Virus record (IMG/VR): IMGVR_UViG_3300030491_000004
Location: 2,786-66,785 of that record
DNA from: a virus
DNA: 64,000 nt
Strand: one strand, 5' to 3'
In this document: positions 1-64,000 of the stretch, piece after piece
Layout: every line of letters starts with the position of its first letter
How positions within the stretch are numbered: the first letter of the stretch is position 1
Made by a program: the position numbers and the translations under genes
Notes under the pieces: generated by a model
Databases searched by the model: none
What the model was told of the DNA's origin: nothing
Seen by the model: only the letters and a program-made list of their open reading frames with translations

Positions 1-2
1 CA

Positions 3-1010
3 ATGACTAGCGTAGAGGATGGTCCATCTACGCCAGTGACTGGATACAGTATATTAAAGAAAGAAATAAATAAAGAAAAAATTAAATACAACGCTAGTTG
101 TATAATAAAGGGGGGTAAAACGATTGAAGAAGAAAAAAACGAAAACGTTCAGGATAACTCTAAAAATATTCTTTTAAATTCTTCAGAAAATTCTTTAGAG
201 AAAATCTTTAAAAATTCTTCAGAACAATCTTCAGAAAATTCTATACGAGATTTGGAACGTTCAAGAGCAGATCAAAAATATAATAAAGTTTCAGAAAAAG
301 AATTTGAAAATATTATGCTCTACCCAAAAGATCATGAAGAAGATTTTGAAATTCTAATCAGAGAGGTTTGGAATACTCTACAATCATCTCCAGAAGAAAC
401 AACAGGTATTACGGACCCGACTGAAATTTTAAAAGTGCTAGATGAAGATGAACTTCCAGTTAGTATTTTCTACGATACAATTCTTCAGCCGATCTATGAT
501 GATCTTATTCAAAGCGATAAGGAATTCAAGTTAACCCCAAAAGAAGCTTCTGATATATTCCAGTTCAAAATCAACATTGATCTTTCCGGCACAAAACTTT
601 TCAAACTAGATTCAAGAGAACTTAGGAATATTCAATCTCCAGTTACAGAAAAAATTTCTAAGCGTGAGGAGCATATGCTTAACAAGAGATATTTGGAAAT
701 CATTCAGGAGGTAGGAAACGGAGATGTTCAAAACTTAACGGACCTGGAGTATGCTTGCTTTTTACTTCTGAACAAATATCAGAACGGTGAAGTTGTTATG
801 AAATACTTGTACGATGATTTTATAGATTCTACAGTAACCGAGTCAAACGTTCCAGCAGATATTCTGAGATCATTGTTCGACTTCAAATGGATTAACAAAA
901 AAGTGTCGCTGTATTATCACAACATCTCAGCAAACAAAATTATGGAATGGAATGAAAATAATGACAAAGGGGAACATATCGTTCAGGAAAAATTTAAGGC
1001 AGAGAAATAA
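3..1010 (+). CDS. Hypothetical protein (may start before the window; low-complexity SENS linker)
   Basis: 335-aa ORF followed by a terminator-like hairpin. Confidence 0.7.
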   Translation: MTSVEDGPSTPVTGYSILKKEINKEKIKYNASCIIKGGKTIEEEKNENVQDNSKNILLNSSENSLEKIFKNSSEQSSENSIRDLERSRADQKYNKVSEKEFENIMLYPKDHEEDFEILIREVWNTLQSSPEETTGITDPTEILKVLDEDELPVSIFYDTILQPIYDDLIQSDKEFKLTPKEASDIFQFKINIDLSGTKLFKLDSRELRNIQSPVTEKISKREEHMLNKRYLEIIQEVGNGDVQNLTDLEYACFLLLNKYQNGEVVMKYLYDDFIDSTVTESNVPADILRSLFDFKWINKKVSLYYHNISANKIMEWNENNDKGEHIVQEKFKAEK

Positions 1011-1033
1011 TAACTACAAGAATCTTTCAGGAT

Positions 1034-1082
1034 AAGATTTGAAATGAATAGGATAACCTCCCAGACATTTCAAATCTTTTTC
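1034..1082 (+). terminator. Terminator-like hairpin
   Basis: AAGATTTGAAATG ... CATTTCAAATCTT inverted repeat plus T tract after the ORF 3..1010 stop. Confidence 0.6.
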
Positions 1083-2573
1083 GTTTTAGTACCAGTGCGA
1101 TTGTGGATATTATAACAGTATGCCGTAAATGGATCATATATCACTCAGGATTGCATTTTGGTATGTGTTTGGATTACTTATATGAATTAGGTACAAACGT
1201 TTAAAAAAAGTACCTTAGAATCGTTTTTACGATATTGGATTATTTCAGGGTACGATTCTAATGCTTCAAGAACAGATAAAAACACTTCTTCAGATACTTC
1301 AGGAGAACTTTATGCGATATTTTGGGAAACCTTCCAGTTGTATGAAACGATATTACAAAATTCCGGTATGTGGCAAAAATAGGTCTTGGAAAATTTGGGT
1401 CGGAAAAAATTTTGGAAATCGTTATATCAAAACTTCTAAAAACATACTTCAGAAATTTATATTGCTCATAATGCATCAGAATGCAAAGTTTTATGCTGGG
1501 TGATATAAGTGTTCAGGATAGTGGTGAAAGTTGATTGTAGTGCATCTATGAGGCTTATTCGGCACTTATTGGGCATAGTTATAATCACTGGGTGCAATGT
1601 GTGAATAGTTTGAAACGCTATGGGGGATACTCAGGAACGATCGGAGAATGGATGTCGACACTTTTGCATAAAAAATGTATGAACATATAATATAACTGGG
1701 AATCAGTAGTGTTAAAAACCGGACTTGGAAAACTGGGAATTTCTTGTGTATGGTCTTCGCGCCGAGTGCCACCCCCACCGCGCTTTTTTTAGAAAATTTT
1801 GACGCTAAAATATTGACTATCAGATAGTTAACTACATTCACTTTGTACAAAAGTGAAACTAATATTATAAAATTGCATCCATTACTTTAATTTTTAGGCA
1901 TTCGGATACTTTTTATCAGTACTATAAAATTTAAACCAATAACGTCAATATCCATTTTAACATTTTTTAACATTTAGAGTATGCCCGCAAGCCTTGTAAA
2001 CGGCTGTATTTATAGTATCTTTATTCATTTTATATTCATTCAGGCATCATACACAAAGTCCATTAGTAACTTTTGTATACTGTAACGCTGCTATCACATC
2101 ACAATAACACTACTCTTATCACATTGTACACACTATCTAAGCACATATCTAAGCACTATACATCATTGTACACATTCAACATACAGATCACTATATCATT
2201 TGCAACTTCACGCCTTAATACTCTTTCGACTCTTACACTATACTCACATCACATCACATCACTATACAGGTCACATCATTTACCCTTACTCTTTGATTCT
2301 TTATATTCGTACGTGCGTGCGTATATTATACCTGCACTGAATACTATTATCATAACTCTACTGCTATATCGGTGTTGACTAACTAGATACAGGACTTATA
2401 CTCAACCACTTATCTATATTTGACCTAATAATACTGTTAACAAGTACTAATATATTTCACATATAGTAACTTAAAATACATTTCATAAAGTATCATTACT
2501 CTAAATACACACTTATATAGCTAATAGACGTTAAATAACAGGACTAAAATATACACTCTATCAATATACAGCA

Positions 2574-2581
2574 TACATTTG
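2574..2581 (+). promoter_or_regulatory. Bacteroidota-type -7 promoter element (early promoter candidate)
   Basis: TACATTTG matches TAnnTTTG, upstream of the first + strand ORFs; -33 element weak. Confidence 0.45.
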
Positions 2582-2651
2582 TCATATCAATCGGGAACGA
2601 ATTGAGTATACGGTTGACGATTTAGAATACTAACATTTAAAATTATAGATT

Positions 2652-2717
2652 ATGAAGCTAATATGTGTACTAACAGCCGTATTGATTTTGGCTACAATTT
2701 ATATCTTAGCGTTATGA
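2652..2717 (+). CDS. Small hydrophobic peptide (21 aa)
   Basis: MKLICVLTAVLILATIYILAL with an A-rich leader; ATGA overlap with the next ORF. Confidence 0.4.
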   Translation: MKLICVLTAVLILATIYILAL

Positions 2718-2833
2718 TAGCACAAACTATTTTAGGCTGTAGCCTAGTCGCTTTCTTGATATTCGGACTTATTCATTTGTCTATGGTGATAGGCAAAAGA
2801 CTTACTAAAAAAGGTTTTCATTTGCTGAAATAA
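2714..2833 (+). CDS. Small membrane peptide (39 aa)
   Basis: One TM segment plus basic tail; translationally coupled to 2652..2717. Confidence 0.45.
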   Translation: MIAQTILGCSLVAFLIFGLIHLSMVIGKRLTKKGFHLLK

Positions 2834-2930
2834 CAGGCGGTCGCATCCGCCCCTTTTAAAACCGCCAACGAACGTTCTTAAGCACGTTGTGAAAAAGAGT
2901 TGAAAGTTGCATCAAGTGGATGCGTGAAAA

Positions 2931-2947
2931 GGTTCTTTGAAATATTG
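2931..2947 (+). promoter_or_regulatory. boxA-like antitermination motif
   Basis: GTTCTTTGAAATATTG resembles the rrn boxA form seen in Bacteroidota. Confidence 0.35.
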
Positions 2948-3080
2948 CTTTTTGACTGATACGTTTGTCGCTATGATGGTGGCACGCTGCAATAAGTTGA
3001 GCACACGCATAATCTAATTATGTAGTTTGACTTTCTGTTATGATAAGTATCTGATACGAATTGAGTAATCAGTCAAAAAG
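2948..3080 (+). ncRNA. Putative multibranch structured RNA
   Basis: Perfect 13-bp closing helix 2948-2960/3068-3080 enclosing several hairpins. Confidence 0.45.
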
Positions 3081-3228
3081 TATGCACCATGTAAAACCGC
3101 CCGCAACCATACAGGTTGCCGTACGTTGCAAGCCGTATTAAAGTGTTGAGCAAAAATTTAGAATAAACGGGGGTGTTGCATCACTCTTATAAAAACATAA
3201 CGGTTGCTTAAGGGCGACCAAACTGTAA

Positions 3229-3840
3229 ATGCAATTACAGTTGAAAGATAACATTATGATTAAAGTTAACACATTCAAAAATCAAAGCGTTTCTTCATTA
3301 GTATTTGACGCTAACAGTATTATTCTAGTAAAACAAACCGAACGCCCCTCAAATGATGGTGGGATTGACACAACTGTAAAAGTCCTTACAATAAACGGGC
3401 TGAAAGATACCAAAGAGGTTTCTCTTATCAAGTTGTTTCTTTTAGCTATCGTTTCAGAAAGTAAGGTAAGGGATGAAATTAACGGCGAATCTGATTTGAC
3501 AAACATCAAGCAAATCAGTTACATTAATACGTTCCTTACAAACAACTTTACAATTTTTAGAACAAACGGCGACGGTAAATTGAGCAAGGCGGTTGTAAGT
3601 GAACAACCTCTAAACAAAACCTGTTTAAAGTTGCGTGCAAAGTACGGACTTATGAAATGCGACCCTAACATGTTTAAAGATACTCTTTCAGCACATGCAA
3701 AAGTCTTTTTAGCACAGGCTAGATTTTTTACAACTATCAATGAAAAGTTGGACAAATATCTTAAGATTACTGAAGATATTGCCAAAGAAATTGTAGCCGC
3801 TCCAAAGTCTGAAAAGAAAGAAGACAAAAAGGCTGCTTAA
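3229..3840 (+). CDS. Hypothetical protein (likely start 3256)
   Basis: ORF track; first large gene of the + block. Confidence 0.75.
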   Translation: MQLQLKDNIMIKVNTFKNQSVSSLVFDANSIILVKQTERPSNDGGIDTTVKVLTINGLKDTKEVSLIKLFLLAIVSESKVRDEINGESDLTNIKQISYINTFLTNNFTIFRTNGDGKLSKAVVSEQPLNKTCLKLRAKYGLMKCDPNMFKDTLSAHAKVFLAQARFFTTINEKLDKYLKITEDIAKEIVAAPKSEKKEDKKAA

Positions 3841-3910
3841 GCCGAACACATAACCACCCTGTATGAATTTACTAGGCGGTTTGTGAGTACTGCAAAGGTT
3901 GTAATGATCT

Positions 3911-4426
3911 TTGCAGTATTTTTACACCCAAAATTTAATTGTTAAAATAATTAACAAAGTTATGAACAAACAAGAAATTCAAAGTGCTATCGAATGTGCT
4001 GCAATGCAACACGGTATCACTCTAACATTAGCACAGTACGAAAGTGTGCAAAGTGTGATTACGAAAGGTATAAATTTCTTTGTGATCATTCGCAAAAACA
4101 AATGGATGCGGGACTTCAAAGTTATCGTACCGAGTAAAGAAACTCAAAACATAGTCCGTTCACTGATAAAACGTGCCTGTAGAGTAGACTGTGTTCTTTC
4201 AGTGACTGCAAACGGTGTTTCGGCTATTACACCCACAGGCGCAAATAAGGCTTGTAATCGTTTTACGGTTACGACTGATACAAATGTATACGATAGATGC
4301 GAACGTGTTGAAAAACGCGTTAAAACAGCCTTTGACGAATGCCAAACAAAAGGTATTCGTAAACACTGTAAGACGTACGGTAATGAACGTGCGTTTTTAG
4401 CTGCAAAATCTATGAATGCTTTGTAG
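3911..4426 (+). CDS. Hypothetical protein (likely start 3962)
   Basis: ORF track, co-oriented block. Confidence 0.7.
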   Translation: MQYFYTQNLIVKIINKVMNKQEIQSAIECAAMQHGITLTLAQYESVQSVITKGINFFVIIRKNKWMRDFKVIVPSKETQNIVRSLIKRACRVDCVLSVTANGVSAITPTGANKACNRFTVTTDTNVYDRCERVEKRVKTAFDECQTKGIRKHCKTYGNERAFLAAKSMNAL

Positions 4427-4484
4427 TTAAAATATTTGAAAATATAGTCAATTTTGAGGGCTTTTTGTGCCCTTTTGGTAAGTC

Positions 4485-4736
4485 ATGTTTGTTGAAAGCG
4501 TGGCTTTTTTGAGTTTATTCCAAATCTGTAAAATTATGATAACAGGTGAAAAAGAATTTAGCGAAATTTTGAAAAACGCTATCACATTAGACGGGGAACG
4601 TGTGTTTGATTTATGGATGCAAGCTAAATGTGTCCATAATGAACGCGACAAAGAAATGATAAGTGAACTTGCAAAAGAAAATGGATATGTGGCTCACTTT
4701 AATTGTTTAGGGATGTTTTACTTTACATTACACTAA
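4485..4736 (+). CDS. Hypothetical protein
   Basis: ORF track, tight packing. Confidence 0.6.
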   Translation: MFVESVAFLSLFQICKIMITGEKEFSEILKNAITLDGERVFDLWMQAKCVHNERDKEMISELAKENGYVAHFNCLGMFYFTLH

Positions 4737-4740
4737 AATT

Positions 4741-5010
4741 ATGAAAAAATTGATATTTGTTTTGTTACTATTGCCGGCACTAATTGCCTGTAATCAGGAA
4801 GAAATATGCGAAAAGCATGAAGTTACGATAGAATTGTACGATTTGGTAACAGATCAAGTAACCGCGTACGATATGGAGCTGAATACTGAGGTGGTTATAG
4901 ACTACTCAAAAGATGTATTCAAAATGTCAAAGATGGACTTATATAGGGCGCAATATGCACACCCAGTTATGACTTTCTTATGGAGTAATGGTTCTTATTA
5001 TTCACTGTAA
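4741..5010 (+). CDS. Putative lipoprotein
   Basis: MKK + hydrophobic stretch + lipobox LIAC. Confidence 0.65.
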   Translation: MKKLIFVLLLLPALIACNQEEICEKHEVTIELYDLVTDQVTAYDMELNTEVVIDYSKDVFKMSKMDLYRAQYAHPVMTFLWSNGSYYSL

Positions 5011-5150
5011 ATCGAACAACGATATGAAAAAGCGTAGCTTTCTATTATTTCCACTAAAATTTGTGGGGGTGATTTTTTGGATTGCATTTGTACCCCGTGA
5101 AGAATGGAGCGAATGTATGCCTAATTGGGTTAAAAAATTCGTAGAAAAAA

Positions 5151-5246
5151 GGGCATAATTAGCTAAAAGCGTAGCTCTCTTTATAATCAGCGAAGACAAA
5201 GTTATACGAATAGCCGGAACATTCCAGTTCGACTCTGGAGTGCCCA
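5151..5246 (+). ncRNA. tRNA-like RNA with non-canonical central arms
   Basis: Acceptor GGGCAT/GTGCCC-A and T arm TCCAG-TTCGACT-CTGGA; no standard anticodon arm. Confidence 0.55.
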
Positions 5247-5569
5247 CTAACAATAAAATAAACAGTATTATGGAATTAGATATAAATAATTTTTGGAATG
5301 CGTCTGTAGGTACTTTTGTGGAAATAGACAAAGTACCAAATACATTCACTCAATTTGCAAAAAGCGGTTCTTCTACTTATTACAAAAATAGCAAAGAAGA
5401 TACTGTAGTACGAGTATCTGATCATTGGGGTAGTGGAATAAGGGAATGCAATTGGTATCTGAAAGGGTATGCAAGAAACAATTCTTTTTTATTCCCCAAA
5501 TGGAATATGGGCAAAATTTGTATTGGTATTATTAAAATAAAAAAATTAACTGATATTCAAAACAAATAA
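5240..5569 (+). CDS. Hypothetical protein (likely start 5270; RVSDHW motif)
   Basis: ORF track. Confidence 0.7.
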   Translation: MPTNNKINSIMELDINNFWNASVGTFVEIDKVPNTFTQFAKSGSSTYYKNSKEDTVVRVSDHWGSGIRECNWYLKGYARNNSFLFPKWNMGKICIGIIKIKKLTDIQNK

Positions 5570-5573
5570 AGGT

Positions 5574-5915
5574 ATGAAAAATAAAATAGAAATTTCCAGT
5601 GAAAATAAGTTGAATCAATACGATTTGGCTTGCGGATATGTGCAACTTACAATATATGAAAGCAACAAGAAGCGAGTATACTTGAAACTATACCAGGACG
5701 GATGCTATCATGTAGAAGTTTTTGTGTATGATATAGTGGAGCCGCATAAGGGGTGTCTGGGGATAGAAACAGTCGAAGAATTGGTAATTTGTCATAACTA
5801 TTTCTCTGGAAAAGATTGGAGATCAGATAGTTTAGTTAGTTGCCGTAAAAGGTATGCACGACTAAAAAGGGTTATAAAAAGGTATTTGGAATCAAGCGTC
5901 TTCAATAAGGCGTAG
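5574..5915 (+). CDS. Hypothetical protein
   Basis: ORF track, tight packing. Confidence 0.7.
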   Translation: MKNKIEISSENKLNQYDLACGYVQLTIYESNKKRVYLKLYQDGCYHVEVFVYDIVEPHKGCLGIETVEELVICHNYFSGKDWRSDSLVSCRKRYARLKRVIKRYLESSVFNKA

Positions 5916-5927
5916 TTTTTTTAAAAA

Positions 5928-6143
5928 TTGAACAAAATTATGGAAAAGTATTATGGAAATTTCAGCATAAATCATGGTTCAATATTTACATGTGTACCAT
6001 ATTTATTTACAAACAAAAGGGTTGCTAAAAAGGATATGAGAGAAATTGCATTAGGTTATGCAAGCCCAGGTGATACCGTACAGGTTGATATTGAAGATAA
6101 AAAGGGGGATTGCATCTATACGAAAACATATAACAAGAAATGA
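5928..6143 (+). CDS. Hypothetical protein
   Basis: ORF track. Confidence 0.6.
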   Translation: MNKIMEKYYGNFSINHGSIFTCVPYLFTNKRVAKKDMREIALGYASPGDTVQVDIEDKKGDCIYTKTYNKK

Positions 6144-6303
6144 TTATGGGAACATACGATATTTATTATTTTATGGATAATGTATATTATCTGCAAAAGG
6201 GATATTCATCTTTTAAGATGGCGAAAAAGATGTATGATGAAGATCTTAAGGGGTATATTAAATGTGGAGACAGGATATTGAAAAGATATAGGGGAAAATA
6301 ATC

Positions 6304-7227
6304 ATGACAAATAAAACATTAACAATAAACACAAACCTGTTTCCTATATTGGATCCGGGTTTGTATGAATCTTTAATAGGTCCAACTGAAATGGGCGAAA
6401 GATTTTGGGAACAATACGAAAGTTCTGATCCCAGATATGAAGACAATTCTTTTGTATATGAGGCTAATTTTGATTTTGACAAATACAAAGAGCTTGTTTT
6501 GGAAATTGCAAAAGAAATATTTGACGAAAATATGTTTGAAAAATACGGATTGAAACTTTCATTAGGCGAATATTATTCACCAAAAGAATACAACAATTCC
6601 ACTGATTCGATTGATATAATTGTTGAATTTGTAAATGAAAAGCTTTTTAGAAAATCTTTAAAAAACTTAATTGAAGATTTTGTGGAGATTCCTAAAATGT
6701 GGAAAAGTTGTGATGGATTTGATTCATTTATGCCTCAATCAAAGAAAGATGTAATCAATATCTGTAATTGTCCAGATTATGAAGACGCGCAAGATATGGG
6801 GGCAATGTTAACTCTTTTAGCAATAAAAGATGAGTTTCTTGTGATTGATTATTCAGAAGGAGAAATGTCTTCATTACAGGAAGAATTTCAAGAAAGAGTT
6901 TATGAAGACATGTTATGCGGTGGTTATGATGAGTGTATCACACTGGCAACAATGATCCCCAGAGATTTGGCTAATTTGTATAATAACGATATTGTACTAA
7001 ACGCTATATTCCACGGAATTGTTAAAGAAAAAGGAAGATTGTGGTCTGATACTGAAATGTTTTGGTTTTATAATAATTTGGGTGGTGACTCTTCTTTTAC
7101 GGATAAAGAAAATGATGCATGCCAAATGTTATACTGGGCATCACAAATGGGATATAACGTAGACGATTTGATGGAAATGTCTGGAGAGGGTGAATTTTTG
7201 AAAGGATTGTATTACTGTAAAATATAA
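6304..7227 (+). CDS. Acidic hypothetical protein (SPKEYN motif)
   Basis: 307-aa ORF. Confidence 0.75.
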   Translation: MTNKTLTINTNLFPILDPGLYESLIGPTEMGERFWEQYESSDPRYEDNSFVYEANFDFDKYKELVLEIAKEIFDENMFEKYGLKLSLGEYYSPKEYNNSTDSIDIIVEFVNEKLFRKSLKNLIEDFVEIPKMWKSCDGFDSFMPQSKKDVINICNCPDYEDAQDMGAMLTLLAIKDEFLVIDYSEGEMSSLQEEFQERVYEDMLCGGYDECITLATMIPRDLANLYNNDIVLNAIFHGIVKEKGRLWSDTEMFWFYNNLGGDSSFTDKENDACQMLYWASQMGYNVDDLMEMSGEGEFLKGLYYCKI

Positions 7228-7231
7228 TAAT

Positions 7232-7495
7232 ATGAGCGCAACAAATGAACAAATTGCCGACATGGTCTACAATATGCGTAGCCATTGTATGCAGCTTACA
7301 AATAGACATGATGAGGATGTTATTTTGTATGTAACTTATGATAAGGATACGAACGAATTCTATGCCGGCGATTGTACAAATTGTGGCGTAATGAAAGAAT
7401 ACTCAATACAATACGATCCAGATTTCACTTTAGATCAGAATCTGGAAGCGTTGGTAGAAGAAATTATGGAATCTGATAGATTTAATGAAGAATAA
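7232..7495 (+). CDS. Hypothetical protein
   Basis: ORF track. Confidence 0.7.
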   Translation: MSATNEQIADMVYNMRSHCMQLTNRHDEDVILYVTYDKDTNEFYAGDCTNCGVMKEYSIQYDPDFTLDQNLEALVEEIMESDRFNEE

Positions 7496-7497
7496 TT

Positions 7498-7719
7498 ATG
7501 GAAATAAAAATAATAAGTCCGGTAACTTCTGCCGAATATGAAAAAATAAAAATAGAAGATACAACATTGAACATAAATAATCACAATATTTATAATTTGG
7601 TTGAATCCGATGGTTGTCATGAATGTGATATATGTGATTTGTTTTCTGGGGACAGAATGGTAAATTGCATATATTGTGGTTTTTGTACCAGTGGAACTGT
7701 ATTTAAAAGACAAAAATAA
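7498..7719 (+). CDS. Small Cys-rich protein
   Basis: CxxCxxC...CxxC; resembles the N-termini of 22351/23265/24440. Confidence 0.6.
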   Translation: MEIKIISPVTSAEYEKIKIEDTTLNINNHNIYNLVESDGCHECDICDLFSGDRMVNCIYCGFCTSGTVFKRQK

Positions 7720-7721
7720 TC

Positions 7722-8048
7722 ATGGAAAAAAAGACAGCGATAAAGGCATTAAAAAACCATATCAAAAAAGATTATGATTTTTTGGAATTATGCAAAAACA
7801 AAAAAGCGTTTGAGTTAATTCTTGAAGACTTGATGTGGTATGTGGACGAAAGTTTTAGCGGATTTTTGTTAGATAAGGAATATCTTGATATTTCTTGGTT
7901 CCATATAGGAGGATATATATTTGATATGGATGAAATATATTCAGTATTTGCTAGTTATTTGGCTGAAAAAGTAGATGATGCAAAAGCTAAAGGCGTAACT
8001 TTTGAAAAGTATATTGACGATTTGTACGAAGGTAAAATAACAAAATAA
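7722..8048 (+). CDS. Hypothetical protein
   Basis: ORF track. Confidence 0.7.
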   Translation: MEKKTAIKALKNHIKKDYDFLELCKNKKAFELILEDLMWYVDESFSGFLLDKEYLDISWFHIGGYIFDMDEIYSVFASYLAEKVDDAKAKGVTFEKYIDDLYEGKITK

Positions 8049-8053
8049 AGACA

Positions 8054-8533
8054 ATGAAAAAATTATATATCGTATTGGCAATGATTTGTGCCGGCAATAT
8101 GAGTGTATTTGGACAACTGAAGCCAAAGATTGCAATATCTTATGAGTTGAGTCCATCATACGCTTTTGTTCAGTCTCAAACCATAACAACCTTTCCAATG
8201 CCCGGAGTAATTAATACAACTACTGGAGATGTGGTAATAAATTACAAGGAACCTCCTATTATGATTAAAAGTGGTCTGGAGTACCAATATAAGCGTGCTA
8301 GTATTTACTTTGATAATACGGTATATTGCAAAATGGCTGGTAATCCATTACCTGGTAACTTTTCTCCTCAACAGATAAGATTTGATGTTGGTCTAAAATA
8401 CCAAATAGCAAAACATATCCAGTTTACTTACGAGCACATGTGTACGCATTCGGTTTGTGTGCAATCTACTGAAATGCCTACTACTAGAATGAATGGTAGC
8501 TATGACAAGTTTTGTATTAGTTACGGTTATTAA
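8054..8533 (+). CDS. Putative small outer-membrane beta-barrel protein
   Basis: Signal peptide, amphipathic strands (GLEYQY, VGLKYQI), C-terminal ISYGY. Confidence 0.55.
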   Translation: MKKLYIVLAMICAGNMSVFGQLKPKIAISYELSPSYAFVQSQTITTFPMPGVINTTTGDVVINYKEPPIMIKSGLEYQYKRASIYFDNTVYCKMAGNPLPGNFSPQQIRFDVGLKYQIAKHIQFTYEHMCTHSVCVQSTEMPTTRMNGSYDKFCISYGY

Positions 8534-8544
8534 AAAATAGTATC

Positions 8545-8802
8545 ATGAATGATCTTGAAAAAGTAGAAGAGATTCTTACAGATGTGAACAGAATATCTGC
8601 AAAGATTAATGATCAGATTTTCTTGCATAAGGAAGCTAATTATGAAAGAAAAACCTTAGTATGTTTGTATGAAGCAATACAAAATTTAAAATTTGATGTA
8701 TTGACTGCTGAGAATAGACTTAAAAATTTGTATTCTCGAAGAGCACAAGAAGGATCTTCGGTGGAGAAAGAAAAAGTTGTAAAAATAATTAAAAAATTTT
8801 GA
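8545..8802 (+). CDS. Hypothetical protein
   Basis: ORF track. Confidence 0.65.
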   Translation: MNDLEKVEEILTDVNRISAKINDQIFLHKEANYERKTLVCLYEAIQNLKFDVLTAENRLKNLYSRRAQEGSSVEKEKVVKIIKKF

Positions 8803-9284
8803 TGATGCATAACTTACAATTTTTAAGTGAAATTGAGTCCGATATGGATTCGTTGGTTGTGAAGTTAAATGAAAGAATAAAATACCTTAAGAGTATTGGG
8901 AAGGAATATATATTTTTACTTGTTATTTGTAGTAATATAGAAAATACTAGAAATATTACATCTATTACTGAAGATAATTTGGTTGCGTCCGCAAGACAGG
9001 GTTTTTTAATAGAACAGGAAAAAGTATTGAGGTTGTATCGTTCGGACTTGAATGAATATTATTCAAAAGATTCAAGTGTTTTATTGATCAATATTAATTC
9101 TTTTAATCGTGAAGCTATGGTTGCTATAAGAAAATCAAAGACGGCTATTTTTATTGATGGAATTTCCGCTGATGATCAAAAAGTAATAAAAAATATAAGA
9201 AGAAGATCAAAAGACGATATTATTAGAATATCAATGACTAATTTTTATAATGTAAAAGATGAAAAAGATAACAAAAACATTTGA
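8799..9284 (+). CDS. Hypothetical protein
   Basis: ORF track, overlapping stop/start. Confidence 0.65.
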   Translation: MMMHNLQFLSEIESDMDSLVVKLNERIKYLKSIGKEYIFLLVICSNIENTRNITSITEDNLVASARQGFLIEQEKVLRLYRSDLNEYYSKDSSVLLININSFNREAMVAIRKSKTAIFIDGISADDQKVIKNIRRRSKDDIIRISMTNFYNVKDEKDNKNI

Positions 9285-9879
9285 AGTCTTCGATATATCG
9301 GAGCTTTCAGAAGAAGCTTTAACAAAAGCTTATAATAATTGGCTTAAAGATTTGGATTATCGTGGAGAAGACCCGGAGAACACTTTGCAAGAATTTTCTA
9401 AGAGATTTGGAATTAGATGCCGTTATAATTATGACTCGTGTAGTCATGATTTTTCTTTTGATATAAAATTGCCATTTGAAACTGGTTATCAGAATGAAGA
9501 TTTAGAGGGTGTTACAGGTGTTCGTCTTGCTACATATATTATTAATCATAATTGGAATGATTTATATGTTCCTAGAACAATTTTCCATACTTGTAAGGAT
9601 GGGAAAAGAAGAAAAAGGATTAGTAAAATATTTGTAGTGCCCGACTGTCCATTGACTGGAATTACTTTTGATATGGATATACTACATTGTATATACAAAT
9701 TCATAAAACATCCAATAGAAGGCGTTTCTTACAGGTCACTAATAAATGATTGTTTAGAAATGTTCTTTGAACAATGCGAAGCGGATTGCGAACAGGCTGA
9801 AAGTATGGAAGCATTCAAAGATCAATCTAACGATATGGAATGGGAATATTTGGAAGACGGAACATTATTTGAAGAATAG
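9259..9879 (+). CDS. Hypothetical protein (ELSEEA...CPLTG...EYLEDG pattern)
   Basis: ORF track. Confidence 0.75.
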   Translation: MKKITKTFEVFDISELSEEALTKAYNNWLKDLDYRGEDPENTLQEFSKRFGIRCRYNYDSCSHDFSFDIKLPFETGYQNEDLEGVTGVRLATYIINHNWNDLYVPRTIFHTCKDGKRRKRISKIFVVPDCPLTGITFDMDILHCIYKFIKHPIEGVSYRSLINDCLEMFFEQCEADCEQAESMEAFKDQSNDMEWEYLEDGTLFEE

Positions 9880-9890
9880 GAGGATTAATT

Positions 9891-10103
9891 ATGGAATCAG
9901 AAGAAGAAAAGCAACAAGAAGCAAATAGGTGGAAATTTCAGACTAAATTTGATAGTTATGTTTTTACATTCATTGGTGGAATGTTTGTTGTTAGACTTGA
10001 TGAAGAAGAAGTGCTATACATCGCTGAAAAACACAATATTGATGATTTGATAGAAGAAACTCTTCAAATTACTGAAAACTGCACATTAGTAAAAATTTAT
10101 TAA
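9891..10103 (+). CDS. Hypothetical protein
   Basis: ORF track. Confidence 0.6.
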   Translation: MESEEEKQQEANRWKFQTKFDSYVFTFIGGMFVVRLDEEEVLYIAEKHNIDDLIEETLQITENCTLVKIY

Positions 10104-10220
10104 AACAAAAATATTATGAAAAGAATTAAGAAATTTAGAGATGGCAACTCAATCAAAGTATTAAGTTGCTCAGGTATGCACATTATCAGATGCGAGGTTA
10201 TACCGGTAAATTGTTGAGAT

Positions 10221-10424
10221 ATGTTGTATCCAATATCTTTGGTTATTGATACTGAAATACAAGCCGATAGTATGAAAGAAGCAATGGAAATTGCTGGTAA
10301 AATGAACGAAAGTGTAGCGTTAAAATATTTGGATTTTGATCGAAGTGGGGATTATGAAGAAGTAGTAAACGTATCCGTGCTTGACCCAGAATCCGATAGA
10401 ACAGAAGTAATAAATTTTCCATAA
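10221..10424 (+). CDS. Hypothetical protein
   Basis: ORF track. Confidence 0.6.
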   Translation: MLYPISLVIDTEIQADSMKEAMEIAGKMNESVALKYLDFDRSGDYEEVVNVSVLDPESDRTEVINFP

Positions 10425-10434
10425 AATAAATATT

Positions 10435-10623
10435 ATGTTTTACAAAGTAAAAATACAAATAATAGGAACAATAGAAGCAAAAGATTTGACTGAATTGTGT
10501 CAAGGTGTAGCTCTTCTTCCTGAGAATATCGAAGAAGCTATAGGATGTTCGGATAATCTTCAGTTTTTAGAAACTAGACCTAATGGCTGTGTGAGTATTG
10601 TTGAGGTTGTTGAGGCTAACTGA
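10435..10623 (+). CDS. Hypothetical protein
   Basis: ORF track. Confidence 0.6.
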   Translation: MFYKVKIQIIGTIEAKDLTELCQGVALLPENIEEAIGCSDNLQFLETRPNGCVSIVEVVEAN

Positions 10624-10637
10624 AATAATAAAACATC

Positions 10638-10934
10638 ATGGAAAAAGAAGATAACGAAAAATATGATAATTCCGAAGAAAGATATCGAGACTCAGAGGAA
10701 ATTCTTAGAACTGTTAGAAGAGCTTACGAAAGTAATGATCCTATTATAAAACACGCCCTTGCGTATAGAATCGAGGAAACTAAAAAACGCAATAAAGATA
10801 GAGATCCTATTATTGATGATGAAGATGATGAACAATATTGGTGTGAAACATGTGGGTCACATAGCCATCAAAACGATCCAGACACTTCTTTTTGCTATGT
10901 GTGTAATACCGACAATTGGGAGCCGGAAAATTAG
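10638..10934 (+). CDS. Hypothetical protein with C-terminal zinc ribbon
   Basis: CETC...CYVC. Confidence 0.65.
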   Translation: MEKEDNEKYDNSEERYRDSEEILRTVRRAYESNDPIIKHALAYRIEETKKRNKDRDPIIDDEDDEQYWCETCGSHSHQNDPDTSFCYVCNTDNWEPEN

Positions 10935-10980
10935 AATGAGGTAGTTTAAATTAAAATAATAAATTAACGAATAAAACACA

Positions 10981-11244
10981 ATGAAAAAGTTAACAGTAAA
11001 AGTAAGAGAATTCTGTGGGGTACGTAATCAATTTACGGTAGAGACAGAAGATGGTTTGTATTTTCAAAGTTACCAGTCTGTAATAGTTTTCAAATCAAAC
11101 CAGGGAAGTATTTTTATGGACAAAACCTACTGGGATTATTCAAAAACAACTTCTAAATATAGGAACAGGTTTTTGGATATGGACACAAAACAAATTAAAC
11201 AAGCAATTGCCGTCGGAAGTATTCGGTTAATTGATTTAAATTAA
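10981..11244 (+). CDS. Hypothetical phage protein (FQSY...YSKTTSKY motif)
   Basis: ORF track. Confidence 0.7.
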   Translation: MKKLTVKVREFCGVRNQFTVETEDGLYFQSYQSVIVFKSNQGSIFMDKTYWDYSKTTSKYRNRFLDMDTKQIKQAIAVGSIRLIDLN

Positions 11245-11249
11245 AAATC

Positions 11250-11828
11250 ATGGCTAAAAAATTGAATATATATGTATCCATGACAGATAAATGTATGTCT
11301 GGATGGGGGATGACTAAAGGACAAATAAGCAAATTTGTTATAGTTTGTCATTCATGGAAAGAAGCTGATTATGCGGAATACCAAGCTTTAAGAGCTTCAG
11401 AAATGAGTAGAGTTACGGTTTATAGAACTAAGCCGTATTTTGCTCCAAAAACTCATAATGTACAATTTGAAGAGGTAGAAGAAGCACCTAGATTTAATGC
11501 TGGGTGGCTTTATACGACTTCTCATTACCAAAATATTGACAGCTTTGTTAATCTGGAAGTAAAAGAAAGAAAAAATTACACATTCTCAATGGTTAAGGAG
11601 TGGGTTGAAAAGTATAAGATAAAACAAACTTCTTCTTTGATATGGGTAACAGATCGCAGATGGAAGGCTGCAAAATATAAGATGGATGCAAAAGATTGGA
11701 ACAACGCTGAGGAAATATTCAACAAGAGTGATGATGATTTTGATGTTGAAGAAGTAAGTACTCTATATGGCGTAAAGATAGAAGAGAGTGCTGATGGTGA
11801 TGGAGGATTCTTGTTTATGTTGTATTGA
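11250..11828 (+). CDS. Hypothetical protein
   Basis: ORF track. Confidence 0.7.
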   Translation: MAKKLNIYVSMTDKCMSGWGMTKGQISKFVIVCHSWKEADYAEYQALRASEMSRVTVYRTKPYFAPKTHNVQFEEVEEAPRFNAGWLYTTSHYQNIDSFVNLEVKERKNYTFSMVKEWVEKYKIKQTSSLIWVTDRRWKAAKYKMDAKDWNNAEEIFNKSDDDFDVEEVSTLYGVKIEESADGDGGFLFMLY

Positions 11829-12130
11829 TGGACCCATTCGATATTGAGGATCTAGTAAAAAAGGAGATTAATGTTAGACAGGCTATACTTAATCTCCTTA
11901 AGGATCGTTTTAAGAGCGGTTCTGTAGTGAGAGATATAAGTAATGGGAGAATGTATTTGATTGATTTAACTAGCCCCGCAAGCGTATTTGTGGGTGCTAC
12001 GTTAGATGGGGAGGATATGCTGAGTGTAAAATGCGAATCTCCTTACAAAAATATAGTATATTTGAATTATTTGCACCTGGAAGTTGTATGTTCAGGTGGG
12101 GTTAGTAAAAGTAATTTTTATAAAGTTTGA
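11825..12130 (+). CDS. Hypothetical protein
   Basis: ORF track. Confidence 0.65.
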   Translation: MMDPFDIEDLVKKEINVRQAILNLLKDRFKSGSVVRDISNGRMYLIDLTSPASVFVGATLDGEDMLSVKCESPYKNIVYLNYLHLEVVCSGGVSKSNFYKV

Positions 12131-12133
12131 ATT

Positions 12134-12388
12134 ATGGCAAAAATGAAAAGTAAAAAATTTAATGAAGGTTTTTGGCTTGCAGTCCAAGAATTTTGTGGAA
12201 ATGGTTGCGGAAACGATATGGCATATATTGTAATTGCTAATGCTGGATTTACAAGGCTGGAATTTAAAAGAATGATTAATACCAGCAATTTCAAATGGGA
12301 ACAGCTGCTTCCTATCATCAATGAAATTTTGAAAAGAGACGGGAAAAGGCGTCTGGTGTATCACGAAGACATTGAACAAGTAAAATAA
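12134..12388 (+). CDS. Hypothetical protein
   Basis: ORF track. Confidence 0.65.
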   Translation: MAKMKSKKFNEGFWLAVQEFCGNGCGNDMAYIVIANAGFTRLEFKRMINTSNFKWEQLLPIINEILKRDGKRRLVYHEDIEQVK

Positions 12389-12399
12389 AAATTGAAAAC

Positions 12400-12828
12400 A
12401 TGAAAAAATTAGTAGTTATTTCAGAAGAAGAATTGATGGACATTTATTCGTTATTGAATAGAGTTAAGGCTGGTGAAGACAAAAGCGAAGATATGGCTGT
12501 ATGTTATCAAAAAGTGGGTAATATAGCCGACAATATATCACAGCAAATGGAGCCGCGCACATTACAAGCCGCACAAAAGCATGTTGCAGATTTGTTTAAT
12601 GGATTAGAAGAAGGCGAAAAGCCGTTGCTATGCTTGCTGTATCCACTTATTATGGACTACACCCCAGAAAAGGATATAGATTTATTGGATCCAGATTACA
12701 AAGAACTGTTTAAGAAGTCTGGAATGAAAGTTATGGAAAATAGATTTAAACGCGCTATTGGCAAAGCTAAGAATGGAGATTCCAGTGAAATTGAAGGCTT
12801 TCTGGGAGAGCTTTTTGGAAAAGATTGA
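12400..12828 (+). CDS. Hypothetical protein
   Basis: ORF track. Confidence 0.7.
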   Translation: MKKLVVISEEELMDIYSLLNRVKAGEDKSEDMAVCYQKVGNIADNISQQMEPRTLQAAQKHVADLFNGLEEGEKPLLCLLYPLIMDYTPEKDIDLLDPDYKELFKKSGMKVMENRFKRAIGKAKNGDSSEIEGFLGELFGKD

Positions 12829-12831
12829 GCT

Positions 12832-13206
12832 ATGGATCAAATAACAAAGATAGACTTTCTTATGAAAGTTACGGAAATTGATTCAACGGATATATTTGTT
12901 TCTTGCGAAACTATTAATGGTCCGGAGCCAAAGTTTGAAGTATGTAAAAAGGATTCCTTTTATTTGAATAATATTTTAGATAAATGTGATTTTTTCTATG
13001 AGTCTACTTTGGAATCTAGGAGTTCAGTTGCAGGGTTTTTTATCCAACGTGTTTCGGATAATCTTAGACCATCAAATATAATACAAGACGATAATTATAT
13101 TCCCATGCTTAGAAAGATTTTTGGAATAAAGTCTCGTATTATTACGGCTTGTAGTAGAAACTACGGTCCTGGTTACGATGTTAATGTTTTATGGTTCGGT
13201 AAATAA
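12832..13206 (+). CDS. Hypothetical protein
   Basis: ORF track. Confidence 0.65.
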   Translation: MDQITKIDFLMKVTEIDSTDIFVSCETINGPEPKFEVCKKDSFYLNNILDKCDFFYESTLESRSSVAGFFIQRVSDNLRPSNIIQDDNYIPMLRKIFGIKSRIITACSRNYGPGYDVNVLWFGK

Positions 13207-13236
13207 CTTAAAGCTTTGCTATCGGCATGACGGGCA

Positions 13237-13602
13237 TTGTTTATGAAAAAATTTTTTAAATCAAATTGGAAAATAATCTGTTTTTGTGCAGTATTTTTTG
13301 GAGGTTTGTATTTTGTTCCGCGGTGTATTAAAAATGATATACAAATTATTAAGGCTGATTTTACAGTTTTGCCTTCGTATGTTCCAGAAACTCCGAAGCA
13401 AGAAGATTCGGTGTTCAATCAAATTTCAGATATTCAAATGGGATTTATAGTTTCAAAGCTTAATGCCAAGAACAATCATCATTTGAATAAGTCCTCAATC
13501 GTTAAGGATTATTTGAATAACAAAGATTGCTATCAATATCTGGATAGTGGTTACAAGTATCGCAATGTTGATTCAGTATTTGTTGCAAATCATATCGAAT
13601 AA
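13237..13602 (+). CDS. Membrane-anchored hypothetical protein
   Basis: N-terminal TM segment. Confidence 0.65.
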   Translation: MFMKKFFKSNWKIICFCAVFFGGLYFVPRCIKNDIQIIKADFTVLPSYVPETPKQEDSVFNQISDIQMGFIVSKLNAKNNHHLNKSSIVKDYLNNKDCYQYLDSGYKYRNVDSVFVANHIE

Positions 13603-13604
13603 TT

Positions 13605-13937
13605 ATGAATAGAAAATTATTACTGGAAGCCTACAAAAGTCATGAAACTGAAATAAAATCGGTTTGTGATTGGCTTCAGATAGAAATGATGTATGAATTT
13701 GCAGAGACATTAAGACGAAGTGGGCATGTGTTAATGTTAAATGGAATACATGGAGATGTTTTTGTAGAAGTTGTGAGTTCCCATTATGCGTCTTTCTTTC
13801 GTATCTGTGCAATAGATGAAGAAACCGATGGTTATTCGGCTACTTCTGAAACAAAAGATGAAGAAGATTTTATAGCCACTTTCTTGGAAGCTTTGGCGGG
13901 TTATAAGAAAAAATTAGAAGAAAATGAAGTATATTGA
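13605..13937 (+). CDS. Hypothetical protein
   Basis: ORF track. Confidence 0.65.
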   Translation: MNRKLLLEAYKSHETEIKSVCDWLQIEMMYEFAETLRRSGHVLMLNGIHGDVFVEVVSSHYASFFRICAIDEETDGYSATSETKDEEDFIATFLEALAGYKKKLEENEVY

Positions 13938-14457
13938 GTATTTTAGAAATGCAACGGTTCATGAAATAGCCTCATCAAAAGGAAATTGGAATCGTTGCAG
14001 AGTTGAGATAGATGTTCCCTTGGTTAACGCTTTAAGGAGTGATGGAGTACTAAAGAGTTCTTATAAAAACAAGGAAGATGGAACCATCTATCATTTACAT
14101 GAAAAATACAAAGAACGCAAAAAGGAATTTGGGTCATATGTTCACAGATTCCTTTTTGTTAAAGTTCATGGATTAGTTATGGGACTTGATCTAAATGATG
14201 TGGCGGATATTTATGATAGGCAGTTTGTGTCAAAAATAAAATCTGTTAATGTGTTTTCTATTGTAAAAGACATAACACCTCCATATGGAATGATTTTAGA
14301 AGATATAAGATTCAACATGGAACTGTTTCGTGGAAAGATCTCTGGAATTTCGGCATCGGAAAAAGAATACAAGAATCTTTTAATGAAATTGAATCGTGAA
14401 TTTAGTGCTGTTAGACCGGTTAAACAAATAAATTGGAAAAGATATGAAGACATTTGA
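13924..14457 (+). CDS. Hypothetical protein
   Basis: ORF track. Confidence 0.7.
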   Translation: MKYIEYFRNATVHEIASSKGNWNRCRVEIDVPLVNALRSDGVLKSSYKNKEDGTIYHLHEKYKERKKEFGSYVHRFLFVKVHGLVMGLDLNDVADIYDRQFVSKIKSVNVFSIVKDITPPYGMILEDIRFNMELFRGKISGISASEKEYKNLLMKLNREFSAVRPVKQINWKRYEDI

Positions 14458-14610
14458 AGTAACACTTATGATAATTAGTGAAGATGATTTAGTGGATGAA
14501 GCTAGTGTAGTTTGTGCATTTGATAAATATGGACAAAAATCTCTTGACTGTATGTATGGAGAAGATGGAAGTGTTTACATAGACGATATAGAATCTGTAA
14601 AAGAAATATT

Positions 14611-15228
14611 ATGATAAAATGTAGCGGTATAGGAATAATTCATGGAGTAGTTGGTCAAACTGAAAACATGAATAAAAAATGTGTGTTTAAATGTGTAGAC
14701 ACGATATATGGTGAAGATTCCAGTAAAAGCTTAGATTTACTTGTGGGTGGAAAAGATGGTTTAATATTTCATCCAGTGGCATGGAATGATGGAAATGGGT
14801 ACGTTAAGTTGTTTTGGCGTAGACAGGACTTTGAAGATTGGAATACTTTCGGAGACACAAAGCCGACCGGTGCATTTGTAGATATTACTTTAGATCAATA
14901 TTATGATGATGAGTTTGATTCAGAAATGAATGACTTGTTGCTTAAAATGTTTGTTGAAGTGAAGCATCCAGAAATACCACTATGTAAGTTGGCTGTTAAA
15001 AGTTTTCCTTTGATTGCTGATAGAATAAAGTTTTTGAAGGACCACAAGCTTACTGTTATTAATACACCAGTAAGAGAAGATACAAAGCCTGGAGATATTT
15101 CTTGGAAAGGAAACAAATATTTTGTTCAAATTGGGAGCGCGCATAATAAGGTTTCGTATTATTATCATGGATCCATAAGACCTGAAATGTGTGCTAAATG
15201 TGTAATTATTAATGATTTTTGGGCTTAA
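14611..15228 (+). CDS. Hypothetical protein
   Basis: ORF track. Confidence 0.7.
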   Translation: MIKCSGIGIIHGVVGQTENMNKKCVFKCVDTIYGEDSSKSLDLLVGGKDGLIFHPVAWNDGNGYVKLFWRRQDFEDWNTFGDTKPTGAFVDITLDQYYDDEFDSEMNDLLLKMFVEVKHPEIPLCKLAVKSFPLIADRIKFLKDHKLTVINTPVREDTKPGDISWKGNKYFVQIGSAHNKVSYYYHGSIRPEMCAKCVIINDFWA

Positions 15229-15275
15229 TGATGTTGAATAGATTTTGAATTTTGTAATGGAAAATATTAGATAAG

Positions 15276-15596
15276 ATGGATAAAAAAGAAATCGTTATAC
15301 CAAGACACTCTTCTTTGAGTGTAGGATATCTTAATAGTCAAAGAAACAAAAGTAATTTTGGAAAAGTAGTTTCTGAATATTCCAGGGTGTATAATAACTG
15401 CATGAAAAATGAAAATTGCACTTTGGAGGCTCTGGAGTTGGAAAAATTTAAAGGATTGAATGCCGAACAATCGTTTTATCTTTACATGATAATAATGAAT
15501 GAACAGTCTGGAGATTGCTTCTATAAGTCAGATGAAGCGATAAGTTTCCGGAATTTAGATCTTGATGGAGTTGAAGTAACCGATTTATTAGATTAA
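15276..15596 (+). CDS. Hypothetical protein
   Basis: ORF track. Confidence 0.65.
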   Translation: MDKKEIVIPRHSSLSVGYLNSQRNKSNFGKVVSEYSRVYNNCMKNENCTLEALELEKFKGLNAEQSFYLYMIIMNEQSGDCFYKSDEAISFRNLDLDGVEVTDLLD

Positions 15597-15601
15597 ACAA
15601 G

Positions 15602-15829
15602 ATGGAACAATACAATGTAATATGTACAGCTATTTTTAATAGAGAAATAACTGTAAGGGCTGAAAGTAAAGAAGAGGCTATGGATAAAGCTTCGGATGTT
15701 ATTTCAGCAGAGTTTGATGAATGTGGTGCCGATTCTATTAGAAAGAATTGGGAATTTGGAGAAGCTACAGCGGATAGTGCTGAGCCTAGTGAAAAATGGG
15801 ATGATTTTGACGATCACAGTAAAGATTAA
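15602..15829 (+). CDS. Hypothetical protein (VRAESKEEA motif)
   Basis: ORF track; acidic small phage protein. Confidence 0.65.
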   Translation: MEQYNVICTAIFNREITVRAESKEEAMDKASDVISAEFDECGADSIRKNWEFGEATADSAEPSEKWDDFDDHSKD

Positions 15830-15843
15830 TAAAAATATTGATA

Positions 15844-16181
15844 TGATAGAAAGAATGAGAAGTTTGCCATTTAAAGAGATATTTGAAATACAAAAAGCTT
15901 TAAATGGTTTAGATGATGAAAAACGTTTGTTGGAAGATATTATGTCTGATTACGTGGAGGCTTCAAAAAGGTCTTTACAGGCAGGTAAATGCTTTGTTTG
16001 TGGAGTAGGGAAAAACAAAACCTCTATTTTTATTAAGTCTGTAGATTATGGTGACCAAGAGAGTGATGAAGACGAAACATCGTATGTTGTTATTGTAGAA
16101 GACAAGGGAACTGAATCTACCAAAGAAGTTAGTGGATTAATAGAAATGTTAGAGTTATTTGAACAATATAATATGTATTAA
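15844..16181 (+). CDS. Hypothetical protein (start moved from 15696 to internal Met)
   Basis: ORF track; the longer start overlaps the upstream gene. Confidence 0.6.
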
Positions 16182-16881
16182 TATGAAACATACAAATTTT
16201 AGCACAAAGTTCGGTGAAATTCGTTCACAATTGCTGAGTGAATTAAAAACAGCGTTGAAAGCACATGGTGGAAAGATTGTATTTAAAGAAGTCACCCCGA
16301 TATTAAGAAGCTCTGACTATTGCACCGAATTAGAAATATTGGTTTTAGCTTTAAGAGAATCTGGAGAGGTTGTTATCGAGAAAGCGGCACAGGATGTTGA
16401 TGGAATTACATGTTGGGTTGAAGACAATGTACCAATAAATGACAAAATAGCCATAGAAGATATTGATGGAATATTTGAACTTATTCCGGAGACTGAAGAA
16501 GTAAAAAATGTGTCTGAAGAAGAATATTTTCCAGTATTGCTGTTTTCTAAAGACGATCTAAAACAAAAGAGGTTTATTACAGATGGCTTAACTTCAGGTA
16601 AATTAGCCGATATTGCTGCCGAAATTGGAGAAAAATATTGTAACAGTATGAATTACTGGGACGACATGATTGGAGTAGCTGAATCTCATAATATTCCCAG
16701 AAAAACGATTTTGGAAGCTTCCGATGAATGGTGGAATGATCTTTTGAATCATGAAAAACAAGATCTGTTTATAAAGCATGTCCCAGAACATCCGGACATC
16801 TGCTTGAATATGTGCCAAGCGTGGTGGGAGTCTCTCGTAGATGAGAATAAAGAAAGTTTGTATAACGAATACAATTATTGA
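16159..16881 (+). CDS. Hypothetical protein
   Basis: 240-aa ORF. Confidence 0.7.
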   Translation: MNNIICINMKHTNFSTKFGEIRSQLLSELKTALKAHGGKIVFKEVTPILRSSDYCTELEILVLALRESGEVVIEKAAQDVDGITCWVEDNVPINDKIAIEDIDGIFELIPETEEVKNVSEEEYFPVLLFSKDDLKQKRFITDGLTSGKLADIAAEIGEKYCNSMNYWDDMIGVAESHNIPRKTILEASDEWWNDLLNHEKQDLFIKHVPEHPDICLNMCQAWWESLVDENKESLYNEYNY

Positions 16882-17231
16882 TCATGGAAAAGAAAGAGGT
16901 GGTAGTTTACCCTGGAGTAAATTATGGGGATTTTGTAAAATGTACTGAATGTGGAAAATTAATGCTCCTTCCATTAACTTCAGAAAGGTGTCCGGAATGT
17001 GGTGCTGAAGATGGTCAACTTGTATGGGCTAAGGGTAATGAAGCCAATGTAGACTTACAAGAAATGTATCTTCCAGATTTAATAAAGGATGGGTATAACC
17101 TCGTACATTCTGGGAAAGATTTAAAAATAACAGATTATCATTCAAAAGAGTTTATTGAAGAAGAAGGTTTAGTTGAATCCCCAATAAGCTTAAAAATGCA
17201 AGATATAATGGAGCAAATATCGGGAAGATAA
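16878..17231 (+). CDS. Zinc-ribbon protein
   Basis: CTECG...CPECG. Confidence 0.7.
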   Translation: MIMEKKEVVVYPGVNYGDFVKCTECGKLMLLPLTSERCPECGAEDGQLVWAKGNEANVDLQEMYLPDLIKDGYNLVHSGKDLKITDYHSKEFIEEEGLVESPISLKMQDIMEQISGR

Positions 17232-17302
17232 GTTATTTTTATCTAAAACTGTATACGTTTATTCTAAATTATAATATATTTCCGTACTTTTGAAATTCAT
17301 TA

Positions 17303-17608
17303 GTGCGGAAATATAATTTTGTCATTATGAAAACAAAAATATTAAAAATCAAAATAGCTGGAACAAAATACGATTCCAGGAGAAAACTTACCGATAAACA
17401 AAAGCAAAATGTGTTTTATTTGCATGACTTGGGGGCGAGTATAAGAAAGATCGCTGAAATCATGGGAGTAAGTGCTGCGGCAATACAACACATATTGAAA
17501 CCTCCAGCTAAATCTAAAAAGATAGTTCATGATAATGAATACTGGAGGATTGCAAGGGCTAAAACTGCTCAAAAAAAACAATCACTGTACGAACAAGGAA
17601 AAATATAA
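17303..17608 (+). CDS. Helix-turn-helix DNA-binding protein
   Basis: GASIRKIAEIMGVSAAAIQHIL HTH; TACTTTTG -7 element at 17285-17292. Confidence 0.75.
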   Translation: MRKYNFVIMKTKILKIKIAGTKYDSRRKLTDKQKQNVFYLHDLGASIRKIAEIMGVSAAAIQHILKPPAKSKKIVHDNEYWRIARAKTAQKKQSLYEQGKI

Positions 17609-17613
17609 AAGTT

Positions 17614-17880
17614 ATGAATGACGAAAGAAGAGAAGATTTAAGTGAGGTAATTGATCAGTTACATGATGCAGCAGATGGGTTGGAGGAAGTTCAGAGTGCG
17701 GAACAAGACTCTTTAGATGAAATGCCGGACGGACTTCAGTCTGGTAAGGTTGGGGAAAAAATAGAAAGTAATATTAAACTTCTTGAAGTAGCATATCAGA
17801 CCATCCAGGATGTTATTTCTACTATTTCCCCAATAGCGAGTAAAAAACGATCGAAACCTAAAACAAAAGATGGAAAATAA
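17614..17880 (+). CDS. Hypothetical helical protein
   Basis: ORF track. Confidence 0.7.
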   Translation: MNDERREDLSEVIDQLHDAADGLEEVQSAEQDSLDEMPDGLQSGKVGEKIESNIKLLEVAYQTIQDVISTISPIASKKRSKPKTKDGK

Positions 17881-18253
17881 AATAGAAAATATTCTATTGA
17901 GTTTATTGTTTATTTTTTCTTCTATAGGAGCGTTTTATTTGATGGCTGAACTGGTAACCTTTACATGGCAACCTATTGATCTTAATAATGGATTGAGGGG
18001 TTGCTATGAGGCTCCAGGGCATAACGAAACATACCATGTTGCTGTATTCATTACCAGATTCCTATTTTCTATATTATTTATTATGGTTACAGCTATAACA
18101 TTTAGCGTGAAAAAATATAGGAAAGATATTATTGTGGGTATGGATTATGTAGTAATAGCTATTGGGGGAATAATTTTAGGTGCTGTATATTACGCTTTAA
18201 CTGGAATATTCATGTTGTTTTTGTATGTAGTAACATTAATTTTTAGCATATGA
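17870..18253 (+). CDS. Membrane protein (3 TM)
   Basis: Hydrophobic segments. Confidence 0.7.
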   Translation: MENKIENILLSLLFIFSSIGAFYLMAELVTFTWQPIDLNNGLRGCYEAPGHNETYHVAVFITRFLFSILFIMVTAITFSVKKYRKDIIVGMDYVVIAIGGIILGAVYYALTGIFMLFLYVVTLIFSI

Positions 18254-18642
18254 AGAAAAATAAAAAAGTATCAATAGAACCTTCAAACATGAGACAAACA
18301 ATGGCTTCTTGGATGAGGTATTGGATGTTAAGTGACGAACTGTTTAATGAAAAGAAACCTGAAATATTTAACATTACAGATCTATCAGAAGACAGTGAAT
18401 TTTTGGATGAAGCTAAATGTATTACTAAGGACTTAAAGTTAGACTGGGATCATCTTACTCACGATGAGAGCAATCGTATAATGCTTGCATTGCTTAGCTC
18501 TGACTTTATGTCTACTAAAAATGTGGAAAATGTAGATAATCTACAAATAAATATTACACTGAAGGCTGTAAGGGGAATGGATAGAGAAGATAGAATGGGT
18601 GTAAAATGTGAAGTAGGTAACAAACCAACTGATTGGAAATAA
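18250..18642 (+). CDS. Hypothetical protein
   Basis: ORF track. Confidence 0.7.
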   Translation: MKKNKKVSIEPSNMRQTMASWMRYWMLSDELFNEKKPEIFNITDLSEDSEFLDEAKCITKDLKLDWDHLTHDESNRIMLALLSSDFMSTKNVENVDNLQINITLKAVRGMDREDRMGVKCEVGNKPTDWK

Positions 18643-18643
18643 T

Positions 18644-18934
18644 ATGAAAAATAAAGATTACGAATCAAAGCTTTCTGATATTAGATGGAAATGTATGCAG
18701 GAAGAAAATTCTTTAAATCAAAAATTTGTAGAAGAAAATGCCATGTTTTCAGTAGGAGATATGGTTACTGAAAAATGGGGAGAGGGGACTGTTTCTATTG
18801 TAATTGAAAAAATAAGTTATTCAAAATTATCTTCTACTATACCGATTGTGAAGTATATTGGGGAAGTTTTGACCTGTGATTCCACCCCAGAAGTTAGTGG
18901 AAAATTAACTATTTATGAAAAAGATATAATATGA
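18644..18934 (+). CDS. Hypothetical protein, paralog of 18931..19224
   Basis: Shared GD/GEVVT...Y.G.VL..D..P...GK pattern. Confidence 0.7.
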   Translation: MKNKDYESKLSDIRWKCMQEENSLNQKFVEENAMFSVGDMVTEKWGEGTVSIVIEKISYSKLSSTIPIVKYIGEVLTCDSTPEVSGKLTIYEKDII

Positions 18935-19224
18935 CAAATGAAGAATACACCTTAGAGATTCTTGGAATATCCAGAATATCAAGAGAATTAAAACGCGATG
19001 TGGCTAAAAGATATATTGAAAGCAGGCCTCATTTAAATATTGGAGAAGTTGTAACAAGGGAAGACGATGAAGTGACTATAAAAATAACAAAAGTTACTTT
19101 TAGATCTATGTTTAGACCGTATCCTGAGTTGGTATATAAGGGGGTTGTTCTAAATAAAGATGGAATTCCCAGAAAAGATGGAAAAACAGATGTGGTATTT
19201 GAAAGCGAAATTTTAAAAATATAA
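18931..19224 (+). CDS. Hypothetical protein, paralog of 18644..18934
   Basis: Shared motif pattern. Confidence 0.7.
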   Translation: MTNEEYTLEILGISRISRELKRDVAKRYIESRPHLNIGEVVTREDDEVTIKITKVTFRSMFRPYPELVYKGVVLNKDGIPRKDGKTDVVFESEILKI

Positions 19225-19226
19225 CT

Positions 19227-19436
19227 ATGGGTTTATTTGGATTAGGAAGATGCCCAATACATGGATGCAAGTACGTGCTGGACACGGATGGGCTTGAATA
19301 TTACAAGTATTGCCCTCAATGTAGTAGGGAAAACAAAAGAAAAAGAGAATCTGAAGAGCGTGAAGAGGAACTGGAAGATAAAAACAGAGAATTGGAGGAA
19401 CGTATCAGAAAATTAGAAGAATCTAAAAAAGAATAA
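19227..19436 (+). CDS. Zinc finger plus coiled-coil small protein
   Basis: CPIH...CPQC. Confidence 0.65.
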   Translation: MGLFGLGRCPIHGCKYVLDTDGLEYYKYCPQCSRENKRKRESEEREEELEDKNRELEERIRKLEESKKE

Positions 19437-19440
19437 AATC

Positions 19441-19947
19441 ATGAGAGTTACAAGATCAATGGCAGACGATGCCGCATTAGCGATGGCATGTAGTAAATAC
19501 GATCAGAAAATTTCTGACGCTGAAAAGGAAGAGTTGAAATTAGGAGATGAACTTGTTGGAGTTTTGATTCCGAAAGATGTTATGGAATGCTTTGAAAAAA
19601 ATAGAAGCTATTTCAAGTCTTCTTCCAGTATAAGCGCTGTATATGAAAACAGTGAAGGGTATAACCATTACACAAACATAGAATGCTCAATTGGATTACC
19701 CGGAAACCTTTATTACGATATAGATAAGAAGATTTGTGATCGTGCCGAAGCAATACAAACAAAAAAAAGGAAGTTGGAAAAAGAAAAGGAGAAGGTGAGA
19801 TGTAGAATTTCAGATACTCTTTTTGCTCTTCGTACTGTAGCTAGAGTGGACAAAGAATTCCATGCAGCAATTAAGTTTCTTACAATTGAGGAAAAACAAC
19901 TGCCGGCACTTAAAATTGATGACCTAATTAAAATGTTTGGAAAATGA
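19441..19947 (+). CDS. Hypothetical protein
   Basis: ORF track. Confidence 0.7.
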   Translation: MRVTRSMADDAALAMACSKYDQKISDAEKEELKLGDELVGVLIPKDVMECFEKNRSYFKSSSSISAVYENSEGYNHYTNIECSIGLPGNLYYDIDKKICDRAEAIQTKKRKLEKEKEKVRCRISDTLFALRTVARVDKEFHAAIKFLTIEEKQLPALKIDDLIKMFGK

Positions 19948-20789
19948 CACTAGAAAAATTTAAAAGTAGTTTGATTGGAACCGTTATAGATGTCGCCGAA
20001 CATCCGGAAGAGGTTGAAAAAAGACTCCTAAAATTAGGAATTGAATTTGAACAAAAGGATACGGTTAGCGAAATGGAGTCGGATGAAAAATTCGGAGACA
20101 CTGGATTTGTTGAATTTTTTAGACCAAAATTAGGTGTACCTACATTAGCCCAGAACTGTTACGTTTCTGAGTATAGAGATTCAGGGCTGGGAATTTCTAG
20201 CGTTGACTTCTTGAATGCTAATAGAGGTGTTGAATTTAATGATGGAGACTTTCTGATATTTGAAAATTTTGAGGAAACTGAAAGGTTTTTTGCTATCCTG
20301 AAGAAAGATTATGACGGACAATTCCCAGCTAATGTAATGACTTACGGAACTGTAAGTTTTTCAGAAAATGCAGAACCCGGACATAGGTCTGTTATAGGAA
20401 GTCATGAGTTAGGAACTTTCTTTGATGTGTTAAGAGAACCTTCTGATAGCGAAATAGAAGAAGCTATGAAAATATTTTTTGATGAAAATGGTAAGGTTTT
20501 TGATGAAAATAAAAAATGGGTTATTCCAGTGGAAGAGAAAAAGATTTCCATGAAATTAAAAAAAGAAGTAAATTCTTACAATATAACCAGAATGCTTCCA
20601 TTTACAAAAGTGTTGGCTAAACTACAGAATGATGTAGATTGGAGGCTTGGGTTTTTTGATCACGCTGAAATTGTAAATGATAAAATGGTGTTTTATCTAG
20701 TTGGTGAATTTGGATGTGATCAATGTATTCCGTATTCCGGTAACGAAAAATTGTTTAAGTATCATGAAGGTATACTTATTAACCAATGA
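19944..20789 (+). CDS. Hypothetical protein
   Basis: 281-aa ORF. Confidence 0.75.
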   Translation: MTLEKFKSSLIGTVIDVAEHPEEVEKRLLKLGIEFEQKDTVSEMESDEKFGDTGFVEFFRPKLGVPTLAQNCYVSEYRDSGLGISSVDFLNANRGVEFNDGDFLIFENFEETERFFAILKKDYDGQFPANVMTYGTVSFSENAEPGHRSVIGSHELGTFFDVLREPSDSEIEEAMKIFFDENGKVFDENKKWVIPVEEKKISMKLKKEVNSYNITRMLPFTKVLAKLQNDVDWRLGFFDHAEIVNDKMVFYLVGEFGCDQCIPYSGNEKLFKYHEGILINQ

Positions 20790-21132
20790 AGATGTCGCTA
20801 AGTTGTCTTCAATAGTAAAAATTCCCATACCTTTGCTTTCACAGCTTTATAGTATGGGGATGTTGAATTGGCAATTAGCAAGAGACAAATTGATCCTGAA
20901 TGATTATCGTATCATTCGTAGGAAGTCAAAGTACACCTCAAAGCAAATTATTTTAGCTCTCATGAATCAGTACAATGTTTCCAGGAGTAAGGTAGAAGAA
21001 GTTGTGTATTTGAAGAGAGAGAAAAGGTTTTTTTGTTTGGAGTGCGGTGAGAAAATTGGTAAAACAGATAGCATAAAAAACGATGGATTATGTGACAAAT
21101 GTTTGGCAAAAACTATCGAAAAAGTAAAATAG
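20701..21132 (+). CDS. Putative DNA-binding protein with C-terminal zinc finger (likely start at internal MKVYLL)
   Basis: HTH-like LMNQYNVSRSKVEEVV; CLECG...CDKC. Confidence 0.6.
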   Translation: MVNLDVINVFRIPVTKNCLSIMKVYLLTNEDVAKLSSIVKIPIPLLSQLYSMGMLNWQLARDKLILNDYRIIRRKSKYTSKQIILALMNQYNVSRSKVEEVVYLKREKRFFCLECGEKIGKTDSIKNDGLCDKCLAKTIEKVK

Positions 21133-21154
21133 TTTTTAAAAAATAGGTGATTTA

Positions 21155-21185
21155 TTTGTTAATTCAAATTTATTGCCTATTTTTG
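21155..21185 (+). promoter_or_regulatory. Bacteroidota primary-sigma promoter
   Basis: TTTG (21155-58), 19-nt spacer, TATTTTTG (21178-85). Confidence 0.65.
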
Positions 21186-21192
21186 TCAAGTA

Positions 21193-21720
21193 ATGGGAAT
21201 AATCAGAACCAAAATAAAATTCTTTAAATCTACCAGGACTGGAAATCCGGTTGGATTCGTAACCTACAAAGATCATCATTTTGTAGGTGTACGTGAAGAA
21301 GACTCTTGTTTAAAAAGTGTTGTAATTGTTCCAAATTACTTAGTTTATCTGGTAGAGTTAGATTGTTTGTATGAAGTATCAATAACGCAATTGCCTAAAG
21401 ATAATGGGTATGAGGTTGTGGAACTTGAAAAGGTTTTGTTTAAGGCTGAAATATCGCAAGAAATTGTCACCGGCAAAAAATATGGTGTTGTTGTAAAATA
21501 TGGAAACAAAAAGATTAAGTGGGCTTATGGGGGAGTAAAATCTAAATCTATTGTAGGTTTAAAGATAGCCTCCTCTTTTGAAATAGCTGACAACTCTTTA
21601 GTTTTAGAAGAGTTTAATTGGCTTGTTGATGAGGTTTCAAAAAAAGCTCAAAAAGATGGTTTTGTAAGACACAAAAAGATACTGGATAGATGTCAGATAT
21701 ACCAACAGAGGGCATTATAA
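21193..21720 (+). CDS. Hypothetical protein
   Basis: ORF track. Confidence 0.7.
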   Translation: MGIIRTKIKFFKSTRTGNPVGFVTYKDHHFVGVREEDSCLKSVVIVPNYLVYLVELDCLYEVSITQLPKDNGYEVVELEKVLFKAEISQEIVTGKKYGVVVKYGNKKIKWAYGGVKSKSIVGLKIASSFEIADNSLVLEEFNWLVDEVSKKAQKDGFVRHKKILDRCQIYQQRAL

Positions 21721-22088
21721 CAGATGCCGCTCATTCAGAAAAAAATAAAAAAACAGAATATAGAGGTCTTATTTTACAGACCGGTAAAATGATTTTTTAT
21801 GAGGATCTGGGATTTAAGACGGTAAATATTGGGGAGTTTTTGGCAGTAGTTGATGCCGCCAAGTATATCATAGAAAATGATTTTACTCCCAGGATAATAT
21901 ATACGGACAGTATGACTGCTATGACGTGGTTTAATAATAAATCTACAGCGTCTAAAAAGAAATGTAGATTACTTCAAAAGGCTGAGATATTCCTCAAATT
22001 ACTTGCGGATGATATTTCTACAATCGAAGTAAGACATTGGGATAATCTGGGATGGGGAGAAAACCCAGCGGATTTCGGTAATAAATAA
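21690..22088 (+). CDS. rnhA: Ribonuclease H (type I catalytic domain)
   Basis: TDAAHS, TVNIGEFLA, IYTDS and WGENPADFG motifs. Confidence 0.85.
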   Translation: MSDIPTEGIITDAAHSEKNKKTEYRGLILQTGKMIFYEDLGFKTVNIGEFLAVVDAAKYIIENDFTPRIIYTDSMTAMTWFNNKSTASKKKCRLLQKAEIFLKLLADDISTIEVRHWDNLGWGENPADFGNK

Positions 22089-22166
22089 ATGGGTTTTATA
22101 TGTTTTAATAATACTTGATTCAAAGCATTGATGGTTAGACATAATAGTCAATGCTATTTTTAAAAC

Positions 22167-22240
22167 GGTTGGGTAGCTCAGTTGGTAGAGCAAGTGGAGT
22201 AATTAACCCTGTGTCGCTAGTTCAAGTCTGGCTCCAACCA
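22167..22240 (+). tRNA. tRNA-like gene with distorted anticodon arm (isotype unassignable)
   Basis: Acceptor GGTTGGG/TCCAACC, D arm GCTC/GAGC, T arm GCTAG-TTCAAGT-CTGGC; anticodon stem bulged with a 9-nt loop AGTAATTAA. Confidence 0.7.
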
Positions 22241-22350
22241 CAACTTGTTTGACATATTTTTTTAATTTATTTGATTCTATTCGTTGTGAAACGCGTAGAA
22301 TTTTTAGAAGGGCATTAGGTAATTTTGATAATTTTTCATAGTTTGTCTTT

Positions 22351-23262
22351 TTGGCACCTCAGTCTATAATTATTCTGGGGTGCTTTTTTAAATTTAAAAT
22401 AAGAATAATGAAAATAGAAGATATTGAAATTGGAGATATAATGTACAGTTGTATTGTAGATCGTTGGGTAATTGCGAAGAAGTCTCGCAAAAACGTGTAC
22501 ATGGGTAATTGTGAATGCGCATCTAGTTGTCCATTTTGTTACTTGGGTATTAATTACTGTCCATTTGTAGGTTCAGAAATTTTTTTAAAAGCAATACCTA
22601 TTTTAGAAATGGATAAAATAGAATTAATGAAAGTTGGAAGTGTTTTTATATCAAGTCATCAAATTTATATACTGATAAGGGGTACTTATTTGTATGAAGA
22701 TTTGCTTGTTCCGGTTAAAATTGGGAGCACTGAAGATAAAAATAAAACTTATAAAACAAAACAAGATATGAAAGATGGAACAGTAAGGCTTTCTATAGAG
22801 AAAGCGAGAGAATATTACAATGGTAATGATTCCTCATTAAAAGAGATTGCACTTCAGGCTTATGACGAAAAGGATTTAGCTGAAGATTCGTGGTCAAAAA
22901 GATTCCTTGGAAAAAGGATGAGTGGTTATATAATGCAGAACGAAAATTTTGCAATAGAACAGATAAGTAATTCGGCTACGTTTTCTTGTAGTGGGTGGTT
23001 TAAAACTAGAGGACAAGCTGAATCTAGTCGTGCATATGCTAAGATTACCCAGTTAATGGCTGAAGAAGATTATAATGGTGCTTGGGTTCCGGATTGGGAT
23101 TCTTTCGATTCCAAATATTGCATTGAAAGAAATAAAAATGAGATTGTTGGAACCGATCGTGCAGCAGCGGTTAGTAAGTTGGCTTTCAAAAATGAAGAAG
23201 TAAGAGATAGGTTCTTGAATAATTTTAATTACTTGCTAAAACAATATTTTGAAATAGACTGA
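22351..23262 (+). CDS. Modular hypothetical protein (likely start at internal MKIED)
   Basis: Cys-rich N-domain; C-domain with W.PDW...KY; shares modules with 23265..23975. Confidence 0.7.
   Translation: MAPQSIIILGCFFKFKIRIMKIEDIEIGDIMYSCIVDRWVIAKKSRKNVYMGNCECASSCPFCYLGINYCPFVGSEIFLKAIPILEMDKIELMKVGSVFISSHQIYILIRGTYLYEDLLVPVKIGSTEDKNKTYKTKQDMKDGTVRLSIEKAREYYNGNDSSLKEIALQAYDEKDLAEDSWSKRFLGKRMSGYIMQNENFAIEQISNSATFSCSGWFKTRGQAESSRAYAKITQLMAEEDYNGAWVPDWDSFDSKYCIERNKNEIVGTDRAAAVSKLAFKNEEVRDRFLNNFNYLLKQYFEID
22353..22389 (+). terminator. Rho-independent terminator
   Basis: GGCACCTCAG/CTGGGGTGCT hairpin plus T tract. Confidence 0.65.
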
Positions 23263-23264
23263 GC

Positions 23265-23975
23265 ATGGAAAGAAAAGTTGGAGAAGTTTTTAAATATAAG
23301 AATGTCACCCTTCAGGTTATTAAAGAAGCTGGATGTAAAAAATGCTTTTTTAAAGGCATGAAAAGATCAGATTGCCACTCAAAAGAAAAACATTCCTTAA
23401 CTGGATACTGTAGTTTTAGGGAGAGGAAAGATAGTGCTGATGTACAATTTATAAAAATTGATAATATGGAAGAAGAAACAAGAAATTTACAAGTAACTCT
23501 TTCAATGGCTAAAGAATGGTTCGATGGAAAGGACAAAAATCTAAAAAGGTTAGCCATTATTGCTTTTCCAGATTTGTATCATGACTCCACAAAAACATGG
23601 GAAGATATACTAAAAAACAAAGCATTAATTCCAGATGAAGCGTGTTACATAGATGCGTGTGGGGAAATTAACCTTTTTGGAGGAAGTTTTTTGCGTAATG
23701 AGCGTGATAAAAACACGTGTTCATCTGAGAGGGTTGCAAAGATGGAAATTGCAATTTCAAAGATAAGCTTGTTAATGCCTTATTATGGTGGAATGATTAC
23801 AGATGAAGAATGGAATATCCCTTATTGTTCTTATTCTATAACGTGTGGATACAAAGAAATGAACATTGTGCGTTCTAGCTGTAGGGAATATTTAGCTTTT
23901 CACGAAGAACACCAAGCTGAAGAGTTTATTGATAACAACAAGAGACTTCTTAAAGATTATTTTATGCTTGATTGA
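23265..23975 (+). CDS. Modular hypothetical protein
   Basis: MERKVGEVF Cys-rich domain plus paralogous C-domain. Confidence 0.75.
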   Translation: MERKVGEVFKYKNVTLQVIKEAGCKKCFFKGMKRSDCHSKEKHSLTGYCSFRERKDSADVQFIKIDNMEEETRNLQVTLSMAKEWFDGKDKNLKRLAIIAFPDLYHDSTKTWEDILKNKALIPDEACYIDACGEINLFGGSFLRNERDKNTCSSERVAKMEIAISKISLLMPYYGGMITDEEWNIPYCSYSITCGYKEMNIVRSSCREYLAFHEEHQAEEFIDNNKRLLKDYFMLD

Positions 23976-24439
23976 TCATGATAAGTTGGATAATTTCAGG
24001 TATGGAATATATGTCGAATAATACTGAAGTGATATTCGCATGGGTTCTCCTAATTTTTGGAGTGGTTACGGCAATTTGTCTAATATTGATGATTTATTAC
24101 GGAATACAAGTATTGTGGTATAATTTTTTCAAATAATATTAATAATATACAGTACGCGCAGTAATATAGATTAAATTATAATCGCATAATCTTGGAGTAG
24201 AATTATGTTTTGGTATTAAAGGTAGCGTGTACTGTATTTTTACATTTTAAATAATATGGAAACAAAATCAGTTAGGGTTGATACTCCAAAAATGGATTCA
24301 AAAATTCAGGAGATGTCTTTAAAGGGGTTTAATTTAATCAGTACAACAGTTATACCGGCTACTGGAAGTATCCCAGACGGACATGGTGGAGATTACGGAG
24401 ATAATGAAAAAGTGTTGCTAATATTCCAAAAATAAAAAT

Positions 24440-25213
24440 ATGGAAAGAAGAATTGGAGAAAAATTTGAAGACAATGGGGATCGTTTAGTAGTTATTAGAG
24501 GAGGAAAATGTAACAATTGCTACTACTACTTTAATGGTTGTACTGATCATAGTGTTAGAGGTGAGTGCTCCAGACTTAGAAGAGAAAAAAGTATGGAAGG
24601 TGTAATTTTTAAACAAATAAAAGAAGATATGGACGAAACAAAAATTAGAAGTGCAATTAGAGTGTATCCGGAACAAGTTCAGGAAAACATGAAAGATGTT
24701 ATTGTAAAAACAGTAACAGAGTTTGGAAAACCGGTTACGTATGTGACGATAAAAATGAAAAATGGATTTACTATTCGCGAGTCTACTACATGTGTGGATC
24801 CAGACAATTATGATGAAGAGGTTGGAAAGAAAATCTGTCTTAAAAAGATTGAAGATAAGATTTGGTGGTTACTTGGATACCAACTTCAAAGCTTTATAAA
24901 AAACGATCCTAACCCTAATGATGGAAGAAAGATTGGCGTCCTTATTGTTAATGGGGATAAACTTGTTGGCTTGTGGATGAAGTTTGACAAATTATGGGAA
25001 CAATTTTCTGAAGAATTAAACTCTGATATGGCCTTCCCAGGTAAGTTGAAGTTCTTTCAAAATTTAAAGGAGGAAAACGATATTCGTGGAGAAATAGCTG
25101 TTAAGTATTTTGATACATACAAAGAAGCTTCTGAGTATGATCCCAAAAAGGATATGCAAGTACCTTTCCCTAATGAGAAATGTTATTATGCGATGGGAGA
25201 AATAGATGCATAA
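24440..25213 (+). CDS. Protein with a Phage_gp49_66-like domain
   Basis: MKNGFTI.E...CVDPDNYDEEVGKKIC...IEDKIWWLLGYQL motif; Cys-rich N-module. Confidence 0.7.
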   Translation: MERRIGEKFEDNGDRLVVIRGGKCNNCYYYFNGCTDHSVRGECSRLRREKSMEGVIFKQIKEDMDETKIRSAIRVYPEQVQENMKDVIVKTVTEFGKPVTYVTIKMKNGFTIRESTTCVDPDNYDEEVGKKICLKKIEDKIWWLLGYQLQSFIKNDPNPNDGRKIGVLIVNGDKLVGLWMKFDKLWEQFSEELNSDMAFPGKLKFFQNLKEENDIRGEIAVKYFDTYKEASEYDPKKDMQVPFPNEKCYYAMGEIDA

Positions 25214-25230
25214 AAATATTTGTGATTTTA

Positions 25231-25261
25231 TTTGCAGATTAAAAAATAAGGCGTATATTTG
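25231..25261 (+). promoter_or_regulatory. Bacteroidota primary-sigma promoter upstream of the RNA cluster
   Basis: TTTG (25231-34), 19-nt spacer, TATATTTG (25254-61). Confidence 0.7.
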
Positions 25262-25364
25262 CATAACTCTTTTTTAAGGTTAGTAAAGTAATTAGTATTC
25301 ATTAATTTTTTAAGGAGTAAAAGTAGACTGTTGCGACCAGTTCTTTTACTCCTTTTTTAAAAAC

Positions 25365-25448
25365 TGGAGAGTAACCTGTAATTGGCAGCAGCGAAGACTG
25401 TAAATCTTCTCTTTAATTAGACTGTAGGTTCGAGTCCTACCTCCCCAA
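25365..25448 (+). tRNA. tRNA-Tyr(GTA)
   Basis: GAAGA-CTGTAAA-TCTTC anticodon arm, long variable arm, GTAGG-TTCGAGT-CCTAC T arm. Confidence 0.85.
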
Positions 25449-25449
25449 C

Positions 25450-25797
25450 TAATAGTTCGTTGATATATTATTGAAAGACGTATGGACCGGAAGGCAGAAG
25501 TCCGCACCTCCACCAGATTCAGATAACCGCTAACCAGCCGCGAAAGTGCTGTAAATAAGAAGTACCTATCTGAGAAATAGGTTGCAGATTTGACCACTGT
25601 ATAAAGTAACTGGAAGGATGTTACAAAAATTCTTCTTCTTGTTTAATTTAAAATTGGGGGTGAATAGTTTTGACAGCGTTGAGTTAGGTAATATTGAGAG
25701 CTATTAAAGTCAGAAATGACAAAAAATTGATTTCTATGGTTCAACCGGTCATGAGAATGGCTGCCTGAACACGCAAGAGGGACGCGAAAGTTCCCTC
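25450..25797 (+). ncRNA. ssrA: Circularly permuted (two-piece) tmRNA: acceptor piece ~25450-25515, intervening segment 25516-25655, coding piece 25656-~25797
   Basis: GGGGGTG/CACCTCC-ACCA with a G3.U70 pair; inter-piece helices; tag frame ending MRMAA-stop. Confidence 0.85.
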
Positions 25798-25801
25798 ACA
25801 T

Positions 25802-25903
25802 GGTTGAGTAGTTTAATGATGGAATAGCTAGTAATTGATGTGAGTGCGCCAAGATAACATTAATTAGATTCTGCTGGATCCGGTTTGATTCCGGACTCAA
25901 CCA
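25802..25903 (+). ncRNA. tRNA-like RNA with elongated anticodon arm
   Basis: GGTTGAG/CTCAACC-A acceptor, TCCGG-TTTGATT-CCGGA T arm, 10-bp extra helix with a 15-nt loop. Confidence 0.7.
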
Positions 25904-25908
25904 ACCTT

Positions 25909-25981
25909 GCTTCCGTAGCTCAGTGGTTAGAGCGTTTGCCTGTTAAGCAAAGGGTCGGCAGTCCGAATCTGTCTGGAAGCG
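25909..25981 (+). tRNA. tRNA-Asn(GTT)
   Basis: Full cloverleaf, TTTGC-CTGTTAA-GCAAA; T loop variant TCCGAAT. Confidence 0.88.
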
Positions 25982-26028
25982 CAAACAAATGACCTGGCAT
26001 ATTCCAGGATATAAATAAATATATAGAT

Positions 26029-26319
26029 ATGTATACATTAAGAATTATTGAAAACACAAGATCAAACGAAACAGAGAGGTTTGATAGTGTAATTGAAAAC
26101 TTTGAATTGGGTTGTTCTTATTCCAGAATTCAAAAAAACAAAACTAAAGAGTTTGATATTTTGATGAAAGAGGAATATCCAAATGTTGACGACACAAACA
26201 TAGACTCCATTATATTTGGAGAAAATGGTAAGAAATTCTTTATTGAGGCTTTTTCTCCTTTAAAAGAATACACTTATTTTATCATGTCGGATAATGGAAA
26301 TACTTTAGAAAGATTATGA
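26029..26319 (+). CDS. Hypothetical protein
   Basis: ORF track. Confidence 0.7.
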   Translation: MYTLRIIENTRSNETERFDSVIENFELGCSYSRIQKNKTKEFDILMKEEYPNVDDTNIDSIIFGENGKKFFIEAFSPLKEYTYFIMSDNGNTLERL

Positions 26320-26413
26320 TATAACCCGTGAGGGGTCTTCGACTAATAATTGTTTTTCATTAGTGTATAAAGTTAATGTTTAAAATTTCAAGCCCGGAAG
26401 TGTCCGGGCAACC

Positions 26414-26484
26414 AGAAGGATGGTGTAGTGGTAGCACAATAGGCTTTGGTCCTATTAGTTTAAGTTCGATTCTTAATCCTCCTA
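26414..26484 (+). tRNA. tRNA-Gln(TTG)
   Basis: ATAGG-CTTTGGT-CCTAT anticodon arm; TTAAG-TTCGATT-CTTAA T arm; one acceptor mismatch. Confidence 0.85.
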
Positions 26485-26489
26485 CAAAT

Positions 26490-26723
26490 AGAAGAGTGGC
26501 GGAAAAGTAGACGCAGCAGCTTTGAAATAAAGGCGATTGAAGGAACTAAAAAGGTATTGGTTGCAAATGAAAGTATCCTCCCAATATTGTTCCGAAGTAG
26601 CGAAGAGGGAAGTAAGGCGCGCGATGTAACAGTCGAGCAACTACGGAAGAATAAGCTAAAACTGACGTAGAGTAAAGCAATAAGGGCACCTCATCCAGGA
26701 CAAGTTGATTCCTGGCTCTTCTA
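26490..26723 (+). ncRNA. 234-nt tRNA-framed RNA with ~180-nt structured insert
   Basis: AGAAGAG/CTCTTCT-A acceptor, Leu-type D arm TGGCGGAAAAGTAGACGC, CCAGG/CCTGG T stem. Confidence 0.7.
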
Positions 26724-26809
26724 TGATATAAATACTGGCTCGGCATATATCTGTGGCTTTAAATAGTCAAGTAAGTTGAATCTGATCAATTCATAAGCCG
26801 AGCCTTATT

Positions 26810-27034
26810 TTGAAACAAACAAATAATTACAATATGGATGAAGCAAAAGATGTTACCAATAAAGAGACAATAGATGCTCTTTATAAATCAGGACAAAGAC
26901 CTGATAAGTTTAGGTGCTTAGAGTTGTCAATAGCAGCTTTGGAAAAAGTAAAAGGGATAAAAGAATCTGATCCAGTTGAATTAGCTGAAAGGTTCTTTAA
27001 ATTCGTAAGTGGAGAAAGTCCTACCAAAAAATAA
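26810..27034 (+). CDS. Hypothetical protein
   Basis: ORF track. Confidence 0.65.
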   Translation: MKQTNNYNMDEAKDVTNKETIDALYKSGQRPDKFRCLELSIAALEKVKGIKESDPVELAERFFKFVSGESPTKK

Positions 27035-27098
27035 TTTTTTACCTTTAGATGTTAAACTTAGGGGGAGTGTAAAAGCTCCTCCTTTTAATTTTACTAAA

Positions 27099-27305
27099 AT
27101 GAAACAAAATTTAGATTCAGAATTTCATGTAGGAGATCGCGTTAAAATTATCCACAACGATCTCGAACCCCAGTATGAAGGAAAAACTGGAAAGGTTAAA
27201 AAAGTGTATCCATCATTCACATTAAAGGACGTTGGGTATCGAGTGGAGGTTGAGGAGAAGACTATTAAGGGAATAGCTACTTCTGGAAGCATTCAAAAAG
27301 TTTAA
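27099..27305 (+). CDS. Small SH3/KOW-like protein (start moved to MKQNLD)
   Basis: FHVGDRVKI...GKTGKV pattern. Confidence 0.6.
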   Translation: MKQNLDSEFHVGDRVKIIHNDLEPQYEGKTGKVKKVYPSFTLKDVGYRVEVEEKTIKGIATSGSIQKV

Positions 27306-27394
27306 ATAACTTAAAATATATACTGTCGAATAGTTATTTAGATAAAAAGTAATACATTTGTATCAGAGTTTTCTAAAATTAATATTTAATCAAA

Positions 27395-27793
27395 ATGAAA
27401 AAGTTTTTATTGATCGCCTTTTTAGGCATCTTTTCATTTACATGCATGTCTGCCGGAGGGTTACCGAAACAGAATCAACAATCTACAGGTATCGTTAATG
27501 TAATAAATGAAAATTCCCCGGTGCTCCAGTTACAAACCCTTAACACTTACCAAAGGATAAGTACGCCAACCATTTCCAGCGCGGTTCTGAATGAACTAAT
27601 AACGCAGGAGCTTATTTCTCCACTACCTAAAAAATATACTCTTACAGCTAACAAATACGCATATCAGTTAGGTTCTGTGGATATTACTTATGACGAATAC
27701 ATTTTTTTAATACAGCAGTTACAGGAACTCAGCAAAATGGACTTAATTATACAGACTTATGGTCACAGTTCTAAATATAGTTCTTTTACGTAA
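27395..27793 (+). CDS. Secreted hypothetical protein
   Basis: Signal peptide; TACATTTG -7 element at 27353-27360. Confidence 0.65.
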   Translation: MKKFLLIAFLGIFSFTCMSAGGLPKQNQQSTGIVNVINENSPVLQLQTLNTYQRISTPTISSAVLNELITQELISPLPKKYTLTANKYAYQLGSVDITYDEYIFLIQQLQELSKMDLIIQTYGHSSKYSSFT

Positions 27794-27924
27794 CGCAAAT
27801 TTATCTCGGTAGATTTACTTTAATCACTGGATATAGGACCCAGTAAGATTAAGTGATCATATAAATTCGCAAGCACCCGGTAAATTATCTCAGCAAAGAA
27901 AGGAACCGGGTGCTTATTTTTTTC

Positions 27925-28022
27925 GGACGAGTGGTGCAATTGGAAGACATACCTATTGAATAGGCGGACTAATATAGCTAGCTGAATAAATCCATTCCCT
28001 GGTTCGATTCCAGGCTCGTCCA
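27925..28022 (+). tRNA. Atypical tRNA-like gene (possible Ser TGA) with oversized variable region
   Basis: GGACGAG/CTCGTCC-A, CCTGG-TTCGATT-CCAGG; CCTAT-TGA-ATAGG hairpin; ~31-nt variable region. Confidence 0.65.
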
Positions 28023-28040
28023 CAATTTAAATTATACAAC

Positions 28041-28295
28041 ATGAAAAAATTAATATTTCTAAGTACTTTATTTGTACTATTGATTTCTTGCCAACCCAAA
28101 GACACTCACACAAAACATATTTATGAATATAGTATTTATAATGGTGGAGTTGCTATTAGTCATAAGATTATCCATACTGATTATGAATTAAAGATTGAAA
28201 CATCAAGCAGAGGGTCTAGACAATTAATATCAAATCAATACCATGAACTTTACGAGGATACAAATAGTACTATAGTAATGAATCAAATAAAATAA
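28041..28295 (+). CDS. Putative lipoprotein
   Basis: Lipobox LISC. Confidence 0.65.
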   Translation: MKKLIFLSTLFVLLISCQPKDTHTKHIYEYSIYNGGVAISHKIIHTDYELKIETSSRGSRQLISNQYHELYEDTNSTIVMNQIK

Positions 28296-28299
28296 TATT

Positions 28300-28794
28300 A
28301 TGGGAATATTTTTAATTATCGTGATAGTGTCGAGTGTGAGTCTTTTTGTATTAATTATATTTAGTAGTTGCAAAAAAGTACACTTTGCGGAAAGTTTTGG
28401 AGAAACTGGGTATGCACATGAGGTATGGCTTGATTTAGTGAATTGTAAAATGGAAATTGAAAAAGAAGAGTCTAGGTTAGATAATTTAGATTTAGCTAAA
28501 CCTGGAGATTGTTATAGGTATAAGAACGAAAATAAATATTTTGTGTGTATGAGGATTTTGTCATTAACAGAAAATGGTGAAATTGTTATTGTTCGATTCT
28601 ATATCGTAAGTGATCCAGATGAAGAGTTGAACATAAAATACATTCTTAAACAAGAAGTTTTAGGGAAAATATATGTCAATAAAATTATAGAATCTTCTAT
28701 TAAAATAAGCGAAGAATCGTTTAATATTAAATTTAGGTGGTTTATAAATTCAGCTAGACTTAGAAGTTATCCAGTAGAATTTGGTAAAATTTAA
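28300..28794 (+). CDS. Membrane-anchored hypothetical protein
   Basis: N-terminal TM segment. Confidence 0.65.
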   Translation: MGIFLIIVIVSSVSLFVLIIFSSCKKVHFAESFGETGYAHEVWLDLVNCKMEIEKEESRLDNLDLAKPGDCYRYKNENKYFVCMRILSLTENGEIVIVRFYIVSDPDEELNIKYILKQEVLGKIYVNKIIESSIKISEESFNIKFRWFINSARLRSYPVEFGKI

Positions 28795-28799
28795 TAGCA

Positions 28800-29291
28800 A
28801 TGAAAAAGATAAGATATTCGATAAGTAAGTCTGGAGTTTCAATCACCAGGTGTAAATATAGGGATAATCTAAAATATATTGATGATTACAGGTTTCCGGA
28901 ATTACCTAAGTTTATTATGGTTGGTGGAAAAACATGTAGAAATTGCAGATATAATACCGGTTCTAATGCAAACAAACACTTCGTAAAGTGTAATTATAGG
29001 AAGATGTATGAAGACGATGGCTTTCCATGGGGTTGGCTACTGGGAATAGTCATTTTCTTTTTATCTATTTCTATTGCGATAAACACATCCATAAAAGAGG
29101 GGCAAAAAATACAATACAAATGTCTTGTACATTATGTAGATGGCGGCAATAAAGTAGTGGAAATAATATCCGTAACGCCTCCAGAAGTTGGGTTTTCTGA
29201 AAATAGTGGGTATTATTTAGGATATAACATTTGCGATAAAATATATTCGGTATCAAGAGTAGAAATTTTGGAAAAAGATTCTGTAAAATGA
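28800..29291 (+). CDS. Hypothetical membrane protein
   Basis: Cys-rich N-part, central TM segment. Confidence 0.65.
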   Translation: MKKIRYSISKSGVSITRCKYRDNLKYIDDYRFPELPKFIMVGGKTCRNCRYNTGSNANKHFVKCNYRKMYEDDGFPWGWLLGIVIFFLSISIAINTSIKEGQKIQYKCLVHYVDGGNKVVEIISVTPPEVGFSENSGYYLGYNICDKIYSVSRVEILEKDSVK

Positions 29292-29626
29292 ATATTATGG
29301 ATAAGGAAGATAGATTTAGATTTGTAGCCACTTCAGGGGTAGGAGGAGATTGTACTTCAAATTACAGGGTGAAGTTTTTTGGGCACATGACATTAGCTCA
29401 GATGTTAGATGAAATAATTTCCGAAAGATCAAATGAATGGGGTGATGTTAAGTATGTGGATGATAAGGATGTTGATCATTTCTTATTTGAATATAGGCAT
29501 GGAGATATTATCAAAAAGAGTGAGGAATATGAAAAATATAAAGATCAATTGATAAAAGATATAACAGCCAATGGTGGTTGGAGTTGTATGTGCTATCGAG
29601 TTTTTTTTAATTATAGAGAAGTTTAA
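29288..29626 (+). CDS. Hypothetical protein
   Basis: ORF track. Confidence 0.7.
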   Translation: MNIMDKEDRFRFVATSGVGGDCTSNYRVKFFGHMTLAQMLDEIISERSNEWGDVKYVDDKDVDHFLFEYRHGDIIKKSEEYEKYKDQLIKDITANGGWSCMCYRVFFNYREV

Positions 29627-29643
29627 ATTTTAAAATAAATATC

Positions 29644-30042
29644 ATGAAAAAAGAAAATAATAAAATTTCGTATGACAAATTTGGGAATAAGGCAAATCCA
29701 AACGTTTCTCTTGTTCCATTTTGTTTTTTAGATGGATGTGGAAGAATAGCTAAAGAACGTTCTGAGCAATTATTAAAGCATCATTGGTCTATTTCGGAGG
29801 ATAGATTTTATGGCCATGAGGAATTAGTTTCGGCTGCCAAGTTCTGTCTTACATTAAACGAAAAGGATTACCCTCATTCGTGGGGGAATTGGTGGTTTAA
29901 TAAAGTTATGGCTAAAAACAAGAGAATGACATCTACCGAATTTAGAGAAGAAATGCTGGCTATTTCTGGGGCATTGTGTGCAGCCGAAATTGATAGGCTG
30001 GAGTTTATCAGGAAGCAAACAGAAGAGAACAATGTATTATAA
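29644..30042 (+). CDS. Conserved phage helical protein (ER..Q...W...ED...EL..AA...GAL.AAEIDRL)
   Basis: Recognisable widespread phage motif; function not assigned. Confidence 0.7.
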   Translation: MKKENNKISYDKFGNKANPNVSLVPFCFLDGCGRIAKERSEQLLKHHWSISEDRFYGHEELVSAAKFCLTLNEKDYPHSWGNWWFNKVMAKNKRMTSTEFREEMLAISGALCAAEIDRLEFIRKQTEENNVL

Positions 30043-30280
30043 GCATCCAGAAGCCTTATCTACTGATTACAGGATAGTTAAAATTAAAACTGGGCAATTC
30101 AGAGTAGATTATAGAAAGAGGCTGTTAGGAATTTGTTGGTATGACAAGAATCTTAGGAGAGTTGATAAGGTTGATTGTGATGGGATTTGTATTCCCACAA
30201 TATTAAAATTCTCAATACGATGGAAGCCTCTTCTTTTTGATAATTATTTAGATGCGGTAAAATATAGGATCCAGATATGA
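29978..30280 (+). CDS. Hypothetical protein (likely start at internal MYYKH)
   Basis: ORF track. Confidence 0.55.
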   Translation: MQPKLIGWSLSGSKQKRTMYYKHPEALSTDYRIVKIKTGQFRVDYRKRLLGICWYDKNLRRVDKVDCDGICIPTILKFSIRWKPLLFDNYLDAVKYRIQI

Positions 30281-30549
30281 AATTAATAGACACATTAAAG
30301 AAGTGGCCGCCAATAAAATTATCAAAAAATATTATTGATGGACTTGAAAATTTTGATCCTGAAAAGTATAGGCTTACAACCAAACGTATAATAAAACTTA
30401 CTAAAAACAAACATCATAGTGAGTGCACAAAAGAGGTTGTTGAAGTTATCAGAAAGGAGTTAGTTATAAATAAATTTCCAAGAAAAAAGAAAAAGGAGAT
30501 TTTGTCTAAATTGAGAACAGGTAATTATATGGTAGCAATTATAACATGA
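30277..30549 (+). CDS. Basic hypothetical protein
   Basis: ORF track. Confidence 0.6.
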   Translation: MKLIDTLKKWPPIKLSKNIIDGLENFDPEKYRLTTKRIIKLTKNKHHSECTKEVVEVIRKELVINKFPRKKKKEILSKLRTGNYMVAIIT

Positions 30550-30713
30550 AAACAAATGGCAAATAAAGCATTAACAGTCGGAGAGCTTATAGATGAACTT
30601 CTAAAACACCCTATGGACGCTCCAGTTTGGGTAGATACTGAACTTGGCACAGCAAACATTACAAGTGTGTGTCTTTATGAAGATAGTGTAGTAATGCTCT
30701 GGGCGGAAAGAAA

Positions 30714-31130
30714 TTGATTATGGAAGAGTTTGAGATTGAAGAATATTTGAAAACAATTGGAGTAAATTTTACCCTAAATGGTGGAAACGAAAAATCTATT
30801 ATTCAAATAGGAATGGTAGAAATACCTGTATGGTATATTACATGTCCTATTTGTCATGAAAGATTGGATGTTTACATAACTCCAGTAATTAAGAGCATAT
30901 ACCGCATTTCTTTAAGAGGGGAATTGAGACAACAATTTCATTCTTCTAAAAAAGATGGATCCTCTTATATAGATCACTTTAATGGATTTATGTGGTGTAA
31001 GCACAGATGTTTAGGTAAGCCCATAGAGGTTCAGATAAGTAATATATTTCCTAATCCAGTAACGGAAGAGGATAAAAAAGACATACAAAGAATTCAAAAC
31101 GAATTGTACAATCATGAACGATCTTATTAA
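30714..31130 (+). CDS. Hypothetical protein
   Basis: ORF track. Confidence 0.65.
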   Translation: MIMEEFEIEEYLKTIGVNFTLNGGNEKSIIQIGMVEIPVWYITCPICHERLDVYITPVIKSIYRISLRGELRQQFHSSKKDGSSYIDHFNGFMWCKHRCLGKPIEVQISNIFPNPVTEEDKKDIQRIQNELYNHERSY

Positions 31131-31452
31131 AATTACAAATATCGAAACCTTAAAGGTTGGAGATAAAATAACAAGAATAGATTCAGAAGACCTTAGGGTT
31201 TATGAAGTTATAGCTTTTGATGATAAGTTGCATCATTATGTTTATTTAATTGATGTAGTTACCCGAGAGCCTATAAGGATTTATACTGGTAATATAAATA
31301 AACCTATTAGTATATCTGGTGAGTGGTATTGGGGGGCTGATGCGGAGTTCTCCGTAAAAAGACAAATAGAACTCATGAAGCTGAAAGTTTTAAGAAGAGA
31401 GTCTTACCTTGGTACTATAAGAATAGGAGAAAAAACTATTAAATTCCAGTGA
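31114..31452 (+). CDS. Hypothetical protein
   Basis: ORF track. Confidence 0.65.
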   Translation: MNDLIKITNIETLKVGDKITRIDSEDLRVYEVIAFDDKLHHYVYLIDVVTREPIRIYTGNINKPISISGEWYWGADAEFSVKRQIELMKLKVLRRESYLGTIRIGEKTIKFQ

Positions 31453-31850
31453 CGATGATTGAAGATACATTAACTGGAAGCCAAATGGAAGATCTAATAA
31501 AATTAGGAATTCCTGTCAGACATGAAGGCAGTTTAATTTTTTTGTTTACTTCAAAGAATCTTTGGAATTTACTGAACGAAACATTGAAGCATGTAGAAGA
31601 ATTGAATCCAAATATGAAATTTGCTATTAATGTGAGTAGAGGAGATGTGGGTGCCGAACAATGGATTGGTCGTAATCAATATCACCCATTAGTAAATTAC
31701 ACAGCTTCATTGCTTGTAAGAATTAAAAATTGTGATGTTGAAAAAGATGTATTTACAGAGGTGTCAGAAAATTATATGGAATCTCTGTTTTTTCTTATTT
31801 GTGAGATGGCTAAAGCTGGAATGATGAATTTTTTAAAAGAAAATAAATAA
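31449..31850 (+). CDS. Hypothetical protein
   Basis: ORF track. Confidence 0.7.
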   Translation: MTMIEDTLTGSQMEDLIKLGIPVRHEGSLIFLFTSKNLWNLLNETLKHVEELNPNMKFAINVSRGDVGAEQWIGRNQYHPLVNYTASLLVRIKNCDVEKDVFTEVSENYMESLFFLICEMAKAGMMNFLKENK

Positions 31851-31853
31851 TAT

Positions 31854-32279
31854 ATGGGAGCATTCATATGTAGGCAGCCTAACGGTTTGCTTTGTAGATT
31901 TTCTACAGTAGTTGACACTATTACGGATTACAACTTAACAGAACAGCAGTACATAAAGATGTGTGCTAAGGGAAATATCGGGGAAGCTGGAGCTATTGAC
32001 ATAATCAAACATCATCTTCAGCCATTCTCAGAAGTAAAAGATCATTTCATAAACAGCAACATGACTAAAAAGGAGTTTAATGAAATATTGAAAGATATGG
32101 AATTATATACTTTAAAATTTACCAAGAAAGAACTTGAAAAAGTGATAAATGGTATAGATTCGTATTCTTCCAGTTGTGATGGGGTTGGCGATGAAGAAGT
32201 AAGTGGAGAAATGCATAAGTGTGTTGATGCGTTTGATAAGGCCTTAAGAAAAATAGGAATTAAAAGACATTTCAAATGA
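31854..32279 (+). CDS. Hypothetical protein (RQPNGLLCRFSTVVD motif)
   Basis: ORF track. Confidence 0.7.
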   Translation: MGAFICRQPNGLLCRFSTVVDTITDYNLTEQQYIKMCAKGNIGEAGAIDIIKHHLQPFSEVKDHFINSNMTKKEFNEILKDMELYTLKFTKKELEKVINGIDSYSSSCDGVGDEEVSGEMHKCVDAFDKALRKIGIKRHFK

Positions 32280-32347
32280 AAAAATGCAAAGATTGTGTTT
32301 ATTGCGAGATGGCTAAAAATGGGATGATGAATTTTTTAAAGGAGTAA
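32276..32347 (+). pseudogene. Chimeric mini-ORF / recombination scar
   Basis: 5' half matches the start of ORF 32607 and 3' half matches the end of ORF 31449..31850. Confidence 0.7.
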
Positions 32348-32354
32348 TAAAATT

Positions 32355-32588
32355 ATGAGTAAATTTATAGAAGTACTTAATAAAAATAACAGTAAGGAAT
32401 TTATTAATGTTTTTTATATAATTCGTATGTTTGAAGAAGAGGATGTGGGTACAACGTCAAATAACCGTGGAAAATATGTATCATTTACACGTGTATCTAT
32501 ACATGTAAGAGACACACAATTTCTTTATCATGTCAATATGGAGATGGGTAGTTTTTTAAAAATGATAATCAACACTCCAGATTTATGA
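32355..32588 (+). CDS. Hypothetical protein
   Basis: ORF track. Confidence 0.6.
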   Translation: MSKFIEVLNKNNSKEFINVFYIIRMFEEEDVGTTSNNRGKYVSFTRVSIHVRDTQFLYHVNMEMGSFLKMIINTPDL

Positions 32589-32606
32589 AATTTAAAAACA
32601 TTTAAA

Positions 32607-32774
32607 ATGAAAAAATGTAAAGATTGTATTTATTGCGAAGGAGAAGTTTATGGATATTCTGGATGCCATCCTCGTGTAAATAAGAAATATAGATGCCAAA
32701 TAAACCGTTTTGTTCCTCCAATTATTCATTTAAATAATTGGGCATGTGGTAAATTTGAACAAAAGAAAAAATGA
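32607..32774 (+). CDS. Small Cys-rich protein (55 aa, not in ORF track)
   Basis: MKKCKDCIYC...IIHLNNWAC; paralog of 32963..33187. Confidence 0.65.
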   Translation: MKKCKDCIYCEGEVYGYSGCHPRVNKKYRCQINRFVPPIIHLNNWACGKFEQKKK

Positions 32775-32796
32775 TTAACTTAATAAATAAAACATT

Positions 32797-32997
32797 ATGT
32801 GGTTAAGAAGAGATGAGGATGGTAACTTAAAATTATATCTGAATATTCCTTGGGACGAAGAACGTTATTCGGGTACAGAGTTATGTAGTTTACCTATGAA
32901 CCTATACCCTGAAGTAACTTTAGAAAATAGTCCAGTAGAAATTGAACTTAAAATAAAAGAGAATGATAGTTCAGAAATTACAGACACATTTGAATGA
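32797..32997 (+). CDS. Hypothetical protein
   Basis: ORF track. Confidence 0.65.
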   Translation: MWLRRDEDGNLKLYLNIPWDEERYSGTELCSLPMNLYPEVTLENSPVEIELKIKENDSSEITDTFE

Positions 32998-33187
32998 TAA
33001 CAAAAAATGTAAAAGTTGTTCATTTTGTAATGGTACTTTGAATTATGGATATTCGATGGTAAGGAAAAATAAAAGATACAATTGTATTATTAAACCAAGC
33101 CATATGTCAATTATTCATTTAAACGATTCAGCTTGCAGTAATTTTAAGCAAAAGGAAAATGAAAATACAAAAGATAGTAGTTGGTGA
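32963..33187 (+). CDS. Small Cys-rich protein
   Basis: CKSCSFC...IIHLNDSAC. Confidence 0.6.
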   Translation: MIVQKLQTHLNDNKKCKSCSFCNGTLNYGYSMVRKNKRYNCIIKPSHMSIIHLNDSACSNFKQKENENTKDSSW

Positions 33188-33383
33188 TTCTGGAAGAGTT
33201 AGAGCGTACGAGGTTGGTGTAGACAAAGTAACAGCAATAGAACTATCCAGGAGATGTGCTGGCAGTGAAGTAATAGGAGAAGATTATTTGGTGATGAAGA
33301 AGGGTAGGATTCAAAAAAGAATTCACGCTATAGAATGGAGAGAAGGAAAAAGGTATCATAAGGTAGATGTAACACGTAAATAA
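33159..33383 (+). CDS. Hypothetical protein
   Basis: ORF track. Confidence 0.6.
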   Translation: MKIQKIVVGDSGRVRAYEVGVDKVTAIELSRRCAGSEVIGEDYLVMKKGRIQKRIHAIEWREGKRYHKVDVTRK

Positions 33384-33391
33384 AAATAATC

Positions 33392-33622
33392 ATGAAAATA
33401 GAAAACATTGAAAAAGGATCTAAATTGTTTAAAGATCTTGAAGATATAAACGCTATATTGGAAAAATATCAATTTGGGGCAAACGGAAAATATCATTTTA
33501 CATTTAGTGAAGATGGGCTTATGGGTAAAATTATACAGGTTCCACGCTCAGTATATAAGGATTTTATTAAGAGTCTTTATGAGAATAAGGAAAAAATAGA
33601 AAATCAAATAAGAGAATTATGA
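33392..33622 (+). CDS. Hypothetical protein
   Basis: ORF track. Confidence 0.6.
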   Translation: MKIENIEKGSKLFKDLEDINAILEKYQFGANGKYHFTFSEDGLMGKIIQVPRSVYKDFIKSLYENKEKIENQIREL

Positions 33623-33930
33623 AAAATATTACAGAGAAGTATTACGGTAAAAGTAGGAATGAAGTTCAACCTCTTATAATGAAAAAGTATAATTTACTCC
33701 AGAAAGATTGGGACAGGTTGACTTTTTTGTGGTATTACTATGGTATGATAGGGGTAGATCATATTGACAAAAGATCTAAACCTAATCATTATTTTCTCCA
33801 GGGTATACTTGAACATTGCATTATCGAGTGGCATGTTTGGGGAAAGGACATGAATCCTGAACTTATTGAGATATTCAGAAAAGAGTTTCCTCAACTTATG
33901 ACTAATGATTTAGAATTTGATCTAGGATAA
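33619..33930 (+). CDS. Hypothetical protein
   Basis: ORF track. Confidence 0.65.
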   Translation: MKNITEKYYGKSRNEVQPLIMKKYNLLQKDWDRLTFLWYYYGMIGVDHIDKRSKPNHYFLQGILEHCIIEWHVWGKDMNPELIEIFRKEFPQLMTNDLEFDLG

Positions 33931-33932
33931 TT

Positions 33933-34178
33933 ATGAAAACTAGAGCGTTAAAAACGAGAAATGGAAACATACTTTATGGGTACGAGTTCACTTTAGATAG
34001 TGGAAGGAAAATAAAGCTATCAAATAGAGGATCTGATTCCGCTATACCTATTGGATGTATGCTTGAATTAACAAAAGATTTTTGTTCGTTTGGCATATGG
34101 ATGAGTAAAGAAGAGATATTAGAAATTGCCAGTAAAATGGTTGAATTGACTGAATGTTGCGAAGAAAATAAAGGATAA
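33933..34178 (+). CDS. Hypothetical protein
   Basis: ORF track. Confidence 0.6.
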   Translation: MKTRALKTRNGNILYGYEFTLDSGRKIKLSNRGSDSAIPIGCMLELTKDFCSFGIWMSKEEILEIASKMVELTECCEENKG

Positions 34179-34355
34179 TATGAAATGTAAATTAGATTAC
34201 GATTGCCGCGAATGTCCATATAATCATTCATGTGGATATGAAAAGAAAAAGTATTTTAACTGGCTTCCCATTGCAATAATTGGATGGGTATTATTTTGTA
34301 TTTTTCTTTTATTTACTGGAGTATTTAGAAATTAATTAACTAATAAATAAGAATT

Positions 34356-34628
34356 ATGTCAAAAGAAATGCAATGTGTAATATTTATTGTGGTATATTTT
34401 TCAGGGATAGCTTTAAATTTTAAAGTTCTAAATGTTGGAAGAAAGTATAAATTTCCACAACCAAAAAGGGATAAGGATGGATATTGGAATGAAGTTGGGG
34501 AATATAAGGATTTTGGATTTATGTTAGCAACAGCATCTTCGTGGATTGGAGTATTTTTCAAAATACTTTGTGATTACAAAATGTTCATTAATTTAATAAA
34601 AGTACAATGGAAAAAGAAACACGCATAA
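34356..34628 (+). CDS. Small membrane protein
   Basis: Two hydrophobic segments. Confidence 0.6.
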   Translation: MSKEMQCVIFIVVYFSGIALNFKVLNVGRKYKFPQPKRDKDGYWNEVGEYKDFGFMLATASSWIGVFFKILCDYKMFINLIKVQWKKKHA

Positions 34629-34969
34629 AGAAAACCATAAAAATGGACATAACAAAAGGAATTCCATTTACAACAGATTGTTGCGGAAAGGAAGATTTGG
34701 ACTTTAATATAATAAGTGTAGATACTAGATATTGGAGAGATATGACTGCAATGTGTACATTTAGACTATTGAGTAATCAAGATTCGGAAAGGTGGCTCCC
34801 AGATGGTACTAGGGCCGATATTTGTAATGAGGGAGTTGATCTTCTTGAAAGCGGATATATCTCAGGGAATAACAAAGAAGAAACTCAGCAAAATGTTAGG
34901 AACTGGATAAATAAAAATATTTTAAAAGTTATGAAAATGGCTATTAAAAAAATGGAAGATGGGATTTAG
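34607..34969 (+). CDS. Hypothetical protein
   Basis: ORF track. Confidence 0.65.
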   Translation: MEKETRIKKTIKMDITKGIPFTTDCCGKEDLDFNIISVDTRYWRDMTAMCTFRLLSNQDSERWLPDGTRADICNEGVDLLESGYISGNNKEETQQNVRNWINKNILKVMKMAIKKMEDGI

Positions 34970-35300
34970 ATGTATCAGGTGTGGAAAAGATTTTGGCCAT
35001 GACAAGAAAGCTTTGGAGAGACATTTCCAAGAATCCGCAGATTGCAGTGTAATAAAAGATCTAACACTAACGGGAATTGATGGCATTAAGAAAGTAAAAC
35101 ATACCTCATCTCATAAAAATTACGAGAATATCTCAGAAAATCACCGTTGGATTAAACAAAATATTATTTCCAATGATGATGGTTGGGATTCCGTTGTTTG
35201 TTCTAGGTGTGGAATTAAAGCAAAAAGACATTTTAGTGATTTTAAATTTGACATGAGAAGTTCAATGAATAAAATAGAAAATTGTACAGATGATAAATAA
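34959..35300 (+). CDS. Zinc-finger protein
   Basis: CIRCGKDF...H...C and CSRCG. Confidence 0.65.
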   Translation: MGFRCIRCGKDFGHDKKALERHFQESADCSVIKDLTLTGIDGIKKVKHTSSHKNYENISENHRWIKQNIISNDDGWDSVVCSRCGIKAKRHFSDFKFDMRSSMNKIENCTDDK

Positions 35301-37071
35301 CGACATAGAATTAATATACGTAGACTTGTTTTGCGGAGCCGGTGGAACAAGTACTGGAGTAGAAGAGGCTGTAATTAATGGAAAGAAATGTGCCAAGGTG
35401 GTAATATGTGTAAATCATGACAAAAACGCTATAATAAGCCATCTACAAAATCATCCAGATACTCTTCATTTTACTGAAGACATTAGAGTTTTAGCTTTGA
35501 TGAGACTCCGGGTGTATTTAAATCAATGTCGATTAATGTATCCAAATGCCAGGGTTGTGCTATGGGCAAGTCTGGAATGTACTAATTTCAGTAAGGCTAA
35601 GGGCGGCCAACCACGCGATGCGGATAGCAGAACCTTGGCAGATCATCTGTTCAGATACATAGAAGCAATTAATCCGGACTACATTCAGATAGAAAATGTT
35701 GAAGAATTTATGGGTTGGGGCGACATGGACGATAAGGGGCACCCTATTTCAAAAGATAAGGGTCGTCTTTACGACTTATGGGTTAAAAAGGTAAAGAAGT
35801 ACGGTTACAATTTTGATCACCGTATATTGAATGCAGCGGACTATGGAGCCTATACAACTAGAAAAAGATTTTTTGGAATATTCGCAAAATATGGCTATCC
35901 AATAATATTTCCACAAACAACATACTCAAAGAAAACTGATAAAAAATCTTCTTTAAAACCATGGAAGCCTGTGAAAGATGTATTAGATTTTTCAGATGAA
36001 GGGAATTCTATATTTTCCAGAAAGAAGCCGTTGGTAGAACATACCCTGGAAAGAATATATGCTGGGCTGATAAAGTTTGTTGCCGGCGGTAAAGATTCTT
36101 TTATTCAGCAACGTAATTCAGGGCCTGGTAAAAGCAGAGTACTTTCAATAGATCGTCCAGCAAGAACGGTTACTACTACCGGTGGTAATATGGAGTTGGT
36201 AAAAACATGTTTTCTTTCAAAGCAATTCTCTGGAGCACCAGGTAGTAAAAATATTTCAGTTAATGGTCCAGCAGGTGCTATAACTACAATAGATCACCAT
36301 GCGTTTATTTCTACGTATTATGGACATGGAACAAATCAATCATTAAGATTACCATCGCCAACCGTTCTAACAAAAGATAGGCTTTCACTTGTTCGTCCTT
36401 TCTTTGCTAATTATTATTCTGGAGGCGGACAACTTGGCAGTGTTTTGGAACCATGTGCGGCAGTTCTTACAAATCCCAAACAAAGATTGGTTAATCCGGT
36501 ATTTATTGATCAACAATTTGGTAAAAGCAAACCTACCTCAATCAATAAACCTGTAGGATGCGTTACCACAAATCCCAAATATGCAGTAGTAAGTTGCAAA
36601 CCATGGATTATGGACACAAGTTTTAAAAATATAGGAAGTTCTATTGATAAACCTTCAAATGTAATAACAGCAAATAGAAAATGGCATTATCTTATGAATC
36701 CTCAGTTCAATAGTGCTGGTGGAAGTATAGACAAACCATGTTTTACTCTTATTGCTAGAATGGATAAGATGCCACCTTATCTAATAGCTCCACAGAACGG
36801 TGTGAATGCTATAACTGTACTTGACACTGATTCTCCTATGACTGTAAAAATAAAGCAGTTTATGATCATGTATGGGATAATTGATATAAAAATGAGAATG
36901 TTGAAAATTCCAGAGTTGAAAAAGATAATGGGGTTCCCTGAAGACTACAAGTTGATAGGAACCCAAGCTGAACAAAAGAAATTTATCGGTAACGCTGTAG
37001 AGGTTAATATGGCTAAAGTTTTGTGTGAATCATTGTGCAATAAACTTTTAAAAGAAAAACAATATGCGTAG
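35290..37071 (+). CDS. DNA (cytosine-5) methyltransferase with repeated variable region
   Basis: DLFCGAGG (I), SLEC (IV), ENV (VI), TRKRFF (VIII), RML...MGFP (IX), IGNAV (X). Confidence 0.92.
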   Translation: MINNDIELIYVDLFCGAGGTSTGVEEAVINGKKCAKVVICVNHDKNAIISHLQNHPDTLHFTEDIRVLALMRLRVYLNQCRLMYPNARVVLWASLECTNFSKAKGGQPRDADSRTLADHLFRYIEAINPDYIQIENVEEFMGWGDMDDKGHPISKDKGRLYDLWVKKVKKYGYNFDHRILNAADYGAYTTRKRFFGIFAKYGYPIIFPQTTYSKKTDKKSSLKPWKPVKDVLDFSDEGNSIFSRKKPLVEHTLERIYAGLIKFVAGGKDSFIQQRNSGPGKSRVLSIDRPARTVTTTGGNMELVKTCFLSKQFSGAPGSKNISVNGPAGAITTIDHHAFISTYYGHGTNQSLRLPSPTVLTKDRLSLVRPFFANYYSGGGQLGSVLEPCAAVLTNPKQRLVNPVFIDQQFGKSKPTSINKPVGCVTTNPKYAVVSCKPWIMDTSFKNIGSSIDKPSNVITANRKWHYLMNPQFNSAGGSIDKPCFTLIARMDKMPPYLIAPQNGVNAITVLDTDSPMTVKIKQFMIMYGIIDIKMRMLKIPELKKIMGFPEDYKLIGTQAEQKKFIGNAVEVNMAKVLCESLCNKLLKEKQYA

Positions 37072-37450
37072 AGCTGACGATTACGAAGATCATGAGGAAG
37101 ATACCTGTACAAAGTGTGAAATTCTTGGATATTCTACTCAAACAATACACATGTCTCCCGAACAAGTGAGAAAACTTGTCATTGAATTTCAGAAATTAGA
37201 ACTGAAAGAGGGATTAAATAGAAGGCAAAGAGAACTGGAAGAGTTTGCAAGAATTGAAAATGAAAGATACGAGAAGCTTTTAAAGGAAGCAGAAAAAGAG
37301 GCTAGAAAATTAAGGAAAAAAGTAACATTTAACATATATCAGAATTATTTTTGGAAAAGAAAACAGTACATTTGCAAAGGTCACATAGAAAGACCCAGAA
37401 TAAAGCCAAGAAATAATATAAGAAGTAATGGAAATAAAGGTCAAATTTAG
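37064..37450 (+). CDS. Hypothetical coiled-coil protein
   Basis: ORF track. Confidence 0.65.
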   Translation: MRRADDYEDHEEDTCTKCEILGYSTQTIHMSPEQVRKLVIEFQKLELKEGLNRRQRELEEFARIENERYEKLLKEAEKEARKLRKKVTFNIYQNYFWKRKQYICKGHIERPRIKPRNNIRSNGNKGQI

Positions 37451-37883
37451 AGGAAAAGATAAAACCGGTATCTGGAGATTTGGTGATTTTACTCACTCTC
37501 AGGGTATCGGAGAAGACGGAAAACTTCATCCAAGAATATTGATTGGGGGGTACGAAGTTAATAACCGTACTATTGGAAGAATGCTTGCAGAATCTATTCC
37601 AAACAATTACGAACTATGGGAAGGATTTGAAATATATAATGGAGATATAGTAAAATTTTTGGATTTTTCAGACTCGTATTTTTCAAAAGAAAAATCTGAA
37701 TTTGAGATGTGTTGTTCAAAAAAAGAAAGTTTAGTTAATGTGTGTGGAGACATATATTTGGGTAATGGAAAAAAAGTCCAAGTTGGAGCTTCTCCGCATA
37801 TCGAAATTTTAAATGTTTTAGGAAATATATTTGATAACCCAGAATTAACAGATTACGAATATGGAGAACATGAATGGAGATGA
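37428..37883 (+). CDS. YopX family protein
   Basis: IKVKFRGK...W.FG...EIYNGDIV...VLGNIFDNPEL. Confidence 0.8.
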   Translation: MEIKVKFRGKDKTGIWRFGDFTHSQGIGEDGKLHPRILIGGYEVNNRTIGRMLAESIPNNYELWEGFEIYNGDIVKFLDFSDSYFSKEKSEFEMCCSKKESLVNVCGDIYLGNGKKVQVGASPHIEILNVLGNIFDNPELTDYEYGEHEWR

Positions 37884-38217
37884 TGTTGTTTTAATAAAAG
37901 AAAAATCTACCGGGAAAGTGATCGCCGCAAGATTTTTTATGGATACTCCTAATCACAAAATGGTTTGGGGTAACGTGGATTTTCCATACGAATACCACGA
38001 TCATATTGATGTGGTAATAATGGATGATTCGATTAGAGATACTTTTAAAAATGAAAATATAGAATACGTGAAACTATTTAATAGTATACTTTTTGGATAT
38101 GCGTCTATTTCAACTAAAAACGGTAATCCTCACATATTTCAAGAATCAGACATTAATTATATTGCGGAAGGCGCACAATTAGCGCTGGATAAATTAAAAC
38201 AATTAGGAAGAATATAG
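37861..38217 (+). CDS. Hypothetical protein
   Basis: ORF track. Confidence 0.65.
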   Translation: MENMNGDDVVLIKEKSTGKVIAARFFMDTPNHKMVWGNVDFPYEYHDHIDVVIMDDSIRDTFKNENIEYVKLFNSILFGYASISTKNGNPHIFQESDINYIAEGAQLALDKLKQLGRI

Positions 38218-38221
38218 AATT

Positions 38222-38734
38222 ATGTTTAGAAAAGAAGAAACTTTATTGTACATGTTCCTAAAACAAGAAGGGGCTGTAGAAAAATTTGATGAGTATACGA
38301 AAGAATGGAAGGGCGGTTTAAATGGATATTATAGACTCTACTGTTCAAATCCAGATGCTATTAGTAGTTCTTTTATATGGGCCGGTTCAAAAGAAGGAGA
38401 TCTTTATTGGAGAAATATCTCCAAAAGATGGAAATCGTATTTAATAAACGGGCACGTTGTTCCTGAAAATAATTGTGAAAAATTGTCTCCAAAAGGAATG
38501 TATATAGCGTACGATGGAAATGGTTTCAATAATTCAATATATGATTTTTCAAATGCTGGACAAGAATATGAAATTGCTAAAGAAGAAGCTAGAAAGTTAA
38601 TAGACAAATATCCAACTAGTTACCCGTGTATTTTTTCTCTTAACTGGGATCATTTCAATTCAGCTATATTGGTTGATATTGCTACATGTAATTTTAAAAG
38701 CATTTTGGAAGACGAAAGATGTAAGAATTTATAA
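38222..38734 (+). CDS. Hypothetical protein
   Basis: ORF track. Confidence 0.7.
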   Translation: MFRKEETLLYMFLKQEGAVEKFDEYTKEWKGGLNGYYRLYCSNPDAISSSFIWAGSKEGDLYWRNISKRWKSYLINGHVVPENNCEKLSPKGMYIAYDGNGFNNSIYDFSNAGQEYEIAKEEARKLIDKYPTSYPCIFSLNWDHFNSAILVDIATCNFKSILEDERCKNL

Positions 38735-38750
38735 TTTAAAATAAAGAAGA

Positions 38751-39275
38751 ATGAATATTTACATTAGTGTTCCCATGAATGGGAGAGTTAGATCTGACAT
38801 TGAACAAGATTTAAAAGAAGCCAAAGAAATCATTAGCAAAAAGTATCCAGAAGCAACCTTAACTACTCCTTATGATGTGTGTGATGAAAAGGGGAAGTCT
38901 TATGGATATTATTTGGGAAAAGATGTTGAATTTATCGTTGATTCAGCAGATCTTATTGTGTTTTGTAAAGGTTGGGGAAATTCAAAAGGGTGTATTGCTG
39001 AAGGAGCTATAGCAAAAACTTATCGTAAGGAATTTAGAGAATTAGCAAGTTTTCTTGAAGACTTTAAGATATTTCACGCTGAACTTGTGGAAGAAGATGA
39101 GCCGGATCAATGGGCTATAGTTGTTGCCTACTCTCAGTGGGAAGTTATAAAAATTTTATCGGAAGCACTTAAGATTGACCCTTCCGATGTATTGTTTACG
39201 ATAGAAGAAGTTTCAGATTTGGAAGTTAAAACCGGACAACCAGGAATAGCTGTATGTTCTCTTAAAACAAAATAA
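38751..39275 (+). CDS. DUF4406 / nucleoside deoxyribosyltransferase-like protein with extra C-domain
   Basis: IYIS.PM.G...D...ADLI....GW.NSKGC.AE motif. Confidence 0.75.
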   Translation: MNIYISVPMNGRVRSDIEQDLKEAKEIISKKYPEATLTTPYDVCDEKGKSYGYYLGKDVEFIVDSADLIVFCKGWGNSKGCIAEGAIAKTYRKEFRELASFLEDFKIFHAELVEEDEPDQWAIVVAYSQWEVIKILSEALKIDPSDVLFTIEEVSDLEVKTGQPGIAVCSLKTK

Positions 39276-39276
39276 A

Positions 39277-39861
39277 ATGGATCAGAAAATTATTGGATTA
39301 ATAAAGGCAGAACCTTTAGCAAAAGACATTGAAATAGAAGCTAGTTGTAGCTTCCTTTCAGTAGAAACCGGTGGAGTTGGCATTGATGATGAAACTCACA
39401 AGATCATTATTCGCTTTGAAGAAAGCAAATTCCATACCCGCAATCCACGCGCCAATGTATCTGGAAGATGGTATTCAAACAGTCACCATAATCAATCAGA
39501 AGAATGGATAGCGTTTAATAGCGCATTTGCTATAGACAAACAAGAGGCTATGAAATGTACCAGTATCGGACTCGGACAAATAATGGGCTGGAATTATTCA
39601 GCTCTTGGTTATAGGTCCGTGGATGATATGTGGGACGATGCAAAAAAAGGATTAGATCGTCAGGTATATCAGTTCTTCAAATTCGTATCCGTTGATCATA
39701 ACGGTAATCTTAAGAAGGCAATCCAAGAAAAAAACTGGGCATTGGCTGCTACGTACTATAATGGAGCAGGATTTCGTGAATTAGCAAAAAAGTATAATCG
39801 CACCCCGTATGACCAAAGCTTATCTCAGGCATATGCTAGGTACAAAAAACAAGGGCTATGA
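39277..39861 (+). CDS. Endolysin, N-acetylmuramidase (DUF3380 type)
   Basis: VETGG, IRFE, SIGLGQIMGWNY...GY, WA.AA.YYNG. Confidence 0.85.
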   Translation: MDQKIIGLIKAEPLAKDIEIEASCSFLSVETGGVGIDDETHKIIIRFEESKFHTRNPRANVSGRWYSNSHHNQSEEWIAFNSAFAIDKQEAMKCTSIGLGQIMGWNYSALGYRSVDDMWDDAKKGLDRQVYQFFKFVSVDHNGNLKKAIQEKNWALAATYYNGAGFRELAKKYNRTPYDQSLSQAYARYKKQGL

Positions 39862-40151
39862 ATAAGTTAAAACAACTAGCTATAAATATTAAGGGTTTTA
39901 TTGTAGCTATTCCTTCAAAAATTAAATCCGGTGTTATGTACTTGGTGAATAAGTACAGATCAGAAACTCCAAAAATATATTTGCTTATTCATAATATAAG
40001 TAAATATGTTTGCGTTATTATTTCGGTAATAACTTCTACCTGGGCTATTGGTACTTCAGGTCTTCCTAGCTGGTATGAACCTATTTATCCTTACTTGATA
40101 TTGGTTCCGGGACTTATTTCTGGATTATCTAAATTTAAAGAACAGAAATAA
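39858..40151 (+). CDS. Putative holin
   Basis: Two TM segments, charged C-terminus, coupled to the endolysin. Confidence 0.55.
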   Translation: MNKLKQLAINIKGFIVAIPSKIKSGVMYLVNKYRSETPKIYLLIHNISKYVCVIISVITSTWAIGTSGLPSWYEPIYPYLILVPGLISGLSKFKEQK

Positions 40152-40426
40152 TGGATTCAAATATAAAAAGTATCGAAAGCATTCAGATAACTCTGGATAA
40201 TTACAAAGAAATTTGTAATTTTTGTGGAAGTTGCCCGACATCAAGAGGTGTTGAAAAAAGTCTTGATACCGAACATCCTATAATTACCAGATATATTTTG
40301 GAGATTCCAGCAAAATATGGACTTACTTACGGAAGAATGTCATTTGCCAGTACTAGAGATACAATTATGAAATTTCCTAATGGAGATTTAAAAGTTATTA
40401 ATCAATTTAGTAGTATAATTAAATGA
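40151..40426 (+). CDS. Hypothetical protein, related to the N-domain of 40423..41172
   Basis: Shared D.I/V.KF.NGD motif. Confidence 0.65.
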   Translation: MDSNIKSIESIQITLDNYKEICNFCGSCPTSRGVEKSLDTEHPIITRYILEIPAKYGLTYGRMSFASTRDTIMKFPNGDLKVINQFSSIIK

Positions 40427-41172
40427 AAAAACCTGTTTATCTTAAGGGAAAATTTTGTGGATCAGAATGTACGGTTATGATATTCTCTCCAGGAAATGAA
40501 CTTACTAGTTTAGGACTTATTGGTACGATACCAACGAAAGTAAAAGGTAAAAATGAAAGCGGTAAAATACAATACGAATTTAAGGATTTCAATGGAAATC
40601 ACAGAATTTGTTGTGAAGGAGATGCCGTTGTAAAATTTTCTAATGGTGATATTTTATCATTTACTAATTCATTTTTCGCTGAACAATTCAAAGAATATCA
40701 GGAGTTGGAAAAGAAAACTGTCTCAAAAGAAGAACTTGATCGTGCAGATGAAGAGATGGATAAAATTCTAAATCCAAATAAATATGTCACCAAAGTTGAT
40801 GCAAAAGATTATCTTAAAAAAGCACTAGAAGACGGATATTTAGTGCCAGATAATTCTTTTATAAAAACTGGAGCAATTATTCTAAAGGGGGTGAATACTT
40901 CTTTTTATGGGTTATCAATTGACGAAATGAATTTTGATGAAAAGAAAGACCTACCTTTCGGAATAGCTCTTGAATATGTACGACAACTTGGTAAAAAGAT
41001 GCGCCTACCACAATGGAAAGAAGATGTATTCATTTCAGCATACGTTCCAGAAAAAGGAGATGTTATTGGAATGACGGCACCGTATTTGTATGTTACTTCC
41101 AGGTTCGGACGTGTACCTTGGAAAGAAACTATGATTGAGCTATTTTCGACCGATTGGGAAGTAATTGATTAA
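40423..41172 (+). CDS. Protein with C-terminal DUF2829 (Tad2-like) domain
   Basis: LPFGIALE...GKKMR..W...PYLY...VPW...LFSTDWEV. Confidence 0.7.
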   Translation: MKKPVYLKGKFCGSECTVMIFSPGNELTSLGLIGTIPTKVKGKNESGKIQYEFKDFNGNHRICCEGDAVVKFSNGDILSFTNSFFAEQFKEYQELEKKTVSKEELDRADEEMDKILNPNKYVTKVDAKDYLKKALEDGYLVPDNSFIKTGAIILKGVNTSFYGLSIDEMNFDEKKDLPFGIALEYVRQLGKKMRLPQWKEDVFISAYVPEKGDVIGMTAPYLYVTSRFGRVPWKETMIELFSTDWEVID

Positions 41173-41174
41173 TT

Positions 41175-41474
41175 ATGAGTGGGTCTGGATTATTGAGATT
41201 GTTGTTGATTTCATTTGGATTCAACAAAAAAGTATCTGTATCTATTTACAGAGGTAATGATGGATGGATAGGATACAATGTATATGCATCAAATGGGGAA
41301 ATAATATATGATGAGTCTAATTGCGATGGTTTAATGTTTCATATTCATGAATTATTGTGCTTTATGAATAAAAATAATATAAAACCAAAACTACTTTGTC
41401 AAAATAGCGATCTGCCAGTTAATATTTTACTAAAAATGTCTGACGAAGAATTAGAAAAATTAAAAACAATTTAA
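41175..41474 (+). CDS. Hypothetical protein
   Basis: ORF track. Confidence 0.6.
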   Translation: MSGSGLLRLLLISFGFNKKVSVSIYRGNDGWIGYNVYASNGEIIYDESNCDGLMFHIHELLCFMNKNNIKPKLLCQNSDLPVNILLKMSDEELEKLKTI

Positions 41475-41651
41475 ATTATGGAATACAATATTGAAGTATC
41501 AGATACGCAAATTGACGATGTATTGAATCAATGTGCACAATCGGAAAACACTGGATCTTCTAAGTTCCCAGGTATGACTTATGAGCAAGGAGTCAAGTAT
41601 GCTATCAAATGGATGATAGGAGACGAACCAAACCCCTTAGATGAATAATCT

Positions 41652-42104
41652 ATGGAAGCCGGATATTATATAAAATGTAAAAATGTGAAAGTTACTCCTA
41701 TGAAAAGGGGTGACTTTTGCAAATTATATCATTTAAGTACGTTTGAATTAGCTCCTCACGCTTTCAAAAATATGGAAGATAATGGATGCTGTATAGAACA
41801 CGATAGTGGACGCCGAGAATGGATGAGTGATATTGTTTTTGAAGATAAAGAATATTCCGGATATACAAAATGTTTTGGTTTATCTGGAACCATTGCACTA
41901 TCTTTGATAAAGCAGTTTGATCTTCGTGGCGGACGTAAATCTAGCGACAATAATTCTGAATTTATTATATACGATGGAAAAGATTTTCGTATTTCTGGAG
42001 TTGATCCGGCATGTGGTACTTTTTCGTTTTATCCAACAGATAAAGAGTTAAAAGCTAAAGATTGGGAAGTGTCTAATAAATATAAAGAAATATACGATGA
42101 TTGA
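41652..42104 (+). CDS. Two-domain protein with DUF2829-like C-domain; paralog of 42097..42528
   Basis: LSG..ALSLIKQF.L.G.R...P...L.A.DW. Confidence 0.65.
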   Translation: MEAGYYIKCKNVKVTPMKRGDFCKLYHLSTFELAPHAFKNMEDNGCCIEHDSGRREWMSDIVFEDKEYSGYTKCFGLSGTIALSLIKQFDLRGGRKSSDNNSEFIIYDGKDFRISGVDPACGTFSFYPTDKELKAKDWEVSNKYKEIYDD

Positions 42105-42528
42105 TGATATGAAAACATATGTTGGGTGTAAGATGGTTAATGCTACACCAATGACAGATCAAGAGTTTTGCCGTAAAGTAAGAGATATTCCAGAAATTGC
42201 AGAATGGGACGATCCACGTAATGGGTATTTGGTTGAGTACAAAGATGGGTATAAATCTTGGTCTCCTGAAGTAACTTTTGAAGAAGCTTATCAAATTAGC
42301 GAAGGACTTTCCGGAAGAGTGGCTCTATCTTTGATTAAACAATTTGGACTTGCCGGAAGACGTGAAATAGGAGATGATAATGATCCAGATACAGTTATGG
42401 CTATATTTTATTGTAAAGAAGATGGGAAATTCCATTCATACAATTATTATTACAAAGGATCTATTTTTACTCCCAATGAAACAGATTTTCTTGCAACTGA
42501 TTGGAAAGTTTTTAATAACAATTTTTGA
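42097..42528 (+). CDS. Two-domain protein (GYLVEY.DGY.SWSP..FEEAY domain plus DUF2829-like)
   Basis: Recognisable phage motifs. Confidence 0.7.
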   Translation: MIDDMKTYVGCKMVNATPMTDQEFCRKVRDIPEIAEWDDPRNGYLVEYKDGYKSWSPEVTFEEAYQISEGLSGRVALSLIKQFGLAGRREIGDDNDPDTVMAIFYCKEDGKFHSYNYYYKGSIFTPNETDFLATDWKVFNNNF

Positions 42529-42776
42529 TTATGAAAAATGAATATTTAAATCAATTGAACGCTACTCATCCAAATGGTAGTGGATTTAATAATAGTTATC
42601 TAACAATGGATTGGGGGTCTTGTCTTGCTTTAATCCCAAAAAATTCTATTAAAAAATACAACAAAGAGGTGGAAAAAATACTTGAAGCTGTAAATATTTT
42701 TTGTAAAGAAAATAATATTAGTGTAAAATCTAAGAAGAATTTTTTGTGTGAAACAAACGAATATAGTCTTAAATAA
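42525..42776 (+). CDS. Hypothetical protein
   Basis: ORF track. Confidence 0.55.
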   Translation: MIMKNEYLNQLNATHPNGSGFNNSYLTMDWGSCLALIPKNSIKKYNKEVEKILEAVNIFCKENNISVKSKKNFLCETNEYSLK

Positions 42777-42784
42777 TTTATAAT

Positions 42785-43009
42785 ATGAGTAAAGTAATAG
42801 AGAAAAGTACAGGAGGTTTAGGGTTCGCTGGGGCCTTGTTTATAGCATTTTTGGTGCTTAAATTGTGTAAGGTGATAGCTTGGTCATGGTGGTGGGTTTT
42901 TGCTCCATTATGGGCACCTATAGTGTTAGCAATAGCTATTCTTATTATAGGTGTGATAATAACGATAATTTCATGTTTATCGGATGGCAAAAAACCTAAA
43001 AAAGATTGA
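42785..43009 (+). CDS. Small membrane protein (LKL..VI.WSWWWV.APLW family)
   Basis: Common phage 2-TM motif. Confidence 0.75.
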   Translation: MSKVIEKSTGGLGFAGALFIAFLVLKLCKVIAWSWWWVFAPLWAPIVLAIAILIIGVIITIISCLSDGKKPKKD

Positions 43010-43146
43010 CAACCAATTTTTAATTAATATGTTGTATAAATCAGAAGTGGATGAGAAAGGGTATAGATCTTTTCCGTCAGGTGAAACAGAAGGCAAACGT
43101 GATATTGATGAAAGCACATTTCCTTCAGATGAAACAGAAATTTAAA

Positions 43147-43182
43147 AATAACCCCAGGCGATTAATTTTGTCTGGGGTTATT
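43147..43182. terminator. Bidirectional terminator at convergence of the two gene blocks
   Basis: AATAACCCCAGGC/GTCTGGGGTTATT hairpin. Confidence 0.75.
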
Positions 43183-43186
43183 CTAT

Positions 43187-44242
43187 TTATATTTGCCAAG
43201 GATTTTCATACGGATTAAATTGTCTCTCAAATGTTCCAAGCTGCCAGTTTGATACCGGTTCATTTGTATTTCTATCAATTTTTCTATCCAGTTTTGGATT
43301 TATTTTTAGTTTAGCACAGTCTTTAAGCCATACCATAGCGTGATCGTAATCCACTATCCTGAATTGAGATACATTGTTTGGAGATATTTGCTTGTATAGT
43401 TCAAATACCGCTAATTGAATCATGTGAGTTACAAGGCTTTCGTTTCTTGGATCATCGTTATCAATATTAGTATTTAGAACTGGAGTGTCTGCATTAGGAT
43501 TTGTTATTGGATAATATACCTTATCGTTATAAACCACATACTCATGATTACTAAGTTCATAGGTGTCAAGTGTATTGTCATAATTTCCTATAAGCCCCCA
43601 GCAAGTTGATGTTTTTGGATCAACTATATTATCGTACCCGGTCAAAGTTGTAAGCGTATAATAATGACTATCAAATTTAACTACCTCCCAAAGAGTATAT
43701 GGTGTAGGTTGCCAATCGTATGTTTGAATTACATCCCATGCGTTAACTCCAGGCACTCTTATATCATTGAAGCTGTATCCATTGTGGTACATACAAGTAT
43801 ATACTCCCCCACCAAAATAAACATTATCTCCTTCTTTGTATGTTTCTATTTGAGAATAAGGAACTACTCCGGGTGAATCTTTTTCAAGATTTATGTTCAA
43901 TTCCCAATATACTGTAGATGTAGGAGCCTTATAACCATTTATATTTACAATAGCTCTGCAAATATCTCCATTCATATAAAAGTGAGAACCTACTGGATAG
44001 GTTATCATTCTGCTATAATTGAGAATGTTTTTACCTTTTAGAAGCTCCCCCTCAATATCATAGCTTTCTGTCAAATATTCTGTAACAGCGGATTCAGCAA
44101 CTCTTTCAGCCTTATCGTATTTTGTAAGGTCCTGGTTAGTTCCAGTGCCTATTAACTGGGCGATGGAACTTACGCTAACACTACCCAGATAATCTTTATT
44201 GTTTAAAAAACGTCTATACATAATTTTAAAAATCAAAGCCAC
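43187..44242 (-). CDS. DUF1320/Mu gp36-like head-tail connector with internal repeat insertion
   Basis: FL...DY...AE..V.EYL..YD N-part and PRN..LV...A.F.L...Y..AM.WL C-part; next to TerL. Confidence 0.6.
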   Translation of the reverse strand: MALIFKIMYRRFLNNKDYLGSVSVSSIAQLIGTGTNQDLTKYDKAERVAESAVTEYLTESYDIEGELLKGKNILNYSRMITYPVGSHFYMNGDICRAIVNINGYKAPTSTVYWELNINLEKDSPGVVPYSQIETYKEGDNVYFGGGVYTCMYHNGYSFNDIRVPGVNAWDVIQTYDWQPTPYTLWEVVKFDSHYYTLTTLTGYDNIVDPKTSTCWGLIGNYDNTLDTYELSNHEYVVYNDKVYYPITNPNADTPVLNTNIDNDDPRNESLVTHMIQLAVFELYKQISPNNVSQFRIVDYDHAMVWLKDCAKLKINPKLDRKIDRNTNEPVSNWQLGTFERQFNPYENPWQI

Positions 44243-45800
44243 CGTAGGCTTGTATATTACTTGTTGTTACTCCTCCAGAAAATCCCTTGTACTTATTCCA
44301 AGACTTATCTAAAAACTGGCATAGGGCATAATCAAGAACATCTGACAAGTGACCGTATTTCTCCGATTTACCCCCTGTATTTACATCTAGTGTCTTAGCC
44401 TTACACTTTGTACCATCTGACTGTTTCTTTTGATAAATAAGATCTTCCGTCAACTTACGGCACCTTAAATCTATCATTATCTTCCAGCCATCATAATTAT
44501 TAAATATACTATTCACAAATTCCAATCTAGTTATCTGTGGAGGTTGGGATTTCATTATTTGCAACCTCGGTCTTAAGATAGGACTTTTGATGTTATCTAA
44601 TATAATAGTATAGTTATTGGTGTTATTTTCTGTTTGCGTACTACGCGCAAGTCCCGCCGGATCTCCTGTTATTATTAATCCTCCTAAATGCCGTTCATTC
44701 AAATACTTCTCTTTAATCTTCTTAGATAGTCTGGGAGTGTTGTTTTCCTTTTCTTGTGGTCTTCCCAGGGTTTCTTCCAATACATAGAACTCTTTTTTAT
44801 CATAGTTTATTTGTATTGAAAGAGTGCTCATATATGGGGCCACATTAAAATCCCATCCTACTATAAGTGGATTTAACGGATTGTAAACATTTTCCTTCAA
44901 CCCCTGTACTAAATGGATGTCTCCATTGAAGTTCCAGTAAGCTGCCATATCATTAGCCTCAACGAAATCCCAGTTACCATATAGAAGTCTTTCTCTGGTA
45001 GCCTTGTCTTTGATCATATATAAAGAGGCTACATATGTCTGTCTAAATTTTTCATTAGGGTTATCGAATACGGTAAATCTAACATAAGCTTCTTTTGGCC
45101 GGCATATTGCTGGATTACCTTCATCGTCTTGCACAAATCTCGTACGCACCCAGTTAACTGTAGGGTTCGTACTCATAAGCATTCTTGAAATCTTAAACGT
45201 CTCATCTACTTTCCAACGTAAACGAGAGAACAAAACTTCTATAGCTTTTTCTGAAATTTCCGAACACTCATCGACAAATGCTATAGTATATTCTGAAGAT
45301 CCAAATCTCTCAAAGTTTGGGTCAGAAGGCAAATCTGTCATTTCCTGCGCGATTATTATAGAATCGTTCCAGAAAGTGATAGTCATGTCTAGGTTATTTA
45401 TCTTATAGTTCTCTCCCTCTTTTAATCCCCATAGTTTTAAAACAGTCCTTATGGTATTCCATGTAGAACCCTTAAGAGACTTTAAGGTTTTACGGGCAAC
45501 TACAGCTCTAATACCTTCAAATCTCATACAACTGGATACTAGCCAGCATGATCCTATAAATGATTTACCACCACCAGCAGCACCACCTCCAAGTATTAGC
45601 TGTGGTATGTCAGTCATTCCACATACATCACATACGGGTTTGTATTTCTTATTACCATCCCTATCTGTTCCGTCTTCTTGCTGACTAATAGTACCACCGC
45701 ACTTAGGGCATCTGTTAGGCTGAAGCAAGTTCCAAAGCTGATATTGTCTTGTGGATGGTTTAAATTCTATGTTTATATTTCTAGGTTCTACTAATCCCAT
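44226..45800 (-). CDS. terL: Terminase large subunit
   Basis: Walker A GGAAGGGKS, Walker B FVDE, STNP coupling motif, nuclease GWDFN ... HLSDVLDY. Confidence 0.92.
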   Translation of the reverse strand: MGLVEPRNINIEFKPSTRQYQLWNLLQPNRCPKCGGTISQQEDGTDRDGNKKYKPVCDVCGMTDIPQLILGGGAAGGGKSFIGSCWLVSSCMRFEGIRAVVARKTLKSLKGSTWNTIRTVLKLWGLKEGENYKINNLDMTITFWNDSIIIAQEMTDLPSDPNFERFGSSEYTIAFVDECSEISEKAIEVLFSRLRWKVDETFKISRMLMSTNPTVNWVRTRFVQDDEGNPAICRPKEAYVRFTVFDNPNEKFRQTYVASLYMIKDKATRERLLYGNWDFVEANDMAAYWNFNGDIHLVQGLKENVYNPLNPLIVGWDFNVAPYMSTLSIQINYDKKEFYVLEETLGRPQEKENNTPRLSKKIKEKYLNERHLGGLIITGDPAGLARSTQTENNTNNYTIILDNIKSPILRPRLQIMKSQPPQITRLEFVNSIFNNYDGWKIMIDLRCRKLTEDLIYQKKQSDGTKCKAKTLDVNTGGKSEKYGHLSDVLDYALCQFLDKSWNKYKGFSGGVTTSNIQAYGGFDF

Positions 45801-45916
45801 AGCATATTATTTACTGATTAAAAATAGCGGCAATGCTGTGTGTGCAATGCCGCTATAAAATAAAAACTTAACATGAAAAAAAGAATCATAAAGAGAGATG
45901 TATTTGCGATGTCGGT

Positions 45917-46252
45917 TTATTTTTTTGCTTTTTCTGCTGTGGCATCATATATTTTTTCGATTGTGTCCCACATATCATCTGCGAGATTTTCTTCTGATTT
46001 CTTTTCACTGCAAGACTTCATGTAATTAAGCTCATCTTCTGTAAATTCCACAATTAATGGAACTTCTGAATCTTTACTGGGATCCCATTGTATTTGTCCA
46101 CCCTCTAGCTGCTTTACATTATACTCTTTAATGTCTTCTTTGGAAAGAACGATCTTTGCCAAAATTGACTTTTTCAAATTGTACTCTGAATATTTACCGT
46201 TTTGAGGGAAAATATTAGGTATCAACACCCTTTCTCTAATATGTAACTCCAT
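45917..46252 (-). CDS. Hypothetical protein
   Basis: ORF track. Confidence 0.7.
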   Translation of the reverse strand: MELHIRERVLIPNIFPQNGKYSEYNLKKSILAKIVLSKEDIKEYNVKQLEGGQIQWDPSKDSEVPLIVEFTEDELNYMKSCSEKKSEENLADDMWDTIEKIYDATAEKAKK

Positions 46253-46314
46253 GACCTGATTATTTGTTTATTTAAAAAGAATAGCCCCAACCATTTATCG
46301 TGGTTGGGGTAATC

Positions 46315-46962
46315 CTAATTTATTTTTATGTATTCAGCATAATTTAACTTTACATATGGGTTATTTGTAGTTATCGTTTGCTTGATACTTTTTATACCCC
46401 ATTGCCAGAAAAGGAACTTATGCTTTGGAATTATACTTGTAATCTGATTCAATGTTACTGAAAGATTAAACGTATTGAATACAGAGTCGTTCTTTATTGT
46501 GGTCTTTACATCAATATTCTTATTACTTTCTTCAGCGGTTCCAACTGTTTTTGTGGTATCATTAATATCTTTCTTGTAAGTTATTTTAGCTTTTGTGTTC
46601 GCCTCGACTACAAGCTTTTGAGTAGATGTAGACTGGACATCTTTAAGCTTAATCCCAAGATTATCAATTACTTCGGTTAAAGAGTCACGATATTTTTTGA
46701 ACTCTGATTTTTCAAGAGTAAGTGCTTGTATCTGTACAGTTTGACCGGCAGAATCTGATTTCAATGTTTTCATTCCGGACATTAAACTATAAGTGTTGTT
46801 CTTATAACTTCCTAGCCTTGAATTAGCTTCAGATAATCGGCTACTTAAATAAAATATTAGTAGGATTACTGATAATATAATCAGTATAGCCGCTCCTATT
46901 TTATACATTTTAGTTGTAATCATAATCATACTTTTATTACTGCGTCTTCTGGAATAAACCAC
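46315..46962 (-). CDS. Membrane-anchored coiled-coil protein, spanin-like
   Basis: N-terminal TM, coiled coil, KFLFWQWG near the C-terminus. Confidence 0.5.
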   Translation of the reverse strand: MVYSRRRSNKSMIMITTKMYKIGAAILIILSVILLIFYLSSRLSEANSRLGSYKNNTYSLMSGMKTLKSDSAGQTVQIQALTLEKSEFKKYRDSLTEVIDNLGIKLKDVQSTSTQKLVVEANTKAKITYKKDINDTTKTVGTAEESNKNIDVKTTIKNDSVFNTFNLSVTLNQITSIIPKHKFLFWQWGIKSIKQTITTNNPYVKLNYAEYIKIN

Positions 46963-47132
46963 TCATCATCGTCGAAATAAGGCTCATCAAATTTTACTAT
47001 ATACCCTTTATTTTTTCTAGCAGAATCTGTAAGATCTTCCAAAATTGTCCCCTTCCTCCCAGAAAGCTTAAACAAGCCGCAACCACCAAGTTCTTTGGAG
47101 TTTGTTACTTTAATCCTATCCCCTACTTTCAT
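46926..47132 (-). CDS. Small SH3-like protein
   Basis: MKVGDRIKV...GTI...Y.VKFD. Confidence 0.65.
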   Translation of the reverse strand: MKVGDRIKVTNSKELGGCGLFKLSGRKGTILEDLTDSARKNKGYIVKFDEPYFDDDEWFIPEDAVIKV

Positions 47133-47137
47133 AATGT

Positions 47138-47437
47138 TTATTTTAAATTTTTTTGTTGTATCGCTTCTATAAAGTTCTCACGAATCTCATGCAGATCTTC
47201 CGACATTGAGGAGATCTGTTTCATTGTAACCTCAAATACACTTTTGTCAAGCTTTATAGCGTCAAGCTTTTGGTATTGCCTGTCAAGCCTACTATCCAAT
47301 ATTTTGTATTTCACTTCCAAGTCTTGAACCTGGTATCTATTCAGCGTATATTGTCCATATAAACTGAAAACAAAGAATAGTACATACAGAACTCCTTTGA
47401 AGTTTTCTGTGACGAATTTTGCGGTTTTATCAGCCAT
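47138..47437 (-). CDS. Single-TM coiled-coil protein
   Basis: TM segment plus heptads. Confidence 0.65.
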   Translation of the reverse strand: MADKTAKFVTENFKGVLYVLFFVFSLYGQYTLNRYQVQDLEVKYKILDSRLDRQYQKLDAIKLDKSVFEVTMKQISSMSEDLHEIRENFIEAIQQKNLK

Positions 47438-47441
47438 TTTA

Positions 47442-47948
47442 TTATAGATTTTTATCTTCTTTTTCTTCTCTGGGAACTATCACATTGAAGGTTATTCCAC
47501 CTCCAGATTTTCCAGCCTCGCCGCCGGTACCTATATTTAGGTTTGTGTCTCTGGCAACTTTAAGAGGATACATTTCTTGTACAGCCTTTATAGCGTTTAC
47601 GGCTACGGCCCTAAGTGGTGCTGGAGATTGTTTACCAAATTTACGATCTATAATCTCCATTGTAGAAGTTTCATCGGCTATTGATAGTAATGATTCCGTT
47701 AATCTAGTTCTAAGAGCTTCAAGATCTACAGCATTTCTAGCCTTCAATGTAGTTATATAATCCTTAATTTCTTGTCTCTCCATCAACTCAACCACGTCCA
47801 TAGAGCAATCTTTCTCTGTTACAAAGAACAGTTCAGCGTAACATTTCTTTGCGTTTCCTGCATATGGAGAACATCCACATACAAAAATCTCACAAAATTG
47901 AGCTTCTTTTTCAGTTAATCCTTGCGGTATTTTTCTTAATCTTTTCAT
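47442..47948 (-). CDS. terS: Terminase small subunit (putative)
   Basis: LTEKEAQFCE...GNA...Y N-terminal pattern; upstream of TerL. Confidence 0.65.
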   Translation of the reverse strand: MKRLRKIPQGLTEKEAQFCEIFVCGCSPYAGNAKKCYAELFFVTEKDCSMDVVELMERQEIKDYITTLKARNAVDLEALRTRLTESLLSIADETSTMEIIDRKFGKQSPAPLRAVAVNAIKAVQEMYPLKVARDTNLNIGTGGEAGKSGGGITFNVIVPREEKEDKNL

Positions 47949-48012
47949 ACTATTGCAATTAAAAACCCAGTAAATAATACTGGGTTATTTTAAAAAGAAT
48001 AGTATGTTTATT

Positions 48013-48390
48013 TTATTTTTGAATAACTTGCTTATTCTTTTTAACAAGACAGTCCATAACTTCTTTTCTAAAAATATCTGTAACGCCCATCAACATGTTT
48101 TCTACATCCTGAACGCTATTCAATAAATCTAAGTTAAACTTGATATTCAAATCATATCCGGTTATTTCCATTATGTTCTGAGAACCATCCTGGGTTTGCA
48201 CAACAGCCCCTTTTAAATCAGATATAGCTTTAAATACTACCTCTTTTTCGTTTACATCTCCAACAGGTACTTTCTCTTTTTTTGGTGTAGGCTGATCTAC
48301 ATGTACGGGCGGGGTAAATATTGGTTCAAAAACAGGTTTAGTCTTCGCTCTGGGTGAAGCCTTTTCATAAAACTCACAATCCTTATCCAT
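48013..48390 (-). CDS. Hypothetical protein
   Basis: ORF track. Confidence 0.65.
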   Translation of the reverse strand: MDKDCEFYEKASPRAKTKPVFEPIFTPPVHVDQPTPKKEKVPVGDVNEKEVVFKAISDLKGAVVQTQDGSQNIMEITGYDLNIKFNLDLLNSVQDVENMLMGVTDIFRKEVMDCLVKKNKQVIQK

Positions 48391-48393
48391 AAT

Positions 48394-49161
48394 TCAAATT
48401 TTAAAATGGTCTCTACTTTTTTCTTTTTTTTGTTCTGCTATGCCGCTATCTTCATTTCCACCAGAACTTCTCATTCTTATAGCACATTCTCTAGCTATAC
48501 CAGTAGTAGCTTCTACGTCCGCGTCTGCATCATGCGCATCATCATTTTCAATACCCATTCTATTTGCAAGTAATTCCAGGCTCCAACTATTTATGTCAGA
48601 TTTATTTCCTAAAGCTAATTGTCCAAGAACTATGGTATCAATATATAATGGCTGGAAGTTTCCATAAAAGTCTTTTTCTCCTCTTACCAGTGAAGAGAAT
48701 TTCTTTTCATTGTTGGTATAAGCCATTACTTGCTGCATAAATCCAATATCAAAGATTATATTTTGGCCTATAAAGAATGGACGTTCAGCTTTCTTTTTTA
48801 CTAGAGCTGCATTAGTAGATATGAAGTCGAGTATCTTTTCAGCCACTTCTTCAATATCTGTACCTTTTTCTTCAAGCATAGCCATCGTTATTCCGGTAGC
48901 TTTTTCTGCACCTTCGTTATATTCCAATAGTGGAGCATCCTCTTCTTCATACTTGCTTTTCAATACTTTCTTTTTAGGGACTCCCTTATCCTGTTTCTTG
49001 TATGGATAAAAGTAAAGCACCAGTCTATCAATCACTTCAAAAGTATCAATACGTATAGCATGTATAGCTATCTGAGTACATGCGCATTTTTGGCAATCTA
49101 AACCTCCAGTTTCAAAATCCATAGTAAAAACTACTATGGGAACTTTTTCATCTTTTATCAT
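48394..49161 (-). CDS. DEDDh 3'-5' exonuclease (Pol III epsilon-like)
   Basis: DFETGG, QNIIFDIGF, AHDADAD. Confidence 0.88.
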   Translation of the reverse strand: MIKDEKVPIVVFTMDFETGGLDCQKCACTQIAIHAIRIDTFEVIDRLVLYFYPYKKQDKGVPKKKVLKSKYEEEDAPLLEYNEGAEKATGITMAMLEEKGTDIEEVAEKILDFISTNAALVKKKAERPFFIGQNIIFDIGFMQQVMAYTNNEKKFSSLVRGEKDFYGNFQPLYIDTIVLGQLALGNKSDINSWSLELLANRMGIENDDAHDADADVEATTGIARECAIRMRSSGGNEDSGIAEQKKEKSRDHFKI

Positions 49162-49162
49162 A

Positions 49163-49873
49163 TTAATAAACAGTTAAGTTAGATATTTTTGTAAATAAAT
49201 CTTCTTTGGGTTTATTGTTATTTATCACATAATCGTAGAACCATTTTGGGTATCTGGTTCTGTCCTTATCTCTATCGGTTCTTTCATTATCATTAATTTT
49301 AATTTCTCTTTCAATTAATATTGCACGTAAATCAATTAACTGAAATATAGGTTTGTGCATTAATTGAGAAAGACCGTCTTCGTTAATTACATACACATTC
49401 TCTTTTCCTACCCACAATTGACCTATAGTAGTCCAATATTCATATTCTCCATATACTGTATAAGCTAGCATAAGGTCATATTCAGGAATTTTATCTTTAG
49501 TAACGAAATAATGATCAATGCCTTCAACTTCTCCATTTCTTATAGGTCTAGTTGTGTAAGAGGTTATTAAATGAGAACTATTGTGCGAATTAACATAATA
49601 GTTTGCAGCTAACGTCTTTCCTACACCGGAATCACCAATTATACATACTAATTTAATTTTAGGTCTATTCCAAGATTTTACTATAGCGTCAAATCCCACA
49701 TGCGCTCTAGTCTTGCAAATACTAAAAAGGTAAGAACTCCTAGATGCCTCTTTGAAACTATTAAGCACATCTTCTCTAGCTTTTTCTTTATCGGACTTCA
49801 TTTTGTCCAATATATTCTGAGGAATAGAATTTTTAGCCTCAGCATCAAAAGTAATACATTTTCTTTTTTCCAT
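49163..49873 (-). CDS. gmk: Guanylate kinase-like protein
   Basis: GDSGVGKT, SYTTRPIRNGEVEGIDHYFV. Confidence 0.85.
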   Translation of the reverse strand: MEKRKCITFDAEAKNSIPQNILDKMKSDKEKAREDVLNSFKEASRSSYLFSICKTRAHVGFDAIVKSWNRPKIKLVCIIGDSGVGKTLAANYYVNSHNSSHLITSYTTRPIRNGEVEGIDHYFVTKDKIPEYDLMLAYTVYGEYEYWTTIGQLWVGKENVYVINEDGLSQLMHKPIFQLIDLRAILIEREIKINDNERTDRDKDRTRYPKWFYDYVINNNKPKEDLFTKISNLTVY

Positions 49874-49875
49874 GA

Positions 49876-52071
49876 TTATACTATTTCTACTAATGAATTT
49901 TTTGCAAACTGTAAAGTATTTTTTCTGGAGAATTCACTAAATCTTATGTTAAACACTCCTACCATCATCTTATTCTTTACATCGCTTATTTTACCAGATC
50001 TATTGAACATACTCCTAACTTGCATCCACTCATCATTCCATATTACAAGTTCTGCGATCGTGTTGTTTTGCTGAAGTAATATCTTACAATAATCTTTAGC
50101 TTCTCCGGACTTTTTGTCTATATATTTTTTCTCTTCAATATCAGCTATAGAAGAGAGTATGATTCCTTTTTTCCCATCATATCTATCTTCTAATGCCATC
50201 TCTAAGGTAACCCATCCGGCTCTTGTTTTAAGTTTGTTCTTGATCTCCATTCCATCATAAATTCTTTTATAATCAATAGAACCAAGACCACTCACAGCTA
50301 TTTGTTTTTGGCTCCAGAAGTAATGTTTTTGAATAGCTTCTTCTGGAAAATCCGCGTCTTTTATTTCAAATTTAAGTATATCCGAAGCTCTATTCAAAAG
50401 ATCGTACCTTTCAACAACCGATAGGACGTGTTCGATATTATCAAAACATCCGGCTAGTATTAGGTTCTTTACATGAAGAGTGTTTACTGGACATTTTTCA
50501 GACTCACCGGAGTCATTTGGATCATCGTAATATTCTGTTTTCTTAAGTTTGTATTTGAATATCCTTTCTAAGAAATTTTCCAAAGAAGTAAATTCTCCTC
50601 TTTTTTCTCTTTCGGATATAATAAACTCAATAGTCTTAACTCCAACCTTATCTATCCTAGAGAAAGACCAAAATATTTCATTTAGTTTATAGTCAGTATG
50701 AAAGTCTTTTTCAGCATTATTTATATCTGGAGGAACGATCTTCGCATCACTACAAATTTCCATCTCACTAATTAATGTAGGTATATTTTCTTTATTAGCC
50801 CATTGTAAAGCTACTGTGTAAAACGCTAATGGATAATGCGCTTTAAGGTACGCACTCACATAAGCCATAGAAGAATATGCTGTGGCGTGTGATTTGTTGA
50901 ATAGGTACGAACCTCCAGCTTCCATCATTTCCCATATCTTATCAGCATCTTCTTGCGGACATTTATTATTTTTGGCACCTTTCATGAATTTATCTTTCAT
51001 GGCCATAATTTTGTCTACCTTCTTTTTGGAAATAAATTTTACAAGCTTAACTCCTTCACCTAAAGAAAATCCTCCAACCTCTCTAGCTATTCTTGCCAAA
51101 TCTTCTTGATAACACATTACACCATAAGTATCTTTCAACGCTTCATGAGTACCCCACAAATATACTGGAGTATCATCACCGAGTTTGCAATCTACATATT
51201 TTTGTGCACTGCCGAAAGTAAGTGTAGCTGGGCGATAAAGTGCGTTGGCTGCTGTTAAGTCGTTTATATTTTCAGGCTTAAGGTCGATCAAGAATTTTGT
51301 TATTCCATTACCGGTAAACTGGAAGACATCGTTTGTAAAACCATCCTTTAATAATTCATATGTTTTAGGATCGTCCATATTGCCTGTAACAAGTCCTTCA
51401 AGAGACACTCCGGCATTATAGGTTGAATTACATATCTTCATTATTGATTGGAGTTTAGACAATTCTTTTGTTGCCAGCACATCGTTCTTCAACAATCCCT
51501 GATCATCCAGTGACCCGCCATCAAATTCAGATATTAGAACACCGTCAATCTTTTTTATAGGAGTATAATCAAAACACTCCATATCTTTTCCGTTTCTATA
51601 ATCAGGAGTAACCAATAGGGCTGAGGCGTGAATAGAAGAAGATCTTGGAGAGTTCATCAACGTCCTTATGTCTTCTATCACTTGTGGAAAATCCATAATA
51701 AAACCCTTAACTCTAGGGTTTACGGCAGCCATCTTAAATAAGTCGGTCCAAGTCATTTTATCATCATCAAATATTTTGGTGATGTATTTAACCGTACTTA
51801 CAGGAACTCGGTATATTCTGGATACATCGGTGATAGCTGCTTTTATTTTCAAAGTAGTAAAGGTGCCGGCAGAAAATACCCTTTGCTTTCCATCATGATT
51901 ATATCTGGTTTCAATATATTTCTTTACATCTTGCCGTCTATCTGATTGGAAGTCGACATCCACATCCGGCAATGATCCAGACTCACCTTGTAAATAACCA
52001 CTGTCAACATACATATCTAGTACATTGACAGGGTTATTTGATGTTTTTTGTTTAACGCTTACTACTTTCAT
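49876..52071 (-). CDS. dnaE: DNA polymerase III alpha, C-terminal piece
   Basis: SLPDVDVDF, KNDVL, ALYRP, YQE, YLFNKSHA, HhH and OB-like regions. Confidence 0.92.
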   Translation of the reverse strand: MKVVSVKQKTSNNPVNVLDMYVDSGYLQGESGSLPDVDVDFQSDRRQDVKKYIETRYNHDGKQRVFSAGTFTTLKIKAAITDVSRIYRVPVSTVKYITKIFDDDKMTWTDLFKMAAVNPRVKGFIMDFPQVIEDIRTLMNSPRSSSIHASALLVTPDYRNGKDMECFDYTPIKKIDGVLISEFDGGSLDDQGLLKNDVLATKELSKLQSIMKICNSTYNAGVSLEGLVTGNMDDPKTYELLKDGFTNDVFQFTGNGITKFLIDLKPENINDLTAANALYRPATLTFGSAQKYVDCKLGDDTPVYLWGTHEALKDTYGVMCYQEDLARIAREVGGFSLGEGVKLVKFISKKKVDKIMAMKDKFMKGAKNNKCPQEDADKIWEMMEAGGSYLFNKSHATAYSSMAYVSAYLKAHYPLAFYTVALQWANKENIPTLISEMEICSDAKIVPPDINNAEKDFHTDYKLNEIFWSFSRIDKVGVKTIEFIISEREKRGEFTSLENFLERIFKYKLKKTEYYDDPNDSGESEKCPVNTLHVKNLILAGCFDNIEHVLSVVERYDLLNRASDILKFEIKDADFPEEAIQKHYFWSQKQIAVSGLGSIDYKRIYDGMEIKNKLKTRAGWVTLEMALEDRYDGKKGIILSSIADIEEKKYIDKKSGEAKDYCKILLQQNNTIAELVIWNDEWMQVRSMFNRSGKISDVKNKMMVGVFNIRFSEFSRKNTLQFAKNSLVEIV

Positions 52072-53393
52072 AACGCCAAGGTTTCTTCGATTTTACCGTA
52101 TTTGTTATTAGCTTTTTTGTACTTTTCTTCAAAGTCAAGCAAAGGTTGGTCTGGAATAATCATATCTTTTTTTATAAACGAATCAGAAACAATACCTTCC
52201 AAAGATCTGCATCTACTTAAAGCAACGTATAGTTGGCCCGGACAAAATGCGTGCGACATATGTAACGAAACTTTATTAAACGTAAGACCCTGGCTTTTAT
52301 GGATGGTAATAGCCCAAGCCAATGTTACTGGAAATTGGACACAACTTCCAATCTCTTCTTTAGTTATTTCTCCGCGTACAGACGAATATTTAAAATTACT
52401 CCATTTACATCTGGACACATTCACCAATTTGCCGTTATCTAATTTAAGTAATATTTCAGAAGGCTTTATCTCCATTATTACCCCAAGTGTTCCGTTAGAA
52501 TACTGTTTTGCTGGATCATTTACAAGTGTCATTACCTTTGCGCCTTTACGAATAGAAAGAACTAAATCGCATGGAGCAGCATTTTTAGGAAAATCTCCAG
52601 TAACATTTGCTTTAAATACATCGGTAGGAACACCAAGCTTTTCTGAATTTATAGCTTCAACATCTCTTTTATAGGTGCATATATGAACGTATTCATTGTC
52701 AAAATCTTGACTTATTTTACGATCACGCGCCTCATCCAATATTTCTAACTGATCTCTGGAAACATTATATTCCCTTATACTGTTTAATATGGAAATAAAA
52801 TTTGGATCCGATTGTCTGAATATGTGAGTTAATTCAATTACATTAAAAAATGATTGATATTTAAACACCCAAGAGTTGAAGAAATAAGTATTCGTATAGA
52901 AAGCGTCCAGTATAGCCTTATCTTCAGATTTAACTACTGGAGGTAATTGAAATAAATCTCCAAACATTACTAGTTGCATTCCACCAAAAGCAAGACTTGA
53001 TCTTCTTATTATTTGAAGTTTTTTGTCAACATAATCGAGTAGATCTGATCTTACCATACTTATCTCGTCAATTATCAAAGTGTCTAAATCTCTTAGAAGA
53101 TCTATTTTTTCTTTCTTCATTCGTATCTCCTCAATTTTACCGGTAGGAGGTATCGGTCCGAATGGAATATTTAATAAACTGAACAACGTAACTCCACCAG
53201 CATTTATAGCTGATATGCCGGTAGGTGCTGCGACTACACATTTCTTATTTGTATGCTCCATCAAATACTTCAAAAGAGTGGTCTTTCCAGTACCAGCCTT
53301 TCCAGTAATAAATACATGTTCCTTAGTATTACACACTATATCTAAGGCTTTGTTCATCTCTCTTGTTAATTCTAGTTCCATATTAAATTTCAT
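52068..53393 (-). CDS. Pif1/RecD-like SF1B helicase
   Basis: GKAGTGKT, IDEISM, GDLFQLPPV, FRQ, AITIHKSQG, YVALSR. Confidence 0.92.
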   Translation of the reverse strand: MKFNMELELTREMNKALDIVCNTKEHVFITGKAGTGKTTLLKYLMEHTNKKCVVAAPTGISAINAGGVTLFSLLNIPFGPIPPTGKIEEIRMKKEKIDLLRDLDTLIIDEISMVRSDLLDYVDKKLQIIRRSSLAFGGMQLVMFGDLFQLPPVVKSEDKAILDAFYTNTYFFNSWVFKYQSFFNVIELTHIFRQSDPNFISILNSIREYNVSRDQLEILDEARDRKISQDFDNEYVHICTYKRDVEAINSEKLGVPTDVFKANVTGDFPKNAAPCDLVLSIRKGAKVMTLVNDPAKQYSNGTLGVIMEIKPSEILLKLDNGKLVNVSRCKWSNFKYSSVRGEITKEEIGSCVQFPVTLAWAITIHKSQGLTFNKVSLHMSHAFCPGQLYVALSRCRSLEGIVSDSFIKKDMIIPDQPLLDFEEKYKKANNKYGKIEETLAL

Positions 53394-55086
53394 TTAAAGT
53401 AAATAGTACATCTCTGTTATCAAATAAAATATCATCATCTTCTTTTAACTCACTAGCTTCAATTTCTAGTGGTTCTTCAACTCCATCTCTATTAACTAAT
53501 AAGATGGCATCATTAGCTATCTTGTATTTTTTATTATTTGACAAGGTAACTTCTGTATATTCTTTAACTTCAATATCTTCTCCAACAATAGTTGTTTTTG
53601 ATGGATACAATCCAGCACGTTCCGGAAGAAGAAATCTTTCAAAAATTAAATCGTATTTTATTGGATCTATTAACGTTATACCTAAAAGATATAACACAAG
53701 ACAACCACCGGCAGATCCACGCCCTGAACCGACAAGTATATCGTTAGCGCGTGCCCAATTGACAGTATCATATTGAACAAGCATATAATCCAGATTATTA
53801 GTGGATTCAAGAACATATATTTCATAATCTAACCTTTTTTTATATATTTCCTCTTTTCCTTTTGGAACGAGTTTTTTAAATCCATCATCTAACAACTGGA
53901 GAAACATACTGTGTTGATCTCCGTATTTTTCTATTTCTTCCGGTGTCATGTCGTATGCTGGCATGAAGTTGTGCTCAGTATCAAAACTAGCCTTAGCACC
54001 ATTTAAAATAGAAACCGTATTATCACAAGCCATTTCAAAAATACTATTAACATCATGTTTTGAATGGTCAAATAACCCATCTAGCAAATCATACTGCTCA
54101 TCCAAATCTTTGAAATATTGCCCAAGACTTTGTTCATGAGACGCACCTGAAGCGATTTTGTTAAGTATTACTTTGTTTCTTGAATCGTCTTTATCCAAAT
54201 AATAACAATCTGTTATCAATATTGGAGAAACATCAATGTCTTCATTATCAAAATAATACTTAGTCGCTTCAAGTACTTTTATGTCTATTCTTTCTGATTT
54301 GTATTCAGTTAAATCTAATTGATAAAAACAATCAATAAATTTATCATAAAACAAATCAATATTTTCTCCAAGTGACTTAAGCCAATATGAAGAATATTTG
54401 TCGAACACTATCACATTACCCGGACCATATTTAAGCAAATCCTGAATGTCTATTGTTTTATCTTGCGAATCAACATTTATTGCTTTTTGAATCCTGAGTA
54501 AGTTTTGCAATCCGTCTTGTGATTGCACGTATATTTTTGCTCCTACTTTATTTTCTCCGTCTGTAAATATAAGAGAGTATCCAAATATAGGGGTTACTCC
54601 AGATTTTTTGCATTCTTTCTGCAATATTAAATGTGATGCCATTGTATTGTAATCACACACTCCTATTCCAGATTCTCCTAAATACTTAGCCTTTTTAATC
54701 CAATCGCCTATAGAAAAACTACCATTCAACAGTTCAAATTGTGAATGTATTCCCAGATTTACAAACTCTCTGGAATGTTTTAGTGATGGCGTTTTGCCAA
54801 CGTATTTAAGTATGTTGAATTCAAACTCCTCGCGAAGATCGTAATAATAAAAGTTATCTCCAAATTTAAACGCAATATAATTTATATCTTCTTTCATTAA
54901 TGAAGAAGTACTCTCCATAGAATTGAACTTAACTTCTTCATTTTCATCAATTCTAAATATAGAATGTAGTGAGTCAGTATCTTCATAAAAAACTTTTCCA
55001 AAGTCCTCTATCTCAAATACTTCATTATCTATTACGTGATATTGTATTTTATTATTGTTCAACCACGCTAAAAGTTCTTCGTTCAT
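53383..55086 (-). CDS. dnaE: DNA polymerase III alpha, N-terminal piece (PHP plus palm start)
   Basis: PHP NLGIHS.F...G; GSGRGSAGG; LGIT.IDP..YDLIFERFL. Confidence 0.92.
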   Translation of the reverse strand: MNEELLAWLNNNKIQYHVIDNEVFEIEDFGKVFYEDTDSLHSIFRIDENEEVKFNSMESTSSLMKEDINYIAFKFGDNFYYYDLREEFEFNILKYVGKTPSLKHSREFVNLGIHSQFELLNGSFSIGDWIKKAKYLGESGIGVCDYNTMASHLILQKECKKSGVTPIFGYSLIFTDGENKVGAKIYVQSQDGLQNLLRIQKAINVDSQDKTIDIQDLLKYGPGNVIVFDKYSSYWLKSLGENIDLFYDKFIDCFYQLDLTEYKSERIDIKVLEATKYYFDNEDIDVSPILITDCYYLDKDDSRNKVILNKIASGASHEQSLGQYFKDLDEQYDLLDGLFDHSKHDVNSIFEMACDNTVSILNGAKASFDTEHNFMPAYDMTPEEIEKYGDQHSMFLQLLDDGFKKLVPKGKEEIYKKRLDYEIYVLESTNNLDYMLVQYDTVNWARANDILVGSGRGSAGGCLVLYLLGITLIDPIKYDLIFERFLLPERAGLYPSKTTIVGEDIEVKEYTEVTLSNNKKYKIANDAILLVNRDGVEEPLEIEASELKEDDDILFDNRDVLFTLNEI

Positions 55087-56126
55087 AATTGAATTTTATT
55101 TAATTTATATTCCCTTGGTGTTTTTATGTTTAAAGAAAAAGTATCGTACGCTTCCCAGAAATCCATATCATCAAAATCATGACTGGAGTCTTGAATATCT
55201 GCTATATATACGTCAAAATAATCATTTAGTTGATCTGCTGTTTTGTTTATAGCGTTCACGGCATCTCCATCGTAGCCTATGACCACCGTACGTACACCTT
55301 TAGACTGTATCTTGTATATTTGTATGTCAGATATTTTCTTTCCAAATGTGGCCACTACAGCTATCCTGTGGTTGTTGTACAAATTGAACTTTCTTATAAG
55401 AGACATGCAAGTAAATATTCCCTCAACTATTATAACTGTGTCGGTTTCATTTTCTATTATTGAATCGTAATTATACAACAGCTTTACAAATTCATTTACT
55501 TCATTACTATTTTTATACCTGGGTACTTGATATTTCCCAAGTATTTTCATTTTGTGATTATATTTCTCAATCTCTTCTTTGGACCATATATGTCTACCAA
55601 TATAACCCACACATTCTCCAGCATCAATTATCTGAAATAAAACATAGTCGTCAAATTTAAAGTTTAATCCTCTAGTGGTTCCTACTGGAAATTTTAAATA
55701 ATCTATTGGAGTAAATCCACGGCTCTTCAAATAAGCGTTTTTGCGAACAGTTTTGAATCCTTCAGGCATCTCCACAATCTCCAAAGAATCATCTATCTCA
55801 TTTGCTTTATCTAAAAAATCTAGCGGAGTAGAGGAATTCATTTCAGCAAAGTCAACAATCTCTTCAGGGATAAGGTCTGTTCTATTTATATCCCTGAGTA
55901 GTTGTTCTATATCTCTCACAGATTTTCCACAAGAGAAACAGTGAGACATAAATGGTTTTTTCTTTTCGGTTGGAGGTCCGATATATATACCAAATTTACC
56001 CCCCTCATGTCCGCAATACGGGCATATAGGAACCACCAAATTCTTTCTTCCGCCATCAATAGTGGCATCTAATTCGATAGTTAATTCAGATATTAAAGAC
56101 TCTGACTCTTCTTTATTAAGTTTCAT
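55083..56126 (-). CDS. DNA primase (zinc finger plus Toprim)
   Basis: CPYC...HCFSCG, IVEG, GYDGD. Confidence 0.85.
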   Translation of the reverse strand: MKLNKEESESLISELTIELDATIDGGRKNLVVPICPYCGHEGGKFGIYIGPPTEKKKPFMSHCFSCGKSVRDIEQLLRDINRTDLIPEEIVDFAEMNSSTPLDFLDKANEIDDSLEIVEMPEGFKTVRKNAYLKSRGFTPIDYLKFPVGTTRGLNFKFDDYVLFQIIDAGECVGYIGRHIWSKEEIEKYNHKMKILGKYQVPRYKNSNEVNEFVKLLYNYDSIIENETDTVIIVEGIFTCMSLIRKFNLYNNHRIAVVATFGKKISDIQIYKIQSKGVRTVVIGYDGDAVNAINKTADQLNDYFDVYIADIQDSSHDFDDMDFWEAYDTFSLNIKTPREYKLNKIQL

Positions 56127-57508
56127 TATGCGGCTGATTTTCTAACAATAAGTCTTATTGATCTTCGCCTATCATAGAAAGCTTCATGGTCATAATCGGT
56201 AGCTATTTTAAATGTAGGTTCACCACGTTTAAAGAACCTAGCTTTCGCGATATGAATTCTCATAACATTCTCCTTTCTTTCGTTGTCACTTTGATTAAGT
56301 GTTATAAGATGGGTTACCGGTCTTGACAATCCTTTTGATTCAGACATATTGTATTCGGTTAATACATTCGTTTCATCATTAAGCCATTCTCTGTTTTCAA
56401 TAGTTGTTTGGTAAGTAACAACAACCCAAGCATTTATCTCTTCAGCTAACTTCTTTAAATCCTGTGCGACAGCTATTCTTTTAAGCCTTTCTCCTTTTTC
56501 ACTCCACTTTCTACCACTTGAATCAGTACACAAATCCCCAGAATCAATTATTATAATACTGGGGTATTCTCCATATACCTTGTGATATTTTTCTATTTCA
56601 TTCTTGATATTACTTGTTGGTACGTCTCCAGTAAAAGCCTTATAAGCCTTAACCTTTATGCTCCCAGCCATCTTTTTTATGATTCCTATAGAATGATCCA
56701 TTTCATCATTAGACAAATCGCCAGTTTCATATTGGTAAGATGTGCATCCAACTAATGAAGCCGAATAAGCATCAAGTACCTCTTTTTGCTTACCCTCTAA
56801 CTGGAAATGGAGAACATTTAATCCATCCTCAAATGCTGCACACTTGCCTATCCATCTAGCTATATGTGATTTACCAACTCCAGTAGAAGCAGCTAGATAA
56901 GTAAGTTGACCCCTCAAATCTCTGCCTTTATTTAAAGCATCCAACTGATCTATATAAAATCTAGTAACCGGTGGAAGTTTAGAATTTCCAGAACATGCTT
57001 CTTTATTTTTAGCATATCTGGAAGAAAACGTCTCGGCTACGTCCGTAAAGTCTGTTTTAGAAAATCCAAAATTTGATTTCCATTCACTAAAATCATCAAA
57101 GACTTTCATGGCTTCTTCTTCTTTCTTTTGAGCCTGGAACTCTCCCATTTCTTTTAGTGCTTGATGAAACTTTACTTGTTTAATATATTCTTCAAATTGC
57201 TCTAAGATAATTTCAGGCTCTACATCTGTTGAATAATCTCTTATGTCGTCCAATAAAGAGCTAACCCCTCTATTTGTGGAAACCATTTGAGACATTACAT
57301 TTGGTGTAGGAGCCATTCCATGCTCTTTGTAGAATTTTGAAATATAATTTTGTAAAGAAATAAAATCCCTGTCCGGAAGGTAAGAAGTTTCCATATAAGA
57401 GCACATAATACTGCAAACATTATCATGTTCCATGCAGCACCGGTATAGCTCATAAAGGAAGTCTTCAGTTAATAAATTAGCATTATTTTTCATGTTCTGC
57501 TCTTTCAA
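56126..57508 (-). CDS. Replicative DnaB-like (SF4) helicase
   Basis: ASTGVGKS, LE, IIIDSGD, V.VTYQ, KAR. Confidence 0.85.
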   Translation of the reverse strand: MKEQNMKNNANLLTEDFLYELYRCCMEHDNVCSIMCSYMETSYLPDRDFISLQNYISKFYKEHGMAPTPNVMSQMVSTNRGVSSLLDDIRDYSTDVEPEIILEQFEEYIKQVKFHQALKEMGEFQAQKKEEEAMKVFDDFSEWKSNFGFSKTDFTDVAETFSSRYAKNKEACSGNSKLPPVTRFYIDQLDALNKGRDLRGQLTYLAASTGVGKSHIARWIGKCAAFEDGLNVLHFQLEGKQKEVLDAYSASLVGCTSYQYETGDLSNDEMDHSIGIIKKMAGSIKVKAYKAFTGDVPTSNIKNEIEKYHKVYGEYPSIIIIDSGDLCTDSSGRKWSEKGERLKRIAVAQDLKKLAEEINAWVVVTYQTTIENREWLNDETNVLTEYNMSESKGLSRPVTHLITLNQSDNERKENVMRIHIAKARFFKRGEPTFKIATDYDHEAFYDRRRSIRLIVRKSAA

Positions 57509-58088
57509 GTCTAATTCTATATAATTCTGGAAAGGTTTCTCTCGTCATTTCCTTGCATTTATCAACATTATTGCATTTGTTACAGGTAGGAGAAAAAGGA
57601 CTCCACCCTAATGTAGATGTCGAACAAAGAAAATAACCCGTTGGAGAATTGAAGAATCTATTTTTAGCAACCTCTTCAGATTTCATGTAAATATATTCTT
57701 CTAGTGGGTGAGTGGCAGCTTTTTCTATTAAACTCAATAAAGAAGATCTAGTTAAATCAAATGATTGTAACCATTTGTCTTCAATATAGGATTTGCCCTT
57801 TGAAGACATTTCGGTGTATTTTTTGATAGCCGTATCTCCGAATGACGAAATTGATAATTGTTGTTGCCATTCGGAGTTTTGGTTTTTATGTGCCTGGAAG
57901 ATACAATAATCCACCATTCTTGAATTATTCATTTCTCCGCCACATATAACTGAAAACTTATTTACAAATTTGGATAATTGCTCTATCGCCTTTCCTCTTT
58001 CTGGGAATTTGAATTTGGGGTCTATAGTAGTTTTAACTATCTTGGAATAAACCTTAACAATATCCTTAATCTGTCTTTTTGTTTCCAT
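57483..58088 (-). CDS. Hypothetical protein with C-terminal Cys cluster
   Basis: C...CNKCNNVDKC. Confidence 0.7.
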   Translation of the reverse strand: METKRQIKDIVKVYSKIVKTTIDPKFKFPERGKAIEQLSKFVNKFSVICGGEMNNSRMVDYCIFQAHKNQNSEWQQQLSISSFGDTAIKKYTEMSSKGKSYIEDKWLQSFDLTRSSLLSLIEKAATHPLEEYIYMKSEEVAKNRFFNSPTGYFLCSTSTLGWSPFSPTCNKCNNVDKCKEMTRETFPELYRIRLERAEHEK

Positions 58089-58677
58089 ATCTATCTATCT
58101 CTTCTTTAAGTTTTTGTCGGGCCAAGAATAGCCTGCTTTTAATAGTGTCGACATTATTCTTTTTAATATTTCCGGATTTATACTCAATATCTGCAATTTC
58201 TTTTAGTTTGAATCCGGCTTGTTGAAGTAATATGGCTGATTTGTAAGGTTGTTCAAGTTTATCTATCGCTTTCAAAACATTATCTGTATAGAATTCCTTA
58301 TAATTATCAACAGAAAAGACATTTTCCCCAAGCGAGGATTCGTCAATCAATGTTCCGAATCCTTCGCCTAGATCATCCAATCTTCCCTGCAACATACCAA
58401 GCCGCTTTTCTTTTAAATTAAGCTGATATACGCAATGTTTTGTTACAATATGTAACCATGCTTGAATAGGTCTTTCTGGATTATAAGTTCTTATATACTT
58501 GTACAAGTTTATTAGAACTTCCTGGAAGTTATCTTCCACATCTTTCGGATCATCCGTATAATTACTACAAACTTTAAAAACCAACCCCATATTAGGAGTC
58601 ACATACCTCTCGAATAAGTCGCGCATTACTGCCGCATCTTCGTCACTTATTTCTCTGCCTTTTTTTCGTGATACCAT
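58066..58677 (-). CDS. RNA polymerase sigma factor, ECF-like
   Basis: Region 2 (DVEDNFQEV...WL) and region 4 (GFKLKEIA...TIKSRLFLAR). Confidence 0.88.
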   Translation of the reverse strand: MVSRKKGREISDEDAAVMRDLFERYVTPNMGLVFKVCSNYTDDPKDVEDNFQEVLINLYKYIRTYNPERPIQAWLHIVTKHCVYQLNLKEKRLGMLQGRLDDLGEGFGTLIDESSLGENVFSVDNYKEFYTDNVLKAIDKLEQPYKSAILLQQAGFKLKEIADIEYKSGNIKKNNVDTIKSRLFLARQKLKEEIDRYGNKKTD

Positions 58678-58973
58678 GCTTCTCGTACATTATCTTTAAA
58701 TAACTGATAAGCTTTTGGCATCATATGGTTTTTCGCGCAATACTGCATCCAGCGACCATTTCTGTTTGTGAATTCATCCCTCACTTCTTGATCTGAGGGT
58801 TTGTTTTTTTGACCTAAGAAGTCGTAAAAACCAGTTAATAATCTGGTAAGAGTACTTGAAAACTCTTCTTTTTTACGATTCTCAATTCTTCTTTGTTTTC
58901 GTGTTTTTGGAAGGTCTGCTTCCTGTGTAGGAATAGGTCTTTCTCTAAAATCACGTCTTTGTAAGTATTCCAT
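58647..58973 (-). CDS. Hypothetical protein
   Basis: ORF track. Confidence 0.7.
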   Translation of the reverse strand: MEYLQRRDFRERPIPTQEADLPKTRKQRRIENRKKEEFSSTLTRLLTGFYDFLGQKNKPSDQEVRDEFTNRNGRWMQYCAKNHMMPKAYQLFKDNVREAWYHEKKAEK

Positions 58974-58974
58974 G

Positions 58975-59475
58975 CTATTCTAATTTATAGATTCTTTTGT
59001 AATACATAAAAATATGTGTTGCATCTGCCATATTATCATCGTTTCCTGGATCAATATGCCACCTTGTTCGGCAATAATCCATCATCATTTGTTTATCTGC
59101 GTGGCCATCTCCAGTAGCCCATTTTTTTACAGATACAACATTTACAAACGCTGGATGAGGCATACCAAGTTCTGCACATACAAGAAAAAGAATGCCCCTA
59201 AATTCACATAACTTTCTCATGTCTATAAAATGATTGTTTACATTTACATCTTCTGCAACTATCATCTTTATATTGTTCAGTGTGCAATAACTTTTTAACT
59301 TGTTGTAAAAACTTAAGTGGCAGCTTTCTTCATGTATACCTTTTTTAGAAAAGTCCCAAGTTCCAGCAGAATGTTTAGAGTAATACCCACAATGAGTGGC
59401 TATATCTAATGACAATAAATTATCACCAGTTATTCCAAGGTCGTTGTATGGTATTTTTTCTTCAATTTTCTTCAT
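58975..59475 (-). CDS. RuvC-like Holliday junction resolvase
   Basis: LSLD, VAED, VKKWATGDGHADK, DNMADA. Confidence 0.85.
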   Translation of the reverse strand: MKKIEEKIPYNDLGITGDNLLSLDIATHCGYYSKHSAGTWDFSKKGIHEESCHLSFYNKLKSYCTLNNIKMIVAEDVNVNNHFIDMRKLCEFRGILFLVCAELGMPHPAFVNVVSVKKWATGDGHADKQMMMDYCRTRWHIDPGNDDNMADATHIFMYYKRIYKLE

Positions 59476-61796
59476 TATTCTTCAATTTTTGAAATTCCAT
59501 TTGTTTTTCTTATCATGGTCCGATAAGGATAATTTTCAGCTATATCCATCTGAGAGATCATTAATACAGTTATTCCTAGAGTATCTGTTGCAACTGCCAT
59601 TGATTCTATGCCGGATTCATCTGAAACCCCTAATATATCGTCTACAATCAACAAATCAAGCCCCTTATCGGTATCACAATTCTCATTAGTTAATTGATGC
59701 ATAGCTAGTATATTAGCCATATTAACTCTTACTTTTTCACCTTCTGAGAACTTTCCAAAAGATCCACAATCAACCCCATCTCTAAGCAATGAAATAGAAA
59801 TCTTATCTCTTATTTTTCCAGACTTAAGGACCGTGTACCCGGAAAAACTGATTCGTATATCACTACCAATCTTTTCTAAAAACTTATTGGTAATATCTGA
59901 AAGAGAGTCAATCTTTTTATTCGCTAAATAAGTTTTAAAGTCAACGTATAAGGCTTCTTGTGCCTTAAATCCTTCAACTTTTTCAGCTACTTCCTCTTGA
60001 TTTTTAACTATATTAGAATAATCTTTTTTGTATTGTTCCAGAGATTTTTTTAAACCACCAAGAGTAGTACTATCTACCACTGGTTTATTTAAATTTTCAA
60101 TAGCCTCCTCATATGAAGCTATACTTCCTTCGCAAACTGAAATATTACTCTTGCAAGTTTTATTCTTAGCTTCATAAAAACTAGTTGCATCATCCACTAT
60201 TTGATAGGCCTCATCGAACATTTTACCACGGATTCCAGATATGAAAGAATTTATACTTTCTATATTTGAATTAATAGTATCAAGCTCGCGTGACAAAGAT
60301 AAGTAATTATTGTTTAAATTGGATACATTGGTGGATAATTCTGTGATTTTGTTTGCTAAAGAGTTTTTTTCATTTAAAAGAGCTGCCTTTGAAGCTTCCG
60401 TTTCTTGAACGGAAGAATTAGCTTTTTCAATATTAGTTTTGCTTTTACTAATCTGTGAATCAATAAGTTCTACTTCTTTTTTATAACTTTCAAGATTCAA
60501 TTTTTCTTCTTCAACATCTACATTATCATTCAATACAAACTCATGCTTACACTTCGGGCACACAATAACTCCGGCCAAAACATTGATAGCCGAAGCCACT
60601 TTACTTTCAGATACTCTTTTCTTTGCTTCATAATCACTCTTTTCTTTATTTAGTGCAGTTATTTTATTATTTATCTCATAGAGCTTTTCAGCAACCTTCC
60701 CAAGTTTCTGAGGAAAATCTTCTTTATATTTTTCATAATTAGAAACAAGATTCTCGTAATCTTTTTTAGCTCTACTCAATTCTGAATTTTTACCGGAAGT
60801 GTTTATTGATTGAACATCTAATTTTACCTTCAATACAGTGAGTTCGCATTGTTTTGAAGAAATTTCAGATAAGTAGTCTTTTATCTCATTGATCTTTGCA
60901 GTTTTAAGTGCTTCATTTATCTTATGGAACACCTCCTCAGTTTTAAGCTCTGAATTATCTTCAAGCTTCTCTAACTCTTCCTCGGCAATGTCTATACCAC
61001 CAAGAAGATTTTCATTAAAGGATATGTTATCTTTATTCAGCCTTATACTACCTCTTTCATCGGATATTTTAGTTTTTAATTCTAAAATTTTTGACGGCTT
61101 GTTAGAAAACGCAATTTTTTCGTTCTCTTCAGCAAGTGATATTTGTTCCTCAATAGCTGAAACCTTTCCTGAATATTTTGAAGTTTTCTCTTCGGCTTCA
61201 TGTAACATATCAACAACTGGATCCATATCTACATGAAGAAGTTCAATAGCTTCATCAATTTTGTTTCCATTACTGAAATTATTGATAATGTCTTTTTTAC
61301 CACTATCTGAAGCCTTTAAAAAACTCTTGAATTTGTTTTGAGATAAGATGTAGTTATGGAATATATCATCCTTGGTAAGTCCGAGTGTGTCTAATATAAA
61401 TTTATTATATTCATCAACACTAGATTTAATTATTGGCTCTGGGTCGTTTCCTTCATTCCCAATATAACACTTAACAACGGAAGACTTCTTTCTTTCAAAA
61501 AATCTCTCAATAACAAGAATTTGGTTTATAGAAGGATTTTCATATTCTAAACGAACAGTTGCATCATTAAAACTGTCATTAATTATTTCTTCAGCATTAG
61601 CATCTCTTAGGATCTCTCCAGTGGTTCCTACTGAAATACATTCTATAAGAGCCGATTTACCAGATCCATTTGACTTCTGAGAGTCGTTATCATCATTGTG
61701 ACCGAATATCAATGTACAGTGACCTTGATTGATATAATATTCCAGTTTTTTAAACGCGCATACATTTTCTGCGCTTACTTTTCGTAATCCCCACAT
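59475..61796 (-). CDS. sbcC: SbcC/Rad50-like ATPase
   Basis: NGSGKS, coiled coils, CPKC zinc hook, FSEGE signature, LLIVDD. Confidence 0.9.
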   Translation of the reverse strand: MWGLRKVSAENVCAFKKLEYYINQGHCTLIFGHNDDNDSQKSNGSGKSALIECISVGTTGEILRDANAEEIINDSFNDATVRLEYENPSINQILVIERFFERKKSSVVKCYIGNEGNDPEPIIKSSVDEYNKFILDTLGLTKDDIFHNYILSQNKFKSFLKASDSGKKDIINNFSNGNKIDEAIELLHVDMDPVVDMLHEAEEKTSKYSGKVSAIEEQISLAEENEKIAFSNKPSKILELKTKISDERGSIRLNKDNISFNENLLGGIDIAEEELEKLEDNSELKTEEVFHKINEALKTAKINEIKDYLSEISSKQCELTVLKVKLDVQSINTSGKNSELSRAKKDYENLVSNYEKYKEDFPQKLGKVAEKLYEINNKITALNKEKSDYEAKKRVSESKVASAINVLAGVIVCPKCKHEFVLNDNVDVEEEKLNLESYKKEVELIDSQISKSKTNIEKANSSVQETEASKAALLNEKNSLANKITELSTNVSNLNNNYLSLSRELDTINSNIESINSFISGIRGKMFDEAYQIVDDATSFYEAKNKTCKSNISVCEGSIASYEEAIENLNKPVVDSTTLGGLKKSLEQYKKDYSNIVKNQEEVAEKVEGFKAQEALYVDFKTYLANKKIDSLSDITNKFLEKIGSDIRISFSGYTVLKSGKIRDKISISLLRDGVDCGSFGKFSEGEKVRVNMANILAMHQLTNENCDTDKGLDLLIVDDILGVSDESGIESMAVATDTLGITVLMISQMDIAENYPYRTMIRKTNGISKIEE

Positions 61797-61798
61797 TG

Positions 61799-62842
61799 TT
61801 ATATAGCTTTAATTTGATCAATATATTTGATTCCAAAATCAATATCCTTAATGGATTTATCAGAACAGAACTTTACATATTCTTTTTTAATACCGTCTCT
61901 ATCAAATTTAAATCCCATATCCAAAGATTTGATCTCAGCCTTTCTGGAAGCCGTAATGATTTCTACCTTGGAAGCTCCAGCATCAATAATCTTTTGTTTA
62001 TCAATCGCAAGTACCTCATTATCGCTACAGTTAACACGAATACGAGTTTTGTATTTCCCAGAAGCATTGTATTCTCCAAGTAAATCGAACAACTTACCAT
62101 TAATTTGATCAGATTCAACTTCAATAGTCTGGTACCTGGTATTCACTTCATTTTTGATAAATTTTTGAGACCCATCTTCATATACTATCGTGTACCCCTT
62201 TTCTTCGTCTTCTCCAAAAGAATGTTGACGAGAAGCCCCAATATACTGAACATTTGTATTGGGAATCTTTTTGCGATCATGATAATGGCCCACAAGAACA
62301 TATTTGAAGTCTTTAACTACTTCTGCTGGCAACTCATGTGGTGCCGGTGTAATTAACCCTCCAGCTACTCCTTCATGAATATAAAGTATATCTGATCCAG
62401 CATTATGTTCTTTCCCTTCAGATTCCAATAATTCAGCAATCCTATCAGGGAAGCTTCCATTTTCTGGAAAGTAACTCATTACATAAAAATTGAATTGAGG
62501 ATATTCTAGTAGCATCCAATCATCAACAACATCAACATCTTGATATTCACTAAATAAATGGCTATACCCTATAACCGATTCTAAGTCCTCTTTACAATGA
62601 TTACCTTCTGCAATGGTAAGATGTATTCCCTTTTTTGTAGTGTTTAAAATACACGTCCTTACAGCCATTAAAACACCTAAGGATTGCCCAGCGCGAGATG
62701 TCCATATATCTCCGCCAATAACTAGATCTAAAATTTTATGTTCTTCGCATATATCCAATGCTTCATTCCAATTCTTGACAAAATCACTTATTTTATCAGT
62801 TGAAATGTGCATATCATTCATTAAAAGTATTTTTGCTTCCAT
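61799..62842 (-). CDS. sbcD: SbcD/Mre11-like nuclease
   Basis: DMH, GGD, GNH, GHYH motifs. Confidence 0.88.
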   Translation of the reverse strand: MEAKILLMNDMHISTDKISDFVKNWNEALDICEEHKILDLVIGGDIWTSRAGQSLGVLMAVRTCILNTTKKGIHLTIAEGNHCKEDLESVIGYSHLFSEYQDVDVVDDWMLLEYPQFNFYVMSYFPENGSFPDRIAELLESEGKEHNAGSDILYIHEGVAGGLITPAPHELPAEVVKDFKYVLVGHYHDRKKIPNTNVQYIGASRQHSFGEDEEKGYTIVYEDGSQKFIKNEVNTRYQTIEVESDQINGKLFDLLGEYNASGKYKTRIRVNCSDNEVLAIDKQKIIDAGASKVEIITASRKAEIKSLDMGFKFDRDGIKKEYVKFCSDKSIKDIDFGIKYIDQIKAI

Positions 62843-62859
62843 ATTTTTTGGTTAAAAAA

Positions 62860-62886
62860 TGGGGTACAGAACATTCCATACCCCAA
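62860..62886 (-). terminator. Terminator-like hairpin
   Basis: TGGGGTA/TACCCCA stem with an A run on its left (T tract on - strand). Confidence 0.55.
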
Positions 62887-62906
62887 ATAAATAACAATCT
62901 CTATAA

Positions 62907-63998
62907 TTAACGTGGTCTTCTTGCGCGTCTTCTTTCAGATGGAACTTCGTGAGTTTCAGAAGCTGTTGCTGCTGGAGCATCATCTGACTCCTCATCGGCT
63001 ACCTTTTCTTGTACTGGAGCTTCTCTTCTAGCTCTACGGTCTCTTACTGATTGTCTCTCAGTGTCTTCACCTTCGTCTTTTTTGTCCTCAACTTTAGGAG
63101 GATCCTCAACCTTAGGCTCTTCTTTTGGAACTTCTTTTTTTACTGGAGGCTCTTTTGCTGGAATGACGTCTTTATCACTCGGCTTGTCTCCATCATCACC
63201 GTTTATTTCGGCAAGTTCATCGTCAATCGCTAACAGCAATTCTTTGTTAGACTTTCCTCTTGTTCTGGTAGTGAGCTTGTTGTCTTCGATGAAGTCCATA
63301 ATGTCTTCACGGAATTTTAATCCCTCTTCAGATTTGTCACTAATCTCGTTTTTGACAAGATCGTCATACGAGTCCCACAAATCATCAATTGTCATTGCAT
63401 CACTGGCATCGCCCCCACCTTCAGTATCTTTCTTATCGGTTGAAAAATGAGACTTATCATCTGCCGGAAGTTCCAGGCTGATTTTCTCAATAACTTCCTT
63501 TATTTCAGGAGAACTCATAACGTCAATGTTGAGTTTTTCTTCAAACTGCTTCAAGAAAGTTATTGTAGCTTCCAAATGAAATCTTGTATAACGATAAATC
63601 ACATCTGGGATACGTGGCATCTTAAGCAATGAACTCAATTGATCCTGAGTAATTTCTGTAATATCGCGATCAATATCGAACAAGTATTTTGTCTTTTTGT
63701 TTTCTGTCTTCTTGGTTATTAAGACACAATTTGCCTGTATTGAAGAAATAGGGCATGGGGAGATGTTTCTATCCTTTTTAAGATTCTTCTCCCAAAGTTT
63801 GATTTTTCTTTCTTCAAGCTCTTTGTATTGAGAATAAGAAAGTTCAAGTAGTTCCCAGCCATCTTTCAAGTTGTCCATATCGAGAACATACATTACGCGC
63901 TGAGAATCCCACTTAAGACCTCCATCATATCCGGACCCTTCGATCTTCTTAATAACGGCTTGATCATTTGCATATTTTGAAGAAGCAACTGAAACAAA
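62907..63998 (-). CDS. Hypothetical protein with long acidic tail, possibly ssDNA-binding (5' truncated by window)
   Basis: Frame stays open to the window edge; sits in the recombination block. Confidence 0.55.
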   Translation of the reverse strand, partial: FVSVASSKYANDQAVIKKIEGSGYDGGLKWDSQRVMYVLDMDNLKDGWELLELSYSQYKELEERKIKLWEKNLKKDRNISPCPISSIQANCVLITKKTENKKTKYLFDIDRDITEITQDQLSSLLKMPRIPDVIYRYTRFHLEATITFLKQFEEKLNIDVMSSPEIKEVIEKISLELPADDKSHFSTDKKDTEGGGDASDAMTIDDLWDSYDDLVKNEISDKSEEGLKFREDIMDFIEDNKLTTRTRGKSNKELLLAIDDELAEINGDDGDKPSDKDVIPAKEPPVKKEVPKEEPKVEDPPKVEDKKDEGEDTERQSVRDRRARREAPVQEKVADEESDDAPAATASETHEVPSERRRARRPR

Positions 63999-64000
63999 CG

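What the first reader, a model, noticed from the sequence alone, without database searches (positions are those of the whole stretch)
25450..25797. Circularly permuted two-piece tmRNA in a Bacteroidota phage, wedged between tRNA genes
Seen: the tmRNA 3' end (GAC-CGGAA-GGCAGAA-GTCCG-CACCTCC-ACCA, ending 25515) lies upstream of its 5' end (GGGGGTG-AATAGTTTTGAC, from 25656). The two form an acceptor stem with the G3.U70 alanine identity pair. They also pair through TAATAGTTC(25450-58)/GAGCTATTA, TTGATAT/ATATTGA and GACGT/GCGTT. A tag frame follows at 25709-25768 (VRNDKKLISMVQPVMRMAA-stop), then one GAAA hairpin, with no obvious pk1-pk4. Known: permuted tmRNAs occur in Alphaproteobacteria and some Cyanobacteria and Betaproteobacteria, and the GGCAG-type T loop resembles the alphaproteobacterial one, whereas Bacteroidota tmRNAs are one-piece. 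Inference: this is a minimal phage tmRNA whose outer ends are made by processing of the flanking tRNA-Tyr and tRNA-like gene, and which adds a long phage-specific tag.
Basis: partly seen in the sequence, partly recalled or inferred. Interest (0 to 1): 0.85.

Follow-up and report, generated by a model that had tools for sequence, protein, structure and literature searches.

The report
Divergent two-piece tmRNA in phage
This peat phage, probably of a Bacteroidota host, carries a real but unusually divergent back-to-front (two-piece) gene for tmRNA, the RNA that frees stalled ribosomes; it belongs to a stripped-down phage family that public records already label, so it is a variant of a known thing.

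Summary
The 3' tRNA-like half (ending ACCA at 25515) lies upstream of the 5' half (GGGGGTG from 25656). Rfam's permuted-tmRNA model RF04321 aligns end to end at 25455-25768, at 45.7 bits against a cut-off of 47 (E 1e-7). ARAGORN misses it.

It is not a one-off. A motif scan found 38 permuted loci of a pseudoknot-poor family, including the annotated tmRNAs of Maribacter phage Panino and Chryseobacterium phage MA9V-3. A model built from 15 of them, without this sequence, hits the window only here (40.7 bits, E 7e-10). Family comparison moves the resume codon to GAC 25718, giving the tag DKKLISMVQPVMRMAA. It also shows tRNAs abutting both pieces at the same spacing elsewhere.

This copy is odd in one region. 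Its T loop is the alphaproteobacterial kind (GGCAGAA; 0 of 38 family loci). Its T stem ends in A.G, whereas all 103 other permuted tmRNAs in hand have G-C. That argues against full activity.

The nearest phage relatives lack the gene. No RNA evidence was obtained.

Verdict: a new variant of a known kind, of modest interest.

The parts
25231..25261 (+). Promoter-like site of the Bacteroidota type (TTTG, 19 bases, TATATTTG) in the gap after ORF 24440-25213
   Evidence: The motif TTTG-N17-21-TANNTTTG occurs 14 times in the window against 4.1 +/- 2.1 in shuffles, and 0 of 100 shuffles reach 14. The consensus itself is recalled, not taken from a call. Use as a promoter is inferred.
25365..25449 (+). 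tRNA-Tyr (GTA). Its 3' end abuts the first base of the acceptor piece
   Evidence: ARAGORN; Rfam tRNA at 29.4 bits, cut-off 29.
25450..25515 (+). Acceptor piece, 66 bases. It holds P2c strand 25450-58, P2b strand 25465-72, P2a strand 25477-81, GGAC 25484-87, T stem 25488-92 with 25500-04, T loop GGCAGAA 25493-99, acceptor 3' strand 25505-11, A 25512 and CCA 25513-15
   Evidence: Infernal alignments; cofold; sequence.
25516..25655 (+). Intervening segment of 140 bases, expected to be cut out. It has several hairpins and no Rfam match
   Evidence: Treated as an insertion by both models. The length lies within the 3-300 base range seen in 123 other permuted genes. No motif is shared with family spacers.
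25656..25708 (+). 5' part of the coding piece. It holds acceptor 5' strand 25656-62, D-loop analogue 25663-74, and P2a, P2b and P2c strands at 25676-80, 25687-94 and 25698-25706
25709..25720 (+). Small GAAA-loop hairpin at the place of pseudoknot 1. Its last three bases are the proposed resume codon
   Evidence: Fold. Infernal gives zero bases to the model's hairpin at this place.
25718..25768 (+). Tag reading frame: GAC resume codon, 16 codons (DKKLISMVQPVMRMAA), stop TGA at 25766-68
   Evidence: Translation. The resume codon comes from the Infernal alignment to the consensus and from family tags that start G/D then K/N. It is inferred, not shown.
25739..25770 (+). Hairpin that holds the 3' half of the tag frame and the stop codon, as helix 5 of tmRNAs does
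   Evidence: Fold of 25707-25800: -28.7 kcal/mol, z -3.3, and 0 of 200 shuffles fold as well.
25777..25797 (+). Terminal hairpin with a GCGAAAG centre, shared with family members
   Evidence: Fold. Like hairpins follow the tag in Panino, MA9V-3, L214 and the L217 group.
25801..25906 (+). tRNA-like gene: 8-pair acceptor stem, T arm, and a 10-pair arm with a 15-base loop where the anticodon arm should be. Its 5' processing would free the 3' end of the coding piece
   Evidence: ARAGORN only with -i -ps90, as tRNA-Ile(GAT) with a 29-base insert. No Rfam tRNA match at E up to 10. Fold.
25909..25982 (+). tRNA-Asn (GTT)

Best explanation
This is a genuine circularly permuted tmRNA gene. It is a divergent member of a family of stripped-down two-piece tmRNAs carried by phages of Bacteroidota.

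Inferred route:
1. One transcript runs from a promoter near 25231-25261 through tRNA-Tyr, the tmRNA and the downstream tRNAs.
2. RNase P and the tRNA 3'-end enzymes cut out the tRNAs. They also cut at G25656 and after CCA 25515, so the 140-base spacer is lost.
3. A 66-base acceptor piece and a coding piece of about 145 bases remain. About 22 inter-piece pairs in three P2 helices, plus the 7-pair acceptor stem, hold them together.
4. Host alanyl-tRNA synthetase charges the RNA through G3.U70. Host SmpB and EF-Tu bring it to stalled ribosomes; no smpB is in the 66.8 kb held.
5. Translation resumes at GAC 25718 and adds Ala-DKKLISMVQPVMRMAA.

Shown here: homology, piece order, the pairing, the open frame and the family layout.

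Inferred: every processing step, charging, tagging, and what the long basic tag does.
For: Model evidence:
- RF04321 aligns end to end at 45.7 bits, E 1e-7 to 2e-9.
- Family model R1, built from 15 relatives without this sequence, gives a single significant hit in the 64-kb window: 25466-25700, 40.7 bits, E 7e-10, though E-values from this model are rough. Four held-out family members score 63-89 bits and an alpha-type gene scores 25.6.

Shared family traits:
- the D-loop motif ending TTTGACAG;
- a three-helix P2;
- no pseudoknot-1 hairpin;
- tags of 15-23 residues starting G/D then K/N;
- a post-tag hairpin with a GCGAAAG-like centre, followed by a tRNA or a T run.

Other support:
- The first 25 bases of the acceptor piece give a local match score of 20 (maximum 25) to L214 and L283.
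- P2 pairing is strong and specific. It is -18.5 kcal/mol, against -15.8 +/- 4.4 for the 30 distinct family loci tested and -11.0 for mismatched partners. The acceptor piece with other members' coding pieces gives -7.9. No shuffle out of 1000 reaches it.
- In the family, 4 of 6 P2a pairs and 4 of 5 T-stem pairs show compensatory double changes.
- tRNAs abut the pieces at the same distances in Panino (67 and 140 bases), L267 (68) and L214/L283 (143, 140), against 66 and 146 here.
- DNA contigs of a further run read the same letters over 25443-25633 and 25647-26100.
Against: - The T stem closes with A25492.G25500. All 103 distinct permuted tmRNAs collected here have G-C there and five full pairs.
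- The D loop has AG where 36 of 38 family loci have GG.
- The score is below Rfam's gathering cut-off, while 8 of 8 tested family members pass at 57-68 bits.
- ARAGORN of 38 family loci but not this one, even at -ps90.
- The nearest relatives lack it. These are two complete 112-kb IMG/VR genomes with 71% terminase identity, two at 51%, Bacteroides phage BS-TP1 and MT835494. It is therefore not needed by the lineage.
- No close homologue was found, so covariation could not be tested on this sequence itself.
- No smpB is in the record, which is about 60% complete.
Confidence: 0.68

Rival explanations
1. It is a decaying or inactive copy. The gene is homologous to the phage tmRNA family but no longer works in trans-translation. 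It is carried along in a tRNA cluster within a fast-changing accessory region.
For: - It is unique in losing the G53-C61 pair (0 of 103 others).
- One of the two D-loop G residues is lost.
- It scores lowest of all family members under both models.
- It is absent from all six relatives examined.
- Few of the accessory-region ORFs find a match in BS-TP1 or G001.
Against: - Decay should strike helices and the frame at random. Here the acceptor stem is perfect and CCA is kept.
- The three P2 helices bind more tightly than the mean of the 30 family loci tested (-18.5 against -15.8 kcal/mol; the range reaches -31.9).
- The 16-codon frame still ends Ala-Ala-stop inside a helix-5-like hairpin.
- The changes cluster in the two loops that touch each other in the tRNA elbow. 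That looks like a joint change rather than scatter.
Confidence: 0.2
2. It is a tRNA-like decoy. The RNA binds SmpB or is charged with alanine but does not tag. It would damp the host's own trans-translation during infection, as reported for the tRNA-domain-only tmRNA of mycobacteriophage DS6A.
For: - The DS6A-type molecule inhibits tmRNA when expressed in E. coli (passages seen in PMC11915505 and PMC4131195).
- This copy lacks pseudoknot 1 and has an altered elbow.
Against: - A decoy needs no reading frame. Here the frame, its Ala-Ala end and the stop-codon hairpin are kept and match the family pattern.
- The long P2 and the coding piece would be superfluous.
Confidence: 0.08
3. It is a chance resemblance: two unrelated tRNA fragments in a tRNA cluster that mimic a permuted tmRNA.
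For: - tRNA clusters give false permuted calls. ARAGORN at -ps80 made two such calls here, with other coordinates.
- RF04321 'rings' below its cut-off in 12 of the 14 control genomes (it rings in 13, one of them over the cut-off).
Against: - Two independent models give E below 1e-7 over their full length.
- Outside the tRNA-like parts it also shares the distal P2 strand, the resume context, the tag style and the post-tag hairpin with family members.
Confidence: 0.02

Closest known systems
Permuted tmRNAs annotated in cultured Bacteroidota phages: Chryseobacterium phage MA9V-3 (PV245944.1, 22766-23124) and Maribacter phage Panino (PP540027.1, 27557-27889)
   Same: - Piece order, the D-loop motif and a three-helix P2.
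- No pseudoknot 1.
- 16-17-residue tags (GKVMNVSFAPTVRQFA, GNVIDINKYVAKLEVAA).
- A post-tag hairpin.
- In Panino, tRNAs abut both pieces at 67 and 140 bases.
   Different: - Both have a canonical TTCGA-type T loop, a full 5-pair T stem and GG in the D loop.
- ARAGORN calls both, and Rfam RF04321 scores them 62-65 bits, over its cut-off.
- Their spacers are 36 and 57 bases, against 140 here.
- Sequence identity to this gene is too low for blastn.
Uncultured IMG/VR loci L214 and L283 (122.9-kb and 128.2-kb contigs), and L252
   Same: - They are the nearest in the distal acceptor-piece strand (local match score 20, maximum 25).
- L214 has a GAC resume codon with tag DNVYQLGGVQRRFAA, then a hairpin and a tRNA-Met 143 bases after the 5' end.
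- L252 shares the P2b and P2c strand of the coding piece, and its tag starts GKKVSF.
   Different: They have a canonical T arm and D loop, other spacers and other tags.
Alphaproteobacterial-type two-piece tmRNA (Rfam RF01849; Caulobacter type) and its phage copies (OM43 phage Melnitz, pelagimyophages; PMC9004378)
   Same: - Piece order.
- A T loop of the GGCNGNA kind.
- The 46 bases before CCA are 87% identical to the alpha-type viral locus L010.
   Different: - Alpha-type genes have pseudoknot 1 and ANDN... tags of about 13 residues.
- Their D loop ends TCGAC, and their acceptor piece has a 5' extension.
- They score 67-125 bits on RF04321.
- This gene scores only 29.3 on RF01849 (cut-off 50). 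It fits the Bacteroidota-phage model better: 40.7 bits against 25.6 for L010.
tRNA-domain-only tmRNA of mycobacteriophage DS6A
   Same: A phage-borne, reduced tmRNA (passages in PMC4131195 and PMC11915505).
   Different: DS6A has no tag frame and is not permuted. Here a full tag frame is kept.

Membership tests
tmRNA, permuted form (Rfam RF04321) | 3' tRNA-like half upstream of the 5' half on one strand | tested here: met
   ACCA ends at 25515 and GGGGGTG starts at 25656. Infernal aligns model positions 1-213.
tmRNA, permuted form (Rfam RF04321) | 7-pair acceptor stem with G3.U70, discriminator A, CCA | tested here: met
   GGGGGTG pairs with CACCTCC and is followed by ACCA. The third pair is G.T.
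tmRNA, permuted form (Rfam RF04321) | T arm: 5-pair stem closed by G-C, with a conserved 7-base loop | tested here: not met
   There are four pairs plus A.G. All 103 other permuted tmRNAs in hand have five pairs and a G-C closure. The loop GGCAGAA is of a known (alpha) kind.
tmRNA, permuted form (Rfam RF04321) | P2 pairing that joins the two pieces | tested here: met
   Helices of 5, 8 and 9 pairs; -18.5 kcal/mol; 0 of 1000 shuffles reach it.
tmRNA, permuted form (Rfam RF04321) | Tag frame after P2 that ends Ala-Ala-stop | tested here: met
   ...VMRMAA then TGA. The end aligns to the model's GCNGCNTAA with high posterior probability.
tmRNA, permuted form (Rfam RF04321) | Score at or above the curated gathering cut-off (47 bits) | tested here: not met
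   45.7 bits. ARAGORN gives no call at default or at -ps90.
tmRNA, permuted form (Rfam RF04321) | Alanylation, SmpB binding, tagging of stalled chains | not testable with these tools
   These need bench work. No smpB is in the 66.8-kb record.
Stripped-down permuted tmRNAs of Bacteroidota phages (Panino, MA9V-3, 36 IMG/VR loci) | Fits a profile built from family members only | tested here: met
   R1, built from 15 members without this sequence, scores 40.7 bits at E 7e-10. This is its only significant hit in the window. It is lower than the held-out members, which score 63-89 bits.
Stripped-down permuted tmRNAs of Bacteroidota phages (Panino, MA9V-3, 36 IMG/VR loci) | No pseudoknot 1; tag of 15 residues or more starting G/D then K/N (long-spacer subgroup); post-tag hairpin followed by a tRNA or a T run | tested here: met
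   The absence of pseudoknots rests on folding and on the model alignment, not on a dedicated pseudoknot search.
Stripped-down permuted tmRNAs of Bacteroidota phages (Panino, MA9V-3, 36 IMG/VR loci) | Canonical TTCGA-type T loop and a D loop with GG | tested here: not met
   37 of 38 family loci have TTCGA-type loops and 0 of 38 have GGCAGAA. 36 of 38 have GG in the D loop, where this gene has AG.
Alphaproteobacterial-type two-piece tmRNA (Rfam RF01849) | Full-length match over the cut-off (50 bits), pseudoknot 1, ANDN-type tag | tested here: not met
   A partial match to model positions 82-174 only, at 29.3 bits. The tag and the D loop differ.

The most novel reading that the evidence does not exclude
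The tRNA elbow of this Bacteroidota-phage tmRNA has been re-made in the alphaproteobacterial style. The T arm carries GGCAGAA and the facing D loop has changed with it, while the rest of the gene stays of the Bacteroidota-phage type. This could have come by recombination with an alpha-type phage tmRNA; the T-arm stretch is 87% identical to one over 46 bases. It could also have come by joint drift of the two loops. Either way it would be a natural 'module swap' showing that the two known T-loop solutions are interchangeable within one tmRNA lineage. The swap might tune the RNA to, or away from, a host factor such as SmpB or RNase P.
Probability: 0.3. Interest if true: 0.45.

Novelty: new variant of a known kind. 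Interest (0 to 1): 0.3.

Why it matters
Phage-borne tmRNAs are known, but what they do for the phage is not.

This case adds a peat, non-marine example. It shows that the stripped-down two-piece form, with a long basic tag, sits in tRNA clusters where tRNA processing alone can make all four ends. That makes it a compact system for asking how little of a tmRNA is needed.

The practical point is for annotation. This copy is missed by ARAGORN and falls 1.3 bits under Rfam's cut-off, so such genes are under-counted.

The altered elbow is a natural experiment on T-loop/D-loop requirements, if the RNA proves active. It is an alpha-type T loop in an otherwise Bacteroidota-phage gene, with the near-universal G53-C61 pair replaced by A.G.

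In itself the find is a variant of something already catalogued. I found no paper describing the family in the searches. Most results were seen only as listings. The phylum-level supplementary table of PMC11915505 could not be read, and it may list such genes.

Tried and rejected
Searches for close relatives:
- Exact-pattern scans found no close relative. The scans were viral, metagenome and genome. The three hits are not tmRNAs. The 34 hits are chance matches in G+C-rich contigs or marine alpha-type genes.
- The neighbouring protein 24440-25213 found no relatives.
- blastn of the region against 50,697 phage records matched only tRNAs.

RNA evidence:
- Contigs of three metatranscriptomes (X19-X21) lie only on 25779-25984 and on part of tRNA-Tyr. 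They have other flanks, so they come from a relative. They say nothing about this tmRNA.

Chimera idea:
- I first read P2a plus the T arm as alpha-derived. However, the P2a strand also resembles that of the L287 group by eye (sequences). Only the T arm is distinctly alpha-like.
- The coding-piece D loop differs from the family motif by two bases, so it is not an alpha-type replacement.

Possible scar in relative G001:
- After its tRNA-Phe, G001 has a short stretch like the start of this acceptor piece. My gapped alignment test was too lax to count: 1 of 500 shuffles reached the score.
- A G001 leader motif that looked like the tag hairpin does not occur in the window within 3 mismatches.

Other dead ends:
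- No motif is shared between family spacers and this one.
- Claims in earlier notes about crAss-like phages were not tested here.

Full report
**What is there.** The window is 64 kb of a 66.8-kb IMG/VR virus record, estimated about 60% complete. On the + strand, 25365-25982 holds five elements in a row:
- tRNA-Tyr;
- a 66-base stretch that ends in a T arm, CACCTCC and ACCA (25515);
- 140 bases of spacer;
- GGGGGTG (from 25656) with a D-loop analogue, a long pairing strand, an open frame and hairpins;
- a tRNA-like gene and tRNA-Asn.

ARAGORN finds four tRNAs and no tmRNA, and still none at -ps90. Rfam at gathering thresholds lists only tRNAs. In E-value mode, Rfam's tmRNA_permuted model RF04321 aligns over all 213 positions at 25455-25768. 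The score is 45.7 bits against a cut-off of 47, with E 1.1e-7 and 1.9e-9 in the whole record. The alphaproteobacterial model RF01849 matches its tRNA-domain part at 29.3 bits.

**Check of the observation.**
- The acceptor stem has seven pairs, with G.T as the third pair, discriminator A and CCA.
- The two pieces cofold to -62.9 kcal/mol, against -47.7 +/- 4.0 for 200 shuffles.
- The fold has inter-piece helices 25450-58 with 25698-25706 (9 pairs), 25465-72 with 25687-94 (8 pairs) and 25477-81 with 25676-80 (5 pairs).
- The P2 strands alone give -18.5 kcal/mol. No shuffle out of 1000 reaches this. Only 7% of 123 other permuted tmRNAs bind as tightly.
- The frame is open from 25688 to TGA 25766-68 and ends MAA.

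**The phage.**
- The large terminase is 57% identical to that of Bacteroides phage BS-TP1, and the DNA polymerase III alpha piece is 61% identical. Weaker matches go to Cellulophaga, Chryseobacterium, Tenacibaculum and Flavobacterium phages.
- A promoter motif that I recall as the Bacteroidota consensus occurs 14 times, against 4.1 +/- 2.1 expected. One copy lies at 25231-25261, upstream of the RNA cluster.
- The DNA is held by runs labelled peat metagenome. Of 24 runs listed, 18 hold half or more of the sampled words, and ten of those may be the source.
- A Bacteroidota host is thus likely but not shown.

**Relatives of the phage lack the gene.**
- BS-TP1 and MT835494 have no RF04321 match (0 of 2).
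- Four IMG/VR relatives found through the terminase (71, 71, 51 and 51% identity) have nothing better than 13 bits.
- The family model described below finds nothing in G001, G004 or the 105.6 kb of BS-TP1 held.
- G001 has a tRNA cluster (Met, Phe, a small ORF, Asn, Leu) behind its RNase H homologue. Here the RNase H homologue (21690-22088) is followed by tRNA-Ile, and the tRNA-tmRNA cluster lies about 3 kb further on. The gene therefore sits in a changeable tRNA region.

**The turn in the analysis.** Earlier notes of this scan spoke of a family of minimal two-piece tmRNAs in Bacteroidota phages and named Maribacter phage Panino. I tested that lead.
- Panino's record annotates a tmRNA at 27557-27889. 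Its sequence has the same layout as here: acceptor piece, 36-base spacer, GGGGGTG with a D loop ending TTTGACAG, a long P2, no pseudoknot 1, a 16-residue tag, a hairpin, then a tRNA.
- A scan of IMG/VR with the shared D-loop motif gave 88 loci: 36 permuted, 47 one-piece and 5 neither.
- Chryseobacterium phage MA9V-3 has an annotated permuted copy with tag GNVIDINKYVAKLEVAA. Cellulophaga phage Calle_1 has a one-piece gene.
- ARAGORN of these 38 permuted loci.
- RF04321 scores all 8 tested members at 57-68 bits.

**Membership.**
- I built model R1 from 15 family members, without this sequence. It hits the window once, at 25466-25700, over its full length, at 40.7 bits and E 7e-10 (E-values from this model are rough).
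- Held-out members score 63-89 bits. The alpha-type locus L010 scores 25.6.
- The first 25 bases of the acceptor piece give a local match score of 20 (maximum 25) to L214 and L283. The best score among 136 alpha-type genes is 12.
- In the family alignment, 4 of 6 P2a pairs and 4 of 5 T-stem pairs show compensatory double changes.
- Cognate P2 strands bind better than mismatched ones: -15.8 against -11.0 kcal/mol.

**The tag.**
- Infernal puts the consensus resume codon on GAC 25718-20.
- In relatives, ARAGORN picks GAC (DNVYQLGGVQRRFAA, DNNNVFSIAPLRATA) or GGN (GKVMNVSFAPTVRQFA, GKTIQMFPQQLRAVA, GKKVSFDRMVNQRHEARVYACAA), each followed by AAN.
- Its 3' half and the stop codon lie in a hairpin (25739-25770), as in helix 5 of tmRNAs. 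A small GAAA hairpin (25709-20) stands where pseudoknot 1 would be. A terminal hairpin (25777-97) resembles those of relatives (z -3.3).

**Ends.** Among 31 distinct family loci:
- Two have a tRNA ending 67-68 bases before the acceptor 3' end.
- Three have a tRNA starting 140-143 bases after the 5' end.
- Panino has both.
- Here the figures are 66 and 146.

It remains inference.

**What is odd.**
- The T loop is GGCAGAA. None of the 38 family loci has it; 37 have TTCGA-type loops. It is the alphaproteobacterial kind: in 120 alpha-type viral loci the loops are GGCAGTA (98), GGCGGTA (19), GGCAGAA (2) and GGCGGAA (1).
- The 46 bases before CCA are 87% identical to the alpha-type locus L010.
- No other gene among 103 distinct permuted tmRNAs combines an alpha-type T loop with a D loop ending TTTGAC.
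- The D loop has AG where 36 of 38 relatives have GG.
- The T stem closes with A.G, while all 103 others have G-C and five pairs.

These changes explain the low scores. They are the main reason to doubt full activity.

**RNA evidence.** None bears on the tmRNA. Contigs of three metatranscriptomes match only 25779-25984, with other flanks. DNA contigs of run X11 confirm the letters.

**Literature.**
- Two-piece tmRNAs in phages are published. In PMC9004378, ARAGORN suggested that 53 of the 133 unique tmRNA structures found among 18,146 phage genomes are two-piece (passages seen).
- RF04321 was built from alpha, beta and cyanobacterial seeds (PMC11915505, passages). Its phylum table was not readable.
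- The Panino paper mentions the tmRNA only as a possible attachment site or spare copy (PMC11590407, passages).
- The searches gave no paper on this family. Most results were seen only as listings.

**Verdict.** This is a genuine, divergent member of a phage tmRNA family that databases already label. It is a new variant of a known kind and of modest interest. I put the odds at about two in three that it still works as a tmRNA.

Noticed in passing
window 25801-25906 (+): A tRNA-like gene with an 8-pair acceptor stem and a normal T arm. It has a 10-pair arm with a 15-base loop in place of the anticodon arm. ARAGORN calls it tRNA-Ile(GAT) with a 29-base 'intron' only at -i -ps90. Rfam gives no tRNA match. 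RNA contigs from three metatranscriptome studies hold a copy with 3-4 differing letters in 206 bases, together with tRNA-Asn but with other flanks.
   Followed up: partly
window 25309-25359 (+): A strong 12-pair hairpin followed by a T run. It lies between the promoter-like site and tRNA-Tyr, 5 bases before the tRNA. It could be a terminator of the upstream operon or a leader element; this is unresolved. ARAGORN at -ps85 calls a doubtful 'tRNA-Stop(tta)' at 25273-25352 over it.
   Followed up: no
L139 4962-5270 (-), record G001 (terminase 71% identical): A tRNA cluster (Met, Phe, Asn, Leu) sits just after the RNase H homologue of G001. Between tRNA-Phe and tRNA-Asn there is a small ORF. The bases just after tRNA-Phe resemble the start and the GGAC region of this window's acceptor piece, which may be a scar of a lost tmRNA. 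A 16-base motif also stands before two of the tRNAs in that cluster.
   Followed up: partly
window 49876-55086 (-): The DNA polymerase III alpha homologue is in two ORFs. ORF 53383-55086 matches the first part of PHROG 405 and ORF 49876-52071 matches the rest. A Dda-like helicase gene (52068-53393) lies between them. BS-TP1 has the same order.
   Followed up: no
L208 758-1090 (PP540027.1 27557-27889): The tmRNA feature in the Panino record overlaps the annotated tRNA-Asp and tRNA-Thr on either side, and a small CDS is annotated on the opposite strand inside it. By my reading, the real pieces run from about 27585 to about 27826.
   Followed up: partly
loci L209-L296 (IMG/VR): The same D-loop motif marks 47 one-piece tmRNA genes in viral contigs, beside the 36 permuted ones. 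A short-spacer subgroup (13-17 bases) has short GEQVEMAMAA-type tags. One-piece and two-piece forms with one D-loop type thus coexist in phages.
   Followed up: no

What the first reader, a model, noticed from the sequence alone, without database searches (positions are those of the whole stretch)
26490..26723. 234-nt tRNA-framed RNA whose anticodon arm is replaced by a 180-nt structured, stop-free insert
Seen: a perfect acceptor (AGAAGAG/CTCTTCT, discriminator A), a Leu-like D arm and a CCAGG/CCTGG T stem with an enlarged loop enclose ~180 nt. The insert has helices GGAAC/GTTCC, GTATTGG/CCAATAT, CTACG/CGTAG and GCTTT/AAAGC, plus a possible pseudoknot TCCTC/GAGGG. One frame is stop-free from 26464 to TAG at 26668-70, has no ATG, and includes GCA AAT GAA (ANESILPILF...KLKLT), which recalls tmRNA resume codons. 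There is no G3.U70 pair and no recognisable group I intron core. Inference: either a second, non-alanine tRNA-mRNA hybrid, or a tRNA scaffold that gets a cargo RNA matured and stabilised. The open frame could be chance.
Basis: partly seen in the sequence, partly recalled or inferred. Interest (0 to 1): 0.8.

Follow-up and report, generated by a model that had tools for sequence, protein, structure and literature searches.

The report
Expressed tRNA-Leu-derived long RNA in phage
A peat phage makes an RNA of about 234 bases whose two ends look like a leucine tRNA while its middle is about 165 bases of unrelated sequence; RNA libraries from nature hold it unspliced, it fits no known RNA family, and its job is unknown.

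Summary
26490-26723 (+) has a perfect 7-bp acceptor, U8/G9, a class-II (Leu-type) D arm, a 5-bp T-like stem with an 11-nt loop and discriminator A. It starts 4 nt after tRNA-Gln. Its first 38 nt align colinearly with phage tRNA-Leu, through a 7-nt anticodon-loop-like UUUGAAA. No tool recognises it: ARAGORN with or without introns, Rfam at gathering score, and Rfam at E<=10 all give nothing.

New evidence: each of four metatranscriptome runs holds one contig lying on the element. Together they span 26495-26716 with 0-1 differences and no joint, and three end in adapter at 26500/26501. So a long unspliced RNA exists.

Against an intron: no group I core, and 0 of 2244 in-silico deletions give a tRNA. 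Against a tmRNA-like hybrid: no G3.U70, the open frame is chance (150 of 2000 shuffles), and a probable two-piece tmRNA lies upstream at 25455-25768.

No homologue was found, so there is no covariation evidence, and the fold is no more stable than shuffles (z -0.45).

Best reading: an exapted or decaying tRNA-Leu gene whose tRNA-like ends mature and stabilise a non-decoding RNA. The closest analogues are T4 RNAC/RNAD.

The parts
26414..26485 (+). tRNA-Gln(UUG), 4 nt upstream of the element (context; presumed same transcript)
   Evidence: ARAGORN; Rfam tRNA 60 bits
26490..26496 (+). acceptor 5' strand AGAAGAG
   Evidence: pair probabilities 0.89-1.00
26497..26514 (+). U8, G9 and a class-II (Leu-type) D arm; the D loop has AG where tRNA-Leu has GG
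   Evidence: aligned to three phage tRNA-Leu genes; blastn to the cr130_1 Gln-Leu pair; D stem probability 0.91
26515..26527 (+). position-26 A, the anticodon-stem 5' strand GCAGC and a 7-nt anticodon-loop-like UUUGAAA (UGA where tRNA-Leu has UAA); no 3' partner strand follows
   Evidence: alignment A1; sequence
26519..26534 (+). local hairpin GCUUU/AAGGC that sequesters the anticodon-like bases; the RNA variant A26530G keeps its pair as G.U
   Evidence: pair probability 0.8; variant in run X24
26542..26593 (+). hairpin domain closed by GGAAC/GTTCC, with inner GGTATTGG/CCAATATT
   Evidence: pair probabilities 0.90 and about 0.47
26622..26635 (+). small hairpin CGAU/GUCG
   Evidence: pair probability 0.96-0.99
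26641..26670 (+). hairpin CTACG/CGTAG; holds the TAG that ends the chance open frame
   Evidence: pair probability 0.94-0.96; frame
26695..26715 (+). T-like arm CCAGG/CCTGG with an 11-nt loop that lacks the TTC motif
   Evidence: pair probability 0.43-0.98
26716..26723 (+). acceptor 3' strand CTCTTCT and discriminator A; no encoded CCA
26495..26716 (.). extent covered by RNA-library contigs (union of four runs); adapter letters abut 26500/26501 in three runs
   Evidence: tables 7 and 8
26730..26812 (+). long-stem hairpin (GGCUCGGC/GCCGAGCC) followed by UUAUUUUG; a terminator-like end of the tRNA operon
   Evidence: fold z -2.86, 1 of 200 shuffles at least as stable; not called by the simple terminator scan (its loop is too long for that scan)

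Best explanation
The element is a gene derived from a class-II, leucine-type tRNA. It probably descends from the Leu member of a Gln-Leu tRNA pair. It no longer decodes, but it is still made as a stable RNA of about 234 nt.

Proposed mechanism:
1. It is transcribed on the + strand with tRNA-Gln, up to the hairpin plus U-run at 26730-26812 (inferred).
2. RNase P cuts at 26489/26490. The 3' end is trimmed to A26723 and CCA is added by host enzymes, because the 7-bp acceptor stacked on the 5-bp T-like stem is a tRNA-type minihelix (inferred).
3. The paired tRNA-like ends shield the RNA from exonucleases, so about 165 nt of non-tRNA sequence accumulate inside the frame (accumulation shown; the cause is inferred).
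4. It is not spliced to a tRNA, and it cannot decode. The anticodon stem has no 3' strand, the anticodon-like bases sit in a small local hairpin, and the elbow contacts are altered in both the D loop and the T loop (sequence shown; the consequences inferred).

What the inner domain does is unknown. I give about even odds between an exapted function (a decoy or sponge for a tRNA-binding factor, or another regulatory RNA) and none.
For: Ancestry:
- The first 38 nt align colinearly with tRNA-Leu of cr130_1, of the relative G001 and of T4. The alignment covers the acceptor, U8/G9, the D arm, position 26, the stem 5' strand and a 7-nt loop.
- blastn joins tRNA-Gln plus the first 39 nt to the adjacent tRNA-Gln/tRNA-Leu pair of cr130_1. 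T4 has the same Gln-then-Leu order.
- The spacing after tRNA-Gln is 4 nt.

Frame:
- Acceptor, D and T-like stems are predicted at 0.9-1.0 without any constraint.
- The conditional chance of the acceptor plus adjacent hairpin is about 4e-4.

RNA:
- Each of 4 of 4 RNA runs laid gave one contig on the element: 26500-26716, 26495-26668, 26501-26643 and 26500-26637, with 0, 1, 0 and 1 differences.
- In three runs Illumina adapter letters directly abut 26500/26501. No joint was reported.
- The X20 contig bridges the insert/T-arm boundary with 43 letters on the 3' side.
- The one listed variant, A26530G, turns an A-U pair of the local hairpin into G.U.

A structured hairpin with a U-run follows the element.

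Precedent:
- T4 RNAC and RNAD are stable RNAs from the T4 tRNA region whose roles are unknown (passages of PMC3014915 and PMC9697503).
- RNAC as annotated folds with a terminal stem and a canonical T arm.
- Bacterial Y RNAs carry a tRNA-like module. One of them is cut by RNase P and receives CCA. Protection from nucleases is one role its authors discuss (passages of PMC4201824).
Against: - No homologue of the element or its insert was found in GenBank phages. Exact-pattern scans of IMG/VR and one 18-mer scan each of JGI metagenomes and GTDB genomes also found none. The two closest phages, with TerL about 70% identical, lack it. nhmmer over 553 kb of fetched loci found nothing. There is therefore no evidence of conservation or covariation.
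- The fold is no more stable than shuffles (z -0.45).
- Contigs cannot give strand, level or true ends.
- Their common end at 26500 lies 10 nt inside the predicted 5' end. The acceptor strands are covered only at 26495-26499 (X22) and at 26716 (X20). RNase P processing at 26490, and CCA addition, are therefore not shown.
- At the 5' side the contigs have only 15-33 letters left of the D-arm/insert boundary, mostly below the 31 that the tool asks for before a record counts as bridging.
- The runs were chosen because they hold this stretch, and X20 and X23 may come from one campaign.
- The D loop lacks GG and the T loop is aberrant. This could also weaken recognition by tRNA-processing enzymes.
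- The window holds two more degenerate tRNA-like frames. That fits plain tRNA decay as well as it fits exaptation.
Confidence: 0.55

Rival explanations
1. It is a dead tRNA-Leu gene, a pseudo-tRNA disrupted by insertion or rearrangement. It is still transcribed with the tRNA operon, and it accumulates only because its ends pair. It has no function.
For: - Hallmarks of decay are present: the GG of the D loop is reduced to AG, the T loop lacks TTC, and the anticodon stem has no 3' strand.
- The insert is no more stable than shuffled sequence.
- No homologue exists anywhere searched.
- Two other degenerate tRNA-like frames lie in the same window, at 25801-25905 and 27925-28023.
- Exact-match scans for the same D arm turned up mostly non-canonical tRNA-like frames.
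Against: - The acceptor is still 7 of 7 Watson-Crick and the T-like stem 5 of 5, in a gene that has otherwise changed a great deal.
- The RNA was recovered in 4 of 4 RNA runs with 0-1 differences, including one run labelled as a different habitat.
- A 234-nt useless RNA inside a compact phage genome should be lost quickly (inference).
Confidence: 0.22
2. It is a tRNA gene interrupted by an unrecognised intron, either a very small or degenerate self-splicing one or a protein-dependent one. The contigs would then show the precursor.
For: - The 5' 38 nt resemble tRNA-Leu(UAA), the classic host of bacterial group I introns (background from the main text of bioRxiv 10.1101/2020.01.27.920355).
- The exon-like GCUUU can pair with AAGGC to give a P1-like hairpin with a U.G pair.
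- Mature tRNAs are rarely assembled from RNA-seq, so the absence of a spliced contig says little.
Against: - Rfam Intron_gpI gives no match even at E<=10 on a 601-nt search.
- 0 of 2244 single in-silico deletions (5' cut at element positions 26-59, 3' cut at 140-205) give an ARAGORN tRNA at default settings.
- No complement of GCAGC lies before the T arm.
- The insert is shorter than the smallest natural group I introns I recall, about 200 nt (recalled).
- All four contigs begin in the D arm, about 20 nt upstream of any plausible 5' splice site, and not at an intron end. X20 runs on through the 3' boundary.
Confidence: 0.08
3. It is a second tRNA-mRNA hybrid, tmRNA-like: charged by LeuRS, which does not read the anticodon, and translated from an internal resume codon.
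For: - Discriminator A and a Leu-type D arm are present.
- A 68-codon stop-free frame contains GCA AAT GAA and ends at a TAG inside a hairpin.
- That LeuRS is independent of the anticodon is recalled knowledge.
Against: - A frame this long arises in 150 of 2000 dinucleotide shuffles. The region is T-poor (19.7% T), which lowers stop frequency.
- The - strand has an even longer open run, 76 codons.
- There is no G3.U70, the T loop is aberrant and the D-loop GG is lost.
- No tmRNA model or ARAGORN tmRNA call hits the element.
- The phage has its own probable two-piece tmRNA with G3.U70 and a tag ending in Ala-Ala.
- A 35-residue tag ending KLKLT is unlike known degradation tags (recalled).
Confidence: 0.03
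4. The RNA comes from the - strand, or is a fragment of a longer messenger, and the tRNA-like frame is incidental.
For: - Contigs carry no strand information.
- Two - strand ORFs of 52 and 66 aa overlap the element.
Against: - All tRNAs and nearly all ORFs of this half of the window are on the + strand, and GC skew is positive there.
- The two - strand ORFs have no Pfam match at E<=1.
- The D arm is tRNA-like only on the + strand.
- A - strand 3' end at 26500 would fall inside a hairpin with no U-run.
Confidence: 0.05

Closest known systems
Phage T4 RNAC (species 1) and RNAD (species 2) stable RNAs
   Same: They are encoded at the end of a phage tRNA cluster, directly after a tRNA. T4 also has the Gln-then-Leu pair. 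They are stable small RNAs with no known role (passages of PMC3014915 and PMC9697503). RNAC as annotated folds with paired ends next to a T arm, with long hairpins in between.
   Different: - There is no sequence similarity: nhmmer of the element against all loci, including the T4 region, found nothing there.
- The sizes are 139 and 119 nt against 234.
- RNAC has a canonical TTCGAAT T loop and no class-II D arm.
- RNAC's fold is far more stable than shuffles (z -4.57), whereas the element's is not (z -0.45).
tmRNA (one-piece and two-piece)
   Same: tRNA-like ends (acceptor plus T arm) enclose a long non-tRNA domain. It is processed like a tRNA.
   Different: The element has no G3.U70, has a true D stem, has a non-canonical T loop, matches no tmRNA model, and its frame is at chance level. 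The same window holds a separate probable two-piece tmRNA.
Bacterial and phage Y RNAs (YrlA) with a tRNA-like module
   Same: They are non-coding RNAs that borrow D-, T- and acceptor-like elements. One member is cut by RNase P and receives CCA. Nuclease protection is one role its authors discuss (passages of PMC4201824).
   Different: - In YrlA the RNA termini lie in the Ro-binding stem, not in the acceptor (same passages).
- YrlA genes sit next to a Ro60 gene. The 10 ORFs scanned with Pfam, including all 7 of 441 aa or more, show no such domain.
- No Rfam family matched the element.
tRNA-Leu(UAA) genes split by a group I intron
   Same: The body is Leu-type, and a long sequence begins at or next to the anticodon loop (main text of bioRxiv 10.1101/2020.01.27.920355).
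   Different: There is no intron core, no restorable 3' half of the anticodon stem, and no spliced form. The RNA contigs run across the boundaries.
Engineered 'tRNA scaffold' expression of recombinant RNAs
   Same: The design is the same: a cargo replaces the anticodon arm inside a tRNA frame, so that cellular tRNA enzymes mature and protect it. This is recalled; PMC3753655 was seen only in a search listing.
   Different: That is a laboratory design. Here it would be natural, and the cargo also replaces the variable region.

Membership tests
canonical tRNA | recognised as a cloverleaf by tRNA models | tested here: not met
   No ARAGORN call. No Rfam tRNA hit on 26490-26723 at gathering score or at E<=10.
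canonical tRNA | 7-bp acceptor stem, U8, D stem and discriminator at standard spacing | tested here: met
canonical tRNA | 5-bp anticodon stem closing a 7-nt loop | tested here: not met
   The 5' strand GCAGC and the loop UUUGAAA are present, but no complementary strand follows. The bases fold into a local hairpin instead.
canonical tRNA | G18G19 in the D loop and a T-Psi-C type 7-nt T loop | tested here: not met
   The D loop has AG where the three aligned tRNA-Leu genes have GG. The T loop is 11 nt and lacks TTC.
group I intron in a tRNA gene | catalytic core detectable by the Intron_gpI model | tested here: not met
   No match at E<=10 on 26300-26900 or on 25200-28100. The bacterial-tRNA-specific model of bioRxiv 10.1101/2020.01.27.920355 is a supplement and could not be used.
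group I intron in a tRNA gene | removal of one segment restores a recognisable tRNA | tested here: not met
   ARAGORN with introns gives no call. 0 of 2244 deletion variants are called at default settings; 211 and 1229 are called at the relaxed 80% and 60% thresholds, with inconsistent identities.
group I intron in a tRNA gene | spliced RNA exists | tested here: inconclusive
   No joint in four RNA runs, but contigs drop rare forms and short tRNAs are rarely assembled.
tmRNA | G3.U70 alanine identity pair | tested here: not met
   Position 3 is A paired with U.
tmRNA | match to tmRNA covariance models or an ARAGORN tmRNA call | tested here: not met
   Those models do hit 25455-25768 in the same window.
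tmRNA | tag reading frame beyond chance, with a degradation-type ending | tested here: not met
   150 of 2000 shuffles give a frame at least as long; the frame ends ...KLKLT.
YrlA / bacterial Y RNA | gene next to a Ro60 (TROVE) gene | tested here: not met
   Pfam on 10 of the 18 ORFs of 250 aa or more, including all 7 of 441 aa or more, shows no such domain. Smaller ORFs were not all scanned.
YrlA / bacterial Y RNA | termini in a Ro-binding stem, with the tRNA-like module internal | tested here: not met
   Here the predicted termini are the acceptor strands. The topology of the family comes from passages of PMC4201824.
T4 RNAC/RNAD-type stable RNAs of phage tRNA clusters (a kind, not a sequence family) | encoded within or at the end of a phage tRNA cluster | tested here: met
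T4 RNAC/RNAD-type stable RNAs of phage tRNA clusters (a kind, not a sequence family) | accumulates as a discrete small RNA | tested here: inconclusive
   RNA-library contigs lie on the element in 4 of 4 runs, with adapter at 26500/26501 in 3. Contigs cannot prove ends, strand or level.
T4 RNAC/RNAD-type stable RNAs of phage tRNA clusters (a kind, not a sequence family) | sequence homology to RNAC or RNAD | tested here: not met
   nhmmer at E<=10 found no hit in the T4 locus L061.

The most novel reading that the evidence does not exclude
Phages use worn-down class-II tRNA frames as natural RNA scaffolds. Acceptor, D arm and a T-like arm are kept so that RNase P and the CCA enzyme mature the RNA. 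The elbow contacts and the anticodon arm are given up, and the frame carries interchangeable cargo domains.

The window's 234-nt RNA would be the first such RNA seen in environmental RNA libraries. The same exact D arm heads seven other non-canonical frames of 74-217 nt (eight loci: L036, L038, L046, L047, L054/L063, L062, L066). At least four of them lie in contigs that also carry tRNA genes. These would be further members with different cargos.
Probability: 0.2. Interest if true: 0.75.

Novelty: new variant of a known kind. Interest (0 to 1): 0.52.

Why it matters
Phage tRNA clusters have been known for fifty years to hold extra stable RNAs. T4 RNAC and RNAD are the examples, and nobody has explained them.

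This element is a clear and larger case in an uncultured peat phage. Its tRNA ancestry can still be read base by base, and the RNA itself can be seen in environmental RNA libraries.

If the inner domain proves functional, it would show that nature uses the 'tRNA scaffold' trick that laboratories invented to express foreign RNAs. It would also give a handle for finding more such RNAs, which standard tRNA and Rfam scans miss.

If it is only a decaying tRNA, it is a useful warning. Dead tRNA genes can still yield RNAs that appear in metatranscriptomes.

Tried and rejected
Homologue searches that found nothing:
- blastn (distant mode) of 26300-26900 against 50,697 phage records gave 3 records, all matching only tRNA-Gln, plus the D arm in one case.
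- Exact 31-mer and 21-mer patterns in IMG/VR gave 0 and 0.
- Related loci by the neighbouring 257-aa protein gave 0.
- DNA search of the four TerL-related virus records gave only 14-19-nt chance matches, E 0.14-0.5.
- nhmmer of the element and of its insert over 75 loci (553 kb) gave one weak hit to a tRNA-Ser D arm, E 0.16, and none for the insert.
- Records very near the window's own genome are withheld by the collection tools, so close strain variants could not be read.

Antisense target idea: blastn-short of the element against the rest of the window gave at most 12-nt matches, E 0.7. No target is evident.

Promoter and terminator scan of 25200-27200: 5 promoter-like sites against 6.0 expected. 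No terminator was called next to the element, so this was not informative.

PHROGs and Pfam on neighbouring ORFs gave no informative family.

Parts without RNA cover. In the four runs laid on 25300-27400:
- nothing lay on tRNA-Gln, on the flanks of the element, or on 25455-25768;
- contigs on 25371-25441 (X23, X24) and on 25779-25984 (X23) run on into unlike sequence, so they belong to other organisms or to a relative.

Habitat: all runs are labelled peat or wetland. The ten best DNA holders may be the source samples. I draw nothing further from this.

The common contig end at 26500 could be a true 5' end, a reverse-transcriptase stop, or the usual loss of roughly ten terminal bases in second-strand library protocols (recalled, not tested). 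X22 reaches 26495.

Group I folding by eye found a P1-like hairpin with a U.G pair two bases before the Leu-type splice position, but no consistent P3-P9. I dropped this.

Not available:
- The look-up of encoding contigs is declared closed and was not called.
- Supplements of papers are closed and were not requested. The tRNA-intron covariance model and Table S1 of PMC9004378 lie there and might bear on the intron and tmRNA points.

No structure, complex or protein-database searches were relevant, and none was run.
Full report
**What is there.** The window is 64 kb of a 66.8-kb IMG/VR virus record. CheckV estimates it 60% complete. All runs that hold it are labelled peat or wetland. The phage has a large terminase, DnaB, a DNA polymerase III alpha split over two ORFs, and the standard genetic code.

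On the + strand lie, in order:
- tRNA-Ile, tRNA-Tyr and tRNA-Asn;
- a 96-aa ORF;
- tRNA-Gln at 26414-26485;
- four bases later, the element at 26490-26723.

Without any constraint, the folding ensemble gives the acceptor 0.89-1.00, the D stem 0.91 and the T-like stem up to 0.98. Of the inner helices:
- GGAAC/GTTCC (0.90) and CTACG/CGTAG (0.95) are well supported;
- GGTATTGG/CCAATATT is one of two alternatives (0.47);
- GCTTT/AAAGC is not favoured, because GCTTT pairs locally with AAGGC at 0.8.

**Is it more than chance?** A 7-bp terminal helix that abuts a 5-bp hairpin is common on its own: 31 sites on the + strand of the window against 24.3 on average in 20 shuffles. What makes the frame real is that it is anchored to a D arm recognised independently. 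Given that anchor, the chance rate is about 4e-4.

The inner 180 nt are not unusually stable (MFE -54.4 kcal/mol, z -0.45). The 68-codon stop-free frame is matched or beaten by 150 of 2000 dinucleotide shuffles. The region has only 19.7% T, and the - strand has an even longer open run of 76 codons.

**It matches no described family.** Four searches give nothing on 26490-26723:
- ARAGORN with and without introns, and its tmRNA search;
- Rfam 15 at gathering score;
- Rfam at E<=10 on 601 bases;
- Rfam at E<=10 on 2.9 kb.

**Ancestry.** blastn against GenBank phages joins tRNA-Gln plus the first 39 nt of the element to crAss-like phage cr130_1, where tRNA-Gln is followed after 5 nt by an ordinary tRNA-Leu(UAA). 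T4 has the same Gln-then-Leu order.

I aligned the element with the tRNA-Leu genes of cr130_1, of the relative G001 and of T4. Its first 38 nt are colinear with them: acceptor, U8/G9, D arm, position 26, the anticodon-stem 5' strand (GCAGC) and a full 7-nt loop UUUGAAA, with UGA where the Leu genes have UAA or UAG.

Three things are wrong for a working tRNA:
- The D loop has AG where all three Leu genes have GG.
- No strand complementary to GCAGC follows the loop.
- The T loop is 11 nt and lacks TTC.

So the element is a Leu-type tRNA gene. Its anticodon-stem 3' strand and variable arm are replaced by about 165 nt, and both partners of its elbow have changed.

**RNA evidence.** The look-up of sequencing runs listed 24 runs that hold part of 26300-26900. 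Four are RNA libraries, and I laid all four on 25300-27400.

| Run | Contig on the element | Differences | Adapter letters |
|---|---|---|---|
| X20 | 26500-26716 | 0 | before 26500 |
| X22 | 26495-26668 | 1 | none |
| X23 | 26501-26643 | 0 | before 26501 and after 26643 |
| X24 | 26500-26637 | 1 (A26530G) | before 26500 |

No joint and no indel was reported.

The fragments therefore end at one place, give or take a base, in three libraries. The RNA runs unbroken from the D arm into the insert. In X20 it also runs across the insert/T-arm boundary, with 43 letters on the far side. At the 5' boundary only 15-33 letters lie to the left, mostly fewer than the 31 the tool asks for before a record counts as bridging.

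The A26530G variant changes an A-U pair of the local hairpin into G.U.

Limits of this evidence:
- Contigs give no strand, level or true ends.
- The X23 and X24 contigs are about one read long and may stem from few molecules.
- The runs were chosen for holding this stretch.
- X20 and X23 may come from one campaign.

The common end at 26500 is 10 nt inside the predicted RNase P site. X22 reaches 26495. I think a loss of terminal bases during library making, or a reverse-transcriptase stop, is likelier than a true end at 26500. That is inference.

**Intron reading.**
- There is no group I core at E<=10.
- ARAGORN allowing introns of up to 300 nt calls nothing.
- Of 2244 in-silico single deletions, none gives a tRNA at default settings. 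Relaxed thresholds give hundreds of mutually inconsistent calls.
- The contigs start in the D arm, not at an intron end.

A slow or protein-dependent splicing event cannot be excluded from contigs alone.

**tmRNA-like reading.** The frame is at chance level, there is no G3.U70, and the T loop is aberrant.

The same Rfam scan found a probable two-piece tmRNA at 25455-25768: tmRNA_permuted at 45.7 bits against a gathering score of 47 (E 3.5e-7), and alpha_tmRNA at 29.3 bits (E 4.3e-6). In that alignment the acceptor strands give G3.U70, CCA is encoded, and the tag frame ends Ala-Ala-stop. Phage two-piece tmRNAs are already described (passages of PMC9004378). The phage therefore already has the hybrid RNA it needs.

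**Searches for relatives.** I found none of the element itself:
- exact patterns in IMG/VR;
- the neighbouring protein;
- the two closest phages, G001 and G002, with TerL about 70% identical; G001 carries tRNA-Met, Phe, Asn and Leu(UAG) but not the element;
- nhmmer over all fetched loci.

The exact 18-nt D arm occurs in 38 metagenome stretches, 2 IMG/VR stretches and 13 GTDB genome stretches.

Of the 38 metagenome stretches:
- 13 are one conserved leader-like sequence upstream of an ORF in soil contigs;
- 18 I did not examine beyond their first 120 bases, or judged unrelated;
- 7 are tRNA-like.

Of those 7 tRNA-like stretches:
- one is a normal tRNA-Ser (L026);
- one is a 92-nt ARAGORN 'tRNA-???' (L029);
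- five are frames with paired ends but non-canonical interiors: L036 118 nt, L038 74 nt, L046 217 nt, L047 138 nt and L054 118 nt.

L062 (151 nt) and L063 (the same element as L054) from IMG/VR, and L066 (109 nt) from a Saccharibacteria MAG contig, are further frames of this sort. None of the 13 genome matches is an ARAGORN tRNA.

None of the five loci L036, L046, L047, L054 and L062 matches an Rfam family at the element. L036, L038, L046 and L047 carry tRNA genes on the same contig.

These elements share only the D arm that I searched with. They are not shown to be one family. They do suggest that this D-loop variant goes with tRNA genes that have left decoding.

**Mechanism and odds.**
- Best reading (0.55): a non-decoding RNA derived from tRNA-Leu, transcribed with tRNA-Gln, ended by the structured hairpin and U-run at 26730-26812 (z -2.86), and cut and trimmed like a tRNA. 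Its paired tRNA-like ends let about 165 nt of other sequence accumulate. Shown: the ancestry, the frame, and the existence of the unspliced RNA. Inferred: strand, exact ends, processing enzymes, and any function of the inner domain.
- A functionless relic that merely persists: 0.22.
- An unrecognised intron: 0.08.
- A - strand or messenger fragment: 0.05.
- A tmRNA-like hybrid: 0.03.

**Comparison with what is known.** In kind, it is closest to T4 RNAC and RNAD. These are stable RNAs at the end of the T4 tRNA cluster whose roles are still unknown (passages of PMC3014915 and PMC9697503). RNAC also has paired ends beside a T arm. There is no sequence relation, and the size and the kept D arm differ.

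It shares the principle of a borrowed tRNA module with tmRNA and with bacterial Y RNAs (passages of PMC4201824), but it fails the defining features of both.

My literature searches found no description of a tRNA-framed RNA of this sort (full text of open-access PMC and bioRxiv only).

I therefore rate it a new variant of a known kind. It is of moderate interest and rests on one genome.

Supplements were closed. Close strain variants are withheld by the collection tools.

Noticed in passing
window 25455-25768 (+): Probable phage-encoded two-piece (permuted) tmRNA between tRNA-Tyr and tRNA-Asn. Rfam tmRNA_permuted scores 45.7 bits against a gathering score of 47 (E 3.5e-7), and alpha_tmRNA 29.3 bits (E 4.3e-6). 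The acceptor piece ends in an encoded CCA, the coding piece starts with the G-rich acceptor strand giving G3.U70, and the tag frame ends Ala-Ala-stop. ARAGORN missed it. Phage two-piece tmRNAs are already described (PMC9004378).
   Followed up: partly
window 25801-25905 (+): A second tRNA-framed, non-canonical element, 3 nt before tRNA-Asn: GGTTGAG/CTCAACC acceptor, T arm TCCGG-TTTGATT-CCGGA and discriminator A. The fold z-score is -2.67. It is not called by ARAGORN or Rfam. An RNA contig of run X23 from a related organism covers 25779-25984.
   Followed up: partly
window 27925-28023 (+): A third degenerate tRNA-like gene of 99 nt, with acceptor GGACGAG/CTCGTCC and a canonical T arm. It sits just after a terminator-like hairpin. 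ARAGORN calls it tRNA-Phe(GAA) only if a 16-nt intron is allowed. Rfam does not call it.
   Followed up: partly
window 49876-55086 (-): DNA polymerase III alpha is split into two ORFs, 53383-55086 (PHP plus N-terminal part) and 49876-52071 (fingers plus HhH), with a PIF1-like helicase ORF (52068-53393) between them. The relative G001 has the same order.
   Followed up: no
L036, L038, L046, L047, L054/L063, L062, L066: The exact 18-nt D arm of the element heads seven other distinct tRNA-like frames of 74-217 nt with paired ends and non-canonical interiors. Four of the loci also carry tRNA genes. None of the five scanned matches an Rfam family at the element. They may be ex-tRNAs or a wider class of tRNA-framed RNAs.
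   Followed up: partly
L023-L025, L027, L028, L031, L035, L040, L044, L050, L052, L056, L057: Thirteen soil-metagenome contigs share a conserved sequence of about 230 nt that contains the same 18-mer, begins after a short palindromic hairpin, and ends at a ribosome-binding site and ATG. It may be an undescribed leader or riboswitch-like RNA. There was no Rfam match in the four loci scanned.
   Followed up: no
G001 (L012) about 4800-5000 (-), and window 25745-25765: A motif of the form GGTTCGTGAGAATAGG stands upstream of both tRNA-Asn and tRNA-Leu in the relative G001. It resembles GGTCATGAGAATGG inside the tag region of the window's putative tmRNA. Its meaning is unknown. It could be a processing or promoter signal, and it is a caution for the tmRNA tag reading.
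   Followed up: no
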